DNA from: Mobula hypostoma | Lineage: Eukaryota | Length of the DNA: 64,000 nt | Direction of reading: 5' to 3' | Assembly: GCF_963921235.1 (NCBI RefSeq) | Contig: NC_086097.1 | Location: 156,304,001-156,368,000 of the forward strand | Part shown: piece by piece, positions 1 to 64,000 of the stretch | How positions within the stretch are numbered: the first letter of the stretch is position 1 | Layout of the letters: the number at the start of each line of letters is the position of its first letter | Notes under the pieces: generated by a model | Databases searched by the model: none | Told to the model about the DNA's origin: nothing | The model's input: only the letters and a program-made list of their open reading frames with translations | Translations under genes and position numbers: made by a program

Positions 1-106
1 TTCTAAGATTCAACTTTGCAGCCCTCCAAATCTCTTTGCTTGTCCTTCCCTCACTTCTTTTGGGATATCCAAAGTTGTTGTTTCTTATGACCCTCAGGCA
101 ATAAGG

Positions 107-240
107 GCATGGTGGTGCTAAAGTTAGTGCTCCTGCCTCACATTTCCAGCTACCTGAGTACACACTCTTTTTGTGAATGTATTGGATGGTCCAGGTTTCA
201 CCCACATCTCAAAGATATGCTGGTAAGTCAATAGGCCACA
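107..240 (+). mobile_element. Degenerate tRNA-derived V-SINE remnant
   Basis: A-box-like GGCATGGTGGTGCTAAAGTTAGTGCTCCTGCCTCACA head and V-domain-like TCCAGGTTTCACCCACATCTCAAAGA; resembles the clearer copy at 13653. Confidence 0.5.
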
Positions 241-540
241 AAATATTATGGTTTAGTAATAGGCTAACGGCAAAAAAAGATCACAGGCATGTAATTGAAT
301 GAGAAAAAATAATTTGCAAAGATATAGGGATATATTGTACATATGGTGAGTATGAATGGATCCAATGCAATTGTCTTCTGGGAGCTGATAGGAGCTCAAT
401 AGGTCAAATGGATGCCTTTTGTGTGTGTGAGTAAGACTTCCTTCTAACCTATTCAGCTTGTTCTCGCTTGCCTTTTACAGCTGCACTTTAAACCATGCAT
501 TTAGTCACCCAATTCTTGGCTTAGAACAAAATGTTATAGG

Positions 541-1655
541 ACCATAAGACCGTAAGACATAGAAGCAGAATTAGGCCATTTGGCCCATCGAGCCTTTTTG
601 CCATTCAATCATGGCTGATCCTTTTCTCACCTCCTCAGCCCCACTCCCCGGCTTTCCCGCCATAACATTTGATGTCGTGTCCAATCAAGAACCTATCAAT
701 CTCTGCCTTAAATACACCCACAAGCTGGCCTCCACAGCTGCCTGTGGTAAGAAATTCCACAAATTCTAGCTAAAGAAATTTCTCCGCATCCCTGTTTTAA
801 ATGTATGCCTCTCTATCCTAAGGCTGTGCCCTCTTGTCCTAGACTACCTAACCATGGGAAACATCCTTTCCACATCTACTCTGTCTAGACCTTTCAACAT
901 TTGAAAGGTGTTAATAAGATCCTCCTCATCCTTCTAAATTCTGGCGAGTACAGACCCAGAGCCATCAAATGTTCTTCGTATGATAACCCTTTCATTCCTG
1001 GAATCATCCTTGTGAAACTCCTCTGAACCCTCTCCAATGTTAGCAAAACTTTTCTTAGATAAGGAGCCCAGAACTATTCACAATACTCAAGGTGAGTCCA
1101 CACCAGTGCCTTTTAAAGACTCAGCATCACAAGCCTGCTTTTGTATTCTGGACCTCTTGAAATGAATGCTGGAATTGTATTTGCCTTCCTCACCACTGAC
1201 TCAACCTGCAAGTTAACCTTTAGGGTGTTCTGCAAGTCTCCCAAGTCTGTTTGCATCACAGGTTTTTGGATATTCTCCCCACTTAGAAAATAGTCTGCAT
1301 ATTTATTTCTTCTACCAAAGTGCATGACCATGCATTTTCCAACATTGTATTTCATTTGCCACTCTCTCGTCCATTCTTCTGATCAGTCTAAGTTCCTCTG
1401 CAGCCTACCTGTTTCCTTAACACTACCTGACCCTCCTCCAATCTTCATATCATCTGCAAATCTGGCAACAAAGCCATCTATTCTATCATATAATTCATTG
1501 ATATACAGCATAAAAAGAAGTGGTCCCAACACCGACCCCTGCGGAACATCATTAGTCACTGGTAGCCAACCAGATAAGAATCCTTTTATTCCTACTCGCT
1601 GCCTCCTAACAATCAGTCAATGCTCTAACCATGCCAGTAACTTTCCTGTAATATC
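541..1655 (-). mobile_element. CR1 LINE, 5'-truncated 3' fragment (RT C-terminus plus tail)
   Basis: Minus-strand MKYNVGKCMVMHFG...ESVVRKAN and GVPQGSVLGP region; (CCATAAGA)n tail at 541-558; frameshifted. Confidence 0.92.
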
Positions 1656-2825
1656 ACATAATGCTCCTTTGAAGCTCCACGTGACCTGTATAATATTAAA
1701 GGAGCTTTATTAAACAGATGGTTCTTGTTATTTGTTTTAACAGAATAAATCAAAAATTCAAGTTTCTTTGTTTTCACTAGTAGGTCAGGGACATAGGATT
1801 TCATAATAATGTTGATCCAAAAGAAAGATACTAAAAGCAATTGAAAGCTTCATCTCATCTGACCAATTCCTAGCCTGGTTGCTATTCCCAACAGGGTTGG
1901 CATGCTGGAGATCAGCAGGCTTCATTGTTAATTTTTACATGTCAGTACATAAAATCTGACCTGAATATTTGAACCAGATCTTATGACTTTTCATTGCCTT
2001 ACTTAAAATTGTATCAAACAAGTCAGGACAGATCACAACGACTTTGCTCACATGGTAAAGTTAAGATGACAGGGAGTAAATATGTAAGCTTGTTAGAGTT
2101 GAGCCATTTTCTGAGAAATTCTAGAATGATTCTTTTGTTAGTTGTATTGTATTTCAGCCTTATGGTTGATTCCAAGTTTCTGAGAAAATGCTGAGATCAT
2201 TACTAATGCTATTGCATATTCTTCAAGAGTTTGTATTGCTTTTTTAAATATCTCGAACCATGAATTTTACCAATACATTCAGTTCCTCAGACATAATTTC
2301 GTTTGCTTCCCTTCTTCATGTGGTCCCTAAAGTACTTTCAGTGACTTGATTCCTGCAGAAATGCATCATTTTATCAGACCATTTTCCTATTCTCTGATAC
2401 AATGAATCATCATTTTATCCACCATTTTATCCTTGCCCTCAGTAGCTTCTCCTAACTCCTCTGTCAATGTTCTGCGCTTTAGTATTTTCTTATTTTGTGC
2501 TTACAGACATTTGGAGACAATCAAAGAAAACAGACAGGAGAACAGTAAAATGCATGATTGTACAATACTAACCGCATTGTTTTTTCACTCAAAGTCAAAA
2601 TGAACCTATTAAAAGTAATATGTAAAAACTTAATGAACATGAAAAATAACATAAGTTATACTACAATTTGGCTAAAGATAATAAATACATACACATTGTG
2701 ATGCAAGATCAAGTTTGTCATCCTAGAAACATTTGTTTATTTATTCCTGAATGTAAGAGAGCTCTCTTAACATTTACAGTTTCAGTGGCAATCTACAACA
2801 GTAAATAATTTACAGCTCATGTGTC

Positions 2826-3531
2826 TATGAAGGTTCTCAGTCATCCAGGTCATTGTGTATCAAGCAGTAGTAAATCAAGGCAACTGGACTTGCAGTGTTG
2901 TCTGGAAGATGTTTTGCCACTGATCAAAGGGGCTTCTTCAGTTCTGATCCATGGTGGGTAATAAAATCTGGCTTTTGTGAGTTGTTCAAAGATATATCAA
3001 GCACATGAGGGTCATTTAGAGTCACAGAGGTAATGAGAGGGTCATTAGTCTAAATAACCACTTCACAAATGGATGACCCAAAATAGGAGGGCTAGCACCT
3101 CAGGCCAAGACCCGGCTGTATACCTACACCTAAAGGATAAGGGACACTCCTTTGACGATAATGATGTGTACATTTTGGGCAGGGAAGACTGGTGGCTTGA
3201 AGGAGGAGTTAAAGAAGCCATCCCTGATCAGAGTGGTTGGGGTACAACACCACCTATTAGCTACTTACAATGCAGTCCTAACATTTCTACCCTGGTGTCT
3301 TCACCACAGTTTACACCTCCTTTCGTGCAAAGATAAGACTAATGGCCCTCTTATTACCTCTATGACTTAAACATCCCTCATGTGACTGCTACACCTTTAA
3401 ACAACTCACAGAGTTTATAAGCCGGAAAATACCCACCATGGATCAGAACTGAAGAAGCCTCTCGGTTGAGTAGCAAACCATCTTCAAGACAACCCAGCAT
3501 GTCAAGTTGCCTTGATTCACTACTGCTTGAT
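2826..3531 (+). mobile_element. Penelope-like element (family B), truncated, with inverted terminal repeats
   Basis: GIY-YIG C-terminal peptide SGQDPAVYLHLKDKGHSFDDNDVYILGREDWWLEGGVKEAI (3073-3220); arms ~2860-3050 and ~3336-3531 are reverse complements. Confidence 0.85.
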
Positions 3532-4439
3532 AAATTTTCTAAATTACTAAATCTGATAATATTATGTTAATAATTTTATTTAGTCACAAGTAATTTTTCA
3601 TTTTAACTGATTTGCAGTAATTGAACATGGAGCTTTAATCACCATCTGTTAGTAAATAGAAAATTCTTGATTTTAGGCAAGTATTACTGGCTTATTGCTG
3701 CTATCAAAATGATTAACAGTTTGAAATTTTGTTGGAAACAGATAACTGTTACCCTGAATGAACAAATCTTTAAATGTGTATGACAGTTATGTAAAATATG
3801 TGATAATAAAAATACTTTCCAAAAGTAGTCTTCTTTCCTCTTCAACATTATCAAAAATCTCAACATTTCTGGATTAGGTTTGGCAGACTGTAATTTTAAG
3901 GCAAACTTTATATTAAAAATTATAAACCTACCACAAAACACAGTTGGTGGTCTACTCAAGACTATCTAATACATTCAATACAATGTAGAAATCATGAATT
4001 TGGGATAAACCATGATGCCAGTGAATAGAATAGTACACAAGCATAAAAGGTCTGCTGTACCGATGGATGCAACCCTACCCCTGGCTGACAATCGATAACT
4101 GGTAGTTGTTGCTTGAAGCAGAGAATAATAAAGGGTTAAACCAAATAAAGACTGACTTCAATACCCTTTTACTTAAGTTTTTTTATGGCAATATTAATGA
4201 GAGTGAAATTAACAGAGTGCATTGGTTACCTATCATTATCTGGTGATATGTCTGAGCCCATGGTGTATTCACTGTTGCCCAGCATTCAGGATACTGGAAG
4301 AGTTAGCCTGCCAGACATGAAGGAGACCATATTAATGGCAATAGGGAATAATAAAGGGTATCCACGGGGTGATTTGAATATACATAGACAGTAAAAGGTA
4401 GAACACCTCACAGTTATTGCTGGATGATTTTGGGTACAG

Positions 4440-4635
4440 AATGTGCATATATGGATCAAGCTGCCAGAGGAAATAACAGTGGTAGGTGCAATTATGACAA
4501 TTAAAATATATTTGGATAGGCACATGCTTAAGAAAAGTTTTGAGGGATATGGACCAAATGCAGGCAAATGTGACCAGCTCAGTTAGGCATTGGGATGAAC
4601 AGTCTGCTTCAATGCTCTACTGCTCTGACTCTATA
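4440..4635 (+). mobile_element. CR1 3' end fragment
   Basis: WIKLPEE-type ORF2 C-terminus, GAGGGATATGGACCAAATGCAGGCAAATG and CTCTGACTCTAT tail. Confidence 0.7.
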
Positions 4636-5164
4636 ACTAGACCTGGACCAACAACAATTATGGGCACCTAATAATAACAGACCCTGGTATCCCATTCCAC
4701 AGATGACAGTGAGTGTGCAAAACTTTTTACCCAAGCAATTTGACACATACAAAAATATTGGTATTTAGAAATATAGCAAGGGCTTGGAAAAAGGAGCTTA
4801 TTGAAGGTGAGACACTGAAAACAAAGAAGGAAGAATGAATCCTATTAAGATCCATATGGAAAAATGAAGGGACCATTGTAATAATGGTGACTGGGGACAT
4901 CCCCCTCCACCCCATCATACGGACCTCTGGCTGGGAGAGGACAAAATCAGCTTCAGAATTCTGATAGACATGGGATTAACATTTCCATTATTTTCTTTAT
5001 ATCTTTGCATTGCTTTATGAAATTTACTGTTCAGTCTAATTTCACCCACTCTTTCCAGGTTATTTGTGCTATAAAAGTTTTAGGAAGATTTTTTTTCCAC
5101 CCAGAGGATTGGTTGCAATCCAGAATGCATTTCCTAAAAGGGGTTATTTCATATTTCATTTACA

Positions 5165-5425
5165 AACGAGGTAGAGATGAGGAGTAATTTCTTTAGCCAG
5201 AGGTTAGTGAATCTGTGGAATTCATTGCCACAGGCAGCTATGGAGGCCAAGTCATTGTGTATATTTAAAGCAGGGGTTTAATTTCTTAATTAGTCAAAGT
5301 GTCAAAAGTTATGATGGGAAGGCTGGAGAATGGGTTTAAGAGGGAAAATAACTCAACCGTTATGGAATGGCGGAGCAGGCTCAGTGAGCCAAATGGCCTA
5401 ATTCTGCTCCTATATCTTATGGTCA
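5165..5425 (+). mobile_element. CR1 3' end fragment
   Basis: GTGAATCTGTGGAATTCATTGCCACAG...AAATGGCCTAATTCTGCTCCTATATCTTATGG. Confidence 0.8.
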
Positions 5426-6564
5426 CGTAGAATGACTACTGTTCTTTTTTTTTAAAATCTGTAACATATTATTTTGCCTTTTCCATCTCTAAAGATGATA
5501 GCTCAACAATGTCCTTCATCTATTCAGATGTCTAACACAGTGTACAGTAGTCTAAGAGGCCTCATATAAAGCTATTCAAGGAGTGCAGGCATTATGCAAC
5601 CCAAAGTTAACATTTGGATTGGAACTACCTGAATCTTGAATCTGTTGATTAATGCACTGCTCCTTGAGAAGATAAATAAGTTAAGCCTACTGAATTTCTT
5701 TTAATATAAACTTTTACAGCATGATCATCATCAATATTAATTCTATTTGCTTTAGTAGTAGCCTTAATCAATCTACCATTATCAATACCAAATCTGTTTT
5801 AACGTTTTCACCACAAGAACGTTCTACAAACCAAGGCGTGCTTAGTCATAACACTAATGTGTAGAAATTGGTTTGCCAATAACTTATATTAGGAGCATAT
5901 GATAAGGTGTCAAGATATATGATAAAATCCCAAATGTCAGTAAATCACATTAGTCTAATCCAGTTTCTCAAAGCAAGTGGAAGGATTAAATATTTGCTGC
6001 CACAGCCATTTTCTACTGGCATACTTCCAGGTGCTCACTTAGTGAATAATTAAAAGTATTCTTTTACATCAGATTACCTGAGTACCTTGCATTGTATCTC
6101 CCCATTGATTAAGCTGACTAAGGGTTCTGAGCAATATTGCTGGATGTATCTACAGGTTTTTGTCCAATTGCAATCAGATACTCAGTGTAGGACAACTAGA
6201 ATTATGCTTAGCTTAGCTGTGATCATGTCAGAGTCTATAAAGAAAATTATTGGAAAAGTTCTGAAATTAATGGTTATACTGGTCGACTTTTATTTTCCTG
6301 CTGGCATTTAAATTTTATATTAACTATACTGTGCATTTGATCTAACATTTGTATAGAATTACAAAAAGCTTACAACCCAGAGGAGGTCCACTATATCTGT
6401 GACAGTTAACAAAGAGATATCCAACCTGACCTCCTCATCCAGTGTGATGTCTGAGGCACTGTAGGTCACAGCTCTTCAAGTGTTCATCCAAGTGCTTTGA
6501 AAATGCCGTGAGACCTTTAGTCTCTATCACCCTTGGTTGTGACTCAAACTTCAGCCACCCTCTT

Positions 6565-8868
6565 GGTGATGCTCTACTCCCTTTCTTGAATAAAGGAACA
6601 ACATCCGCAACCCTTCAATCCTCCAGAACCTCTCCCGTACCACAAAGATTATCACCAGAGGCTCAGCAATCTCCTCCCTCGCCTCCCACAGTAGCCTGGG
6701 GTACATCTCATCCAGTCCTGGCAACTTATCCAAATTGATGCTTTCCAAAAGCTCCAGCACATCCTCTTTCTTAATATCTACATACTCAAGCTTTTCAGTC
6801 CTCTGCAAGTCATCACTACAATCACCAAGATCCTTTTCCATAGTGGATACTGAAGTAAAGTAATCATTAAGTACCTCTGCTATTTCCTCCAGTTCCATAC
6901 ACACTTTCCCACTATCACTCTTGGTAGGTTCTATTTATTCACGTCTTATCCTCTTGCTCTTCACATACTTGTAGATTGCCTTGGGGTTTTCCTTAATCCT
7001 GCCCACCAAGGCCTTCTCATGGCCCCTTCTGGCTCTCCTAATTTCCTTCTTAAGCTCCTTCCCGTTCGTATTATAATCTTCTAGATCTCTAACATTACCT
7101 AGCTCTCTGAACCTTTCGTAAGCTTTTCTTTTCTTCTTGACTAGACTTACTACAGCCTTTATACACCACGGTTCCTGTACTCTACCATAACTTTTCTGTC
7201 TCATTGGAATGTACCTATGCAGAACTCCCCACAAATATCCCCTGAACATTTGCCACAGTTGTCCGTACCTTTCCCTGAGAACATCTGTTTCCAATTTAAG
7301 CTTCCAAGTTTCTGCCTGACTGCCTCATAATTCCCCTTACTCCAATTAAATGCTTCTCTAACTTGTCTGTGCCTATCTCTCTCCAATGCTATTGCAAAGG
7401 AGATAGAATTATGATCACTATCTCTAAAACGCTCTCCCACTGACACCTGATTAGGTTCATTTCCCAATACCAAAGCAAATACAGTCTCTTCTCTTGTAGG
7501 CTTATCTATGTATTATGTCAAGAAACCTTTCTGAACACACCTAATAAACTCCACCCCATCAAAACCCCTTGGTCTAGGGAGATGCCAATTGATATTTGGG
7601 AAATTAAAATCTCCTACCATGAAAACTCTGTTATTATTATACCTTTCCAGGATTTGTTTCCCTATCTGCTCCTCGATATCCCTGTTACTATTAGGCGGCC
7701 TATAAAAAACACTCAGTAAAGTTATTGACCCCTTCCTGTTCCTAACCTCAACCCACAGAGACTCCGTAGATAATCCCTCCATAGTGTCCACCTTTTCTGC
7801 AGCTGTGACACTATCTCTGATGAACAGTGCCACGCCCCCACCTCTTTTGCCTCCCTCCCTGTCCTTTCTGAAACATCTAAAACCCGGCACTTGAAGTAAC
7901 CATTCCTGTCCCTGGGCCATCCAAGTCTCTGTTATGGCCACTACTTCATATCTCCAAGTACTGATCCACGCTCTAAACTCATCTGCTTTGTTCACAATAT
8001 TCCTCACGTTATAATAGGCACATCTCAAACCGTCGGTCCGAGCGTGTCCTTTCTCTATCACCTGCCTATCCTCCCCCTCACAATGTCTACACGCTTTCTC
8101 TATTTGTGAGCCAACAGCCTCTTCCCCAGTCTCTTCAGTTTGGTTCCCACCCCGCAACAATTCTAGTTTAAGCTCTCCCCAATAGCCTTAGCAAACCTCC
8201 CCGCCTGGATATTGGTCCTCCTGGGATTAAAGTGCAACCCATCCTTTTGTACAGGTCACACCTGCCCCAGTAGAGGTCCCAATGATCCAGAAATCTAAAT
8301 CCCTGCCCCCTGCTCCAATCCCTCAGCCACGCATTTATCTTCCACCTCACTCTATTCCTATACTCAACTGTCATGTGGCACAGGCAGTAAACCTGAAATT
8401 ACTACATTTGCTGTCCTGATTCTCAACTTCGTTCCTAACTCCCTGTAGTCCGTTTTCAGGACCTCGTCCCTTTTCCTACCTATGTCATTGGTACCAATAT
8501 GTACCTTGACCTCTGGCTGTTCTCCCTCCCAATGCAGGATATTGTGGACGTGATCTGAAACATCCCAGACCCTGGCACTATGGAGGCAAACTAGCATCCG
8601 AGTTTCTTTCCTGCATCCACAAAATCACCTGTCTGATCCCCTAACTATAGATTCCCCTATCACTACTGCTTTCCTCTTCCTTTCCCTACCCTTCTGAGCG
8701 ACAGGGCCAGACTCTATACCAGAGGCATGCCCACTATTGCTTCCCCCAGGTAGGCTGTCCCCCCCCCAGCAGTACTCAAACAGGAGTACTTATTGTTCAG
8801 GGGGACAGCCACAGGGGTAATCTTTACTACCTGACTCTTGCCCTTCCCTCTCTTGACTGTTACCCACA
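6565..8868 (-). mobile_element. CR1 LINE internal fragment: ORF1 (SGNH/GDSL esterase) plus ORF2 APE endonuclease and linker, degenerate
   Basis: ORF1 motifs HIGTNDIG, VVISGLLP, INAWLRDW..GQGFRFLDHW (8168-8597); APE motifs VAITETW, GGGVALFIR, FYRPPNS, VGDFNFP (7513-8160); stops and frameshifts. Confidence 0.93.
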
Positions 8869-9993
8869 ATAATTGGATAATTTGTTCTGGAAAAGTTTCC
8901 TTTGGGTAAGGTTCTTCTGAGAACTTCTTCTGCAAAGGTGTGGTATTGGAAATCGAGCAAATTACGAAACAGTTAGTATGATCCTATTTCTAATTGATTC
9001 ATCTTCACTATCCAATTCTTCTATATTTCCATCCTGTACCAAGTATTCTTAGGGCCGTTTACTTCTTCCTTGAGCAGAGGCCGAACAGGCACTTCAATAA
9101 AAGCAATAATCATTTTTGCGATACCTTAAATGTAGCAAATTTCTTCAAAGTGCTTTGAGGAGGCCCATCAAAATGGAATATAACACAAACAGCCTTAGAA
9201 AAGAAAGAGGATTTAGGGCCCTGGAATTTTGCTGAACCATGAAAGGGAGATTTGAGAAAAAGAATAAGATTTTATGTTTTGAATTTAACATTTGTTCAAC
9301 CTGGGTTTATTTTGGACAGCATACACATTGGGGATGGGTAAATAGACACAAATTAGGACAAGACAGCAAACATCTGAATGATCTAAAATTTACTGAGATT
9401 AGAATGAGAGAAGGTAGCTGAAGTGCATCGGAATAGTCAAGTTTTGATCAAATGAGTGAATGGCCAAGAGCTTCAGTAGTTGTGTGTGCTGGGCAGCAGT
9501 GGACGTCACAGTCCCAACCATTAATTCCCATTTTCTCCTAATTCCCTTTGATGACGGCACACCTGGTTTTCATCAAGACCTACAGCATAAGAACCCTGGC
9601 TTTGCACCCACTAGTTGCCAGATCGTTGGTTTTGCCAGTGCAGTAATTAACGCTTCCTGGCTGCTTAGGATTATGTGTCCTAAGTTTTGCTTCAGTACCG
9701 AGATTTATCTATGAAACTCAGGCTACGTCCACACTAGACCAGATAATTTTGAAAACGGCGATTTCACGTAAAAATGATAGGCATCCACACCAGGTGTTTT
9801 TGAATATACCTCTGTCCACATTAAAAACGGTATTTTGCCGAATCTCCTCCTATTGGGCATGCGCAGGACACATCTACAGAAAGCAACTGAAGAGGAGGCA
9901 GTATTCTATTTCCATTTCTGCTGTGGCCTTGTACTATTTCAGTTGGTTAAAATCTGGAGTATCTACAACAACAGCGAGAGAAAGTTTTCAACA

Positions 9994-10999
9994 ATGTCTG
10001 CGAGAGATACAAAGAAAACCTCCATTGGAAAAAATAGGCCAAACTTTTTCATTTGGATAGACGATGAAGTCGAGCTGCTTCTGCGAGTTACAGACGACTA
10101 CAAAGTCAGCAAAGCAGTGGAGAACATGGACTGGGAGTCGTGCCAAACCAAATACAACGACATCCTCGACCGCTATAAAGAACAGTACCTCACAGCAGAG
10201 CGGTCGGAATCTCTGGGTAAGGACTACCCGCACAAATTGGACGATATAACCAAGACAATTATTGTAACCAAACTTACGGCTATTTGCCACAAATACCGAC
10301 AGGCAGTGGACGCAGGACGAAAACGTGGACACGGTAGAGTCGTTCTACTGTAATTTGAGTTGTGTGAGCTGATCTGGGGGGCAGGGGGGGCACACCAGCC
10401 ACCTCAGCAGTTCAAGGCGGCATTGAAACCTGTGATTTGGAGGATAGGGTCAACGCACATCACAGCGACCGATGTATAGTCTCTTCAACCGCTTCGACGA
10501 GTACGCTGACTCTGACAGTTTGGACCAAGCAACAGGTGGTGGCTGCAACATGTTTGGTGTCGAATCTCACCGCAAAAGACTTGATGCGCGCGTGTCCAGT
10601 TACAGACTGGAAAACCTTTAAAAGAAATTGCCAAACGATGGACAGCTGTTGGCTGTTGCTCAGGAGGACTTAAAACTAAAGAAGCAAATACTGGAGCACA
10701 TGGAGTCAGCCGACAGGGAGTTCATGGACAGTATGACCCGACTGACGACGAACATTGAAAAACTGTCTAACTGTGTTGCAGAGGGATTTGCAATGATGAG
10801 GAATTTGATGGCCCCCCACCAGTACTTTTCACCGCCACAATACCAGCCTCACAGCCACTACAACAGCTACACATACAGACACACAGACCCCCGGGTGGCC
10901 CCACCAATATCTTCCTCACTTCCACAGAGGGGTCACTCTGCAAACATTTCCTACAGCCATAGTCTCTTCACAGATGAAAGTAATTTTATTTTTACCTGA
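9994..10999 (+). pseudogene. Harbinger Myb/SANT (trihelix)-like DNA-binding protein, disrupted
   Basis: FIWIDDEVELLL...WESCQTKYNDI...YRQAVDAGRKRGHGRVV, stop at 10351-10353, continued by the QLLAVAQEDLKLKKQILEHM coiled-coil ORF (10628-10999). Confidence 0.82.
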
Positions 11000-11321
11000 G
11001 TAAAGGTGAAACTTACCATTTTCTTTTTGTGACCTTAACATTTTCATGTCTATGCCAAACATAAGTTACTACTTAAAATGACATTTGGAAGTAGTGACAA
11101 TTGCATCTAATGAATGTTTGCACAAGCAATACAATAGTAAAGCACCTTGTTAAATGTATAAAACATGTCTGCATCAGTGTTATCTTGTATTTCCATACTA
11201 TGTTACTTAAGGCTGTTTCACATCTATTGTCAAAGAAGTATTTGCATAAATAGGTAAACCACCTTAATACAAGCAAGGACAGAAAACAAGGCGAAGTGAG
11301 TATACTTATTTACTTAGTAAG

Positions 11322-12547
11322 TTATGGGTCAAAGTATTTGGTGAGTACATTTCTAACTCTTCTGGCTTCAGTCTCGTTGCCGTCTATTCTGAAATTGTTA
11401 GGTTATGTGGGGGGTTGAAATTCTCCGTCATACTGCAAAGCTGCAGTAACATTCTGCTCAGGAACAGTCTCTTTGTTTGTCTCACAGAAATTGTGCAGCA
11501 CAGAGCATGCATAAATAACAAAGTGAAGGTCCTCCATGTTTATGTCCATTGCTCTGCGCAGAGCACCAAATCATGCCTTCAAACATCCAAAAGAGCATTC
11601 AATTACCATTCTTGACTTGCAGAAGGTCATGCCAAAGTACTGTTCCTGTGGGGTCACACCACCGTTAGTGCTCTCTTTCATAACATAAGGCATCAGGGGG
11701 TATGCAGGGTCTCCCAGCAAAAAAACGGGTACGGCATCCTCACCCTCCACCACAACTCATCTGTAAGAGGGGATCCTCCCATTTTTCAAGTAGTCATTAA
11801 CTTTTGAATTTGCAGATATACGGTCATCATGGACACTGCCTGGCCATTTCACAACAACATCCATAAAGCAGAATTTTTAATCACATGTAGCCTGTACGTT
11901 CAAAGAAAATCTGCCCTTTCTGTTCAGGTAATCTGTGGAGTTTGTTGTAGGCTGTTTAACTTCAATGTGTGTGCAATCAACCGCTCCCAAACACTGTAGC
12001 ATGTCATGAGGTGGTGGAAGTTGGTTACACTTCAGACCCTGTGCGTGGGATCATGATATATGCAGGGCCCATAGTTCTCTAATTACCTTGGACACCACCT
12101 GCCTTGATAATCCAAATGTATCAGCCGTTTTCCTGAGCCTTCCTTCGTTGATTAGGTATTACAAAGGCAAGCGACCTTTTTAACCACATCCACTGGTGAA
12201 CTCATTCATGTTGCCTGGCCTTCGACGTGAGGACATAATAGTTCGCTTAGGTGAAGCAAGGAGTTCCAGGACGTTCTAAAGTTATCACACCATTCTTCAG
12301 GAACCACAACTTCATTTGCAAAATTGTCCCACCATGCACAGGTTCAGCCGGGTAGTCTCCAAAACCGCCGGTCTTTGTACGGTTGATAACGTTGTGCAGA
12401 TCCATTACACAGCAACTGTGAGCACAAACGGTGCCATTTTGTACGTAGATATGTTGTCTGTGCCTGGTAGATAGCTATGTTTAACTTCAAACAAGCTATT
12501 AACATAGACAAGAAAGTAAACAACACACGCATGAAGCCGTCCGCCAT
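11322..12547 (-). pseudogene. Harbinger (HARBI1-like) DDE transposase, disrupted
   Basis: [63 protein letters not shown]; in-frame stops and frameshifts. Confidence 0.92.
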
Positions 12548-13249
12548 TGTTGTTGTGGTGTTGGAGGGTGCGTTCAAGAAAACAATGAAATGCCGTGCTG
12601 CCGTCACCATCTGTTCCGGCACGTCATGACAGTGGTTTTAAAAATAGCCAGTTACCCCATACACACTATGCCGGGTATCAGGTGTTTTCAGTTTTATTCA
12701 CTCTGGAAAGCGTTTCTGAAAATCTCCATTTTCAGGAGAGGAAAATGCCGTTTCGGTGTGGATGGAGGGTCAGAACGAAGAGAAAAAGCTTCGGTTACGG
12801 ACTTATCAGGTCTACTGTGGACATAGCCTTCGTCTCTCTGCGTCAACATCAGTTTTCTAAGTTCTACTCCAGTTCTGAGGTTTACCTGTGAAACCCAGTC
12901 TTTCCGTGTCAAGACAAATTCTGCCTGTCTCCTGCCTTTCTGTTCTCCCTCCTGTTTGCTTTCCAATGCTCACGACCGCGTCTGCATCCTAACTAAATCT
13001 CCGTGCCAATGCGTTGCCTCATTCGTTGCAAGAGGACTTGGACTATGGTGCTGAGGTGTAAATGGAGATCTTGATATGTATATGCTGTCAAATGGTCAGC
13101 TCAATATTAAAAATAATGATATATTTGAGGCATAGTTCAGTACCAGTCACTTAGATTGGAGAATGATGGAATCAATAGTATTTCTGGCTGTGTCTGAAGT
13201 CCGTGCTTTTGGCCCTTTCAGTGTTCAGTTAGAGCTGGACACTTGGTGG

Positions 13250-13381
13250 CAGGTGCATGAAGTGCCCTGCCAGGGTGGTGGTAGAGGGGGATACACTAGG
13301 AGCATTTAAAAAGCTCTTAGATAGGTACAGCATTGTGGGGTGAAAGGCCTGTGCTGTACTGTAATGTTATATGTTCTATGT
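13250..13381 (+). mobile_element. CR1 3' end fragment
   Basis: GCCCTGCCAGGGTGGTGGTAGAGG...GGCCTGTGCTGTACTGTAATGTTATATGTTCTATG tail. Confidence 0.7.
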
Positions 13382-13652
13382 CCTAGTTCGAGAAAAATCC
13401 TACTTTTCCAGCGTTTGTTATTAAACAAGGAACCTGACAATTTAGAGACAGGGGAGATAAAAATACAACATAACAATTGCCCTTCTTTACCACAATAAAT
13501 TCTTGGCTGCAATACCAGTTTGATGTCTGTTACCCCAAGTTTCTATAATTGAAAAATCTGATTGCCTCAGCTTCCTTAGTTCTCTTAGCTGGTGGTGACA
13601 AGGAGTGAGGAGTGGTCAGTGGAAGTAAAAGTCAACGATGCTTCAGATGACT

Positions 13653-13920
13653 GGGGCGGTATGGTAGTGTAGTGGTAAGCACAATACTCTACATTACAAG
13701 TGACCCGGGTTCAATTCTGGTCGCTGCTTATAAGCAGCTTGTATGTTCTTCCCGTGACTGCATGTGTTTCCCCTGGGTGCTCCGATATCCTCCCACAGTC
13801 CAAAGATGTACCGGTTGGTAGATTGATTGGTCGTTGTAAATTGTCCTGTGATTAGGCTAGAATTGCTAGGCAGTGCAACCAGAAGGGCCCACTTCATGCT
13901 GTATCTATCTGAATTATAAA
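13653..13920 (+). mobile_element. tRNA-derived V-SINE
   Basis: A box TGGTAGTGTAGTGG, B box GGTTCAATTC, V-domain GGGTGCTCCGATATCCTCCCACAGTCCAAAGA. Confidence 0.85.
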
Positions 13921-14705
13921 AAAATTTACATTGATCAGAAACTTCCTGTCTGGCATTCTAAAGGTAACATGGAATTTGTCTGCTTTAGTGTCATATTAGT
14001 CTGATTTATGTCATAATGCAAAGTCTCCTCTGAATCACTGAAATTGCAGGTTGTGATGGAAAGCTTCTGAGACGCGCTGAAGAAGAGTTCACACGCTGTA
14101 TGTATCTGGCCAACATAGCTTATTACTTTCTAGTCAGGATTTTCTGCAGGAAAATGTCATCCATGCCAATGCCTAAAAAAGCATGTTTAAATTATTTGAA
14201 AAATTGATTTTCCATGTTTTATTTTCTCCTGTAAACTGTGATTCAGGAAATTATGTAACAGTTGGTTATTTTTTTTCTCACCTATGTGCTGACAAATAAT
14301 CTGGTTATGTACTTAGAGAATTAAACAATGTGCTCTGCAAATGCTTTATACAGATTGGCTAACGATGCAGGGGCCCAAGCAGATGTACTGGAGGTGGGAA
14401 AGTCAACAGAAATATATTATTTCGATTGATGGGCCTCTACCCAGTGAGATTGTTACTACATGCATTGTGGTATTTTCTTAAATCAAATTTTGAACCTCTG
14501 ACAACAAAGCTTCCATTTCATTATTCAGCAGAGGCTTATCCCCAGACATCAATCTTTTCAGTCAGAAACACTCTGAAGCTTAACCTAGCACAACAATTTC
14601 TGCCGCAAAAGAAAATCACCTTGAGCTGTAGGGTTCAAGGAGACACTTGGATAGTGAAGGTATAAATTTAAGTCCAAGGAACCAATCCTTGCAAGAACTC
14701 AACAC

Positions 14706-14995
14706 AGTTCTGATGAAGGGTCACATAGTGAACCTGAAATTTTTACTGATTCTCATTCCACAGACATTTACTGACCTGTTGTGGTTTTCAACATTTTCTC
14801 TTCTTATTTCCGACCTCTGGTTCTTTACTTATCTTTGCCACTGTAATGTCTTTACAACTTCTCAAACTAATTGAAAAGATGCTGATGCTGGTAATCTGAA
14901 ACAAAACTAGATATGCTGTAGATAATCATCATTTAGGGAGCACCTGTGAAGAGAAACTGAGTTAATATTTCAGGTTAATAATCTGTCATTAGAGC
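14706..14995. mobile_element. Two old, oppositely oriented Penelope family A terminal-repeat remnants
   Basis: CTGATGAAGGGTC...CCTGAAAT on + at 14710; GATGCTGGTAATCTGAAAC...TTTCAGGT reverse copy at ~14878-14995. Confidence 0.5.
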
Positions 14996-16004
14996 AACTC
15001 ACTCTATTAATATATTCTCTACCATTCTCTATCTGTCACTTGCTGCAGGAAGGGACTATGTTTACACAGTTCTATGTCTGAACAAAGATGTGTTTATAAT
15101 ATCAGAACATAATTTGTTTCATTTTTCATTAATATTATGCCACACTGTAATGAAAGAAAAGGTTAAGATGAAGTGGTTGTGAACTATTTGTTTCCCTTTG
15201 CTGCAAAAGAATCTTAAGTTCTTCAATATATTGTAAGCTAGTACCAGCTCATGAATACATCAATTATCTCATTGTATACAGCTGTAAATAGCTGCTTTGT
15301 GCTAAATTATTTCACTAGCATACTGTTGTAAAACAGTGGGAGAACTCTACTGTAAAATCAAGGTAGCAACATAATCAGAGCAAACTACCCTTTTTCAATA
15401 AACCAACAGTCAACTGCTGAGTTAGGTTAATTTGACTAATAATATTTTAATTTGAAAAACGATGATTGCAATTATCTAGTTAATAAGTAGCTTGTTAACA
15501 AAATATTCCATTCAAAGGGTTTTGTTTTCAGAGCATGAATTAATCACTTACACTTCCTTTGGAAATCTGTTAGATTCTAGACAAAATTAGTAGTTGGTTT
15601 AGGAGATGGAGATACTTGGCAATAACTGCTCATTGCCAAGGTTCTGTGAAAGATTTATCCTTTTTTTTTTATCTCAGCACACAGAAATAAAATCGAATAC
15701 CTTTCCTTAATCCTACTCGATGAATTGGAAGAGATGGGTAATGGACTGGAACGATGTGATGTTTATATCAATGTATGTAATTTATGTAGTAATATAAATA
15801 TTATTCATAGGGCTTGTCCTCTGAACCAACAAGCATTATGGGGGCTTATCAATTGGTACTGTTTTGATCTTTTGCAGACACCATTTGAGTTGATCTCAAT
15901 GAGGCTATGTTTGTAATCATGTGCATCCAGCAAGCTTGAAAAATAGACTTCTTCAAGGACAAAACCACACCACCACATTTTTATATGTTAAGATATAGTG
16001 TATC

Positions 16005-16300
16005 ATCTTTTCCACTCTGGATCCCCTCTTCCTTTTCTCTTCTCCTCACCTACTTATCACCATCCCCTGATGCCCCTCCTCCTTCCCTTTCTCCCATGGT
16101 CCACTCTCTTCTCCCATTCATTCTCTACCGGCTATTACCTCCAAGCTCCTTACTTCATCCCTCTGCAAAACCTACCCAATGAAGGGTCTCACCCGAAACT
16201 TTGACTGTTTATCCATTTCCATAGATGCTGCCTGGCCTGCTGAGGTCCTCCAGCATTTTGAGTAGGTTGCTTGGATTTCCAGCATCGGCAGATTTTCTCT
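16005..16300 (+). mobile_element. Penelope family A 3' region (pyrimidine tract plus terminal repeat)
   Basis: C/T-rich tract then ATGAAGGGTCTCACCCGAAACTTTGACTG...GATGCTGCCTGGCCTGCTGAG. Confidence 0.75.
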
Positions 16301-16563
16301 GAGCCAATCAGGAGACATGTATTTAGCCCATATGGCTTATGTCTATATAAAGTTCTCTATTCTTTTGAATTCATGACACAAATATTCAAGGTAGTGGTTA
16401 GTATGAACGGAAGTGTTCCAAAGCTCCAACAGTTTCCTTCAGATGACTAACTGTATTACAAGACTGGTTTGTAGATGACCTCCAAATACTCGCAGTGGCT
16501 ATATCATTAGGTACACCTAAACACTGGCTTGTTAATGCAAATATTTAATCAGCCAATGCATAA

Positions 16564-17497
16564 GAGTCAAAATCGAAGTAATTTATTATCAAAGTATGTA
16601 TACCTTATACAACCTTGCGATTGAGATTCATCTTCTTACAGGGAGCTACAAAACAAAGAAACTCAATAGAACCCATTAAAACAAAAGAAAACTACCAAAT
16701 GCCGAACATGCAGGAAAAAAAGAAAGAAAACGTGGAAACAATAAGCAAGTAGCACTCAGAATGGAAGTTCACAAAAGTGAGTTCACACTGTAATAGTTGC
16801 AGACCACAGCCACAGTCTGGTGCAGAGATAAGTAAACCCCGCAGGGTAATGAGCTGAAACTCAGCATGGAGACAAGTAAACCATATGGAGAAGCGATTTG
16901 AACTGCCCTGTGCCTCACTTCCAGCCCCAACATCCTGTCCCGTTTTATCTGGCCCAGTGCTTAAATCATCCAGACCTTGCTCTCAGACAGGGACCCTTCC
17001 ACTCCAATACACTCTCAGGCTGGTGCTCCACCACCTCAATTCGGCCAGTATCCAACTTTTCCAATTTGGCTCAGCACTTAAATCAATCAAACCTCAGATC
17101 TTTCATCACTGTCAGACCCGAGTCTGGGCTCTACCATCTCAACTCAGCATCACCTCTGCTCACCACGCCTCGGTTCCGCTGAATCGGATCGCCTCCACGT
17201 TCGCTCCAGGACTGGCCAAACATCGGCTTATTCCCCTCTCTCCAGCTCAGACCCCATCACCTTGATTCAGCCCATACACACCACCCCGCAGTTGTCCTGC
17301 ACCTTCGAGAATTCAAAATTGCCAAGTCATACAGGTGATTCAAATGCTCAGCTTCGATAGGGAAGTTTCAGTCTATTGTTTACAGTGATCACTTAGCAGA
17401 AAAAGTGTAATTAATGAAATATTTATTTGCTTTCTTTGTTTTATTTGCCACCAGCAAGTAGTCACTGAGCTTCAACAGCAGCATCTTAAACCGAGAG
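16564..17497 (-). mobile_element. Non-autonomous non-coding retroposon with Rex/Babar-like 3' end (AAGATG-headed family 1)
   Basis: Both ends resemble 57927-58835; tail end resembles the 3' end of the Rex/Babar at 47880-47950; no coding capacity. Confidence 0.6.
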
Positions 17498-17669
17498 CAG
17501 GCAGACTTGGTCAAGGAGTTTAGTTGTTGTACAGACCCAGTTTCAGAATGGGATAAAAATGTGATCAAAGTGACTTTGACCATGGAATGAATGTTGGTGC
17601 CTGACAGGGTGGTTTGAGTATCTCAATAACTGCTAATCTCCTGGGATTTTCATGCACAACAATCACTAA

Positions 17670-18379
17670 CAAAGTCATTTCTCTCTTTCAAAGGTCCTGA
17701 GAAAGTCATCCACGCCCTTATATCCTCCCACTTGGACTACTCCAACTCCCTGTATACTGGGATTAGTCAGTTGTCCCTGTTCCGCCTGCAACTGGTCCAG
17801 AACGCCGCAGCCAGGCTCCTGACAGGTGCCCAGAATAGGGACCACATTACTTCTATCCTGGCCTCTCTCCACTGGCTACCAGTATGGTTTAGAATTGATT
17901 TTAAGGTTCTTCTGTTTGTTTATAAAGCCCTAAATGGGTTGGCCCCCTCCTATATCGCAGACCTTCTAACCCCTTATTCTACTTCCAGGTCGCTCAGGTC
18001 GGCTGACTTGGGGCTTCTGGCTGTCCCGCGATCTACATTTAAGTTCAGGGGTGACCGCGCTTTTGCTGTTTTAGCCCCTAGACTGTGGAACAGCATTCCC
18101 CTCCCTATCAGATCTGCCCCCTCCATTGACTCTTTTAAGTCCAGGTTCAAAACTTACCTTTATTCACCAGCATTTGAATCTTCCTGATGTGGCTTATTTT
18201 TGGCTTGTGCCTAGGCTCATGTGTTGTTTATTCTGTGACTATAAGCTGTGTGCCTTGTTGTTTATATCTGTGTTTCTTGTATTTGTGATTTTAGCTACCT
18301 GTTATGGTTTGTACAGCACTTTGGTCAACATGGGCTGTTTTTAAATGTGCTTTATAAATAAATTTGACTTGACTTGACT
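17670..18379 (+). mobile_element. L2 LINE 3' fragment
   Basis: Open frame LDYSNSL...LQLVQNAAARLLTG..RDHITSILASLHWLPV.FRIDFKVLL..YKALNGLAPSY...APRLWNS; AATAAA plus (TTGAC)n tail. Confidence 0.92.
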
Positions 18380-18699
18380 CTAAATTTTACAGAGAATCGT
18401 GCAAAAAAGAAAAAGAAAAAAATTCAGTGAGCTGCAGTTCTTTGGGCGAAAATGTCTTGTTAATGAGAGAAGTCAGAGGAGAATGGCTAGACTGGTTCAA
18501 GCCAATAGGAAGGTGACTATAACTCAAATAATCATGCATTTCAAGAGTGGTATGTGGCAGAGTATCTCTGAATGGACAACACATCAAATCATCAAGTGGA
18601 AGAGCTACAGCAGCAGAGATCACAAAAACACAGCTAGCTGCTGTTTTAGACATGATAACCATTCCAAAATTGAATGGCTTGTCATTTGAAGAGTGTTTG

Positions 18700-19122
18700 A
18701 TGGGTCATGTCCTGCATTCACTAAAATTTGGAATAATGATGGTGACCTCATTGAAACCTATTAAATGGTGAAAGCCCTTGATAGAGTGGATGTAGAGAGG
18801 ATGTTTCCTATGGTGGGAGAGTCTAAGACCAGAGGACATATTCTCAGAATAGAGAAGCGCCCCTTTAGAACAGAGATGAGGAGGGATTTCTTTAGCAAGA
18901 GAGTGCCAAGTCTGTGGAATACATATCAATAAGCAGCTGTGGAGGCCAAGTCTTTATGTATATTTAAGACAGAGGTTGATGGATTTTTGATTAGTCAGGG
19001 AACGTAGGGATACAGGGAGAAGACAGGAGCTTGGAGCTGAGAGGAAAATTGGATCAGCCATGATGAAATGGTGGAGCAGACTCGAGGGACCAAATGGCTA
19101 CGTCTGCTCCTACATCTTATGG
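18700..19122 (+). mobile_element. CR1 3' fragment
   Basis: DRVDVERMFPMVGESKTRGH-type C-terminus and CTGCTCCTACATCTTATGG tail. Confidence 0.85.
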
Positions 19123-19467
19123 CTTTTTATACAAATTAAAATAACTTTTTGTTCATACAAATTCTTCTGCAAATTTAACACAAATTCCATATGAGATTGG
19201 ATATTAAAGATTAAAAATTAGCTTTATTTGTCACATGTACATCAAAACATACAGTGAAATGCATCATTTGCATTAAGTCAAATCAGCGAGGACATTGGTA
19301 GGCAAATTATCCTCTGAAGTCCCAATAGCATACATTTAGGAAAATTTAGTACAGTGGATAAAATATTCTTCAAGTAAACTGAACAGAAATTGAGAAAGTG
19401 GGGTACTTTCGTCTCTAAGACCAAAGAGAATTTTGCACTCTATCTGGATCTTTTCATTCTACGAAGA

Positions 19468-20147
19468 CAGGAGAAGATGGGGGCGCGACGCAGCATGCAG
19501 TGGCCACTCCGGTGATGAATATCTGTTATCTGTCAAGTAGGGTGCCATGCACAATCCTCATTTGATGGAGGCAGAAGTGAGAGCACGGAGGAACATCTGG
19601 TGAAACTTCTGAAGTGCCTGTTTCACTGCCGCTGCTACTGTGTGATCCAGAATCTCCGGAGGGGAAGGGCCCGGGTCCTCGGCTTTGCTTGTTGCTCAGT
19701 GGCTGGGGTGGGGTCGAAGCACTCGGCAGAGATAGTGCTCGGTGTCGGACAGCTGGTCGGAGGCTCGAAGTTTTTGGACGGACTCAGAGTTGGCTGTGGT
19801 CGGGTGCTTCCAATGGTGATGCATCGGCAGGTTTGCAGCGCTGGAGGTTCATGGCAGGGAGAGTTTCTCCCTTCTACCGTCTGCGTGAGATGATGGGCTA
19901 TCGGGACTTTGAGACTTTTTTTTACCGTGCCCATGGTCTGCTCTTTATCAAATTATGGTATTGCTTTGTACTGTTGTAATTATATGTTATAATTATACGT
20001 TTTTTGTCAGTTTTAGTCTTCGGTCTGTCCTGTGTTTCTTGTGATATCATACTGGAGGAACATTGCATCATTTCTTAATGCATGCATTTCTAAATGACAA
20101 TGAACGAGGACTGAGTGTCCTCATAATCTAATCTAATCTAATCTAAT
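19468..20147 (+). mobile_element. Non-autonomous SINE-like retroposon (AAGATG-headed family 2)
   Basis: Full-length homologous copy on - strand at 37329-37953; 3' hairpin GAGGAC-TGAGT-GTCCTC (20106-20122) then (AATCT)n tail. Confidence 0.8.
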
Positions 20148-20204
20148 TAGAGCAAGAATAATATTCCAAGTAGTCTGCCTTAATGATTTAAATCCAAGCC
20201 CATA

Positions 20205-21350
20205 ACTCAGTGAAAGTGGCAATAGAAGGCAATAGGGTGGTAAAGAAGATATATGGCATGCTTGCCTTTATTAGTTGAGGCAATGAGGTAAAGATACAAA
20301 AGCTTCATAAATCTCTGGTTAGGCTACATCTGGAGGATTACTTTCAATTCAAGCCACCTTATTATAGGAATGATGCAAAAGCTTTAGAGAGGGTGCAGAA
20401 AAGGTTTACAAAAATCCTGCCTGAAGCAACATGTCTAAAGAGAATCTGCTTAAGGAGAGGTTGATAAACTAGGGCTATTTTCTCTGGAGCTCCAAAGGCT
20501 GAGCGAAGACCAGATAGGAAGACTTGATAAACTTGCGAGAAGTATGACATGGATGGAGTAGTCATCTGCTATCTTTTTCCCAGGGTTGAATTGTCTCGCA
20601 TGCATGCCCAGAGAGCATACATTTAAAATGGGATTAGGTCAGTTTAAAGTTTTTTTTACGAAGGAGAGTGGTGAGTGCCTGGAATGGATTGTTTTGGTGG
20701 TGGTGGATGCAAGTATGATAGAGACCTTTAACAGGCTCCTCGAAAGGTATATAAATATCCAGTAAATGGAGGTATTTGTACAATTAGTAAGCAAAGATTA
20801 TTTGAATAATTATCCATCATTAGCTTAAGTAGTTCGAAACAACATAATAAGCAGAAGGGCCTGTTCCTATATTGCTCTATAAACAGGAGGTTCTGCAGAT
20901 GCTGGAAATTCAGATCAATGCACCTTATTGGAAATGAGAAAGGAAGAAGCTAGAATAAGAAGATCTCGGAAAGGGGAGATGTACAGACTGGCAGGTGATA
21001 GGTGAAGACAAGTGAGGGTGAAGGTGGGTGGTATGAAGTAAGAAGCTGGGAGGTGATAGGTGGAACATTTAAAGGGGTGAAGGAGGGGGAATCTGATAAG
21101 AGAGGAGAGGGGACCATGGGAGAAAGGGAAGGAGGAGGGACAGCAAATGGAGATGATGAGCAAGTGAGGAGAATGCAAGGGATAAGAGTGGTCACAATGG
21201 GGAATGGAGAAAGAGAGAAGGGGGAAGGGGATACATTACCAGAAGTTAGATGCTGCAGCAACAGCACTGGACACAGTTGATGACCCTAACAGACTTACAG
21301 GTGAAGTGTTGCCTCACTTGGAAGTATTGCTCTACATTCTATGTTTTATG
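20205..21350 (+). mobile_element. Degenerate CR1 3' fragment interrupted by a Penelope insertion
   Basis: YKSLVRLHLE...ALERVQKRFTK-like remnants; tail resumes at 21335 after a TSD-flanked insert. Confidence 0.75.
20880..21324 (-). mobile_element. Penelope family A internally deleted copy
   Basis: CTGCAGATGCTGGAAATTC terminus, purine tract, CAGGTGAAGTGTTGCCTCACTTGGAAG GIY-YIG remnant; 10-bp TSD TATTGCTCTA (20870-20879 / 21325-21334). Confidence 0.8.
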
Positions 21351-21577
21351 TCAATTAAATGAGGCAGATACATTTTAACCTGATTCATAGGTTTTCCAAA
21401 TATTATTCCATTTTTCTTTACTTTTATTATGTTTAAACACTATATGAAGATAGATTTGAAGCTATACAGCATTTTTCACGTCTCTGCCAAAGTGCTCCAA
21501 AATAATTTACATCAAACAAAAATACCTTTTCAGGTTTGGTAACACTTCAACATTAGGAAACTCTGAGCCAAGCTGTA

Positions 21578-21910
21578 CACAGCAAGTTTCCACAAACAAC
21601 AGCCTGATAATGAGTAGATGAACTGTTTCATTTAGTAAATTTAATTGTTGGAAAAATATCGACGGGAATACCATTGCTAACTCCAATCCTCTTCCTCAAG
21701 GTATCCTATGGGATATTTTTACGTCCACTCAAAGGAGAAAATAGTTTAATGTCTCATCTGAAAGGCAACACCTCCAACAATACAGTTTTCTCTGAATATA
21801 CCATCAGATTCCAATCTAGATTTTTGTGTTCAAATCTTTGGAGTTTGATTTAGAGTCTAAACATGCAATTTAGAGTTGAGAATGGTGTTCACTGAACCAC
21901 AGCTAACACA
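21578..21910 (-). mobile_element. DeuSINE (SacSINE1/AmnSINE1-like) remnant
   Basis: Deu-domain-like ATGGGATATTTTTACGTCCACT and GTTTAATGTCTCATCTGAAAGGCAACACCTCCAACA. Confidence 0.7.
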
Positions 21911-23542
21911 ACTATGTATAAGCTGTTGTTGTCTCTCAAAGTCTTTCAACGGAAGAGTATATTAGCTTCCTACAATTAAAAGCAGAGAGAAAAAACAGAC
22001 CTAAGTTTATTCATGGTTCAGTCTTACTCTCAGATTCTGTTAAACAATTCAATAAGATGCTGAATTAATTTCCCTCCGTCTCTCCGATATTGACGAACTG
22101 ACTGCTGCAAAATTAGTTTTCTTTTTGTTTTTGTTTCCAATTTTTGATAGTTGATTACAAAGTGGCAGTTAACTTAGTGTCAAGGGCGCAAATTCACAAA
22201 GCTGCACTTTTAAATACCTTTCATACATCAAAAGCCTTTTCCAATTCCAATGATTATGTTCAGCCAACTACCAGCACTGAAGAAGACAATTAGATTATAC
22301 CCCATGAGCTACTCTCTGTAACAGTGCACTGTCTTTCATAAATGTCCTCTTTCTACTTTCCAATGTCCTTCAAAACTATCTCTTCATGCCATCATATATT
22401 TTTGCATTGAACTATGTTGTCATGTAACAGAATGCTCAACTAAGCTGCCTTTATGTGTGAGGTACAGTAGCAGATGTACTAGTAAAGCAAAACTAGGTAT
22501 TTTGACAAAATGCCTATTAAACAACATCTGCAGCCATGTCAAGACACTGTAACTATCTCAGAATGGTGATTAAATTGTTGTTAATGCCTTGTCCCTAGGC
22601 TGTCCCTGAAAGCCATCACTTGCTGCTTTACATTCCACTGTCAGAAGGTTTTTCTTTCAAATTGAGAAGGAGGGATATAATGAACAGTTCATTATGCAGT
22701 GGATCATAAATTAATACAATTTAATTAATGTGTCAATTGCCAATCATTGGAAGCTGTGTGCAAAGAAATGAACTGATTTGTAAATCAGCACACTAACAAA
22801 ATATAGCTCCTTTAACATAAAGCATCACAGGAGCATTATCAAATAAAAAATCATACAGAGCCTGAAAATGAGATACAATGACAGTACATTGGTTGGGAGT
22901 TTTTAAAGATACACAGAGAGGAAATGAAAGTCAGAGATTCCAGACAATTTCAGCTGAATGCACAGTCATAATGGAGGAGTAAATTATCTTTTTTTATCAT
23001 TTATTTCTGTTTCAGGATGACTTTATTTTTAAGTTGTCCCATGGTAATGAGGGGAACTTCCTTCAAGTACAGGTCTCCAGGTTCTGAGGTGGCTAATGAA
23101 GCAAATGACCATAAGACCTTGACATAAGAACTGAATTTTACCACTCAGGCCATTGAATCTGCTCCACCATTCCATCATGACTAATTTATTATCCACCTCA
23201 AACCCATTCTCCTGCCTTCTCCCCATTACCTTTGACGCCTTGATTAATCAAGAACCTATCAATTTCCTCTTAAGTATACTCAATAAATTGGCCTGTATGA
23301 CAATCTGTGACAATGATTTCCACAGATTTACCATTCTCTCATTAAAGACAATTTTCCTCATCTCTGTTCTAAATAGATGTCCCTGTACTTTGAAGGAGGA
23401 CCCCTGATTCTAGGCTCCCCCACTATAGGAAACATCTCCACATCCACTCTATCAAGGCCTTTCAATATTCAATAGATTTCAATGAAATTTCCCCTATCCA
23501 TTCTTCTAAACTTCAGTGAGTACAGACCTAGAGCCATCAAAC

Positions 23543-23920
23543 CATAAGACCATAAGACAAAGGAGCAGAAGTAGGTCATTCAGCCCATCGAGTCTGCTCC
23601 GACATTTTATCATGAACTGATCCATTTTATCCTATTTAGTCCCACTGCCCCGCCTTCTCACCATAACCTTTGATGCCCTGGTTACTCAGATACCTATCAA
23701 TCTCTGCCTTAAATACACCCAATGACTTGGCCTCCACTGCTGCCCGTGGCAACAAATTCCATAGATTCATCACCCTCTGACTAAAAAAATTTTTTCGCGT
23801 TTCTGTTCTGAAAGGGCGCCCTTCAATCCTGAAGTCATGCCCTCTCGTACTAGACTCCCCCATCATGGGAAACAACTTTGCCACATCCACTCTGTCCATG
23901 CCTTTTAACATTCGCTTTAA
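23543..23920 (-). mobile_element. Young CR1 3' fragment nested in the older CR1
   Basis: Near-identical to 54285-54668; (CCATAAGA)n tail; CAAAC duplicated at 23538-23542 / 23921-23925. Confidence 0.9.
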
Positions 23921-24074
23921 CAAACGCTCCTCATCTGTTAACCCTTTCATCCCAGAATCATTCTCGTGAATGTCCTCTAGACCCTCTCCAATGCCAGCAC
24001 ATCTTTTCTTCAATAAGGGGCACAAAACTGCTCACAAAACTCCAAGTGTATGAAAAACAATGCCTTATAAGGCT

Positions 24075-24272
24075 AACAACAAGAATTCTGCAGGTGCTGT
24101 AAATTCAAGCAACACGCATCAAAGTTGCTGGTGAACGCAGCAGGCCAGGCAGCATCTCTAGGAAGAGGTACAGTCGAGCCCTGACAAAGGGTCTCGGCCT
24201 GAAACGTTGACTGTACTTCTTCCTAGAGATGCTGCCTGGCCTACTGCATTCACCAGCAACTTTGATGTGTGT
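24075..24272. mobile_element. Palindromic Penelope family A mini-element with hammerhead in the loop
   Basis: 69-bp inverted arms 24109-24177 / 24207-24275 (64/69); 14-bp TSD TGCCTTATAAGGCT (24061-24074 / 24273-24286). Confidence 0.88.
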
Positions 24273-25277
24273 TGCCTTATAAGGCTTCTGCAATGAATTC
24301 CTGCTTTTGTATTTTAGTCCTCTCAAAATGAATGCTAACATTGCATTTGGCTTCCCTACCACTGACACAACCTGAAAGTTAATCTTTAGGGAATCCTGCA
24401 CAAGGACTCCCAAATCACTATACACCTCAGAATTTTGAAATTTCTCCCCACTTAGAAAATAGTCTATGCTTGTATTGTTCCAACAAAGTGCATGATCATG
24501 TGCTTCTCTGCACTATATTCCCTCTTTGCACATTCTCTCTATCTGTCTTTCCTCCTGCTCCCTCAACATTATCTCCCTCTCCACCTATCCTTGTACCATC
24601 CGAAAACTTATCTATAAAGCCATTGGTTCTTTCTTCCAAATCATTGACCCCTGTGGCACACCACTAGTCACTGGCAGGCAACCAAAAAAGGCCTGCTTTA
24701 TTCCCACTCTTTGCCTCCCGCCAGTCAGCCAATCTTCCATCCATTCTGTATTACCATAGATTCTTATCTTGTTAAGCAGCCTCATGCTTAACAATCCAAA
24801 TAAACAACACCGACTGACTCCCCTTTGTCTATCCTGCCTGTTGTTTCTTCATAGGATTCCAACAAATTTTCCCTTAAGGAAGCCATGCTGACATTGGCCT
24901 ATTTTTTTCATGTGCTGCCAAGTAATCCGAAATCTCATCCTTAATAATAGACTTCAACATCTTTCCAACCACTAAAGTCAGGCTAACTGGCCTATAATTT
25001 CCTTTCTTCTGCTGCCGCACCTTCTTGTAGAATAGAGTGACTTTTTCCATATTCCAGTCCTTTGGAACCATTACATAATTTAGTAATTCTTCAAAGATAA
25101 TTACTAATTCTTCCACAATATATTCAGCTTCCTCTTTCAGAACGCTGGAGTTTAGTCCATTTGGTCCAGGTCATTTATTCACCGTCAGACTTTTCAGCTT
25201 TCCAAGCACCTTCACCTTAGTAATAGTAACGGCACTCACATTTATCCCCTGAGATTCATGTTTCTGACATTCTGTAA

Positions 25278-28200
25278 GTGTCTTCCACATTGAGGATGAA
25301 CACAAAATACTTATTAAGTATATACGTAAATGATGCTGGAGAAGTGGTTCCTCCATTATCATCTCTCCAATATCATTTTCCAGTGGTCCAATGTCCACTT
25401 TCATTTTCTTTTACTCTTTATATATTTGAAAAACATTTTTGTATCCTATTTCATAACCAGTGCAGAGAGACAGAGGGGTGTAAAGTGAGCGTAGAAGCAA
25501 AAAGTACAAAGGGGAAAAGTAAAAGTGGCAGGCCGACAAATCCAGGGCAAGCATTAAAAAGGGCTAAGAGAGTTGTAAAAGAGCGCCTGAAGGCTTTATG
25601 TGTCAATGCAAGGAGCATTCGTAATAAGGTGGATCAATTGAAAGTGCAGATTGTTATTAATGATTATGATATAGTTGGGATCACAGAGACATGGCTCCAG
25701 GGTGACCAGGGATGGGAGCTCAACGTTCAGGGATATTCAATATTCAGGAGGGATAGACACGAAGGAAGGGGAGGTGGGGTGGCGTTGCTGGTTAAAAAAG
25801 AGATTAACGCAATAGAAAGGAAGGACATAAGCCGGGAAGATGTGGAATCGATATGGGTAGAGCTGCGTAACACTAAGGGGCAGAAGACGCTGGTGGGAGT
25901 TGTGTACAGGCCACCTAACAGTAGTAGTGAGGTCGGAGATGGTATTAAACAGGAAATTAGAAATGTGTGCAATAAAGGAACAGCAGTTATAATGGGTGAC
26001 TTCAATCTACATGTAGACTGGGTGAACCAAATTGGTAAAGGTGCTGAGGAAGAGGATTTCTTGGAATGTATGCGGGATGGTTTTTTGAACCAACATGTCG
26101 AGGAACCGACTAGAGAGCAGGCTATTCTGGACTGGGTTTTGAGCAATGAGGAAGGGTTAATTAGCGATCTTGTCGTGAGAGGCCCCTTGGGTAAGAGTGA
26201 CCATAATATGGTGGAATTCTTCATTAACATGGAGAGTGACGTAGTTAATTCAGAAACAAAGGTTCTGAACTTAAAGAGGGGTAACTTTGAAGGTATGAGA
26301 CGTGAATTAGCTAAGATAGACTGGCAAATGACACTTCAAGGATTGACGGTGGATATGCAATGGCAGGCATTTAAAGGTTGCATGGATGAACTACAACAAT
26401 TGTTCATCCCAGTTTGGCAAAAGAATAAATCAAGGAAGGTAGTGCACCCGTGGCTGACAAGAGAAATTAGGGATAGTATCAATTCCAAAGAAGTAGCATA
26501 CAAATTAGCCAGAGAAAGTGGCTCACCTGAGGAATGGGAGAAATTCAGAGTTCAGCAGAGGAGGACAAAGGGCTTAATTAGGAAGGGGAAAAAAGATTAT
26601 GAGAGAAAACTGGCAGAGAACATAAAAACGGACTGTAAAAGCTTTTATAGATATGTAAAAAGGAAAAGACTGATAAAGACAAATGTAGGTCCCCTGCAAA
26701 CAGAAACAGGTGAATTGATTATGGGGAGCAAGGACATGGCAGACCAATTGAATAATTACTTTGGTTCTGTCTTCACTAAGGAGGACATAAATAATCTTCC
26801 AGAAATAGTAAGGGACAGAGGGTCCAGTGAGATGGAGGAACTGAGCGAAATACATGTTAATAGGGAAGTGGTGTTAGGTAAATTGAAGGGATTGAAGGCA
26901 GATAAATCCCCAGGGCCAGATGGTCTGCATCCCAGAGTGCTTAAGGAAGTGACCCAAGAAATAGTGGATGCATTAGTGATAATTTTTCAAAACTCGTTAG
27001 ATTCTGGACTAGTTCCTGAGGATTGGAGGGTGGCTAATGTAACCCCACTTTTTAAAAAAGGAGGGAGAGAGAAACCGGGGAATTATAGGCCGGTTAGCCT
27101 AACGTCGGTGGTGGGGAAACTGCTGGAGTCAGTTATCAAGGATGTGATAACAGCACATTTGGAAAGCGGTGAAATGATCGGACAAAGTCAGCATGGATTT
27201 GTGAAAGGAAAATCATGTCTGACGAATCTCATAGAATTTTTTGAGGATGTAACTAGTAGAGTGGATAGGGGAGAACCAGTGGATGTGGTATATTTGGATT
27301 TTCAAAAGGCTTTTGACAAGGTCCCACACAGGAGATTAGTGTGCAAACTTAAAGCACACGGTATTGGGGGTAAGGTATTGGTGTGGGTGGAGAATTGGTT
27401 AGCAGACAGGAAGCAAAGAGTGGGAATAAACGGGACCTTTTCAGAATGGCAGGCGGTGACTAGTGGGGTACCGCAAGGCTCAGTGCTGGGACCCCAGTTG
27501 TTTACAATATATATTAATGACTTGGATGAGGGAATTAAATGCAGCATCTCCAAGTTTGCGGATGACACGAAGCTGGGTGGCAGTGTTAGCAGTGAGGAGG
27601 ATGCTAAGAGGATGCAGGGTGACTTGGATAGGTTGGTTGAGTGGGCAAACTCATGGCAGATGCAATTTAATGTGGATAAATGTGAAGTTATCCACTTTGG
27701 TGGCAAAAATAGGAAAACAGATTATTATCTGAATGGTGGCCGATTAGGAAAAGGGGAGGTGCAACGAGACCTGGGTGTCATTATACACCAGTCATTGAAA
27801 GTGGGCATGCAGGTACAGCAGGCGGTGAAAAAGGCGAACGGTATGCTGGCATTTATAGCGAGAGGATTCGAGTACAGGAGCAGGGAGGTACTACTGCAGT
27901 TGTACAAGGCCTTGGTGAGACCACACCTGGAGTATTGTGTGCAGTTTTGGTCCCCTAATCTGAGGAAAGACATCTTTGCCATAGAGGGAGTACAAAGAAG
28001 GTTCACCAGATTGATTCCTGGGATGGCAGGTCTTTCATATGAAGAAAGACTGGATGAACTGGGCTTGTACTCGTTGGAATTTAGAAGATTGAGGGGGGAT
28101 CTGGTTGAAACGTATAAGATCCTAAAGGGATTGGACAGGCTAGATGCGGGAAGATTGTTCCCGATGTTGGGGAGGTCTAGAACGAGGGGTCACAGTTTGA

Positions 28201-28388
28201 GGATAGAGGGGAAGCCTTTTAGGACCGAGGTTAGGAAAAACTTCTTCACACAGAGAGTGGTGAATCTGTGGAATTCTCTGCCACAGCAAACTGTTGAGGC
28301 CAGTTCATTAGCTATGTTTAAAAGGAAGTTAGATATGGCCCTTGTGGCTACAGGGGTCAGGGGGTATGGAGGGAAGGCTGGGTTCTGA
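25278..28388 (+). CDS. CR1 ORF2 APE endonuclease-reverse transcriptase (first ~60 codons come from the flanking antisense CR1)
   Basis: VNARSIRNK, GITETW, YRPPNS, MGDFN, SDHN (APE); NYRPVSLTS, QHGF, YLDFQKAFDKV, GVPQGSVLGP, FADD (RT); no stops over 1036 codons. Confidence 0.93.
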   Translation: MSSTLRMNTKYLLSIYVNDAGEVVPPLSSLQYHFPVVQCPLSFSFTLYIFEKHFCILFHNQCRETEGCKVSVEAKSTKGKSKSGRPTNPGQALKRAKRVVKERLKALCVNARSIRNKVDQLKVQIVINDYDIVGITETWLQGDQGWELNVQGYSIFRRDRHEGRGGGVALLVKKEINAIERKDISREDVESIWVELRNTKGQKTLVGVVYRPPNSSSEVGDGIKQEIRNVCNKGTAVIMGDFNLHVDWVNQIGKGAEEEDFLECMRDGFLNQHVEEPTREQAILDWVLSNEEGLISDLVVRGPLGKSDHNMVEFFINMESDVVNSETKVLNLKRGNFEGMRRELAKIDWQMTLQGLTVDMQWQAFKGCMDELQQLFIPVWQKNKSRKVVHPWLTREIRDSINSKEVAYKLARESGSPEEWEKFRVQQRRTKGLIRKGKKDYERKLAENIKTDCKSFYRYVKRKRLIKTNVGPLQTETGELIMGSKDMADQLNNYFGSVFTKEDINNLPEIVRDRGSSEMEELSEIHVNREVVLGKLKGLKADKSPGPDGLHPRVLKEVTQEIVDALVIIFQNSLDSGLVPEDWRVANVTPLFKKGGREKPGNYRPVSLTSVVGKLLESVIKDVITAHLESGEMIGQSQHGFVKGKSCLTNLIEFFEDVTSRVDRGEPVDVVYLDFQKAFDKVPHRRLVCKLKAHGIGGKVLVWVENWLADRKQRVGINGTFSEWQAVTSGVPQGSVLGPQLFTIYINDLDEGIKCSISKFADDTKLGGSVSSEEDAKRMQGDLDRLVEWANSWQMQFNVDKCEVIHFGGKNRKTDYYLNGGRLGKGEVQRDLGVIIHQSLKVGMQVQQAVKKANGMLAFIARGFEYRSREVLLQLYKALVRPHLEYCVQFWSPNLRKDIFAIEGVQRRFTRLIPGMAGLSYEERLDELGLYSLEFRRLRGDLVETYKILKGLDRLDAGRLFPMLGRSRTRGHSLRIEGKPFRTEVRKNFFTQRVVNLWNSLPQQTVEASSLAMFKRKLDMALVATGVRGYGGKAGF

Positions 28389-28487
28389 GTTGGATGATCA
28401 GCCATGATCATAATAAATGGCGGTGCAGGCTCGAAGGGCCGAATGGCCTACTCCTGCACCTATTTTCTATGTTTCTATGTTTCTATG
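25456..28487 (+). mobile_element. Young CR1 LINE, 5'-truncated just upstream of the APE domain, intact 3' end
   Basis: Uninterrupted ORF2, 3' UTR and (TTTCTATG)3 tail at 28464-28487. Confidence 0.96.
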
Positions 28488-29799
28488 TCAAGATTATCTT
28501 CAATTTTCATCTTTGCTCTCTATTTGGCTTTTCAGTAGCCTTCTATTTGTTTTAAAAGCTTCCCAAATCATCTACATTCACACTAATTTTAGCTATATTA
28601 TATGCCCTTTCTTTTGCTTTTATGCTGTCTTTGACTTTCCCCATCATTTACAGTTGCCTCATTCTGCCTTTAGAATATATCTTCCACATTGCAATGTATC
28701 TTGCCTGCACCTTCCAAATTGCTCCCAGAAACCCCAACCATCGTTGTTCTGCTATCATCCCTGCTAACATCTCCTTCCAATCAACTTTTGCCATCTCCTC
28801 TCTCATGCCACTGTAATTCCCTTTATTCCAGTTTTATACAGATACATCTGAGTTTAGCTTCTCGCTCTCAAATTGCAGGATGAATTCTATATTATGATAA
28901 TTGAATTCGAAGGGTTCGTTTACCTCAAGCTCCTTAATCAAAATTACATTACACCCAAACCAGAATGTGATTCCCTAGTTGGGTCAACTACACATTGCTC
29001 TAAACATCCATCCTAATGGCATTCTACAGATTCCATCTCTTAGGATTCAACACCAACCTGATTTTCCCAATCAACCTGTATATTGTAATCCCCCATGACT
29101 ATCACAACGTTGCCCTTTTGACATGCATTTTCTATCTCCCGTTATAATTTGAAGCCCATATCCAAGCTATTGTTCGAAGGCCTGCATATAACTCCGATCA
29201 GGGTCTTTTCACCCTTGTAGTTTCTTAACTCTACCCACCAGGATTCCTCATCTTCTGATCCAATTTCATCTCTCTCTAAGGATTTTATCTCACTTTGTAT
29301 CAACAAAGCCACACCACCCCCTAAGCTCACAACTTTGATCCTCTTTCAGCCATGACTCAGTGATATCCACAGCATAAGAGTTGCCAACCTCTAACTGCAG
29401 TACAAGGTGATCTACCTTATTTTGTATACTGCGTGTATTCAGATATAATACCTTCAGTCCTGTATTCATTACCCTTTTTGATTTTGGCTCCCTATTATGT
29501 TTTAACTTATCCTACTGACTGTATTTTTCCCTATCATCTGCTGTCCTTCCTCACAGCCTCACTACACACTACATCCAGTTTTACGCCAATGGTCCCAACC
29601 TCAGCCCCATCACTCTCATTCCCATCCCCCTACCAAATTAGTTTAAATTTACTTTGGACTTTGAACACTTTAGACCCATTCTCAGTGCACGATCTACGTA
29701 CTAACGAAGTTAAAATTCTTACTAGAATCTTACTTAGAACCTCCACTGTTCTCACCCAAGCCTGTAAAGCCAAAGCATGACCACTCTAACACTGTCCAC

Positions 29800-30805
29800 T
29801 TACACAATGGCCGTTCCCACAATGTTTGCTGTGCTTACTGCTTGTCATCTCCAACAGGATCCCACCACCAAGAACATCTTTCCCTCCTCTCATTTTTTTG
29901 CTTTCTGCAAGGATGGCTCCCTACAGGATTCCCTTGTCCATTGGCCCCTCCCCACTGATCTCCCTCCTGGCACTTATCCTTGCAAGCAGAACAAGTGCTA
30001 CACCTCCTTCCTCACTACCATTTAGGGCCCCAAACAGTCTTTCCAGGTGAGGCGACACTTCACCTGTGGGTCTTTTGGGGCTGTATACAGTGTCCGGTGC
30101 TCCCAGTGTAGCCTCCTGTATATCAATGAGTCCCAACGTAGATTGGGAGACCTCTTCACCAACCACCTATGCTCCATTTGATGGAAGTGGGATCTTCCAG
30201 TGGCCACCCATTTTAATTCCACTTCCCATACCTATTCCAATATGTCAATCCAAGGATCCACGGCCTCCTCCACTGTCGTGTTGAGGCCACACTCAGGTTA
30301 GAGGAACAACGCCTTATAGGTGTATTCCATCTGGGTAGCCTCCAACCTGATGGCATGAGCATCGATTTCTTGAACTTCTGGTAATGCCCCATCCTCCTTC
30401 TTCACCAGTCCCCATCCCCTTTTCCCCCCTCACCTTATCTTCTTGTCTGCCCATCACTTCCTTCTAGTGCTTCTCCCCCCTTTTCTTTCTCCTATGGCCT
30501 TCTGTCTTCTCGTATTTGATTCCCCCTTTTCCAACTCTGAATCTCTTTCACCAATTACATTCCTAGCTCTTTACTCCATCCCTCCCCTTCCCTGTTTCAC
30601 CTATCACCTTGTGTTTCTCTCTCCCCTCCCCCTAAACTTTTAAGGCTACTCCTCATCGTTTTTTTTTCCAGTCCTGCCGAAGGGTCTCGGCTGGAAATGT
30701 CAACTGTACTTTTTTCCATAGATGTTGCCTGGCCTGCTGAGTTCCTCCAGCATTTTGTGTGAGTTGCTTGGAATTCCAGCATCTGCAGATTTTCTTTTGT
30801 CTGTG
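29800..30805 (+). mobile_element. Penelope family A 3' portion (GIY-YIG endonuclease remnant plus terminal repeat)
   Basis: PPGTYPCK..KCYT..GPKQSFQVRRHFTC...VYSVRCSQCSLLYINESQRRLGD; terminal repeat with decayed hammerhead at 30674. Confidence 0.85.
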
Positions 30806-30964
30806 ATTGCCTCATTTGTTTTTGTTGGCCCCTGCCGAATGCTGAATAGATGGTTATGATTGCAGCGTGTCAAAAAATCCCAAAACCATTTGAGCTAAAT
30901 TTAAACCTTGTGCTTCGTCACAAATAAATGACCTCTCTTGTAGATTGCAGCCAGCTAAAAAATG

Positions 30965-31120
30965 CTGGTGAATCAATGGAATTCATTGCCATAGATGTTT
31001 GTATAGGTCAATGCATTGGATATATTTAAAGCAGAGGCTGAAAATTTCCTGATTAGTAAAGGTGTCAAAGTTTAATGGGACAGGGCAAGTGAATGAGGTT
31101 TCGAGGGAAAATAAATCAGT
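30965..31120 (+). mobile_element. CR1 3' end fragment
   Basis: GGTGAATCAATGGAATTCATTGCC...TATATTTAAAGCAGAGG similar to other CR1 ends in the window. Confidence 0.65.
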
Positions 31121-31425
31121 GTACCTTACAAGTTGAGTCCCTTTATTTCTTCTCCATTTTAGAAATCTCTTAGCACATTTTTCCTAAAGAAAAAAGTGAA
31201 TGACTTCACATTCCCAATTTAAGATTCTGTTACCTTCTCACTGAGTTGCAAAGTGTCTCTGTCCTTTGGTAATGTCACTTCCCTTTTTGGCTGTATTCCT
31301 GGGGCTTCACAACTGATCTGTCATTTCTTGGATCCTTAATTATCTCCTGTCATTCTCTCTCTTTTGTTTTCTCTTTCTCTCTTTCTTACTCTATTTCTCT
31401 ATTGCTATCTCTTTCTCTCAATATC

Positions 31426-34400
31426 TGTTCAGTCTATGCACAGCTACATATCAATTAAATAAAAGCATGCACGCGTAACTAACTTCACAGTTCTAAAGAT
31501 TCAATCTTTTGGATGGCGCTCTGTTTCTTTCAGGATAGTGCCTCTGGACCTGTGGCGTGGCATCAGGTTTGGCGGGTGTCTTGTTAGCAATAATGTTCTT
31601 GTTGCACCTGTGGACCTGTGGAGTGGCCTCAGGTTTGGTAGATGTCTTTTCTAAGACAACATTCTCAGTTTCCTGTGCCACGTTGCTGTCAGTGACATCA
31701 TCACTGAGCGGTAAGTCCGGTGATTGTAATGTGTCCGTCTTGTTGGATGCAATCGACTCAGGTGGGTTCTCCAGTTGAGAATCTAGTATCTGGTCCACAT
31801 GACATCCCCATGGATGATCTCCAACATCCACCGTGTTCATCAATGGTCCAATTCTTGTAGCTATCCTACCGGGTGTCCACCTGTCTTCTCAGTAATCACA
31901 CACTAGGATTTCCTGTCCAATCTCAAAGCTCCTTGCTGCTTTACTTGGCAACTGGATAAACTGTTTATTCTGCAATTCCCTCCGTCAATTTGGTTTCAGG
32001 AGGTCTACAAAAGATCCTTGCTCATGAACAGCATTGTAGGTGTTTGATTTGTCATCACATGGACAGAGTTCTGATACACAAAAAGAAAATTGCCCATCTT
32101 GTGCCATAGAGAAATGTCCTCCTTGTCCATCACTTTAATGAACTTCTTAAAGTTTTTGATAAGCTTTTCAGCTAACCCATTCATTGCAGGGTGGTGAGGA
32201 GCTGACTTGAAATGTCTGATGCCATTTTTCTTCATGAACAGTCGGAATTCTACTCACAATTTGTCACTCACAATTTGTTCTGGTAAGCCATTTCGGGCAA
32301 AGATAGTCCTCAGGGCGGAGGCAGTCTTTGGCTTCATTGGTATAACTTCCAGCCACATCGAATGAGCATCCACAGCAATCAGAAACATGGAGTCCCTGGA
32401 GTTCAGCAAAGTCAATATGCACTCTTTGGCATGGTGAAGATGGCTACTCCCACAGGTGTAACTGGTGCCTGTGGAGGAGCATTTTGAACTTTTTGGCATC
32501 CCAAACAGCTTTTGGCTGAGTCTTCAGTCTGTTTATCTATTCTCAGCCACTCTATGTAGCTCCGGGTGAGCTTGACTGTACCCAGGTGTCCTTCGTGCAA
32601 ATTTTCTAACACTTTGGTGCGCAGTTTAGAGGGAACCACAGCACAAGATTCACACATCATCATTCATTGACATACCAACAGCTGGTCCTGTCTCGCAGAG
32701 AATTCAGGAAACATTGGGTTACCATGAGCTTGCCACCCTTCCATGGTGATTTCATGGACTTTGATAATTTCAGGTCATTCTTTGTTTCCCTTTGTATTTC
32801 GGAATTTGCTACCGGCAACTGGTCCGCCAATACAGTGTGGAACACTTCTGCTGAGTCACAGTATGAAATTTTCTTCTTCAGCTGCCAATAATGGAAGATG
32901 TGAAAAGCCATCAGTGTTGTGTTGTTTGATCCCTTAAACTCTATGTCATAATAATGGGCTCCTAGGAACAGTGCCCACTGTTGTAACTGAGTAGCAGTCA
33001 TCACTGGAATTCCCTTTGTGGGATTGAAAATGGAAACAAGAGGCTGGAGATCTGTTACTAGTGTAAACTTTTGTCTGTAGAGGTATTGGTGGAACTTCTT
33101 TATTCCCCATACTAGACTAAGGGGCTTTTGGTTGATCTGTGCATAGTTGTGTTCTGTGGTTTTCAGTGATCTTGAAGCAAACATAATTGGGCAGTCAGAT
33201 CCATTTTTCATAAAGTGTGTCAAAATTGCTCAGCCATAAAGGGATGCATTGCACAGCAGCCTGATGGGCAAGGATGGGTCATAATGGGTGAGCAGTTCAT
33301 TGGATGTTATTAGTCTCTTTGTTTCCTTTTACGCTTTTTCACATCTTTCTGACCATTCCCACTTTGCTCCTCTCTGTAACAGAGCGTGCAATGGATGCAG
33401 CACTGTAGCAATGTTTGGGAGAAATCAGTGGTAGTAGTTTACAAGGCCCATGTATGACCTGAGTTGTGACACATTTTCCAGTTTGGGTGTCTGCAGCATT
33501 GCTTCAGTCTTCTTGTGTGACTCATGTAAGCCATGCTTGTCAATAGCATGTCAAATTACCGGGTGAATGTGTAGGTTTGGTGTACTGAAAGCCTGTGTCT
33601 CCATAGATACTTGTGGCACACTTGAGTACTCAGCGGAGGGTGCTGATGCTTTTTTGCCGGTGGGGTTGGGGGGTTGGTCATTGCCTTTCTGTTGCTTGTG
33701 CATGGGAGGGGGGAGCTGTGGGGGGGCTTTGAAGTTCTAACGTTTAACTGTCATTCATTCTTTGGGGCACTCCTCTGTTTTCATGGATGTTCGTGAAGAA
33801 AAAGAATTTCAGGATGTATATTGTATACACTTCTCTGACATTAAATGTACCTGTCGAAACCTGTTGAAACAACATGAGATCTGATTCTTGAAAATTTCAC
33901 ATTTAACGACCTCCTTGATTTCAGGATATATATTGTATACATTTCTCTGACATTAAATATACCTATTGAAACCTAATGAAACAATATGAGATTTTATTCT
34001 TGAAAATCTCACATTTCTCTCTCTTCACACGCAGACCATACTCACTCAGTCTGGTAAGCACTTTATCAAGGCTCTGGAGCTGCTCTTCATAATTTTTGCC
34101 AGTCATGATGATGCCATCAAGGTAACATTGTGTTCATCAGAAATCTTGGAGCACTTGTTCTTTTGTTCTTTGCCAAATTGCCAGAGCTGATGTGATGCCA
34201 AAGATGAGATGATTATACTGGAACAGTCCCTTGTGAGTGTTGATTGTGAGGAACTTCCTGCTTGTCTTCTCAATCTCCATTTGCAGATAGGCTTTTAACA
34301 AGTCAATCTTTGAAAACCTCTCTCCACCGGCCAAAGATGAAAAAATGTCTTCTGTTTGTACCAGGTGATACTGCACGGTAGGCAGAACTGGGTTGACGCT

Positions 34401-36268
34401 CACCTTGAAATCCCCACATATGTAAACGTTTCCAGCCATTCCTTTCTTGATCACTGGGACAATGGGCATGGCCCAATCACTCCACTCAACCTTGGAGAGA
34501 ATTCTAGTTGCCTCTGAGCTCTACAGTCCAGCATCAACTTTAGGACATAGCGCATAAGGCACTGGATGTGTTCTATGGAATCTTGGTGTTGCTGTTTCAT
34601 CCAGCTCAATTCTGGCTTTCATGCCTTTGAGTTTACCAATCCCCTTCTCAAACACCTTCTCATTAGCACTACGCAGCTGTCCCATTCTCTGGTTAGTGCT
34701 ATCATTTGGGCTGCCGTTGCCTATTGATGTCACACTGAGAGCTTTGATGGAGTCTAGTTGGATTTTTCCCAACTATTCACTTCCAAAAAGTGTTGTCCCT
34801 TCACATTTCAATACATAAAGCTCTAACTGTTGTGATTGGCTTCCATATGTCATATTTACTTTCAGTTTGCCTTTGGGAGATACTTTTTCACCTGTGTAGG
34901 TCTTTAGCATCACTGAGGTCTTCTCGAATGGTATCTTAGAAAACACTGTTGTAGTCAGCCTCTAGAATTATAGACAAAGCTAACCCTGTATCCAGCTCCA
35001 TTTTCAGTTTTACACCAGACCCATCTCTTGTGATCCATATTATATTGCGATCTGCTTCAGTAATACTATGCAGTTCTAGGCATGACAATTCACCTTTGTC
35101 AGACTCTAAGTTGTCTGATTCTATTTTACATTTGGTAACTTTATGCATTTGCTTAGTTTTGTGTTTGAGACTTCTCACTCGGTTGTGCTTTTTGTCTGCC
35201 TTGCACATTCTGTCCGTGATCCTGTCTGTGACACTTTCTGCAGATGTTTTCTTTGAACCAACAGTTATTTGCATCTTGGATGGATTTGCCACATCAATAA
35301 CATTTTTGGCTTTTTTTGCACCGTTCAAGAACATTTTGTGTTTTCACACCTTAACCTCCATTTTCGTAGTTCTGCTGAATCTTTTGCTGTAGTCTCTGAT
35401 GATACTGCAATGGTCAATGCCTATTCTAAGATAAGGCTCTTTCTGCTAGTAGCCTTGTTTGAGTGTTTTGACTATGTATGGAACATACAAGCCTGTCCCT
35501 TAATGCATCAGAAATTCCATCTCTAAAGTCACAGTGCTAGGAAATTTAGTGCAATCCTGCAATGTATTCAGAAAGGCTTTCATATTTTGACTGGCTCCTT
35601 TTGCGAATTCTAAATCGCTCAGCTATTACGAGTGGTTTAAGGTTCAAGTGATTTTGTAAAATTGTAACAATATCATCGAACGTCTTGCTTGCTGGCTGTT
35701 CCGGGGTTACTAGATTGCGCAAGAGACTGTACGTTCTTGGGCCCATTAAGCTAAGAAGTGTAGGGGCTTTTTCTTGCTCTTCCACATTGTTCATTTTACA
35801 AAACAGTTCAACTTTCTCTCTATAAGATACTCAAACTTCATTGTTGCTATCAAATTTGTCAGCTTTCCCGACTGAAGCCATCAACACATTGTTTTCACTT
35901 TAAATTCAGTCTATTTTCCACTGTTACTCTGCACTGTACTCACACGTTCGTTTGTTCGCATCTGTGATGGCCTTCTCGTACTGTTTAACTCTCGCTGTTT
36001 CGTCCTGTAACTGTCCGTATAGGTGTTGGTATTCTCTGACATTCAGATTCACGCTCATCGCCAAGTTGTCGTGTCTGTGCACAGCTATATATCGATTAAA
36101 TTAAGGCGAAGATGCAGGAGATGGCCTTAACAGGTGAAATCACATTGCAGCGAGAGAGAGACGAACAATGCAAATGCATATACAACAGTGCATGTGCAGA
36201 CAACAGATCAATATGTAATGTTGGGAGGTGTGGTCATTGCTCTAAAAGAAATAGATCCATACATTGCA
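31426..36268 (-). mobile_element. Gypsy/Ty3 LTR retrotransposon 1, decayed, TSD-flanked
   Basis: TG...CA ends with 5-bp TSD ATATC (31421-31425 / 36269-36273); 5' LTR 36067-36268; PBS TGGCGATGAG (36054-36063); gag (35546-35794), protease LDTG, RT (34137-34469), RNase H (32660-33223), integrase (32005-32663) in Gypsy order; 3' LTR reduced to ~45 bp. Confidence 0.93.
33555..33982 (+). mobile_element. Non-LTR/SINE-like 3' fragment inserted in Gypsy 1 RT, with duplicated 3' end
   Basis: Interrupts pol; GAATTTCAGGATGTATATTG 3' motif shared with Rex/Babar-like ends; (CCTATTGAAA)-like tail. Confidence 0.6.
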
Positions 36269-37328
36269 ATATCTATCTATCCATCTCTCTTCCACACTCT
36301 ATACCTCAATCTTTATCTCTTTCCATTTCAGCATTCTTCTTTCCCTGACGTGCGTTCTCAGTTCTTGCAGCCTTCTACTCACTGACAGGCAATCCTTTAA
36401 CCTGGTCTTGAGCTTCACTCTTACACTGTCTTCCATATTTTTTCAAGCAACTCTCAGTGACACATCAAGTTATGAAGCAAATAATATATATTGCAGATAT
36501 TTCCACATTCATCTTTTATCTAGACTTGATTAAAGTGAAAAACTTTGAAGGGATATTGAAGTAATAATATCACTTCAACTTTACTAATATAAACATTTTT
36601 CAAAATCTTTTCCGCTTCCTTTTACTATGGAAGCACAATTTAACTAGATTACCAATCCAGTTGTCATGTAAAAGGTGAGAATGTGACTGATTCTGGAGAA
36701 GGTAATCTCAAACCATTGTAATTGACACTGGAGTAGAGATTTTAATGTGGCATCCAACTGTATAAAAAGCACTCAGAGGGACACTTAGACTTGCTGAACA
36801 CTTCAGAAATCTATGTAGAACTAATTTAAATGTTTAGATAATGCAGACACTACTGCCCACTCTCTTTAAGTGCTTCTGCTATTCATTTCCATCAGGATCT
36901 TTCCTTTCATCCATCATAATTTTATGAGCGACCAGTGAAAACCTTGGAAAAATAGCCTGAAGAGTTTTTATAATGGACAATTGTGAGATGACAAACTGAT
37001 ATTCTGCCTATTTAACTTTGATTGGTGAGAAAGGATTTCTGCCAATGGCTGAAACAACTCATATAATTCCATTCGGCAGTATAATAAGCCGTTAATTGGC
37101 TGAAACCCATAGTGCAGCAATCAATTTGTTCACATTAGCTGATCTGAGTATAGGCCAGCATGGAAGGAGCAAGTTCCTTTGATGTCCATGCTACAGGTTT
37201 GAGAGGATCTCTATGGAGGAGATATGTGGGAAGGGGGCCGTGGAAAGTGACAGGGTATTAAGGTAACACTGGGAATAATACTTATATTCTTGAATATTAT
37301 GCCCTGACCCTGGCAAAACATGAATGGC

Positions 37329-37953
37329 AGATTAGATTATGAGGACATGCAGTCCTCTTTTATTGTCATTTAGTAATGCATGCATTAAGAAATGATGTAA
37401 TATTCCTCCGGTGTCATATCACAAAAACACAGGACAGACCAAGACTGAAAAACTAACAAAAACCACGTAATTATAACAAATAGTTACAACAGTGTAACAA
37501 TACCATAACTTGATGAAGAACAGGCCATGGCACAGTAAAAAAAAGTTCAAAGTCTCCCAACTGTCCCACATCTCACGCAGACAGAAGAAGGAAGAAAACT
37601 CTCCCTGCCATGCCTGACCACAGTCCCACTCTGAGTCGTCCGAAAACCTCAAGCTCTGATCAGCCCTCCGACACCGAGTACCGAGCACCATCCCTATCCG
37701 AAAGATTCGACCTCAGCCTCGGCCGCCAGCAGCAGGCAAAGCCAGGGATTTTGGGGCCTTCCCTCCAGAGAATTCTCGATTGCCCAGTAACAATGGCAGC
37801 GAACCAGCATTTCAGAAATTTCTCCAGATTTCTCTGTGCTTTCACGTCTGTCTCCATCAAATCAGAATTGTCCACGGCCCCTATTTAATGGATTATATCA
37901 TTTTCACTGGAGAGCTGTACGCGTGCATCGCGCTGCCATCTTTTCCTCTCCTG
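37329..37953 (-). mobile_element. Second copy of AAGATG-headed family 2
   Basis: Reverse-complement homologue of 19468-20147 with AGATT tail and GAGGAC...GTCCTC hairpin (37341-37357). Confidence 0.8.
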
Positions 37954-38099
37954 AAAACACAATTGCTTTCAGATGTAATGTCCTTTGTTGTGTAAGCAGG
38001 GAGGGATAATTATTTTGCCAACAAATGCTGTCTGTAAGGCTGCCAGTTGTTGTGAAGCAATTAACCAAAGGAATGAGAAATGTTTGAAAGAAATAAAGT

Positions 38100-38265
38100 T
38101 GACACTTAAAAGTAAATTCATTATCAAAGTAAAACATAGATATCACCATACACAACCCTGAGATTCATTTTCTTACGGGCATTTAGAGTAAGTACAAGAA
38201 TCACAATAAAACCAGTGAAAGGTCACTTGCAAAAGACTAAATAATCAGTGTGCAAAACAACAAGA
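38100..38265 (-). mobile_element. Rex/Babar-type 3' end fragment
   Basis: AAAGTAAATTCATTATCAAAGT...CAACCCTGAGATTCATTTTCTT, similar to the 16564 and 57927 tail ends. Confidence 0.6.
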
Positions 38266-38686
38266 GATATTCCTACACTGCGGCAAGCAGTACACATACC
38301 AGCAATCACTAGAAGCTGAAGACTCAATTTTCAGATACAAAAGTGGCTTTAGTTAGGAATGTCTCCGTTACTTTCATTTAAAAAATGAGAAGCTATGACC
38401 CCTGCTACTAACTGACTGTTACTCACATCAAATGTCCAATAACTCTGCTCTAAGTGGCAATGGATTATTTTGCTGCTTGTCTTCTTTAGCTCTGTGTATA
38501 GCAGGGAGAGATTTCAATATAGCCTTTAATTAATCCAAATAATACACTGTCTATGGAATAATCTGTTTAATATTTTGTAGAGTTTGGTAAAAAAAAGTTA
38601 TTAATTTGTGTTTCTATTCCATGCTGTGTATTGTCAAACCTTAGATTCTAACCATGTATTTTTGTTCCAGTCTTACTGTAGGATGC

Positions 38687-41667
38687 AATAACAATGGATT
38701 TTGAAAACACTTTTCTGCTTGGTGTTGCTTGTCAGCCTGATTGCCAAGCCCATCTATTACACTGAAGTGAAATTGCTGAAACATAGCGAGGAAGTGTGAA
38801 CAAAGTCACAGGAGAGACACTGAAGCTAGTGGATATAGAAGTGCTTTAGTCAACAAAAACAAGCAATAGGCTTCATATTGAGACAATTTTGGAGGTAGAG
38901 GCTTCCCGACACAATATTACATGACATTTTCATATGCTCAAGATCAAAGGGCAATTCTATAGTTACAATGTATCTACGATCCTTCCATTAATTACATATA
39001 GTTTTCAAATACCTTCTTCTTCGCACCCACAATCCAGACACCCAAGATGAATGTTAATCAGCATTATCTGGTTTGCAATCAACTCCAGTCTACAGCTCTG
39101 GGAAAACTATTGTTCAGGGCTACATTTTAAATTGATTCTACAATCTATATTCGTGTCCGAAGATTGGTTGCTGGAGAAGTTAACATTTGCTATATACTCA
39201 TACTCTAGAATATTCCCTAACAGTCCCTCCTCTTGGTCCACCAGGACAAAAATAAAAGGCCTAGCATTAAGGAGGATCTAATCAATTAAGGAGGATCTAA
39301 GCAAAAATGTCCTGTATTTTGGAAACCCCTTACCCAATTAGCTATGTTCATCTACGTCTATGCTATCATTCCTAATGGCTATGTATTCTATGCAGAGATT
39401 GTTCTGGAAATTTGACTAACAGTCTTTTAAATGCAGCTTTGTCATTCATATGCCTATTGGCTTCTTCCCTGATAGCTGATTGCAGATTAATCACATTCTT
39501 TTTTTTCACTCCTTCATTCCCTGGTAGCTAAAGCTCTGTCAATTTTTGGGTGTCCACTAACATCTCAAAAAGCTGACCCCTAATAAACATCTTGTGTACA
39601 TCTGTGGATGACCACCACTGGCAATAAAAGCTGCCATCAGCCATTTGTCCAACCTCACCAACTCTATAAGCTGGTCAGCAGACAAATCGGAAAGCGAGGA
39701 CGCTGTTGTGGGTTCTACTTGGTTTGGTGAGAGATTTTCATACTTTACACTCTTTTCAATGCATTTCCTCAAACCATTGCCTGAGAAGCTGCAGCTGTAA
39801 CAAATAATCCCCTTTACCCTCCCACATCTATTCCAGCATTTCCTTGCTATGTTCCCTAGCTGCTGGCACACAAAGCAAGTTCTCAGTGACATCACAGCAG
39901 CTACTATACATTCACTACAGCCACTTTATGATTTCTCTTTCCCCTCTTCTGGTCTATCTCACCAGCCCATGATAATATCATGGTACTATAGTGGTCGATC
40001 CCACCACTATTCCCAAATCTGAAACTTCCTGGTGGGCTGAGCTCAGGCCTTCCTTCAGCGTTTTCAGGAAGATTGATTCAACACAAGATTATCCAACACC
40101 GAATACTACTCATGCACTCAACATTTATGGTCTGTATAATCCATGGCAGGCTGATCAGCTGTCTAAACCACTGACATTATTGTTCTCCAAATACTTTTAC
40201 CTCCCCCCAGTTGCTGCCTCATTTCCCCTTAAAGAAGTGATATCTCTCTTCATTGCTGGCATTCCCAATAGTTGCCTATGTACCATCTTTCACCCCCTGT
40301 CTCAAACTGTCTCACATATTTCTCTAGCACCAACACATCAATATCTTTAGGGTGAATCTGGTAAATTTCAATCATTTCCTCAAACTTGAGCTATAATTCT
40401 GCATTCCTGCAGGCAACCTTAAGTTAGGGCAGCTCAAACAAAATGCTATGCTTCTCCCCAGAAGTGAAGGCCTCATGGATGGTTATAATCAAAGTCAAGG
40501 ACTGGCTCACAATGTGAGGGTTCTTGAGCTGATCGTGCCTGACCTCATCAGTGCCATCTCAGTGGATATATCTGGGTATAATCTCTCCCTCAAATGTCTG
40601 CACACTAATTCCCGCACCATGCAAAATATAGACAATGGATGAAAAATAAACATTACATACTTAAAACCACAGAGTATGTACTCTTCATTCTGCCTCTTAT
40701 GTATGTCTGATCAATTTACTTTTGAAGCTGTTACACCAAGGTTACAGACTTATTCTTAAAATACACAAACACTCGCAAATGAGTCTGCTACTATACAGTT
40801 CCCCGAACCAGTATACACACACCCTTCTGGTGTCTTGAAGGGTCAGTAACCACCCTTCAGAACTGGTGGCCTTGTCTTACAAAGTTACCTAAAAATGTCT
40901 GATGTCTTACAAACACATGCATGCACACAGACCACTCTACATTTATATCTTCCAGTTCAGATCTCTGCCATGGTCATGTTACTTCGTGATCATAGAACAT
41001 AGAACATTACAGTACAGTACAGGCCCTTCGGCTCATAATGTTGTGCCGATCCTTAAACCCTGCCTCCCATATAACCCCCAACATTAAGTTCCTCCATGTA
41101 GTCACTGACCTGAACAGAACCGAGTGTGACTACTGATTTTGAAAATACTCACCCCCTTAGACTGTTGAGATCACTGACCACAAGATGGGTCATGAAAGTA
41201 TCCCAGACGAGCCCCCAAATGTTGCATCATGAACAAAGCCACCGGAGAGTCACTGAAATGAATGGATATGGAAATGTTTTAGTTAAAATAAAAAACAAAC
41301 AGCAGCATCATATTGAGACAATCTTGGAGGAAGAGGCTTCCCAACCCAATATTACATGACATTTCTATATGCTGAAGATCAAAGGTAACAACAGGACAAA
41401 CTTATACTTGCAATGTATCTACAAAGCTTCCTTTGAATTACATATAGTTTTCATACATCTCCTTCTTCGTACCCACACTCCAGACACCCAAAATGGATGT
41501 TATTCAGCATTGTCTGGTTTGCAATTAGCTCCTGTCTACAGCTCCAGGAAAACTATTGTTCAGGGCCGTAATTTAAATTTAATCTACAATCCGTGTTCAT
41601 GTCTGAAGATTGGTTGATGGATAAATGAATATTTGCTAGATACCCAACTCCAGAATATGCCCAAACA
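38687..41667 (-). mobile_element. Small non-autonomous LTR retroelement with zinc-knuckle gag remnant
   Basis: ~540-bp diverged direct repeats 38687-39222 and 41125-41667 ending in ACA; PPT AAGAGGAGGGAC (39223-39234); CFVCQQLGNIARKC..CYSC at ~39790-39880; no pol recognised. Confidence 0.75.
40991..41098 (-). mobile_element. CR1 tail fragment
   Basis: CATAGAACATAGAACATTACAGTACAGTACAGGCCCTTCGGC. Confidence 0.75.
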
Positions 41668-43059
41668 AAGTGCAGTGATTACAATGTTTACTACTGAACA
41701 GATGTTGGCAGCCTGACTCCACATGGGCAAATGCATTTGAGAAAATTTACCGATGATTTTTAAAAAATGGAAATTACATAAATGAATAACATTTTAAAAG
41801 GTAGAAATATTATAGACCATGGATAGTTGACCAGCTACTTAGATAAAAGTCTTGATACTAAACTACATATGGAAGTCCAACCAACTATCGATCAGAATTC
41901 CTTGAATGGCTTGAGGGATGAAAAATATTTTCCTGCAATTCCCACAGTTTGGGGTGAAAAGTGTCATTATAATCCAAGGGTATTGATTACAATCTTCAAG
42001 TTATTTATTTTTTAGATGGAGAAGTGGATTTGAAATCGATATGAGAAGGAGTGTGATTTTGAATTCACAGTAAAGGAATCCTACTTCTTCTAGACTGTAA
42101 GCAGAGGTAAATTTCTTTATACAGCAGGTTACTTACTGTAAGTTGAAACTCATTGCTATCTTCTGCAGAATCTGTTGCAAAAGGCAAATACTTAAATGAT
42201 CATAGGTATGAGCCATTACATCAATAGGCAATACAGATCTGAAACTGCACTGAGTTTACCCGTAATGCAGCAATTTCCCAGGTTTCAGCTTTTAATGGTT
42301 TGGATAGCTGCAGTTCACTTTAATCATTGCTGAAGTTCAGCCGGGTGAATTGTTCCCAAAAGACTCTTCCATTGAAATAGAATGCTGCAGTTAGTTCACA
42401 GAGTATAGACATCCCTAGAAATTCCACCCCGAATTACTTCTGAACTGGGCAAGCAGCTAAAAAATGACTACTTTGATGGACCTGGATTTGCATACAAATC
42501 AGACTGGGTGAGGGCAGAAGATGGGATTTAACAACTATCTACCTGATCACTGTTACAGGGGCCAGCTTTAATTAAATAAGTAAGTTGTATTGAATCACTT
42601 AAATTTAAATTCTCCCTGCCGTCATAAAGGGATTCAAATACATGTGTCCAGATCATTCTTCAGAATACTGGATGTTAGTCTAACAACTGTTGCATCACCA
42701 TTCCCCCTGCAGCCTGTCCTGCTTTGTGTGGCCTCAGCTCCATTTCCTTGTATGTTGAAGGGTAAATGCAGAGGAATTGCTGTTGGCAAGAATTACTTTA
42801 ATGTCAGCTATACCATTTTATGGCTTTTTATTATAACAAATAAGGGCAGCACCAAAATGTTCAGAGCTGAATTAAACCAGTAATAAACCTGAAAATATTT
42901 GTGATTTGCACTGGAAGTTCAGCGCAGATCATAAATATTATTCTTGCCTCCAGAATAACTGCACTGGCTTTGAGTCAGAAAAATGCATTGATTGTGGCCA
43001 GAATATGTCTGATCTACTTACATTAAGTGTATGCCTGCTAAACCTTTTCACTGAGATGC

Positions 43060-43900
43060 ATCAACTCTTCTCAGGCTTTCAGTCAGATCCAGGTCTCAAT
43101 TTTAACCGACATCTCAATAACAAACTCCACCATCTTCCTCGTGATGATATTTAGGCATGTCTAGTCCAGTGGTATATGTACTCAAATACCGTTGTCCATC
43201 CCTTCTGATTGGTTAGTGCTCAACCAATCAGATTTCCGCTCTTCCATATTCCAGTTCTTACTTAGAGTGAGACCTTGGTCTTTATTGAAATTCTTATTCT
43301 CTAGTCTTCTTCAATGGCTTCCTTCACCAGGCAGTTCCAAAAGCCATTGGCATGGCACAGCAGCTCTGCACTGTCAAAGTCAATCCTGTGGTCGTTGTGT
43401 ATGCCATGTCCTACTACTGCCAATTTCTCCAGGCAACCCAAACAGATACACCTCCATGCTCCTTGATGCAGGTTTCCACCTGCCAGAAAATGATGCTCCG
43501 CATTCACAGGAAATCCTGTAAGCGCCAGCTATCCTGAGTCCCATGTCATCTTTGCCCCACAAAAGCTCGGATTTGAGCTTCCTTACTGGTTTGTGGATGG
43601 TATTTATGTGGTATTTCTTCAGGATTCTGGTGATCCTTCTAGAAATAAAGGATAGATAGGCAGTAACTCGTATTTCACAACGATGAAGAACTGGAATACG
43701 ATTTCAAACAAAGTGAGACCGCGGAAACATGATTGGTTAAGGACTAACCAAGTAGGAGGGACAGACGATGGGAGTAGAGTATATATACCATCAGAATAAA
43801 CATGCCTAGGCGCCATTCCTGATGAAGACGGTGAAATTTACTGTCAAAACCTCATGTAAAATCGATACATGGACCTGGCTGGAAGCCCAAGAAGAGTTTT
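43060..43900. mobile_element. Penelope-like element (family C) with inverted terminal repeat
   Basis: Minus-strand GAYRISCECGAS and EKLAVVGH..DHRIDFD...LVKEAIE GIY-YIG remnant; + arm ~43690-43900 is the reverse complement of ~43060-43280. Confidence 0.8.
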
Positions 43901-44479
43901 TGTGTCTTATACACAGGGAAAGCACTAGATCCTTTTTCTCTTTACTGAGGTGTTTACAAATGCTCTTTACAACAAGAAGATGAGTGGTGCTATAATCGCC
44001 ACTTTGGATTCCTCTTGGGGAAAAAAATAGGGAACAGCTGAATCCTGTTTGCTCTGCTGAGTCAGAACTGTGTAAATATCTGCTTTTTACAAAGCTGGCC
44101 TTTGAACCCAACATTGGGCACTCTCTGTGTGAAGCTTGCCTGTTCCCTTTGCCACTACATGGGTTTCCTTCAGATGTCCTGTTTCCATCCACACAAACCT
44201 GCTGATAGGTTAATTGGCTAGTGTGCCTTATGGGAGAATTAGGATGGAGTAGATCCTATGTGACAAATGATAATTTACTGGGAAATAAATTGGGAATTGT
44301 ATCAACGGGAATGACAGGGCTGATATATGATGGGCCAAAGGCTATTCCAATGTCTTAGGAATACATGAATAGAAAGAGGACTATTCCCTTATTTATAACT
44401 TTAATTGCAGTGCTTAGGTATCAGCATTCCTGTTTACTAATGCTCCACCTTCCTTTCCTAAAAGGTTTCATCATCTGGC

Positions 44480-44891
44480 CAAACTCATCCGTGAGGCCAG
44501 TGATGTTGTGGGGATGGAACTGGACTCTCTGACGGTGGTGTCTGAAAAGAGGATGCTGTCCAAGTTGCATGCCATCTTGGAAAATGTCTCCCTTCCACTT
44601 CATAATGTACTGGTTGGGCACAGGAGTACATTCAGCTAGAGACTCATTCCACCAAGATGCAACACTGAGTGTCATAGGAAGTCATTCCTGCCTGTGGCCA
44701 TCAAACTTTACAACTCCACCCTTGGAGGGTCAGACACCCTGAGCCGATAGGCTGGTCCTAGACTTATTTCTTGGCATCATTTACATATTACTATTTAATT
44801 ATTTATGGTTTTATTATTATCTAATTATTTATGGTGCAACTGTAATGAAAAACAATTTCCCTCGGGATCAATAAGGTATGACTATGACTAT
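44480..44891 (+). mobile_element. Rex1 non-LTR 3' fragment
   Basis: KLIREASDVVGMELDSL...RMLSKLHAIL...RKSFLPVAIKLYNS; (TATGAC)n tail. Confidence 0.85.
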
Positions 44892-45274
44892 CTACAGTTG
44901 TTTGTTGCCTCCATCAATCACATCTCAACTTTTATTGCTGCATCCACTACTCCTTCCACCATGCAAATCCATCTGCACCTCATCTCTTCTCAAGTGGATC
45001 CACCTGTCACTTGCCCGTCCCTACCCTACCACTCGCCCTCAGCACGTTATGCTGACTATTTCCCTTCTACTATTTCATCTTAGATGAAGACCTGAACCTT
45101 AAATTTTCACTGTCCATTTCCCTTTATAATACTGACGACTGACTACCATGGTGAAATTCTCCCGTAGTTTGTTTCTCCTTTGTTGCAGATTTCAGTATTG
45201 CAGTCGAGTGAATTTGCAAACCTCTAAATAGAATACTTAGGTTAGAAACAAGTGAGGCTGCAGATCCTGGAAGT

Positions 45275-45660
45275 TTTGAGCCGTACCCAACCTGATGGCA
45301 TGAATATTGATTTTCTCTAACTTCCAGTAATTTCTCACAACCCCTTTCTTTTTCCATTCCCCTTTCTGGTTGCACCCACACCATTCTCTTTTCCTCCACT
45401 AGTCTCATGACCTGCCTGTTATCTTCCCCTGCCTCTCCTTATCCTTCTCTTTATTCATTGGTTCACTGTTACCTTCTATTGGATTACTTTTCCTTCAGCC
45501 CTTTACCTCTTCCACTTATCATCTACCAACTTTTTACATCATCCCCCTTTCCGCCTCTCCTCGTCGCACCTGTTACCTGTCAGCTTGCACAACCCCCTCC
45601 CTCACCTTCTTACTCAGTCTTCTGCCCCCTTCATTTCCAGTCTGAAGAAAAGTTTCAGCT
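45275..45660 (+). mobile_element. Penelope family A 3' remnant
   Basis: CAACCTGATGGCATGAATATTGATTTTCTCTAACTTCC, pyrimidine tract, CCAGTCTGAAGAA. Confidence 0.7.
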
Positions 45661-45681
45661 GTTTATAAATAAGCTCTTCTC

Positions 45682-46071
45682 AGTGTATATGAAAGTTCTC
45701 AGTCATCCAGGTCATTGGATATCAAGCAGTAGTAAATCAAGGCAACTGGACTTGCTGTGGTGCCTAGAAGACAATTCACCACTCATCCGAGAGGCTTCTT
45801 CAGTTTTGATTCATGATGGGTAGTTTACTGGTTTCTAGACTCTGTGAGTTGTTTAAAGGTATAGGAATCACATGAGGGTTTTTAAGAGTAGTAGAAGTAA
45901 TGAGAGGGTCATTAGTCTTATCTATGCATGAATGGAGTGTGAACAGTTGTGGAGATGCCGGGGTAGAGATGTTTATAAACTGGAAAACTCCCCACCATGG
46001 ATCAGAACTGAAGAAGCCCCTTCAATGAGTGGCAGCAAGTCCAGTTGCCTTGATTTATTTCTGCTTGATAT
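45682..46071. mobile_element. Penelope family B foldback copy nested in the end of a family C element
   Basis: Homologous to 2826-3531; inverted arms ~45719-45835 / 45974-46071; imperfect CTCTTCT/CCCTTCT duplication. Confidence 0.82.
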
Positions 46072-46072
46072 A

Positions 46073-46747
46073 CCCTTCTTGGGTTTCCAACAGGTACAGG
46101 TCTTGATTATAACCGATGTTTCGATTCCCAACTCAGCCATCTTCATCACGGATGATGCCTGGGCATACCTAGTCCGATGGTATTTATAACCCCATAGTCC
46201 ATCCATCCTGATCGATTAGTCTTCATCCAATCAGGCTTCCGCTCTCCCATCTTGTTTACAATCAAATTCCATTCCTCACTTAGAGTGAGCCCTTCATCTT
46301 TGTTAAAATTCTTTTCCTCTCGTTTCATTTCAATGGCTTCCTTTCCCAAACAGTCCCAAAAGCTATTGGCATGGCACAGTAGTTTTGTGTTGTCGAATTC
46401 AATTCTGTGATCACTGCAAATGCAATGTTGTGCTACCGCTAATTTCTCTGGGTAACCCAAATACATATACCTCCTGCGCCCCTTGATGCGGGTTTCCATT
46501 GTGTGTCCCATCTGGCTGATACATGGAAAAGCCAGGAAACATAACAATGAGGAGGAACCCATGACTACCACTTGTCACCTTATATTTCCATGGCTTCTGG
46601 AATATTGCCAGAATCCTGAAGAAATACCAGATTAATGCCAGATACAAACCCATAAGGAAGCTCAATCACAGCTTATGGCCAGGACTTGGGCCGGCTGGCG
46701 TTTACAGGATTCCCTGTGAATGCGGAGCAGCTTATATTCACCAGACA
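46073..46747 (-). mobile_element. Penelope family C copy with 5' inversion
   Basis: Minus ORF EKLAVAQHC..DHRIEFDNTKLL...KEAIEM..NFNKDEG; upstream GVYRIPCECGAAYIHQT lies on + strand (46524-46747). Confidence 0.82.
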
Positions 46748-46844
46748 CAGTAGTAGCTATGGGAACAATTACAAGCATTTAAAAGTTTTTGACATAGGTA
46801 AACATGCAAAGTGTCACTTCTGGACCAGACTGAATTACTGAAGG

Positions 46845-47950
46845 ATGCTCAACAGCTGTGGCAGGATTTGAATGCTATCACTTCCTACAAAATGAAACCA
46901 AGCAACATAGGTGACAACAAGGTTTCGCTCCCAGGTGAGCTCAATGCCTTTTATGTTCTCTTTGACTGACAAAGCATCGAGGCACCTTCACAAACTCCCA
47001 CAGCCCCTGGCGACCCTGTGTTTGCAGATTCTGAGGCCAATGTGTAGGAATCCTTAGGAGGGTAAATCCATTGAAAAAAATCCAGCTCAGATGGTTACTT
47101 AGCCGAGTACTAAAGACTTGTGCTGATCAGCTGGTTGGATTGTTCACTGATATCTTTAACCTCTTGCTTCAAAAACCACAGGTACAAGCCTACTTCAAGC
47201 AGGCTTCAGTTATACTGTACTGGTGCTAAAGAGCATAATAACCTGCCTCAATGACTCACCCAACAGCACTTACGTCCATTATGATGAAATGCTTGGAAAG
47301 GTTGGTGATGAAATATATACACTCCAGCTGGAGAAGTGACTGTATCCTCTCCAGTTTGCCTACATGTCATTGGAACATCTGGCCAGTGAAGACATACATA
47401 CATCGGGATGTTCTTCATGAACTGCACCTCAGAATTCAATGCTATCATCCCCTCAAAACTAATCAATAGCTCCAGGTTCCAGGTCTCAATACCTCCTTGT
47501 GCAAATGGATCCTCAATTTCCTCACATCTACATGGAGGGTTGTTGCAGTATCCATCATCAAGGACCCCCACCATCCAAGCCATGCCTCTACTCGCTGCTG
47601 CCATCAGGAACATCATGACCCACACCAACAGGTCCAGGAGCAGTTATCCCTCAACCATCAGGCTCTTAAATCGGGGGGGGGGGATAATTTCACTCTAATT
47701 CACTCACCCCAATATGGACTCACTTTTAAGAACTCTTCTATTTTTTATTTCATTTTTTCTTTTTATATTAGCACAGTTGTTGTCTTTTATACCTTGGTTG
47801 TTTGTCTATCTTATTGTGTGCAATCCTTTGATTCTATTGTGTTTCTTTGTTTTTGCTGTGAGTGCCCACAAAAAAAAATCTGAATTTCAGGATTGTATAT
47901 AGTGACATATATGTACTTCAATAATAAATAAATTTACTTTGAAGTTTGAA
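46845..47950 (+). mobile_element. Rex1/Babar non-LTR retrotransposon, degenerate
   Basis: SLPGELNAFY, VLKTCADQL..FTDIFNL, PTALTSIMMKCLERLV, LCKWILNFLT, SIIKDPHHP; AATAAA and TTTGAA tail. Confidence 0.85.
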
Positions 47951-47989
47951 ATCTGTACATATTTGTTTTTCAAATTTCCGATGAATTTT

Positions 47990-48155
47990 TGGGGGCCTAT
48001 AGTACAATTCCATCAAAGTGACCACCCACTTCTTATTTCTGATTTTCACACATATAACTTCACTGGATGATCCTCCAGGAACATTCTCTCCAAGTACTGC
48101 CGTGATGTTCTCCTTAAGCAACCCACTGTCTTGTTTGTTACTAATGTCTATCATC
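47990..48155 (-). mobile_element. CR1 APE fragment
   Basis: SSSEVICVKIRNKK.VVTLMELYYRPP. Confidence 0.7.
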
Positions 48156-49306
48156 ATTGTTATATATCTGTTGATTGGGTAACACTTCTAAAATAAAGTC
48201 AAGCAGACTGATTTAGTTCTAGCAGTTGATTGCTATAAACATGGTTAATTCAAAACAATTTTTGATTATCAATTGGCTAACTTTGGTATATTGGGAATAA
48301 TTTCTCTGAAAAGGAATTTAAGCACAGAATGCAGAAAATAAGGGAAATGGATTAAAGATAAACTATAGCAAGAAATAATATGAATGGAAATGTCATAATT
48401 ACATTTTAAAATTTAAAACGGTTAACACAATCTATAAAGAATGGAAAAAATATAAAGTCATAGAAAATAATGACAATGCAAGTTAATCTATAATGGTAAA
48501 ATTCACTGGAACCTTTTTGGTCTCCTATCAAAGATTAGGAGGATGAATTGTTTATGAAGTATAGTTACAATTGTTCGAAGTACAAATTTAAATATCAATC
48601 CCTATAAAAATATTATGGTGTGTTTCCCTTAATTTGTGTTCACTGGTTTCTATTTGGACAGTTGTGAAACTTTCCCGATAGTCACTAAAATAAAAGCAAA
48701 TTTCTGTAGTCATTGAAACTTTGAAGTAAAAGACATAGTTGTGGAAATACTGGCAGATTAGGCTACACCTGTGAGCAGAGTAACAGTTAACATTTCAAAA
48801 TATCAATTTTCAATGTAACAATGAAAATTTAAATATAAATTTGTTTCAAATGTAGAAAAAGGAGAGAATGCAGGAGAGAACAGGATGGTTTAAAGGTTTG
48901 GAGTAGAGCAAATTATGACAGCATTCGGCATGAACTAAGAAGCATTAATTGGGAATGCCTTTTCTTTGACAAGTCCACATCAGACATGTGGAGGGTGTTT
49001 AAAGATCAATTGCACAAAGTACAGGAAGTATTGGGCCTCCTAATGAGTACTAAGGTGGATAACTTCCCAGGGCCTGATGGGATTTACCCCAAGTTATTGA
49101 AGGAGGCAAGAGACAAGATTGGTGGGCCCTTGACCACTATCTTAGTGTCCTGGAAGACTAACAAGTGGCTAATATTGTACCTCTGTTTAAGAAGGGAACA
49201 AAGGCAGATCCTGGATACTATAAACCTGTGCGTCTAAAGTCAATGGGAGGGAAATTGCTGGAGAAAATTTTTAAGAATTAGATAAATGAGCATTTTGAAA
49301 CCCATG

Positions 49307-49412
49307 CAACACACATCAAAGTTGCTGGTGAATGCAGCAGGCCAGGCAGCATCTCTAGGAAGAGGTACAGTAGACGTTTCAGGCCGAGACCCATCGTCAG
49401 GACACTTTGACC
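49307..49412 (-). mobile_element. Penelope family A solo terminal repeat with hammerhead core
   Basis: Reverse complement CTGACGA-T-GGG-TCTCGG-CCT-GAAA-CG-TC; ACCCATG repeated at 49300-49306 / 49413-49419. Confidence 0.8.
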
Positions 49413-50069
49413 ACCCATGTCCTAATTAAGGAGTGCCAGCATGGCTTTGTGCAGGGCAGGTCATGCCTTACCAACTTGCCAAGTTTTTGGACAAGATGAT
49501 GAGTGAGATTGTTGAGGATAGGGCAGTGGATGTTGTCTACATGGATTTTAGACTGCGTCCCTCATGGAAGGCTAATCCAGAAGATTAAGTTGCATGGGGT
49601 CTGTGGCAAATTGGCTGTTTGAATGCTGAACTGGCTTGCACATAGAAGACAGTGCGTAGTTATTGAAGGGACTTAGTTGAGCCGGAGGATTGTAATTTGT
49701 GGAGTTCCATAGGGATCTGTGCTCGGACCTCTGATGTTTGTGATGTCTATAAATGCTCTGGATGAAAACGTAGATGGGTGTGTTGGTAAATTTGCCGATG
49801 ATACTAAGATTGGTGGAGTTGTAGATAATGTAGAAGACTAGAGAAGAATACAGCACAATATAGATCAGTTGCAGATATGGGCTGAGATGTGGCAAATGGA
49901 GTTTAACCCAGATAAACGTGAGGTGTTACATCTCGGTAGGGAACAGGCAAGGGGATGGTACCTGTTAAGGGCAAGATCTTTAATGGTGTTACTGAGCACA
50001 GAGATCTTGGGATCCAAGTTCATAGCTCTTTGAAAGTAGCCACATAGGTTGATAAGGTAGTTAAGGTAT

Positions 50070-50332
50070 TAGTCATAGTCATAGTCGTAGTCATAGCCAT
50101 ACTTTATTGATCCCGGGGGAAATTGGTTTTCATTACAGTTGCACCATAAATAATAAATAGTAATAAAGCCATAAATAGTTAAATAGTAATATGTAAATTA
50201 TGCCAGGAAATAATGAAATAAGTCCAAGACCAGCCTATTGGCTCAGGGTGTCTGACCCTCCAAGGGAGGAGTTGTAAAGTTTGATGGCTACAGGCAGGAA
50301 TGACTTCCTATGATGCTCAGTGTTGCATCTCG
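50070..50332 (-). mobile_element. Rex1 3' fragment nested in CR1
   Basis: Reverse-complement homologue of ~44650-44891 with (GTCATA)n tail. Confidence 0.85.
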
Positions 50333-52589
50333 GCCTTGAGTTCAAAAGTCATGAGGCTCTGGTGCAACTTTGTGAAACTCAAGTGAGGCCACATTTGGAG
50401 TATTACGTACAGTTCTGATTGCCCCACTATAGGAAGGATATTAAGGCTTCAGGGAAGGTGCAGAAGAGGATTACCAGGATGCTGCCTGGTTCAGAGGGCA
50501 TGTGCTATCACAAGAGGCTGGATAAACTGGGATGAATTTCTCTGGAGTGACAGAGCCTGAGGGGAGATCCGATAGAGGTTTACAAGATCATGAGAAGCAT
50601 AGATAGAGTGGACAGAGAGTATCCGTTTCCCAGGGTTTAAATACCTAACACCAGAGGGCATGCCTTGAAGATAAGAGGGGTTAGGTTCAAGGGAGATGTG
50701 AGGGCTAAGTTTTTCACTCTGAGAGTCATGGATGCCTGGAATGCACTGCCTGGTCTGGTGGTAGAGGCTTTTAGAGACGTTTAGGTTGGCACATGGATGC
50801 AAGGAACATCAAGGAATGTGGACGTTGTGTAGGTAGGAGGGATTAGTGTTCAGGTGGTTTTGATTTTCTCTTTAGCTGGTTCAGCACAACATTGTGGACC
50901 AAATGGCCTGTTCCTGTGCTGTACTATTCTGTATTCTATATTTGGGATAAGGTGTAAAACAGAGGAGATCAAAGAATAAGAAGAGTTGGAACTGCAAGGC
51001 AAAACAACCTTTGAATAAAACCAGTATTCAACCTTAATGGGAAAAGAGTACTAACCATGTGGAAATGATAGCTGCACAAATGCATCAATACTCCAGAGAT
51101 CTGAAACGTTCCAGCTCAATGTTCAGAAAACAAAAGTACGCTGAGCTGAACTATTTTCAGTTGTGTACCTTGTCTCAATTACTTTTCTTCTCAGTTGTTC
51201 AAGTACATCAGAGCAATAAAGCATTCTTACATTAAAAGAACCAATGTGTGAAGGTGCTATAAAAAGCTGAATATTGCTCTTCAGGGTCTAATTCCTTCTC
51301 TACAGGAAAAGCATCAAGCTGCAATACAATCTACCCTTAATTGCCAACATACATGAAATGGGCAAATTGTCCTTGAGATTAGATATACATGATACTCTGA
51401 GAATATTGAACAAACACTATTTTGGGATTGCCAGCATTTTGCAAAGCACAATAAAGATGTTATTAAACAATAATAAATATGCCCAAGATAAGGAAATTGT
51501 TTACTGGCCCGAGCAGGCTGCTACAAAGAAACCATTAAAGAGATGGGATTGCTTTTACTATTCCCACATAAACCACAGTTTATGACCCCGTAAACCAAAG
51601 GAGGTCACTGTTATTCGTCAAGCAGATTGTATATGCATAAAAAGCTCAAGCTCCCCTGTAAGTTCTGAATTTAAATTCTATGGTTGTTTTTCTCTCACAA
51701 TCTACTTGTCAATTCCTGATTAAGTTTGTAAATTAATGATCATTATTGCTGACTCTTGTGAGCACTGTTGATTTCAAGTTAGTCCTTGAGTCAACATCTT
51801 ATCAAGGTTTGTTCAGTACTAATGGACTACATCCTTCTCTGGTTCTTTCAGGAAATAGTGTCCTCAATCAAACTGTTGCCTGTTGCTATAATCTGCCACA
51901 GTTAGTGTTTCTAAACTAAAGGGAGGTAGAGGTCCTACGATTGATCTAACTCTTATTTAATCTCTCAGCAATGCATATGAGTGTGGAGAAGACCTAAGTG
52001 TTTTCCACACTCAAAATATCTGCTGAAATCTTGGTGTAGATTCACAAATGAACAAAAATGTCCCTTAAACCTCCCATTAGTCACAAATGTGGAAGAGACA
52101 ATTCACCTGATTGTCTCTATACTGGCTCTCAGAGAAATCCTATCAATCTTATTTCCTCATTTAGTTCACTGTAACTTATGCTTATTTATATGCTATTTAC
52201 ATCACCCACCCTCTTCTAATTCATATATGCTACAAGTAAGTTACAGTTACCAATGAATCAACATGTCTTTGAAATGTGGGGAGAAACTGGAATCACAGGT
52301 GAAGAAATAAATTCCGCATGAACAGCGGAAGAGATCAAGATTGAACCAAAGTTGTTATGATTCAGCAACCTACCTGCTGAGGCAATGTGCCACCCTGTGA
52401 GGGATCAGTAATTACCTAAGGCAGGTGTAGGAGGGCTGCATCTATCTCACATTAACTCATTGCCAAGTTGCTCAAAATCTTAGCTCATAATGATTTCCAT
52501 GCAGAACAAGAACAGTGAATCAGAATTGTTTGTTTATTTCTGATCCTTTGGCCCAGGAGCAAACAAAAAACACCTGCAACAGTTGCAGC

Positions 52590-52945
52590 TAAGTGGAGTG
52601 TTTCCATCAAGAAGAGAGAGTAAATAGAGTTGGATTGTTCTTACTGGAGCAGGAGAGGTTAAAAGGCCACATGATTGAGGAATATAAAATTATTTGTGGC
52701 ATAGATAGGATAGACTGCAGTAAACCTTTTCCAATATCTGAGGTAGATAAAACTGGAGTACTTGGTTTTAGGGCGAGGGGCTTAGCAGGGATCTAAAAGG
52801 GAATTTTTTTTCACCTAGATGCCGGTGAGCACCCAGAATATATTCTGTGGGGACGTGGTGGAAACAGAATTGTTAACAACATTTAAGAAAAGTCTCGATG
52901 AGCATTTGAATCATGATCTGTGTCTGTTCTGCATGATTCTATGAC
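52590..52945 (+). mobile_element. Old CR1 3' fragment
   Basis: EERVNRVGLFLLEQERLKGHMIEEYKIICGIDRID. Confidence 0.75.
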
Positions 52946-53491
52946 TTATGGAAGCTCTGGGAATTTTCAAACAAGATTTACAATACCTCTATAATTACCT
53001 ATTCTTTTAAGATTCTGCTGTGAATCCTATTGCTATAAAACAAAGCATTAAGAAAACATTTCCAATACACTTGAAAATACAGTCTACATTTCTGATTCAG
53101 ATTCAATTATAAAATAATATAATCACTCAGTATTTGGCAATAAGTCACTCCTGTGTCCATTGTACGGGTCCACCATTGTTATTTCTTAAATGCTTTCCAA
53201 ATATATGACTTGGCAAGCAGTTATCAGCACAGAAAATAACTATTTTAATTAGACACTGCACTTACTCTTGACTTATTTAATACTTTTCTTTCTGAAACTT
53301 TCCAACCAGTGAATTTTTAAGTGTCTGTCCAATAACAAATTGTGTTGTAAGTCAATGATGATTAATTTTCCATAGAGGGTGGACTTATGGAAACATGACT
53401 CATCCAAACATTTTCAATAATTCATCTAAAACATATTTTAAAATGAATGCCTCTTCCCACACCACCTTCAGAAGTTTATTACTAATAAAAT

Positions 53492-54668
53492 GAGCCACAC
53501 ATGAGGCTACTTAACAAGATAAGAGCCCATGGAATTATAGGAAAGTTACATACGTGGATAGAGCGTTGGCTGATTGGCAGGAAACAGAGAGTGGGAATAA
53601 AGGGATCCTGTTCTGGTTGGCTGCCGGTTACCAGTTGTGTTCCACAGGGGTCCGTGTTGGGGCCGCTTCTTTTTACATTGTACATCAACGATCTGGATTA
53701 TGGAACAGATGGCTTTGTGGCTAAGTTTGCTGATGATACGAAGATAGGTGGAGGGGCTGGTAGTGCTGAGGAAACGGAGAGTCTGCAGAGAGACTTGGAT
53801 AGAATGGAAGAATGGGCAGAGAAGTGGCAAATGAAGTACAATGTTGGAAAGTGTATGGTTATGCACTTTGGCAGAAAAAATAAATGGGCAGACTATTATT
53901 TAAATGGGGAAAGAATTCAAAGATCTGAGATGCAACGGGACTTGGGAGTCCTCGTACAGGATTCCCTTAAAGTTAACCTCCAGGTTGAGTCAGTAGTGAA
54001 GAAGGTGAATGCAATGTTGGCATTCATTTCTAGAGGAATAGAGTATAGGAGCAGGGATGTGATGTTGAGGCTATATAAGGCGCTGGTGAGACCTCACTTG
54101 GAGTACTGTGGGCAGTTTTGGTCTCCTTATTTAAGAAAGGATGTGCTGACGTTGGAGAGGGCACACAGAAAATTCACAAGAATGATTCCGGGAATGAGAG
54201 GGTTAACATATGAGGAACGTTTGTCCGCTCTTGGACTGTATTCCTTGGAGTTTAGAAGAATGAGGGGGGACCTCATAGAAATATTTCGAATGTTAAAAGG
54301 CATGGACAGAGTGGATGTGGCAAAGTTGTTTCCCATGATGGGGGAGTCTAGTACGAGAGGGCATGACTTCAGGATTGAAGGGCGCCCTTTCAGAACAGAA
54401 ATGCGAAGAAATTTTTTTGGTCAGAGGGTGGTGAATCTATGGAATTTGTTGCCATGGGCAGCAGTGGAGGCCAAGTCATTGGGCGTATTTAAGGCAGAGA
54501 TTGATAGGTATCTGAGTAGCCAGGGCATCAAAGGTTATGGTGAGAAGGCGGGGCAGTGGGACTAAATAGGATAAAATGGATCAGCTCATGATATTTGGCG
54601 CAGCAGACTCGATGGGCCGAATGGTCTACTTCTGCTCCTTTGTCTTATGGTCTTATGGTCTTATGGTC
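53492..54668 (+). mobile_element. Young 5'-truncated CR1 (open RT C-terminal half, 53501-54565)
   Basis: VPQGSVLGP, KFADDTKIGG, LVRPHLEYC; (TCTTATGG)3 tail; TSD TAAAAT (53486-53491 / 54669-54674). Confidence 0.95.
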
Positions 54669-55043
54669 TAAAATCAGTTTATGTCATACAAACGGTCTAA
54701 GTAATTATTATTGATTTAATCTGGTTTCCCCACTTTACCAATATTCTATTGTCATTGTGATTGTTTTAATAATACAGCTCTATCGTTGACCTTTGCCAAA
54801 TTGCAAGCTCTTGCTACACTCTAACATGTTCTTATAGTTACAGTATCTTATAGTCTGTTAAGTTTTGTAACTTCAGAACACTAAACTAATCCAAAGGATG
54901 GCATGAAAGTCTGAAATGTAGGTGTAACTTTGAATTTTCTTCAAGCTAGGGTGTGCAAGTATCACATGGTAGCATGATGACATATGCAATAACATATTTT
55001 TACATAAAATCTGTAATTCATTATTTACGTGAACAAGAATACT

Positions 55044-56141
55044 TGTCATGGTCTGGTCCATGAAGTCCGTATTCCGGTTCACGGTCCAGTTCATCGACCC
55101 TTGCTTCAGGTTTTCCTATCTACCCTGTTTCTGTTCTTGTTGAGCTAATTGAGGCAGCTGATGCTCGTTGGGGCTGGCTGCATAAATACCTTCAGAGACC
55201 CAGGCATGGCTGCTGGATTGTTCTTGTCCTTACTCCTTGTATCCCTTGCTCTGCCTTCTGTTTCCTTGCCTGAAGCCTTGCCTTGTCTTACCGGTAACTC
55301 TCACCTTGCCTGAAGTTCTCGTCTCGCCTTGCTCTGCCAGAAGCCTTGCCTTGTCTTGCTGGTACCTCTCGCCTCATCTCGCCTGCAGTCTTGTCCTGGA
55401 GCCACCCTGTACCTAGCTCCCTTCCTGTCCCTTGCCTCCGTCCAGGTAAGCCAGGCCGTCTTGCCGTTACCTGGGGTTGGTTCTGTCCCTTCCTGTCCCT
55501 TGCCTCTGTCGGGTGATGATCTGCACCCTGCCCAGGAGGAGCCTGCCAAGCCTCACCTCAATCTCCAACCAAGGCTCGCCTCAAGTCTCCTGCCTCCTGC
55601 CTCCAGCCTCGCCTCGCCTCAAGTCTCCAGCCTCCAGCCTCGCCTCAAGTCTCCAGCCTCCAGCCTCGCCTCGCCTCAAGTCTCCAGCCTCCAGCCTCGT
55701 CTCAAGTCTCCAGCCTCCAGCCTCGCCTCAAGTCTCAAGTCTCAAGTCTCCTGCCTAGCCTTGCCTCGTCTCTTGCCTAGCCTTGCCTCGTCTCTTGCCT
55801 AGCCTCGCCCCGTCTCTTGCCTAGCCTCTGGCCTGAAGACTCCAGCCTCTAGCCTCTAGCCTCAAGCCTGAAGATTCCAGCCTCGTCCTGCCTGCCTGCC
55901 AAGCCTCGTGCTTGCCTAGTTCTGAGGTCCGAGCCAGAGGCAAGACCCAGGTACTGGGTCCTTGTCCAGTCTCTGGCTTGGAGTCCAAGCCTGGGCTCCT
56001 AGCCCTCTTGTCTAGTCCTGTTCCAGGTTCCTGGTTTTGCTGTCCATGTCCTTGCCATCACCCTGTATCCTAGTCCTGTCCCTAGTACTTCAGTGTCTGT
56101 GTCTTGCACTTGGGTCCGTTCCCAGCCACCACCCTATGACA
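55044..56141 (+). mobile_element. Solo LTR inserted in the 3' LTR of Gypsy 2
   Basis: TGTCAT...ATGACA termini, 5-bp TSD ATACT (55039-55043 / 56142-56146), TATA-like CATAAATA ~55181. Confidence 0.88.
55575..55885 (+). repeat. Imperfect tandem array (CCTCAAGTCTCCAGCCTCCAGCCTCG and CTTGCCTAGC units) inside the solo LTR
   Basis: Directly visible repeated 26-31-bp units. Confidence 0.9.
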
Positions 56142-57926
56142 ATACTTCATCAAACTATATACAGTACACACAAAATTACTCAAATATTATTGAAATATTA
56201 AACACACAACACTCCTTACTGCTTAACTATAAACTCCAAATCAACATAGAATGCATCTCAACTATATACACAGTATACTATCTAATACAACTACTATATA
56301 CTGTACAGACATCCACAGCGTGGTAAGTTTAAATTGTTCCATTCAGGCTTAAAGATTTAATCACTGTGGAGGATTTCTTACTTCTGTGGAAAATCGTTTT
56401 TCCTGGTAGAGGGGAATACTCTGTTTGACACACGAGACTTGGAGTCGACTGAAACTGCAGGAAGTAATTCTGATAACAGTAGCCAACTTTCATCCTTATC
56501 AATTGACTCTGCTCTCCTCAACTGATTGATGTGGCATCTCCAGATGATATCAGATGCAATCACCACTGTGTAGGAAAGTGGTCCAGTTGTGTTCTTAATC
56601 TTTCCACGAACCCACTTTTGACCACCTCAGTAACCCTCACCAGGACTTCTTGTCCAGGAGTGAAAGACTGAACCTCCTTGTTTGGGGAGACTTCAATCTG
56701 TCTCAGTTGTTGTCCTGCATGGTTGAAGATGTAATATGTCTTATATCATTTATTTTTAGGAATGATTGAAACTATTTCCCCACAATGGTCCTTTGTTACT
56801 GACTAATGTTCTGGAACAGAAGTCCTTGTGAAGAGGCTTTTCAGTACATCAAGAGTGTACAATGCTATCGTGTAGTCTATTGGGAACACTTCTGGGTACG
56901 TCCACTATTACTATGAAAGCGTGCTTATGAATGGTCTGGCAAAATCCATATGAATCCTCTGTCAGGGCAACGCAGGGCATTCCCAGGCAATGGAGGGATG
57001 CTACTCTTGGCATCTTCTGGACATGTTGGCATATCATTCAGTGCATGGCAAGTTGTTAAATCTGCTGATCTATCCCAGGTCACCAGACAAACATTCAAGC
57101 CAATGCTTTCATTTTAACCAAGTCTGGCTGATTAGCATGTAGCTCCTCCAACAATTTAGCTCTCGGCTTGGATGGTACAGCAACTCTCAATCCCAACATA
57201 AGGCAACTTCTGTCAAGGGCAAGTTTAATTTGGCACTGGTGAAAATAGGAAACTGGAGTTTCTATTGTGCATTGCAGCCATTTTGAGTGGCCATGTAGAA
57301 CTGAGCCAGCATCCGGACTTTTCTGGTTTCCTTTTGGATCAGCCCTGCTGTAAGACAGAGACTTTCAATTTGCATAGGAAAGAGTAAGTAAAGAGGAGTG
57401 TCTTTTTCAGTAATTTTTTTCTGGTACTTTCTTTTCCAAGGGTAAACAGGACAATCCATCATCATTTCCATAATTAGTCATTCTCTTGAATTGAATTTTG
57501 TATTTGTGTCCTCCAAGATACAGAGCCCATCTCTACATTCATGTTGCCCTTCCGTGGAATGAAAATGGACACTGGTGGCTGATGATCAGTAATAAGGGTA
57601 AACTCTTTCCCATATAAGTATTGGTTAAAATGTTTTATATGCCTAACTAGACTCAAGTCCTCCCTGTCAATCTGCAGTGGTAGGGAAACATGATGCAAAG
57701 GTTGTAGGGCATTCACTTCCATCACTAATAACATGTGAAATGACTCTAACCTATACGATAAGGTGAGGCATCACAGGGAAGCTTCATTGGACGATGTGAA
57801 TCACAATGTGTCTGTAAAGTGTCTGATGTCACCACTGCCTTTACCTTTTGGAAAGCCACCTTACATTGCCATGCCTTTTGCCTTTCCTTCCCGATCTATA
57901 GTAACACATTCAAGGAGTGAAGAGTA

Positions 57927-58835
57927 GTTCAAAGTATAATTATCCAAGTATGTATAAATAGTACAACTTTGAGATTCGTCTGTTTATAGGCAGCCACAAA
58001 ACAAGAAACCCAAAAGAACCCAACTTAAAGAAAAACACTCCCAATGGGGAGGGAGGGAGAGAGGGAGAGAGAAAGGAAAATACACAAATCACATAACCAA
58101 TAAGAGGAAGCAACAGCATTCAGAACAAAGTGAGTCTACAGCCCCCAGCATCTGGAGCAGTCAGAGTAGGCCCATAGCCTCATTCTCAGTTCATTACACA
58201 ATGAGAGAAATCTCCATGAAGCTCACAGACACAAAGCACAGAGCAGCTGGAGCAGTCTTAACAAGCTCAGTGCCACGGAGAGAGGAGGAAAGGTTGTAGA
58301 AGAGCTAGTAAAACCAGCCTCATCCTCACCTCCAGTCCCAACACCTTGCCCTTCCAGTCTATCTGGGCCAGCATTTAAATTGTCCAAACACCAGGTTATT
58401 GCCCACACAGGCCTCACTGCAGTGATATGTTCTAGGCCTGTACTCCACCACCCAGCCCATGGCTGTACTCGACCTTTCCAAATTGGCTCAGCACCTAGAT
58501 CGATCCAACCTCGTTCCTGGTTCAGGTGGATGGGCTCCGAAACTCCTCCACTCTGACTCCTCACTGATTCGTGCACTCCAACTCCATCTGCAACTCCAAA
58601 TCTGTCTTGAACATGCCTCGTCCTCACTTCTTCTCAAACGTGCCACGCTTTGACTTTGCATCGCACCCTCAAGTCAGCCTCGTCTTTGCTCACCTCTTCA
58701 TTGTTTGTGGTAATAGTGTACCATAATTTACCACATAAAAAGTCTTATTAATAAAGTATTTAGTCATATTTCTTGACTTAAGAACCACCAGTCAGCTGTC
58801 ACCCAATTTCAGTAGCACCATTTTAAACTGTAAGT
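57927..58835 (-). mobile_element. Second copy of AAGATG-headed family 1, nested in Gypsy 2 pol
   Basis: Ends resemble 16564-17497 (CAAAGT..ATTATC.AAGTATGTATA; CCACCAG...TTCA..AGCA.CAT.TTAAAC). Confidence 0.6.
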
Positions 58836-60465
58836 ACAGAGCCTGACAGTAGCCAGGTTTGGCAGGAACCTGTACAAGTGATTGACAAATCCTAAAAAAG
58901 GGCTGCAACTGTGATACCTCCTTTAACCTTGGGGCATCCACTGTTTGAATTTTCTCAGCAGACTGATGTAATCATTGTGCATCAACCATGTGATCACAAT
59001 AAGTGATGCTTGGTTTAAAGAATCCACACTGGTCTCGTCATGCTCTGAGCCCATGATCTTCTGATCATTTTTACACTCTCTTGAGTTTTGGAGATGTCCC
59101 TTGTCATCCTTACTGGTATAATGATGTCATCCAGGTAACACTAGGTGCCTGGGCATCCTTACAGCATCTGGTCCATAACTTTCTGCAGAGAGCAGGTGTA
59201 GATGCGACTCCAAAAATAATTGTAGTGATAAAGCCCTTTGCCATTCTTTATGGTGAGAAACACTTTAGACTCTTCTTCCATCTCCATCTGAAAGCAGGCC
59301 TCAGCTTAGTCCACTTTGCTAAAGTGTTTTCCTTCAGAAAAGTTTGCAACAATATTCTCTATCCTGAGCTGAGGGTCTTAATCTATTAGAGTACTGAGTT
59401 GATGGTAACCTTAAAATCACCCACAGATCCTGACAGACCATCCTTCGTGGCTATGGACTACTGGCTTTGTCCATGGGCTCCACTCAACCTTGAAAAGAAT
59501 TTCTTCAGCCTCCATACGATCTTGCTCAAAGGCTACCTCAACATAGATAGTATAAGGAACTGGACAGGCTTGCGAAAAATTTGTGCAGAATTTTCATTTA
59601 ACACAATTTTACTTTGGATATGTTTGAATTTTCCAATGCCATTCTTGAACACTGCTGTGGCATCATCCAGTATCTTTCTTAAATTGCTTTCATATGGCAT
59701 CATTGCAGGGGATCTGGCATGTAAATGGTGAATGCATCTCAATCAAATTGTCGTCTCAGCCAGTCATGCCCCCACAATCCTAGCCCTCCTATTTTTCCCA
59801 TATGCAAACTCAATCTGGCTTGTTGTTTGGTGTATTTCACTGTTATGAATGTCATTCCCATAAGAGTTACCTTCTTTATTACTGTTTAGGTTCTTAGATA
59901 GATACCTGCAGGCTTCAGTTTAGTATCTTTGAAATGCCATTCAAACTCATTTTGTGGAATGACTGAAAAAGCTGTACCGGTGTCTAATTTCATTTTAATT
60001 AAATTGCCATTCATTTCTGGCATAAGCTATATTGTTTGTCTATTTAAAAACGCAAACCCGAGGAAATCTTCAGATGCTGGAAATTCAAGCAACACACACA
60101 AAATGCTGGTGGAATGCAGTAGGCCTGGCAGCATCTATAGGAAGAAGCACAGTTGACGTTTTGGGCCGAGACCGTTCGTCAGGACTAACTGAAAGAAGAG
60201 ATAGTAAGAGATTTGAAGAGATTTGAAAGTGGGAGGGGGTGGGGGAGATCTGAAATGATAGGAGAAGACAGGAGGGGGAGGGATGAAGCTAAAAGCTGGA
60301 AAGCAGATTGGCAAAAGGGATACAGAGTTGGAGAAAGGGGAGGATCATGAGACAGGAGGCCTGGGGAGAAAGAATGGGGGAGGGGAGCACCAGAGGAAGA
60401 TGGAGAGCAAGCAAGGAGTATTGTGAGAGGGACAGAGAAAAAAGGGAGAGAAAATAAAGGGGGAG

Positions 60466-60467
60466 AA

Positions 60468-60510
<43 letters not shown>
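60466..60510 (+). repeat. (AAAT)n microsatellite
   Basis: Perfect tetranucleotide run. Confidence 0.95.
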
Positions 60511-61267
60511 GGGATGGGGTAAGAAGGAGAGGAGGGGCATTAACGGAAGTTTGAGAAGTCAATGTTCATGCCATCAGGCTGGAGGCTACCCAGATGGAAT
60601 ATAAGGTGGTGTTCCTCCAACCTGAGTGTGGCTTCACCTTGACAGTACAGGAGGACATGGATAGACATATCAGAATGGGAATGGGACGTGGAATTAAAAT
60701 GTGTGGCCACTGGGAGACCATGCTTTCTCTGGCAGACAGAACGTAGGTGTTCAGCGAAACGGTCTCCCAGTTGTGTCAGACATTTTAATTCTATGTCCCA
60801 TTCCCATTCTGATGTGTCAGTCCATGTCCTCCTCTACTGTAAAGATGAAGTCACACTCAGGTTGGAGGAACAACACCTTATATTCCGTCTGGGTAGCCTC
60901 TAACCTGATGGCATGAACATTGACTTCTCTAACTTCCGCTAATGCCCCTCCTCCCCTTGTTACCCCATCCCTTCCTCATTTATTTATTTATTTTTCCTTT
61001 TTTTTCCCTTTCTCTCTTTTTTCTCTCTCTGTCCCTCTCACAATACTCCTTGCCTGCTCTCCATCTTTCTCTGGTGCTACCCTCCCCCTTTCTTTTTCCG
61101 CAGGCCTCTCGTCCCCAGATCCTCTCCCTTCTCCAGCTCTATCTCCCTTTTGCCAATCACCTGTCCAGCTCTTGGCCTCATCCCTCCCCCTCCTGTCTTC
61201 TCCTATCATTTTGGATCTCCCCCTCCCCCTCCCACTTTCAAATCTCTTACTATCTCTTCCTTCAGTT

Positions 61268-61303
61268 AGTCCTGACGAAGGGTCTCAGCCCGAAACGTCG
61301 ACT
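61268..61303 (+). ncRNA. Minimal type I hammerhead ribozyme motif (intact core)
   Basis: AGTC-CTGACGA-A-GGG-TCTCAG-CCC-GAAA-CG-TC-GACT: stem I AGUC/GACU, stem II GGG/CCC, palindromic ACGU stem III; predicted cut after C61299. Confidence 0.8.
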
Positions 61304-61767
61304 GTACTTCTTCCTATAGATGCTGTCTGGCCTGCTGTGTTCACCAGCATTTTGTGTGTGTTGCTTGTCTATTGTTAATTTTCAGACTATAAATCTCAAG
61401 GCTGCACAGTCCTATGTCACGATCATCATTATCAGATCTTTCATCAACAGCATGCAGATTAGTGTCCTTTTTCAAACTGCAACTTTACTTTTTACCTTTA
61501 ACTCTTCCTTGTGCAGTCCATTTGTTTTTGTCTGCTTGACATGCTTTTTGTATGTTGCATTTTCTGCAAGTTTCCCCTTTAAATCTGCATTTATTTGGTG
61601 TATGCGAGCCCCTGCCACAACTGTAGCACACTTTGTTGGCCAGGCTGGTTTCTGTTTAGTTGATGCTCATTCTCATGTTCATTTCAACTCAATTGCATCT
61701 CTGTCTCTGATTTCCTTTGAAACAGCAAGTTCTGTTGCCGTTTTGAATATAAGTTGTGTTTCAGTTA

Positions 61768-61910
61768 TGATCAGTGTCTACTTTCATTGATGAAGGGTCT
61801 CGGCCAGAAATGTTGACTGTTTACTCTTTTTCATAGATGCTGCCTGGCCTGCTGAGTTCCTCCAGCATGTTGTCTTGCTTGGATTTTCAGCATCTGCAGA
61901 TTTTCTCATC
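61768..61910 (+). mobile_element. Penelope family A solo terminal repeat in Gypsy 2 gag
   Basis: TTGATGAAGGGTCTCGGCCAGAAATGTTGACTG...; 8-bp TSD TTCAGTTA (61760-61767 / 61911-61918); removal rejoins gag IQKQFLTE/TQLIFK. Confidence 0.85.
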
Positions 61911-63204
61911 TTCAGTTAAGAACTGCTTTTGAATGCTTTCTCTTACGATTACACAAACTAAATGATCTCCTAGTGTACCATTAAGTCCATTATTGAACTG
62001 ACAAACCTCAGACATGGCCTCTCCTTCTTTTTATGCTACTTATAAAAACTAAAACATTCTGCAATCAACAATGGCTTAGGTACTAAGTGAGCATCAATGT
62101 TACAATAGCAGCAGAGCTCATTTATGTTGGATTGGCTGGAGCAGTCAAATTTCGAAGTAATCTGTATACCTTTAAACCAAATGAACGCATCAAAGTTGAT
62201 ACTCGCTTCTCATTGGCTATTTCATTTTTTTCAAGATACTGTTCCAATAGTTCAGTATACATGAGACAAATACTTGTTGTGTAATCTAACTCGCCAGTCT
62301 TTCCAATGTAACCACTCATTTCTGATGTTTTCTTAATGGCTATTATCACCCAATACTCACTCCTGATGAACCTATGAATTCCTCCATTTCCTGCCCTTGT
62401 TTAAATTTGAACATGTCTTCCCCTCCAAAGAAAATATCCTGCTCTCTTTCGCCGTTCCTTGCTGTTCTGTTTCTTTTAACTTGAATGTCTCACTGCATTT
62501 AAACTGATCAGTAACCATCTCAGGTTCATTTAAAAAATACCTCGTATGCAATGTTATGTTTTGTAACTTCCAAACTGAATCTGAAATGTGGTCTAACTTT
62601 GAGTTTACTTTAAGCAAGATGTGCACATATCACATGGTAGCGTGATGACATATCTAATTTTATATATATAATTACTCAAATATTGAAATATTAAATGCAC
62701 CACATGCTTTAATCCATGTCACTTGCTGGATGCTGACAAACTACTTTTCTTCACTTCTTGGTGTCTCTCGAGCCCAGCCAACAACTGTCAAGTTTACATA
62801 TTGTCACCTTATGTAAATTGAGCTATCTGCAGTCACTAGATCAACTCTAATAGCAGAATTGTATTGACAGAGCTATATTTCCAAGTTCTCCCTTTTTCCA
62901 AGCAATTCCGAACTTTCAACTAGGTCCAATTTAATATAAAGTACAAGTATGATTTTGTATTCATACATTATACACATCAGCAAATCCAAAAACATTGAGT
63001 GACAATGCCATCGATTCTGAAAAGGAATCACAAGAAATATTCATTGAATCAAATGCCCCTTCATCAGTAAAGTTCAGACTTGTGAGACGGAAGGTAGCCA
63101 AGATGTGCATTCTGAATGTGACTGCAAAATTTCAAGATATTGCAGATACATAACTATATTGTAGATAAATCCAGTACAGACAATTCTTCTATCATTTGCA
63201 ATAT

Positions 63205-63600
63205 TTGGAATCTGAATCAGATTCATTCTCACTGATTTATATGATTCAAACTTGGTTGCTTTGCAGCAGCAGGTCAATGCATAGACAAAAAAATAAATAC
63301 TGCAAATTCCCAAAATAAATAACAAAACAGTGCAAAAAAAAAGATGGAATAATCAGGTGGTAATCAGAAGTATGCATAGAACATTTTAAAATTTGATGGC
63401 TGAGAGGAAGAGTGATGTTCCTGAATCATTGAGTGTGATAGATAATGAGATGAGGGCATGACCCAGATGATGAGGGTCCTTCGTGATGGATGTTGCTTTC
63501 TAGAGGCTCCATCTCTTTGAAGATGTCCTTGATGATGGGGATTTTGACCCCTTGATGGAAATGGCTGAGTCTATAAGCCTCTGCATCTATACATAAACAC
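63205..63600 (-). mobile_element. Rex/Babar 3' fragment
   Basis: Minus-strand IPIIKDIF..SITKDPHHLGHAL remnant and TCTGAATC tail. Confidence 0.65.
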
Positions 63601-64000
63601 ATCTGTAATAAAGGCAAAACACACATGTGGAACAGTTGTTGCTCTGGCGCTCCTCCCAACTTCCTCCTCTACTTTTTCAGTGGGCTGAAATCAGCACAAG
63701 AGGTAATTCGTTAGTGATGCAGTGTGAAGTTTAAAATGAGCTCGAGAAACTTCAACTTTCATTTAGCGGGCTGAAATCAGCGTGGGAGGTTGTTTGCTGG
63801 TGACAGAGCACAAAGTTTATAAAGAGCTTGAGGGCTTTGAGCTTTTAGTGGTCTGCAATCAGCATTGGGACAACTAAAGGAAAGGAGGTGTGAGTGGAGT
63901 GGATATTGTTGCAGTGGGCCAGTTTTAAAGTGGTCTGGATTTGGCTCAACAGGCTTGCAAACGTACAGGCAAAGGTTTTAAGTAAATAACTACAAACGTT

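Follow-up and report, generated by a model that had tools for sequence, protein, structure and literature searches.

Here we describe a short palindromic insertion in the genome of Mobula hypostoma (assembly GCF_963921235.1), located in a window of 64,000 nt on contig NC_086097.1 (positions 156,304,001 to 156,368,000 of the forward strand), which is the whole stretch of DNA that was analysed. The insertion is free of coding sequence, as the initial annotation had stated, and splits a decayed LINE fragment that we take to be CR1-like. The minus-strand frames on either side of it resemble the C-terminus of a 1,036-aa LINE open reading frame at 25278–28388; this frame is stop-free, carries endonuclease-like and RT-like regions, lies about 1 kb from the insertion and is likely a young copy. 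Two diverged (74–84%) LINE 3' ends are located to the left of the insertion (23099–23470 and 23540–23913), about 440 bp apart.

Structure of the insertion

The features of the locus are listed in Table 1. Element positions take the predicted hammerhead cut as their origin, with -1 corresponding to C17 and +1 to the first base beyond the cut (window position 24209).

Table 1. Features of the insertion and its surroundings, in window positions
Feature	Position	Strand	Remarks
Host sequence: decayed LINE reverse-transcriptase C-terminal fragment, split by the insertion	23636..24512	-	
Left TSD copy, 14 bp	24061..24074	+	100% identical to right copy
PLE tail, 34 nt, element +101..+68	24075..24108	-	matches parent element L141; one arm only
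Short, tail-bearing arm: inverted 5'-truncated pLTR piece, +67 to -1/-2	24109..24177	-	
Decayed minimal type I hammerhead	24177..24212	+	motif comparison with PMC4209133
Long, tail-less arm: 5'-truncated pLTR piece, -31/-32 to about +65..+67	24178..24275	+	
Right TSD copy	24273..24286	+	first 3 nt overlap the right arm end and also fit the element end

The inverted arms described initially were recovered: the short arm and positions 24207–24275 are reverse-complementary at 64 of 69 positions, three of the mismatches being G-U on the plus-strand transcript (24116/24268, 24167/24217 and 24176/24208), as claimed, and the remaining two C-A. The TSD was likewise found as an exactly repeated 14-mer, and the tail on the left arm had been overlooked. 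The resulting hairpin of about 200 bases had a folding z of -18.7, with none of 200 shuffles equally stable. That the arm stops 2 nt from the cut is true in part: it can be read to -2, but its end is either -1 or -2, because position -32 of the other arm could likewise account for the A at 24177. This last A of the short arm is common to both arms and constitutes a 1-nt microhomology. The long arm spans the cut, and its inner end at -31/-32 is the commonest stop of the PLE family.

The hammerhead motif

The loop of the palindrome is, as the initial annotation proposed, a hammerhead motif; judged by eye, it is of the minimal type I. Helix I is formed by 24177–24180 and 24209–24212, the C3-A9 core by 24181–24187 and helix II by 24188–24200, followed by GAAAC (24201–24205) and GUH (24206–24208), with the predicted cut after 24208. 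Rfam detected no hammerhead at gathering score or at E<=10 in either this copy or the intact parent, so the label was assigned by comparison with the motif described in PMC4209133. Across the window no Rfam family reached its gathering score, and the parent and this copy gave generic miRNA-hairpin matches alone, far under the gathering scores.

Compared with the parent, the copy carries T-30>C in helix I, G-23>A at core position G8 and C-1>T at C17 (U in the RNA). With respect to the conserved elements (C3-A9, G12-A14, U16.1-H17 and helices I and II), G8 is replaced by A and helix I contains a mismatch; the parent has an intact core and helix I, as do 71 of 102 young copies. The notion of a hammerhead closed by a 69-bp stem was not upheld, as the long stem and helix I of the ribozyme are different structures: the stem pairs the 3' strand of helix I and the cut-site bases in a different register, with pair probabilities of 0.91–1.0 for +1 to +5 and about 0.5 for -2/-1. 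Because G8 is changed, helix I is broken and the cut site is paired by the arm, the ribozyme of this copy is likely dead, as judged from its sequence.

In L291, L305 and eight more near-cut junctions (about 10 of 100 listed), the arms are joined through a helix I overlap, so that the long stem is an in-register extension of helix I; scaled to all 885 near-cut junctions, about 90 copies would have this arrangement. These in-register copies, and not the present locus, are the ones in which a 60-bp stem closes the hammerhead.

Parent element and family

The same genome contains a full-length parent PLE, frameshifted over three frames (L141, 2681-7154; G000:C1:7,976,500-7,985,500, minus strand). 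It is a pLTR-ORF-pLTR unit of 3,510 bp (about 3.5 kb), whose pLTRs, 96.6% alike, form a direct repeat of 965 nt at a distance of 3,510 bp, with a hammerhead motif in each. Pfam matches to RVT_1 (E=1.5e-5) and, C-terminally, to GIY-YIG (E=8e-4) were both below the Pfam cut-off; DKG and CxxC motifs are present, and a PDB search with the parent RT gave no match. In both C-terminal frames, GIY-YIG is preceded by a C-X4-C-X2-C linker. A CX2-5CxxC linker is described as a mark of Neptune/Nematis and not of Penelope/Poseidon (PMC8557442), and by its linker alone the parent matches Neptune/Nematis. Mobilisation by a Penelope RT/GIY-YIG protein, as proposed initially, is likely. The insertion is PLE-derived and TSD-flanked, belongs to a large class and has a parent with RT and GIY-YIG.

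Copies that include the element body are rare, because a 28-mer just beyond the tail has just 66 exact matches in the genome. Of 30 copies reaching past the tail (L319-L348), 23 end within about 900 nt of body, mostly within 450; many have 5' ends at +49..+108, close to where starts normally lie, as though priming had occurred at other, downstream sites and copying was halted there.

Searching the 3.48-Gb genome at the DNA level yielded 3,156 candidates; all 40 that were scored were palindromic, and the centres differed among the 30 displayed. Because this first set was biased by the query, copies were sampled by their tail end instead, using the first 100 of 27,188 exact genome-wide matches to the tail 33-mer; a second tail pattern matched 1,841 times, and the first 90 of these were added. 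After removal of 7 duplicates, this junction-blind sample comprised 183 copies, all on contig C1: 98 with an adjacent inverted piece, 74 solo copies and 11 with a direct piece. Mini-palindromes ("minis"), defined by an intact outer end and by inner ends that lie within -60 on both arms, accounted for 59 of the 183 (65 by a looser rule) and share the plan of an inverted truncated copy with a one-sided tail and TSD. Mini lengths run from 123 to 297 bp, and the TSDs measure 13–15 bp in 40 and 12–17 bp in 48 of the 59. The outer end lies near +102 in tail arms; for tail-less arms it falls within +57..+74 in 77 of the 80 sampled. Scaling from 36–40 minis among the first 100 copies gives about 9,800–10,900 young minis, extrapolated from 10.6 Mb; in an older subfamily, 23 minis were found among 50 copies sampled of 2,444. 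The present locus is an ordinary, very short head-to-head PLE insertion, one of an estimated ten thousand such stubs.

The window contains six further pLTR-end copies of three ages (16182–16295, 30667–30800, 49309–49401, 60063–60186, 61268–61361 and 61793–61903). The copy at 49309–49401 (minus strand) is a tail-less solo copy that starts at -31.

Formation of the palindrome

The locus is probably a single, very short head-to-head insertion of PLE pLTR pieces, likely made from two nick-primed cDNAs that were joined via a 1-nt overlap. The element protein would likely cut the target 14 bp apart, and one cDNA would likely be primed from each nick, at two neighbouring internal sites of the RNA (about +101 and about +66). 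On a template that was presumably uncut, the cDNAs would stop at -1/-2 and -31/-32, and the two short products may then have been linked at the shared A by end joining with 1-nt microhomology. For the Anolis element, it was found in vitro that both target strands are cut and extended and that the RT starts at two adjacent internal sites bounding the tail; ribozyme mutants insert normally, so cleavage is not needed (PMC11167929).

In 10 of 18 longer inverted copies (56 scorable copies in total), the two arms carry different subfamily alleles, which indicates that they can come from different RNAs. Longer inverted copies with unequal arms often have different subfamily alleles, and in seven of the longer inverted copies (L182, L188, L191, L194, L197, L264 and L283) the tail-less arm usually extends farther upstream than the tail arm. 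The two arms of minis share subfamily alleles in 32 of 38 cases, which counts against independent templates, and short arms go with short and long with long (65/3/2/26, p=6e-18); both patterns would also be expected from fold-back of a single cDNA or from later arm-to-arm conversion.

Self-priming has been proposed for inverted PLE junctions (PMC3846280), and by this route the locus would be a truncated PLE insertion whose mirror arm arose when one cDNA folded back or switched onto itself. The concordance of the mini arms, the correlation of arm ends within minis (rho 0.43) and several perfect palindrome junctions (L036, L050, L078, L091) are consistent with such an origin. We nevertheless regard it as unlikely, given that each arm has a fixed outer site of its own (tail versus none), that arms of different subfamilies occur in the longer copies at the frequency given above, that fillers and asymmetric junctions are common and that the two start sites are used on both strands in vitro (PMC11167929).

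Inner ends relative to the cut

Inner ends were scored on 253 arms. The breakpoint plot suggested by the initial annotation is indeed non-uniform, but its peak lies upstream of the cut, at a distance of about 30 nt, and not at the cut itself. The stop rate per nt was 0.033 at -23..-38, the 5' edge of the hammerhead, compared with 0.0032 at +30..-22 and 0.0014 beyond -60 (enrichment ratio for -23..-38, 10.4; p=5e-38). At the cut site (+2..-2), the stop ratio of 2.1 was not significant (p=0.08). Counting the farthest end per insertion gave peaks at -31 (13), -32 (9) and -35 (8), with 64 of 183 within -23..-38. Both arms peak at one RNA position despite starts about 35 nt apart, and solo copies also pile up at the hammerhead 5' edge. 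Sequence upstream of the cut is present in the called arms of 173 of the 183 insertions, and two of the remaining 10 have other upstream pieces; we infer that most templates were uncut at the ribozyme.

The pile-up, together with the lack of a cut-site excess in tail arms (1 event, ratio 0.47; 0 of 165 at +1), gives no support to the claim that the ribozyme cut defined the arm end. As the inner ends accumulate upstream of the cut, some 30 bases away, the ribozyme likely did not shape this copy. Tail-less arms showed a cut-site excess, with 5 events and a ratio of 7.5 (uncorrected p=0.002); helix I is overlapped in 2 of the 5. Of the 73 tail-less arms at risk, 4 end exactly at +1, and this minority may represent a small cut-defined class.

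The present junction is also readable as +1, one filler base and then -32, which would mean that the short arm halted at the ribozyme-cut RNA end and acquired one chance or untemplated G, and that the long arm was made from uncut RNA. The tail-less arms ending at +1 and the many young copies with intact core and helix I agree with cleavage-defined ends. Yet the excess is confined to tail-less arms, whereas the short arm of the present locus is a tail arm; the G matches template base -1; and for the Anolis element no cut-ending reads were found (PMC11167929). This reading is therefore quite improbable.

Why copying stops near -31

A start site at A-32/A-36, which would make the pile-up the 5' end of the RNA, is a plausible cause, although we would stop short of calling it probable. 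The zone contains two pyrimidine-A steps (A-36 and A-32), which we take to be initiator-like. Ends at pyrimidine-purine steps made up 36 of 128 in the zone versus 18% expected (p=0.005, post hoc), a signal that is absent elsewhere and suggestive only. Against a start site, none of the 7 copies whose body runs to the locus edge starts at -23..-60 (among 30 copies examined out of 66). Inspection by eye of 39 short solo copies gave no clear signal of a cap-derived extra G, and a cap G ahead of T-30 is indistinguishable from G-31.

An RNA-structure or protein roadblock is a possible but doubtful cause of the pile-up, and a 3' splice-site complex appears somewhat unlikely. The zone can be taken for a polypyrimidine tract in which AG occurs at -35 and -31, and a D. 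virilis intron ends at the same place of the hammerhead, the 5' end of helix I (PMC4209133). However, neither an upstream exon nor any upstream 11-mer of the element was found before tail arms ending at -20..-42, and a genome search for a spliced copy gave 1 match, a decayed palindrome. Three joints, from -32 to -330, -349 and -388, with unknown letters between, occur in contigs whose RNA status is guessed.

As a tentative and rather doubtful overall picture, a template of about 135 nt, from the start site to the tail, may be copied twice by the element protein to give about ten thousand hairpins, with a minority of tail-less arms recording in vivo hammerhead cleavage within the retrotransposition complex and with neighbours swapping centres by short-patch gene conversion.

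Junctions and neighbouring copies

Recurrence of the junction at other loci, raised in the initial annotation, was observed: the exact junction is found 6 times genome-wide, the present locus included. At least two subfamilies are represented among them, and in one copy the tail sits on the opposite arm. In a separate junction search with 6 matches, one (L145) was not a palindrome. Because junctions vary and its 6 same-junction copies span subfamilies, the present locus is not an amplified unit. An amplified subfamily with this junction was considered and rejected, as the 6 matches include the present locus and are of mixed subfamilies.

Junctions commonly show 1–5-nt overlaps or fillers. The 885 near-cut junctions were obtained by a pattern search, and 100 of them were listed and tallied by eye. 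Among these 100 were 10 helix-I overlaps, 6 clean and 4 ambiguous +1 ends, and ends at -3 (11), -5 (14), -10 (13) and -12 (8), which means that the microhomology classes (-3, -5, -10, -12 and helix I) equal or exceed the clean +1 ends. Based on this tally by eye, microhomology sets the fine structure of the junctions. Of the 100 listed, 40 are unique, and the biggest class has 10 members.

Rare junctions are shared by some neighbouring copies. One is found 3 times genome-wide, all within 2.3 Mb (L355-L357; G000:C1:27,999,909; 28,958,670; 30,295,897), and another twice, 1.9 Mb apart (L358-L359; G000:C1:3,842,167; 5,740,647); in both sets, flanks and TSDs differ, and the central patch alone matches the likely donor. 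Three of the 6 copies with the junction of the present locus lie within 4.2 Mb on C5. L351 and L352 (G000:C5:8,385,888; 8,425,245), which have this junction and carry their tails on opposite arms, are 39 kb apart and 99.4% identical over 167 bp. The present locus has no same-junction neighbour on C1.

Among the 100 listed junctions, 7 same-class pairs lie within 2.5 Mb (1.7 expected, p=0.002); for the rare classes, the number is 4 versus 0.16 expected (post hoc). A pre-chosen class of 10 copies, used as a control for clustering, had no pair within 2.5 Mb (closest 5.3 Mb), so that local sharing is not general to all junction classes. The pattern suggests short-patch gene conversion between neighbouring palindromes: since flanks and TSDs differ and donor alleles occur around the centre only, gene conversion or templated joining fits, and copying of a unit does not. 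Whole-unit re-mobilisation of clustered copies was rejected for the C1 trio and is disfavoured for the C1 pair, donor alleles being restricted to the centre.

These data bear on the initial proposal of a retrozyme- or MITE-like element, a dedicated non-autonomous ribozyme retroposon whose palindrome would be propagated as a unit and whose ends the ribozyme would set. Such an element would account for the fact that about one-third of the copies are 120–300-bp palindromes with TSDs, for the sixfold recurrence of the exact junction, and for three neighbour sets that share rare junctions, including one pair 99% identical over 200 bp. The proposal is largely refuted and highly improbable: no junction class exceeds 10 of the 100 listed, so that none is dominant; same-junction copies span subfamilies and tail sides; clustered copies share only the central patch with the likely donor and lack its distal alleles; head-to-tail cut-to-cut units were not found; and at the present locus folding of the ribozyme is blocked by the stem, and its G8 is missing.

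Significance and comparison with known systems

With tens of thousands of young copies, this PLE family is a natural experiment that allows base-level statistics. An estimated ten thousand near-perfect stems of 60–100 bp could feed dsRNA pathways, if transcribed, and the junction patches common to copies hint at sequence exchange between palindromes over 0.04–2.3 Mb.

In L1 twin priming, each side of a staggered cut primes a cDNA, and the two are linked through microhomology to give an inverted insertion within one TSD. The internal annealing site of the second L1 primer varies, and the arms have no overlap; in the present family, the two starts are a fixed distance of about 35 nt apart, and the arms therefore overlap and form a palindrome.

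Metazoan non-LTR retrozymes (bioRxiv 10.64898/2026.07.22.740005; see also PMC7229834) are similar in being non-coding, hammerhead-bearing and derived from PLE pLTRs, and in using a borrowed RT. As described in the bioRxiv work, they are head-to-tail tandems with a ribozyme per unit, whereas the present locus has one head-to-head junction, a single decayed hammerhead in place of a complete one per unit, and ends set by PLE start sites. Nor are the insertions of the present family bounded by the cut, as their outer ends lie at about +65 and about +102 and their inner ends mostly at -23..-60. The features of a MITE are also absent: in place of a unit of fixed length with a constant centre, the minis vary in length over the range given above and 40 of the 100 listed junctions are unique, and in place of TIRs and a fixed TSD that match a DNA transposase there are pLTR arms, a one-sided tail and a variable TSD.

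The motif resembles the minimal hammerheads of metazoan PLEs in its 4-bp helix I, the absence of loop 3 and the palindromic 15.1-16.1 (PMC4209133). The same source already records motifs paired on opposite strands at distances of 100–700 bp, as well as numerous single motifs that derive from truncated PLEs. The present copy differs from those hammerheads in lacking G8 and one helix I pair and in being a single hammerhead, and its helix II is shorter than that of Schistosoma (7–8 bp, PMC4209133). The Poseidon element PAc of Anolis carolinensis is alike in having two adjacent RT starts that bound the tail downstream of a minimal hammerhead (PMC11167929), and the parent described here differs by its CX4CXXC linker before GIY-YIG.

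The route of inverted and tandem PLE insertion and the role of the hammerhead are stated as open in PMC8557442 and PMC11167929. In the passages of the literature that were examined, we found no description of the pile-up at the hammerhead 5' edge, of the one-third share of minis or of local junction sharing. The closest match is with the insertions of EN+ PLEs (PMC3846280, PMC8557442, PMC2377424), which, as described there, likewise consist of head-to-head pLTR pieces with a TSD and a 30–40-bp tail on one arm, show palindromes and microhomology at their junctions, and have a parent with RT and C-terminal GIY-YIG; the tail is described as optional (PMC8557442, PMC3846280). The same set of features is present here, with an RT and GIY-YIG parent, hammerhead-bearing pLTRs and an inverted truncated copy with a 34-nt tail and a TSD. 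The present family differs in its arms of about 100 nt without an ORF between them, in the share of such stubs (about one-third of sampled copies) and in the concentration of inner ends at the hammerhead 5' edge. The architecture is thus already published, and the present locus is an ordinary representative of it.

What the first reader, a model, noticed from the sequence alone, without database searches (positions are those of the whole stretch)
61268..61303. Intact minimal hammerhead ribozyme in the terminal repeat of the commonest Penelope family
Seen: AGTC CTGACGA A GGG TCTCAG CCC GAAA CG TC GACT supplies every conserved hammerhead core base (CUGANGA, GAAA, UH), a 4-bp stem I, a 3-bp stem II and a loopless palindromic ACGU stem III. 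Known: Penelope-like elements carry such minimal type I hammerheads, which are thought to need dimerisation through the palindromic stem III. Homologous motifs sit at 14710, 16176, 24181, 30674, 49372-49400 (-), 60151-60186 (-) and 61788. Several differ by CpG-type decay (CG to CA or TG). Inference: this genome carries roughly one ribozyme-derived motif per 8 kb from this family alone.
Basis: partly seen in the sequence, partly recalled or inferred. Interest (0 to 1): 0.8.

Follow-up and report, generated by a model that had tools for sequence, protein, structure and literature searches.

The report
Minimal hammerhead in dead Penelope copy
These 36 bases are a complete copy of the small self-cutting RNA motif already known from Penelope-type jumping genes, sitting in a broken, folded-back copy where it likely does little; the kind is ordinary, but the family is very abundant and its short copies tend to begin at the motif's outer edge, not where it would cut.

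Summary
Confirmed. 61268-61303 holds every base of the minimal type I hammerhead described for Penelope-like elements (PMC4209133), and is the only intact one of eight such motifs in the window. It lies in the pseudo-LTR of one arm of a 1.3-kb fold-back insertion with a 9-bp target duplication; the twin motif has decayed. Full-length relatives carry two motifs about 3.5 kb apart around an RT + Cys-linker + GIY-YIG frame, Neptune-type. A random 880 kb gives about 590,000 related copies and about 55,000 intact motifs. No cleavage footprint: 0.8% of copies begin at the cut site against 5.6% at the first bases of stem I. That pile-up is rarer in near-full-length copies (3 of 39 against 15 of 56). 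A 310-nt tandem unit, where dimers could form, inserted twice independently. Cleavage is untested. The scan found this family and the stem-I pile-up before on other DNA of this genome (124 notes fit). New member of a known kind.

The parts
61268..61303 (+). Minimal type I hammerhead motif, all core bases present; predicted cut after C61299
   Evidence: compared with PMC4209133
60045..61364 (.). One head-to-head fold-back Penelope-like insertion; arms 89.5% identical (526 of 588)
60777..61364 (+). Right arm: end of GIY-YIG frame (premature stop 60901-03, natural stop 60940-42), pyrimidine-rich 3' UTR, hammerhead, 3' end 65 nt past the cut site
60045..60776 (-). Left, inverted arm: end of GIY-YIG frame (60543-60776), 3' UTR, decayed hammerhead, longer 3' end carrying the roughly 40-nt tail
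60151..60186 (-). Twin motif of the same insertion; G12 and the first base after the cut site changed to A
60036..60044 (+). Target-site duplication, left copy (9 bp)
61365..61373 (+). Target-site duplication, right copy (9 bp)
61262..61272 (+). Two overlapping initiator-like words with candidate +1 at A61264 and A61268, matching the two clusters of 5' ends; also reads as a 3' splice site; inferred, consensus recalled
   Evidence: sequence; 5'-end histogram
61788..61910 (+). Separate short insertion of an older subfamily; C3, the 5' strand of stem I and the stem III palindrome are lost, so it is no dimer partner
14706..14750 (+). Decayed motif of a more distant family with a longer stem II
16176..16298 (+). 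Decayed short copy, 5' part of the core lost
24101..24275 (.). Mini fold-back: inverted arm starting near the cut site plus a direct arm with a damaged core (G8>A)
30670..30795 (+). Decayed motif at the 3' end of a longer copy of an older subfamily (ORF remnants 29846-30378)
49298..49403 (-). Short copy starting at stem I; core bases kept, closing pair of stem I broken

Best explanation
This is a complete minimal type I hammerhead motif in the pseudo-LTR of a dead, 5'-truncated fold-back copy of a Penelope-like retrotransposon, likely of the Neptune clade, and at this locus it is likely a silent passenger that escaped mutation by chance. Shown: the motif, the insertion anatomy, the parent element, neutral decay of copies, and that copies were reverse-transcribed from RNA running unbroken through the cut site. 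Inferred for the active family: the motif cuts slowly and only as a double hammerhead, probably with help from the element's protein. The two halves come from the pseudo-LTRs 3.5 kb apart or from short tandems, and the cut releases unit-length RNA that is either re-ligated or not used as a template. Reverse transcription primes internally 65-105 nt past the cut site. Short copies most likely run off an RNA 5' end at the first bases of stem I, a probable transcription start; near-full-length copies come from longer-than-unit templates (tandem read-through or circles).
For: Core and stems match the published min-HHR consensus. Parent: L081 has motifs 3,494 nt apart around a 1,036-codon frame with RVT_1 (E 8e-5) and GIY-YIG (E 0.002) matches and a CX4CX2C linker; L085 and L090 also have two motifs. 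Passenger: 9-bp TSD, arms 10.5% diverged, twin motif lost G12; 14 of 149 copies intact; core 240 of 253 against flank 272 of 276 bases unchanged in 23 long copies. Low activity predicted: the monomer folds with G5-G8 paired to the cleavage strand (-11.9 against -7.9 kcal/mol), and the double hammerhead lies 12 kcal/mol above the best dimer; a transcript through the whole insertion would meet its antisense arm. Published min-HHRs cut weakly or need protein (PMC4209133, PMC11167929). Uncut templates: 618 of 79,927 copies start at the cut site against 3,626 of 64,614 at stem I; 38 of 89 truncated arms start 37-28 nt upstream of the cut, 3 of 89 at it; 24 of 39 near-full-length copies run more than 370 nt past the 5' motif.
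Against: No cleavage, transcription or RNA end was observed; only assembled contigs were available. Both Pfam scores are below the curated cut-offs and no tree was built, so Neptune rests on the linker motif. No extra G (cap copy) precedes the stem-I starts (eye tally: G at 9 of 65), so the transcription-start step lacks direct support. No compensatory base changes were seen among the copies fetched, and the 10 long-ORF loci carry U at 11.1 instead of the conserved C, which could mean relaxed selection on catalysis. The contrast between long and short copies is modest (Fisher p 0.03 pooled, 0.06 against the random sample alone). Folding energies ignore tertiary contacts.
Confidence: 0.8

Rival explanations
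1. In this lineage the motif is no longer a working ribozyme; it persists as a structural or promoter element, and the 36-nt hairpin itself makes reverse transcriptase stop or switch template at its 5' foot.
For: The preferred fold is a long inactive hairpin ending at the same base where copies start; no cleavage footprint; C11.1>U in the long-ORF loci; snap-back junctions through stem I occur; HHR mutants do not affect TPRT in vitro and Naiads thrive without canonical HHRs (PMC11167929, PMC8557442).
Against: A template block should also stop long cDNAs, yet 3 of 39 stop there against 15 of 56 short ones; the cDNA hairpin is weak (about -5 kcal/mol); the core is kept between old and young subfamilies whose upstream flanks differ.
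Confidence: 0.25
2. The ribozyme cuts efficiently in vivo and this copy, or intact copies like it, cut host transcripts that run through them.
For: About 55,000 intact motifs (95% interval 30,000-93,000); starts at the first base after the cut outnumber starts one base later in the 100 listed matches (80 with G; eye tally); earlier scan notes e1-9822609 and e1-7790562 read this as a footprint.
Against: Of 30 such loci 19 are fold-back junctions, mostly on a 3-base microhomology, 4 are not truncations, 7 have unrelated flanks, and none shows a TSD. One such junction is no commoner than a matched control junction six bases on (24 against 18, p 0.44). This copy has no partner, and cores decay neutrally.
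Confidence: 0.1
3. The 5' pile-up reflects a 3' splice site (branch-point-like word, pyrimidine tract, AG) just before stem I, as with the intron that ends at helix I in Drosophila virilis Penelope.
For: The upstream sequence reads as a splice acceptor in both subfamilies (consensus recalled); D. virilis precedent (PMC4209133, PMC2377424).
Against: Copies starting at stem I show unrelated upstream sequence, and 8 of 20 non-inverted ones have the TSD directly abutting, so no upstream exon was copied (control 2 of 870). No GT..AG joint among the joints listed from four runs of contigs (weak, 21 joints not shown).
Confidence: 0.1

Closest known systems
Minimal hammerheads (min-HHR) of metazoan Penelope-like elements, Cervera and De la Pena 2014 (PMC4209133; read: main text parts 1-2 of 4, supplement file 2 part 2 of 3 plus search hits; file 1 not searchable)
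   Same: Type I, CUGANGA plus one extra base, G10.1-C11.1, palindromic loopless stem III, 4-bp stem I, place in the pseudo-LTR, mostly single dispersed copies, some inverted pairs.
   Different: Stem II is 4 bp, shorter than most listed. About 55,000 intact copies estimated against about 4,000 in coelacanth and 9,000 in Xenopus (different descriptors). The part of the alignment read lists no sequence identical to this one. Long-ORF copies here have G10.1.U11.1.
Poseidon element PAc of Anolis, Frangieh et al. 2024 (PMC11167929; read: parts 1-2 of 4)
   Same: Two internal 3' ends about 36-40 nt apart (tail); no sign of ends at the HHR cut site; a further group of 3' ends at +224 to +320, about 85-180 nt into the ORF, recalls PAc's start 111-118 nt into its ORF.
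   Different: In PAc the ORF starts inside the HHR; here the ATG lies about 138 nt past the cut site and the main 3' ends lie in the 5' UTR. The protein has a Cys linker (Neptune/Nematis type).
Neptune-clade EN+ PLEs as described in Craig et al. 2021 (PMC8557442; passages) and Arkhipova et al. 2013 (PMC3846280; passages)
   Same: RT, Cys linker, C-terminal GIY-YIG; partial tandems; adjacent inverted 5'-truncated copy; optional tail; TSDs of about 9 bp.
   Different: The passages read mention palindromes and Inr-like words in pseudo-LTRs but no count of 5' ends at the hammerhead's edge.
Non-LTR retrozymes as PLE derivatives (bioRxiv 10.64898/2026.07.22.740005; read: parts 1-3 of 5, supplements not seen)
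   Same: The 310-nt tandem unit at L370 and L437 is PLE-derived, has a motif in every unit and has moved; one chondrichthyan genome in that study holds such elements.
   Different: The flagged copy is not tandem and is no retrozyme; in that study 1 of 9 dimers cleaved.

Membership tests
Minimal type I hammerhead (min-HHR) | Core CUGANGA, GAAA, UH in type I order | tested here: met
Minimal type I hammerhead (min-HHR) | Stem I of 4-5 bp and stem II closed by G10.1-C11.1 after one unpaired base | tested here: met
   long-ORF relatives have G.U at that pair
Minimal type I hammerhead (min-HHR) | Palindromic 15.2-16.2 with no loop III | tested here: met
   61295-61298 is self-complementary
Minimal type I hammerhead (min-HHR) | Compensatory changes in the stems across families | tested here: inconclusive
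   168 distinct hits in 1.8 Mb were nearly all one lineage; no compensatory pairs seen
Minimal type I hammerhead (min-HHR) | Site-specific self-cleavage as dimer or with protein | not testable with these tools
   Folding predicts inactive traps; no genomic footprint
Rfam hammerhead families | Match to a curated covariance model | tested here: not met
   No hammerhead family among 3 matches at E up to 1
EN+ Penelope-like elements | Single ORF with RT and C-terminal GIY-YIG | tested here: met
   L081, 1,036 codons; RVT_1 and GIY-YIG matched below curated cut-offs; window arms hold only the C-terminus
EN+ Penelope-like elements | Pseudo-LTRs from partial tandems, inverted 5'-truncated partner, optional tail, TSD | tested here: met
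Neptune clade | Cys-rich CX2-5CxxC linker between RT and EN (shared with Nematis) | tested here: met
   CX4CX2C in L081; definition from PMC8557442
Neptune clade | RT phylogeny places it in Neptune | not tested
   No reference PLE proteins fetched, no tree built
Non-LTR retrozymes | Two or more consecutive tandem units each with a complete HHR | tested here: not met
   Not met at this locus; met at L370 (4 motifs) and L437 (2 motifs)

The most novel reading that the evidence does not exclude
The genome records a two-template life cycle. The element's RNA starts on the first base of its own hammerhead, giving tens of thousands of 100-140-nt ribozyme-only retrocopies, while full-length copies come from ribozyme-cut, re-ligated circles read more than once round; short tandem derivatives such as the 310-nt unit are newborn retrozymes using the same route.
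Probability: 0.25. Interest if true: 0.65.

Novelty: new member of a known kind. Interest (0 to 1): 0.3.

Why it matters
The motif class and its place in Penelope-like elements have been in print since 2014, so the flagged copy is ordinary. Its use is as material: what hammerheads do in EN+ Penelope elements is still called unclear (PMC8557442), and a family with hundreds of thousands of copies lets the question be put to the genome. The copies say that templates ran unbroken through the cut site and that short copies begin at the motif's edge, which points at specific RNA-end experiments. A young 310-nt tandem derivative that moved twice offers a natural dimer substrate.

Tried and rejected
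Rfam scan: no hammerhead family matched. Cleavage footprint in 5' ends: not found. One search was mis-indexed by one base and was not used as a truncation count; its loci served as an unbiased set of young copies and one search is the corrected search. Cap-copy G before stem-I starts: not seen (eye tally). Short copies as a separate self-propagating lineage: four diagnostic sites gave similar haplotype spectra in 174 short and 185 long copies (p 0.07), not supported. Core more conserved than flanks within the family: no (the flank was used to select long copies, which biases it upward). Expression: no RNA holder listed; four runs of contigs (X1, X2, X5, X6; RNA only guessed) could show neither starts nor level. 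Pfam gave nothing for the 78-residue window fragment and the PDB sequence search nothing for the full frame. A dimer partner at 61788 was rejected because its core is damaged. An alternative A-U register of stem II without the extra base is less stable in both forms. Paper searches listed no paper whose title or abstract start describes 5' ends clustering at the hammerhead's edge; only six papers were opened, in part, and subscription papers are not held, so this does not show it is unpublished. Rows to note: of 30 loci, 2 were long copies of an older subfamily and 1 inverted copy was scored as direct; the 89 arms include both arms of some insertions and several long copies with small indels.

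Full report
1. Observation. They give a 4-bp stem I, the core CUGACGA, one unpaired A, a 4-bp stem II with a 4-nt loop, GAAA, a loopless self-complementary stem III and C17 at 61299. The unpaired base and the G10.1-C11.1 pair belong to the published min-HHR consensus (PMC4209133). A strict descriptor finds this copy alone in the window, 14 in 880 kb of randomly placed genome stretches and 0 in the reversed control. Rfam reports no hammerhead family here. Positions below are counted from the first base after the predicted cut (0 = 61300).

2. The locus. The motif lies in the right arm of one fold-back insertion, 60045-61364, flanked by a 9-bp duplication. Each arm holds the end of a GIY-YIG frame, a pyrimidine-rich 3' UTR, the motif and a 3' end, at +65 in the right arm and about +105 in the left. 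The arms are 89.5% identical and the left motif has lost G12. The insertion interrupts a decayed LTR retroelement. The nearest same-strand motif, 61788, lacks C3 and the palindrome. So this copy has no dimer partner in the window, and a transcript crossing the whole insertion would pair it with its antisense arm.

3. The parent. A search with the arm's 78 residues returned frames up to 1,036 codons. L081 has a motif, then RT, a CX4CX2C linker and GIY-YIG, then a second motif 3,494 nt on; L085 and L090 are alike (Pfam scores below cut-off). The ATG lies about 138 nt past the cut site, and 3' ends cluster at about +65-70 and +101-107. This is the EN+ Penelope layout; the linker points to Neptune or Nematis (PMC8557442); no tree was built. 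Earlier scan notes call the host a cartilaginous fish; I did not test that.

4. Abundance and decay. 149 family copies in 880 kb extrapolate to about 590,000, and 14 intact motifs to about 55,000 (30,000-93,000) in 3.48 Gb; the sample came from ten large contigs only. Exact short words have 6,207 (31 bases), 64,614 and 84,671 matches. The family covers 4.7% of the sample. Within the young group the core is no better kept than the flank (240 of 253 against 272 of 276) and CpG sites decay fastest: dead copies drift. Between 29 young and 30 old copies the stretch -32 to +4 keeps its majority bases apart from N7 and one CpG site, while -36 to -33 and several sites from +9 to +15 differ; +18 to +42 is largely shared too, so the core is not uniquely conserved. 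No compensatory changes appeared among 168 distinct hits.

5. Does it cut? Not shown. The monomer's best fold pairs G5-G8 with the cleavage strand, 4 kcal/mol below the open form; the double hammerhead is 12 kcal/mol above the best dimer, and 17.5 above it in a natural tandem (secondary structure only). In print, a single min-HHR did not cut and dimers cut weakly (PMC4209133); the Anolis motif cut only with protein, was not needed for TPRT, and no RNA reads ended at its cut site (PMC11167929); 1 of 9 Xenopus retrozyme dimers cut. Because reverse transcription starts downstream of the motif, a cut linear template would leave copies beginning at 0. These are scarce: 618 of 79,927 (0.8%) against 3,626 of 64,614 (5.6%) beginning at -32/-31. 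Of 30 cut-site loci, 19 are fold-back junctions, 4 are not truncations, 7 have unrelated flanks and none has a TSD, against 8 of 20 non-inverted stem-I loci (control 2 of 870; Fisher p 0.07). Against this reading, 80 of 100 listed matches keep the G at 0 (eye tally), and two earlier notes took such starts as a footprint; a matched test of one junction gave 24 against 18, so microhomology suffices there. A small excess is not excluded.

6. Where copies begin. Among 89 arms selected for truncation between -51 and +9, 38 begin at -37 to -28 and 13 at -32/-31 (arms not all independent). TSDs abut these starts, so no upstream exon was copied, which weighs against splicing. Two initiator-like words place +1 at -36 and -32 (consensus recalled); D. 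virilis Penelope has an internal promoter in this region (PMC2377424). No cap-derived G is seen. Among 57 copies whose motif is followed by at least 600 nt of element, 39 reach -24; 3 of them stop by -41 (2 by script, 1 by inspection) and 24 run past -370; none of the 57 starts at the cut. Short-primed copies stop there in 15 of 56 cases (6 of 19; 9 of 37; p 0.03). A fixed block in the template, or a single start for all RNAs, fits this poorly; two template classes fit better: RNA beginning at stem I, and longer-than-unit RNA from tandems or circles, the latter as proposed in PMC4209133. Processivity differences between RT complexes could also produce the contrast.

7. Where dimers could form. 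L370 is one TSD-flanked insertion of four motifs 310 nt apart; the same unit recurs on another contig with its own flanks. This meets the retrozyme definition of the 2026 preprint; the flagged copy does not.

8. Verdict. A real, complete min-HHR motif in a dead Penelope-like copy; new member of a known kind; interest 0.3. The scan has flagged this family and the stem-I pile-up on other DNA of the same genome (124 notes fit, 8 shown); these are not independent support. New here relative to the notes shown: the long-against-short contrast and the twice-inserted tandem unit. Supplements not seen (file 1 of PMC4209133, those of the preprint) may list this family.

Noticed in passing
L370:2474-3739 (-) and L437:1494-1959 (+): The same 310-nt PLE-derived tandem unit, starting at the motif's 5' edge and with an intact motif in each unit, is inserted at two unlinked places with different flanks, target duplications and tail ends; its junction has 6 matches in the genome. 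A young retrozyme-like derivative.
   Followed up: partly
L081-L090; L085:3834-3869: All 10 long-ORF loci carry U instead of C at hammerhead position 11.1, turning the conserved G10.1-C11.1 pair into a wobble.
   Followed up: partly
L340-L432: A third group of 3' ends at about +224 to +320 from the cut site, inside the ORF start, in 23 of the 33 copies ending before +600.
   Followed up: no
window 25278-28388 (+): 1,036-codon open frame with APE endonuclease and RT domains, a LINE ORF2-type frame.
   Followed up: no
window 57474-62000 (-): Decayed Ty3/Gypsy-type element (zinc-knuckle, protease, RT and RNase H remnants; motifs recognised from recall, RNase H by Pfam) into which both the fold-back and the 61788 copy inserted.
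   Followed up: partly
window 23608-23914 and 54287-54593: 307-nt inverted pair, 97% complementary, 30 kb apart, part of a LINE-type repeat.
   Followed up: no
window 55549-55887: Tandem array of about 26-nt units.
   Followed up: no
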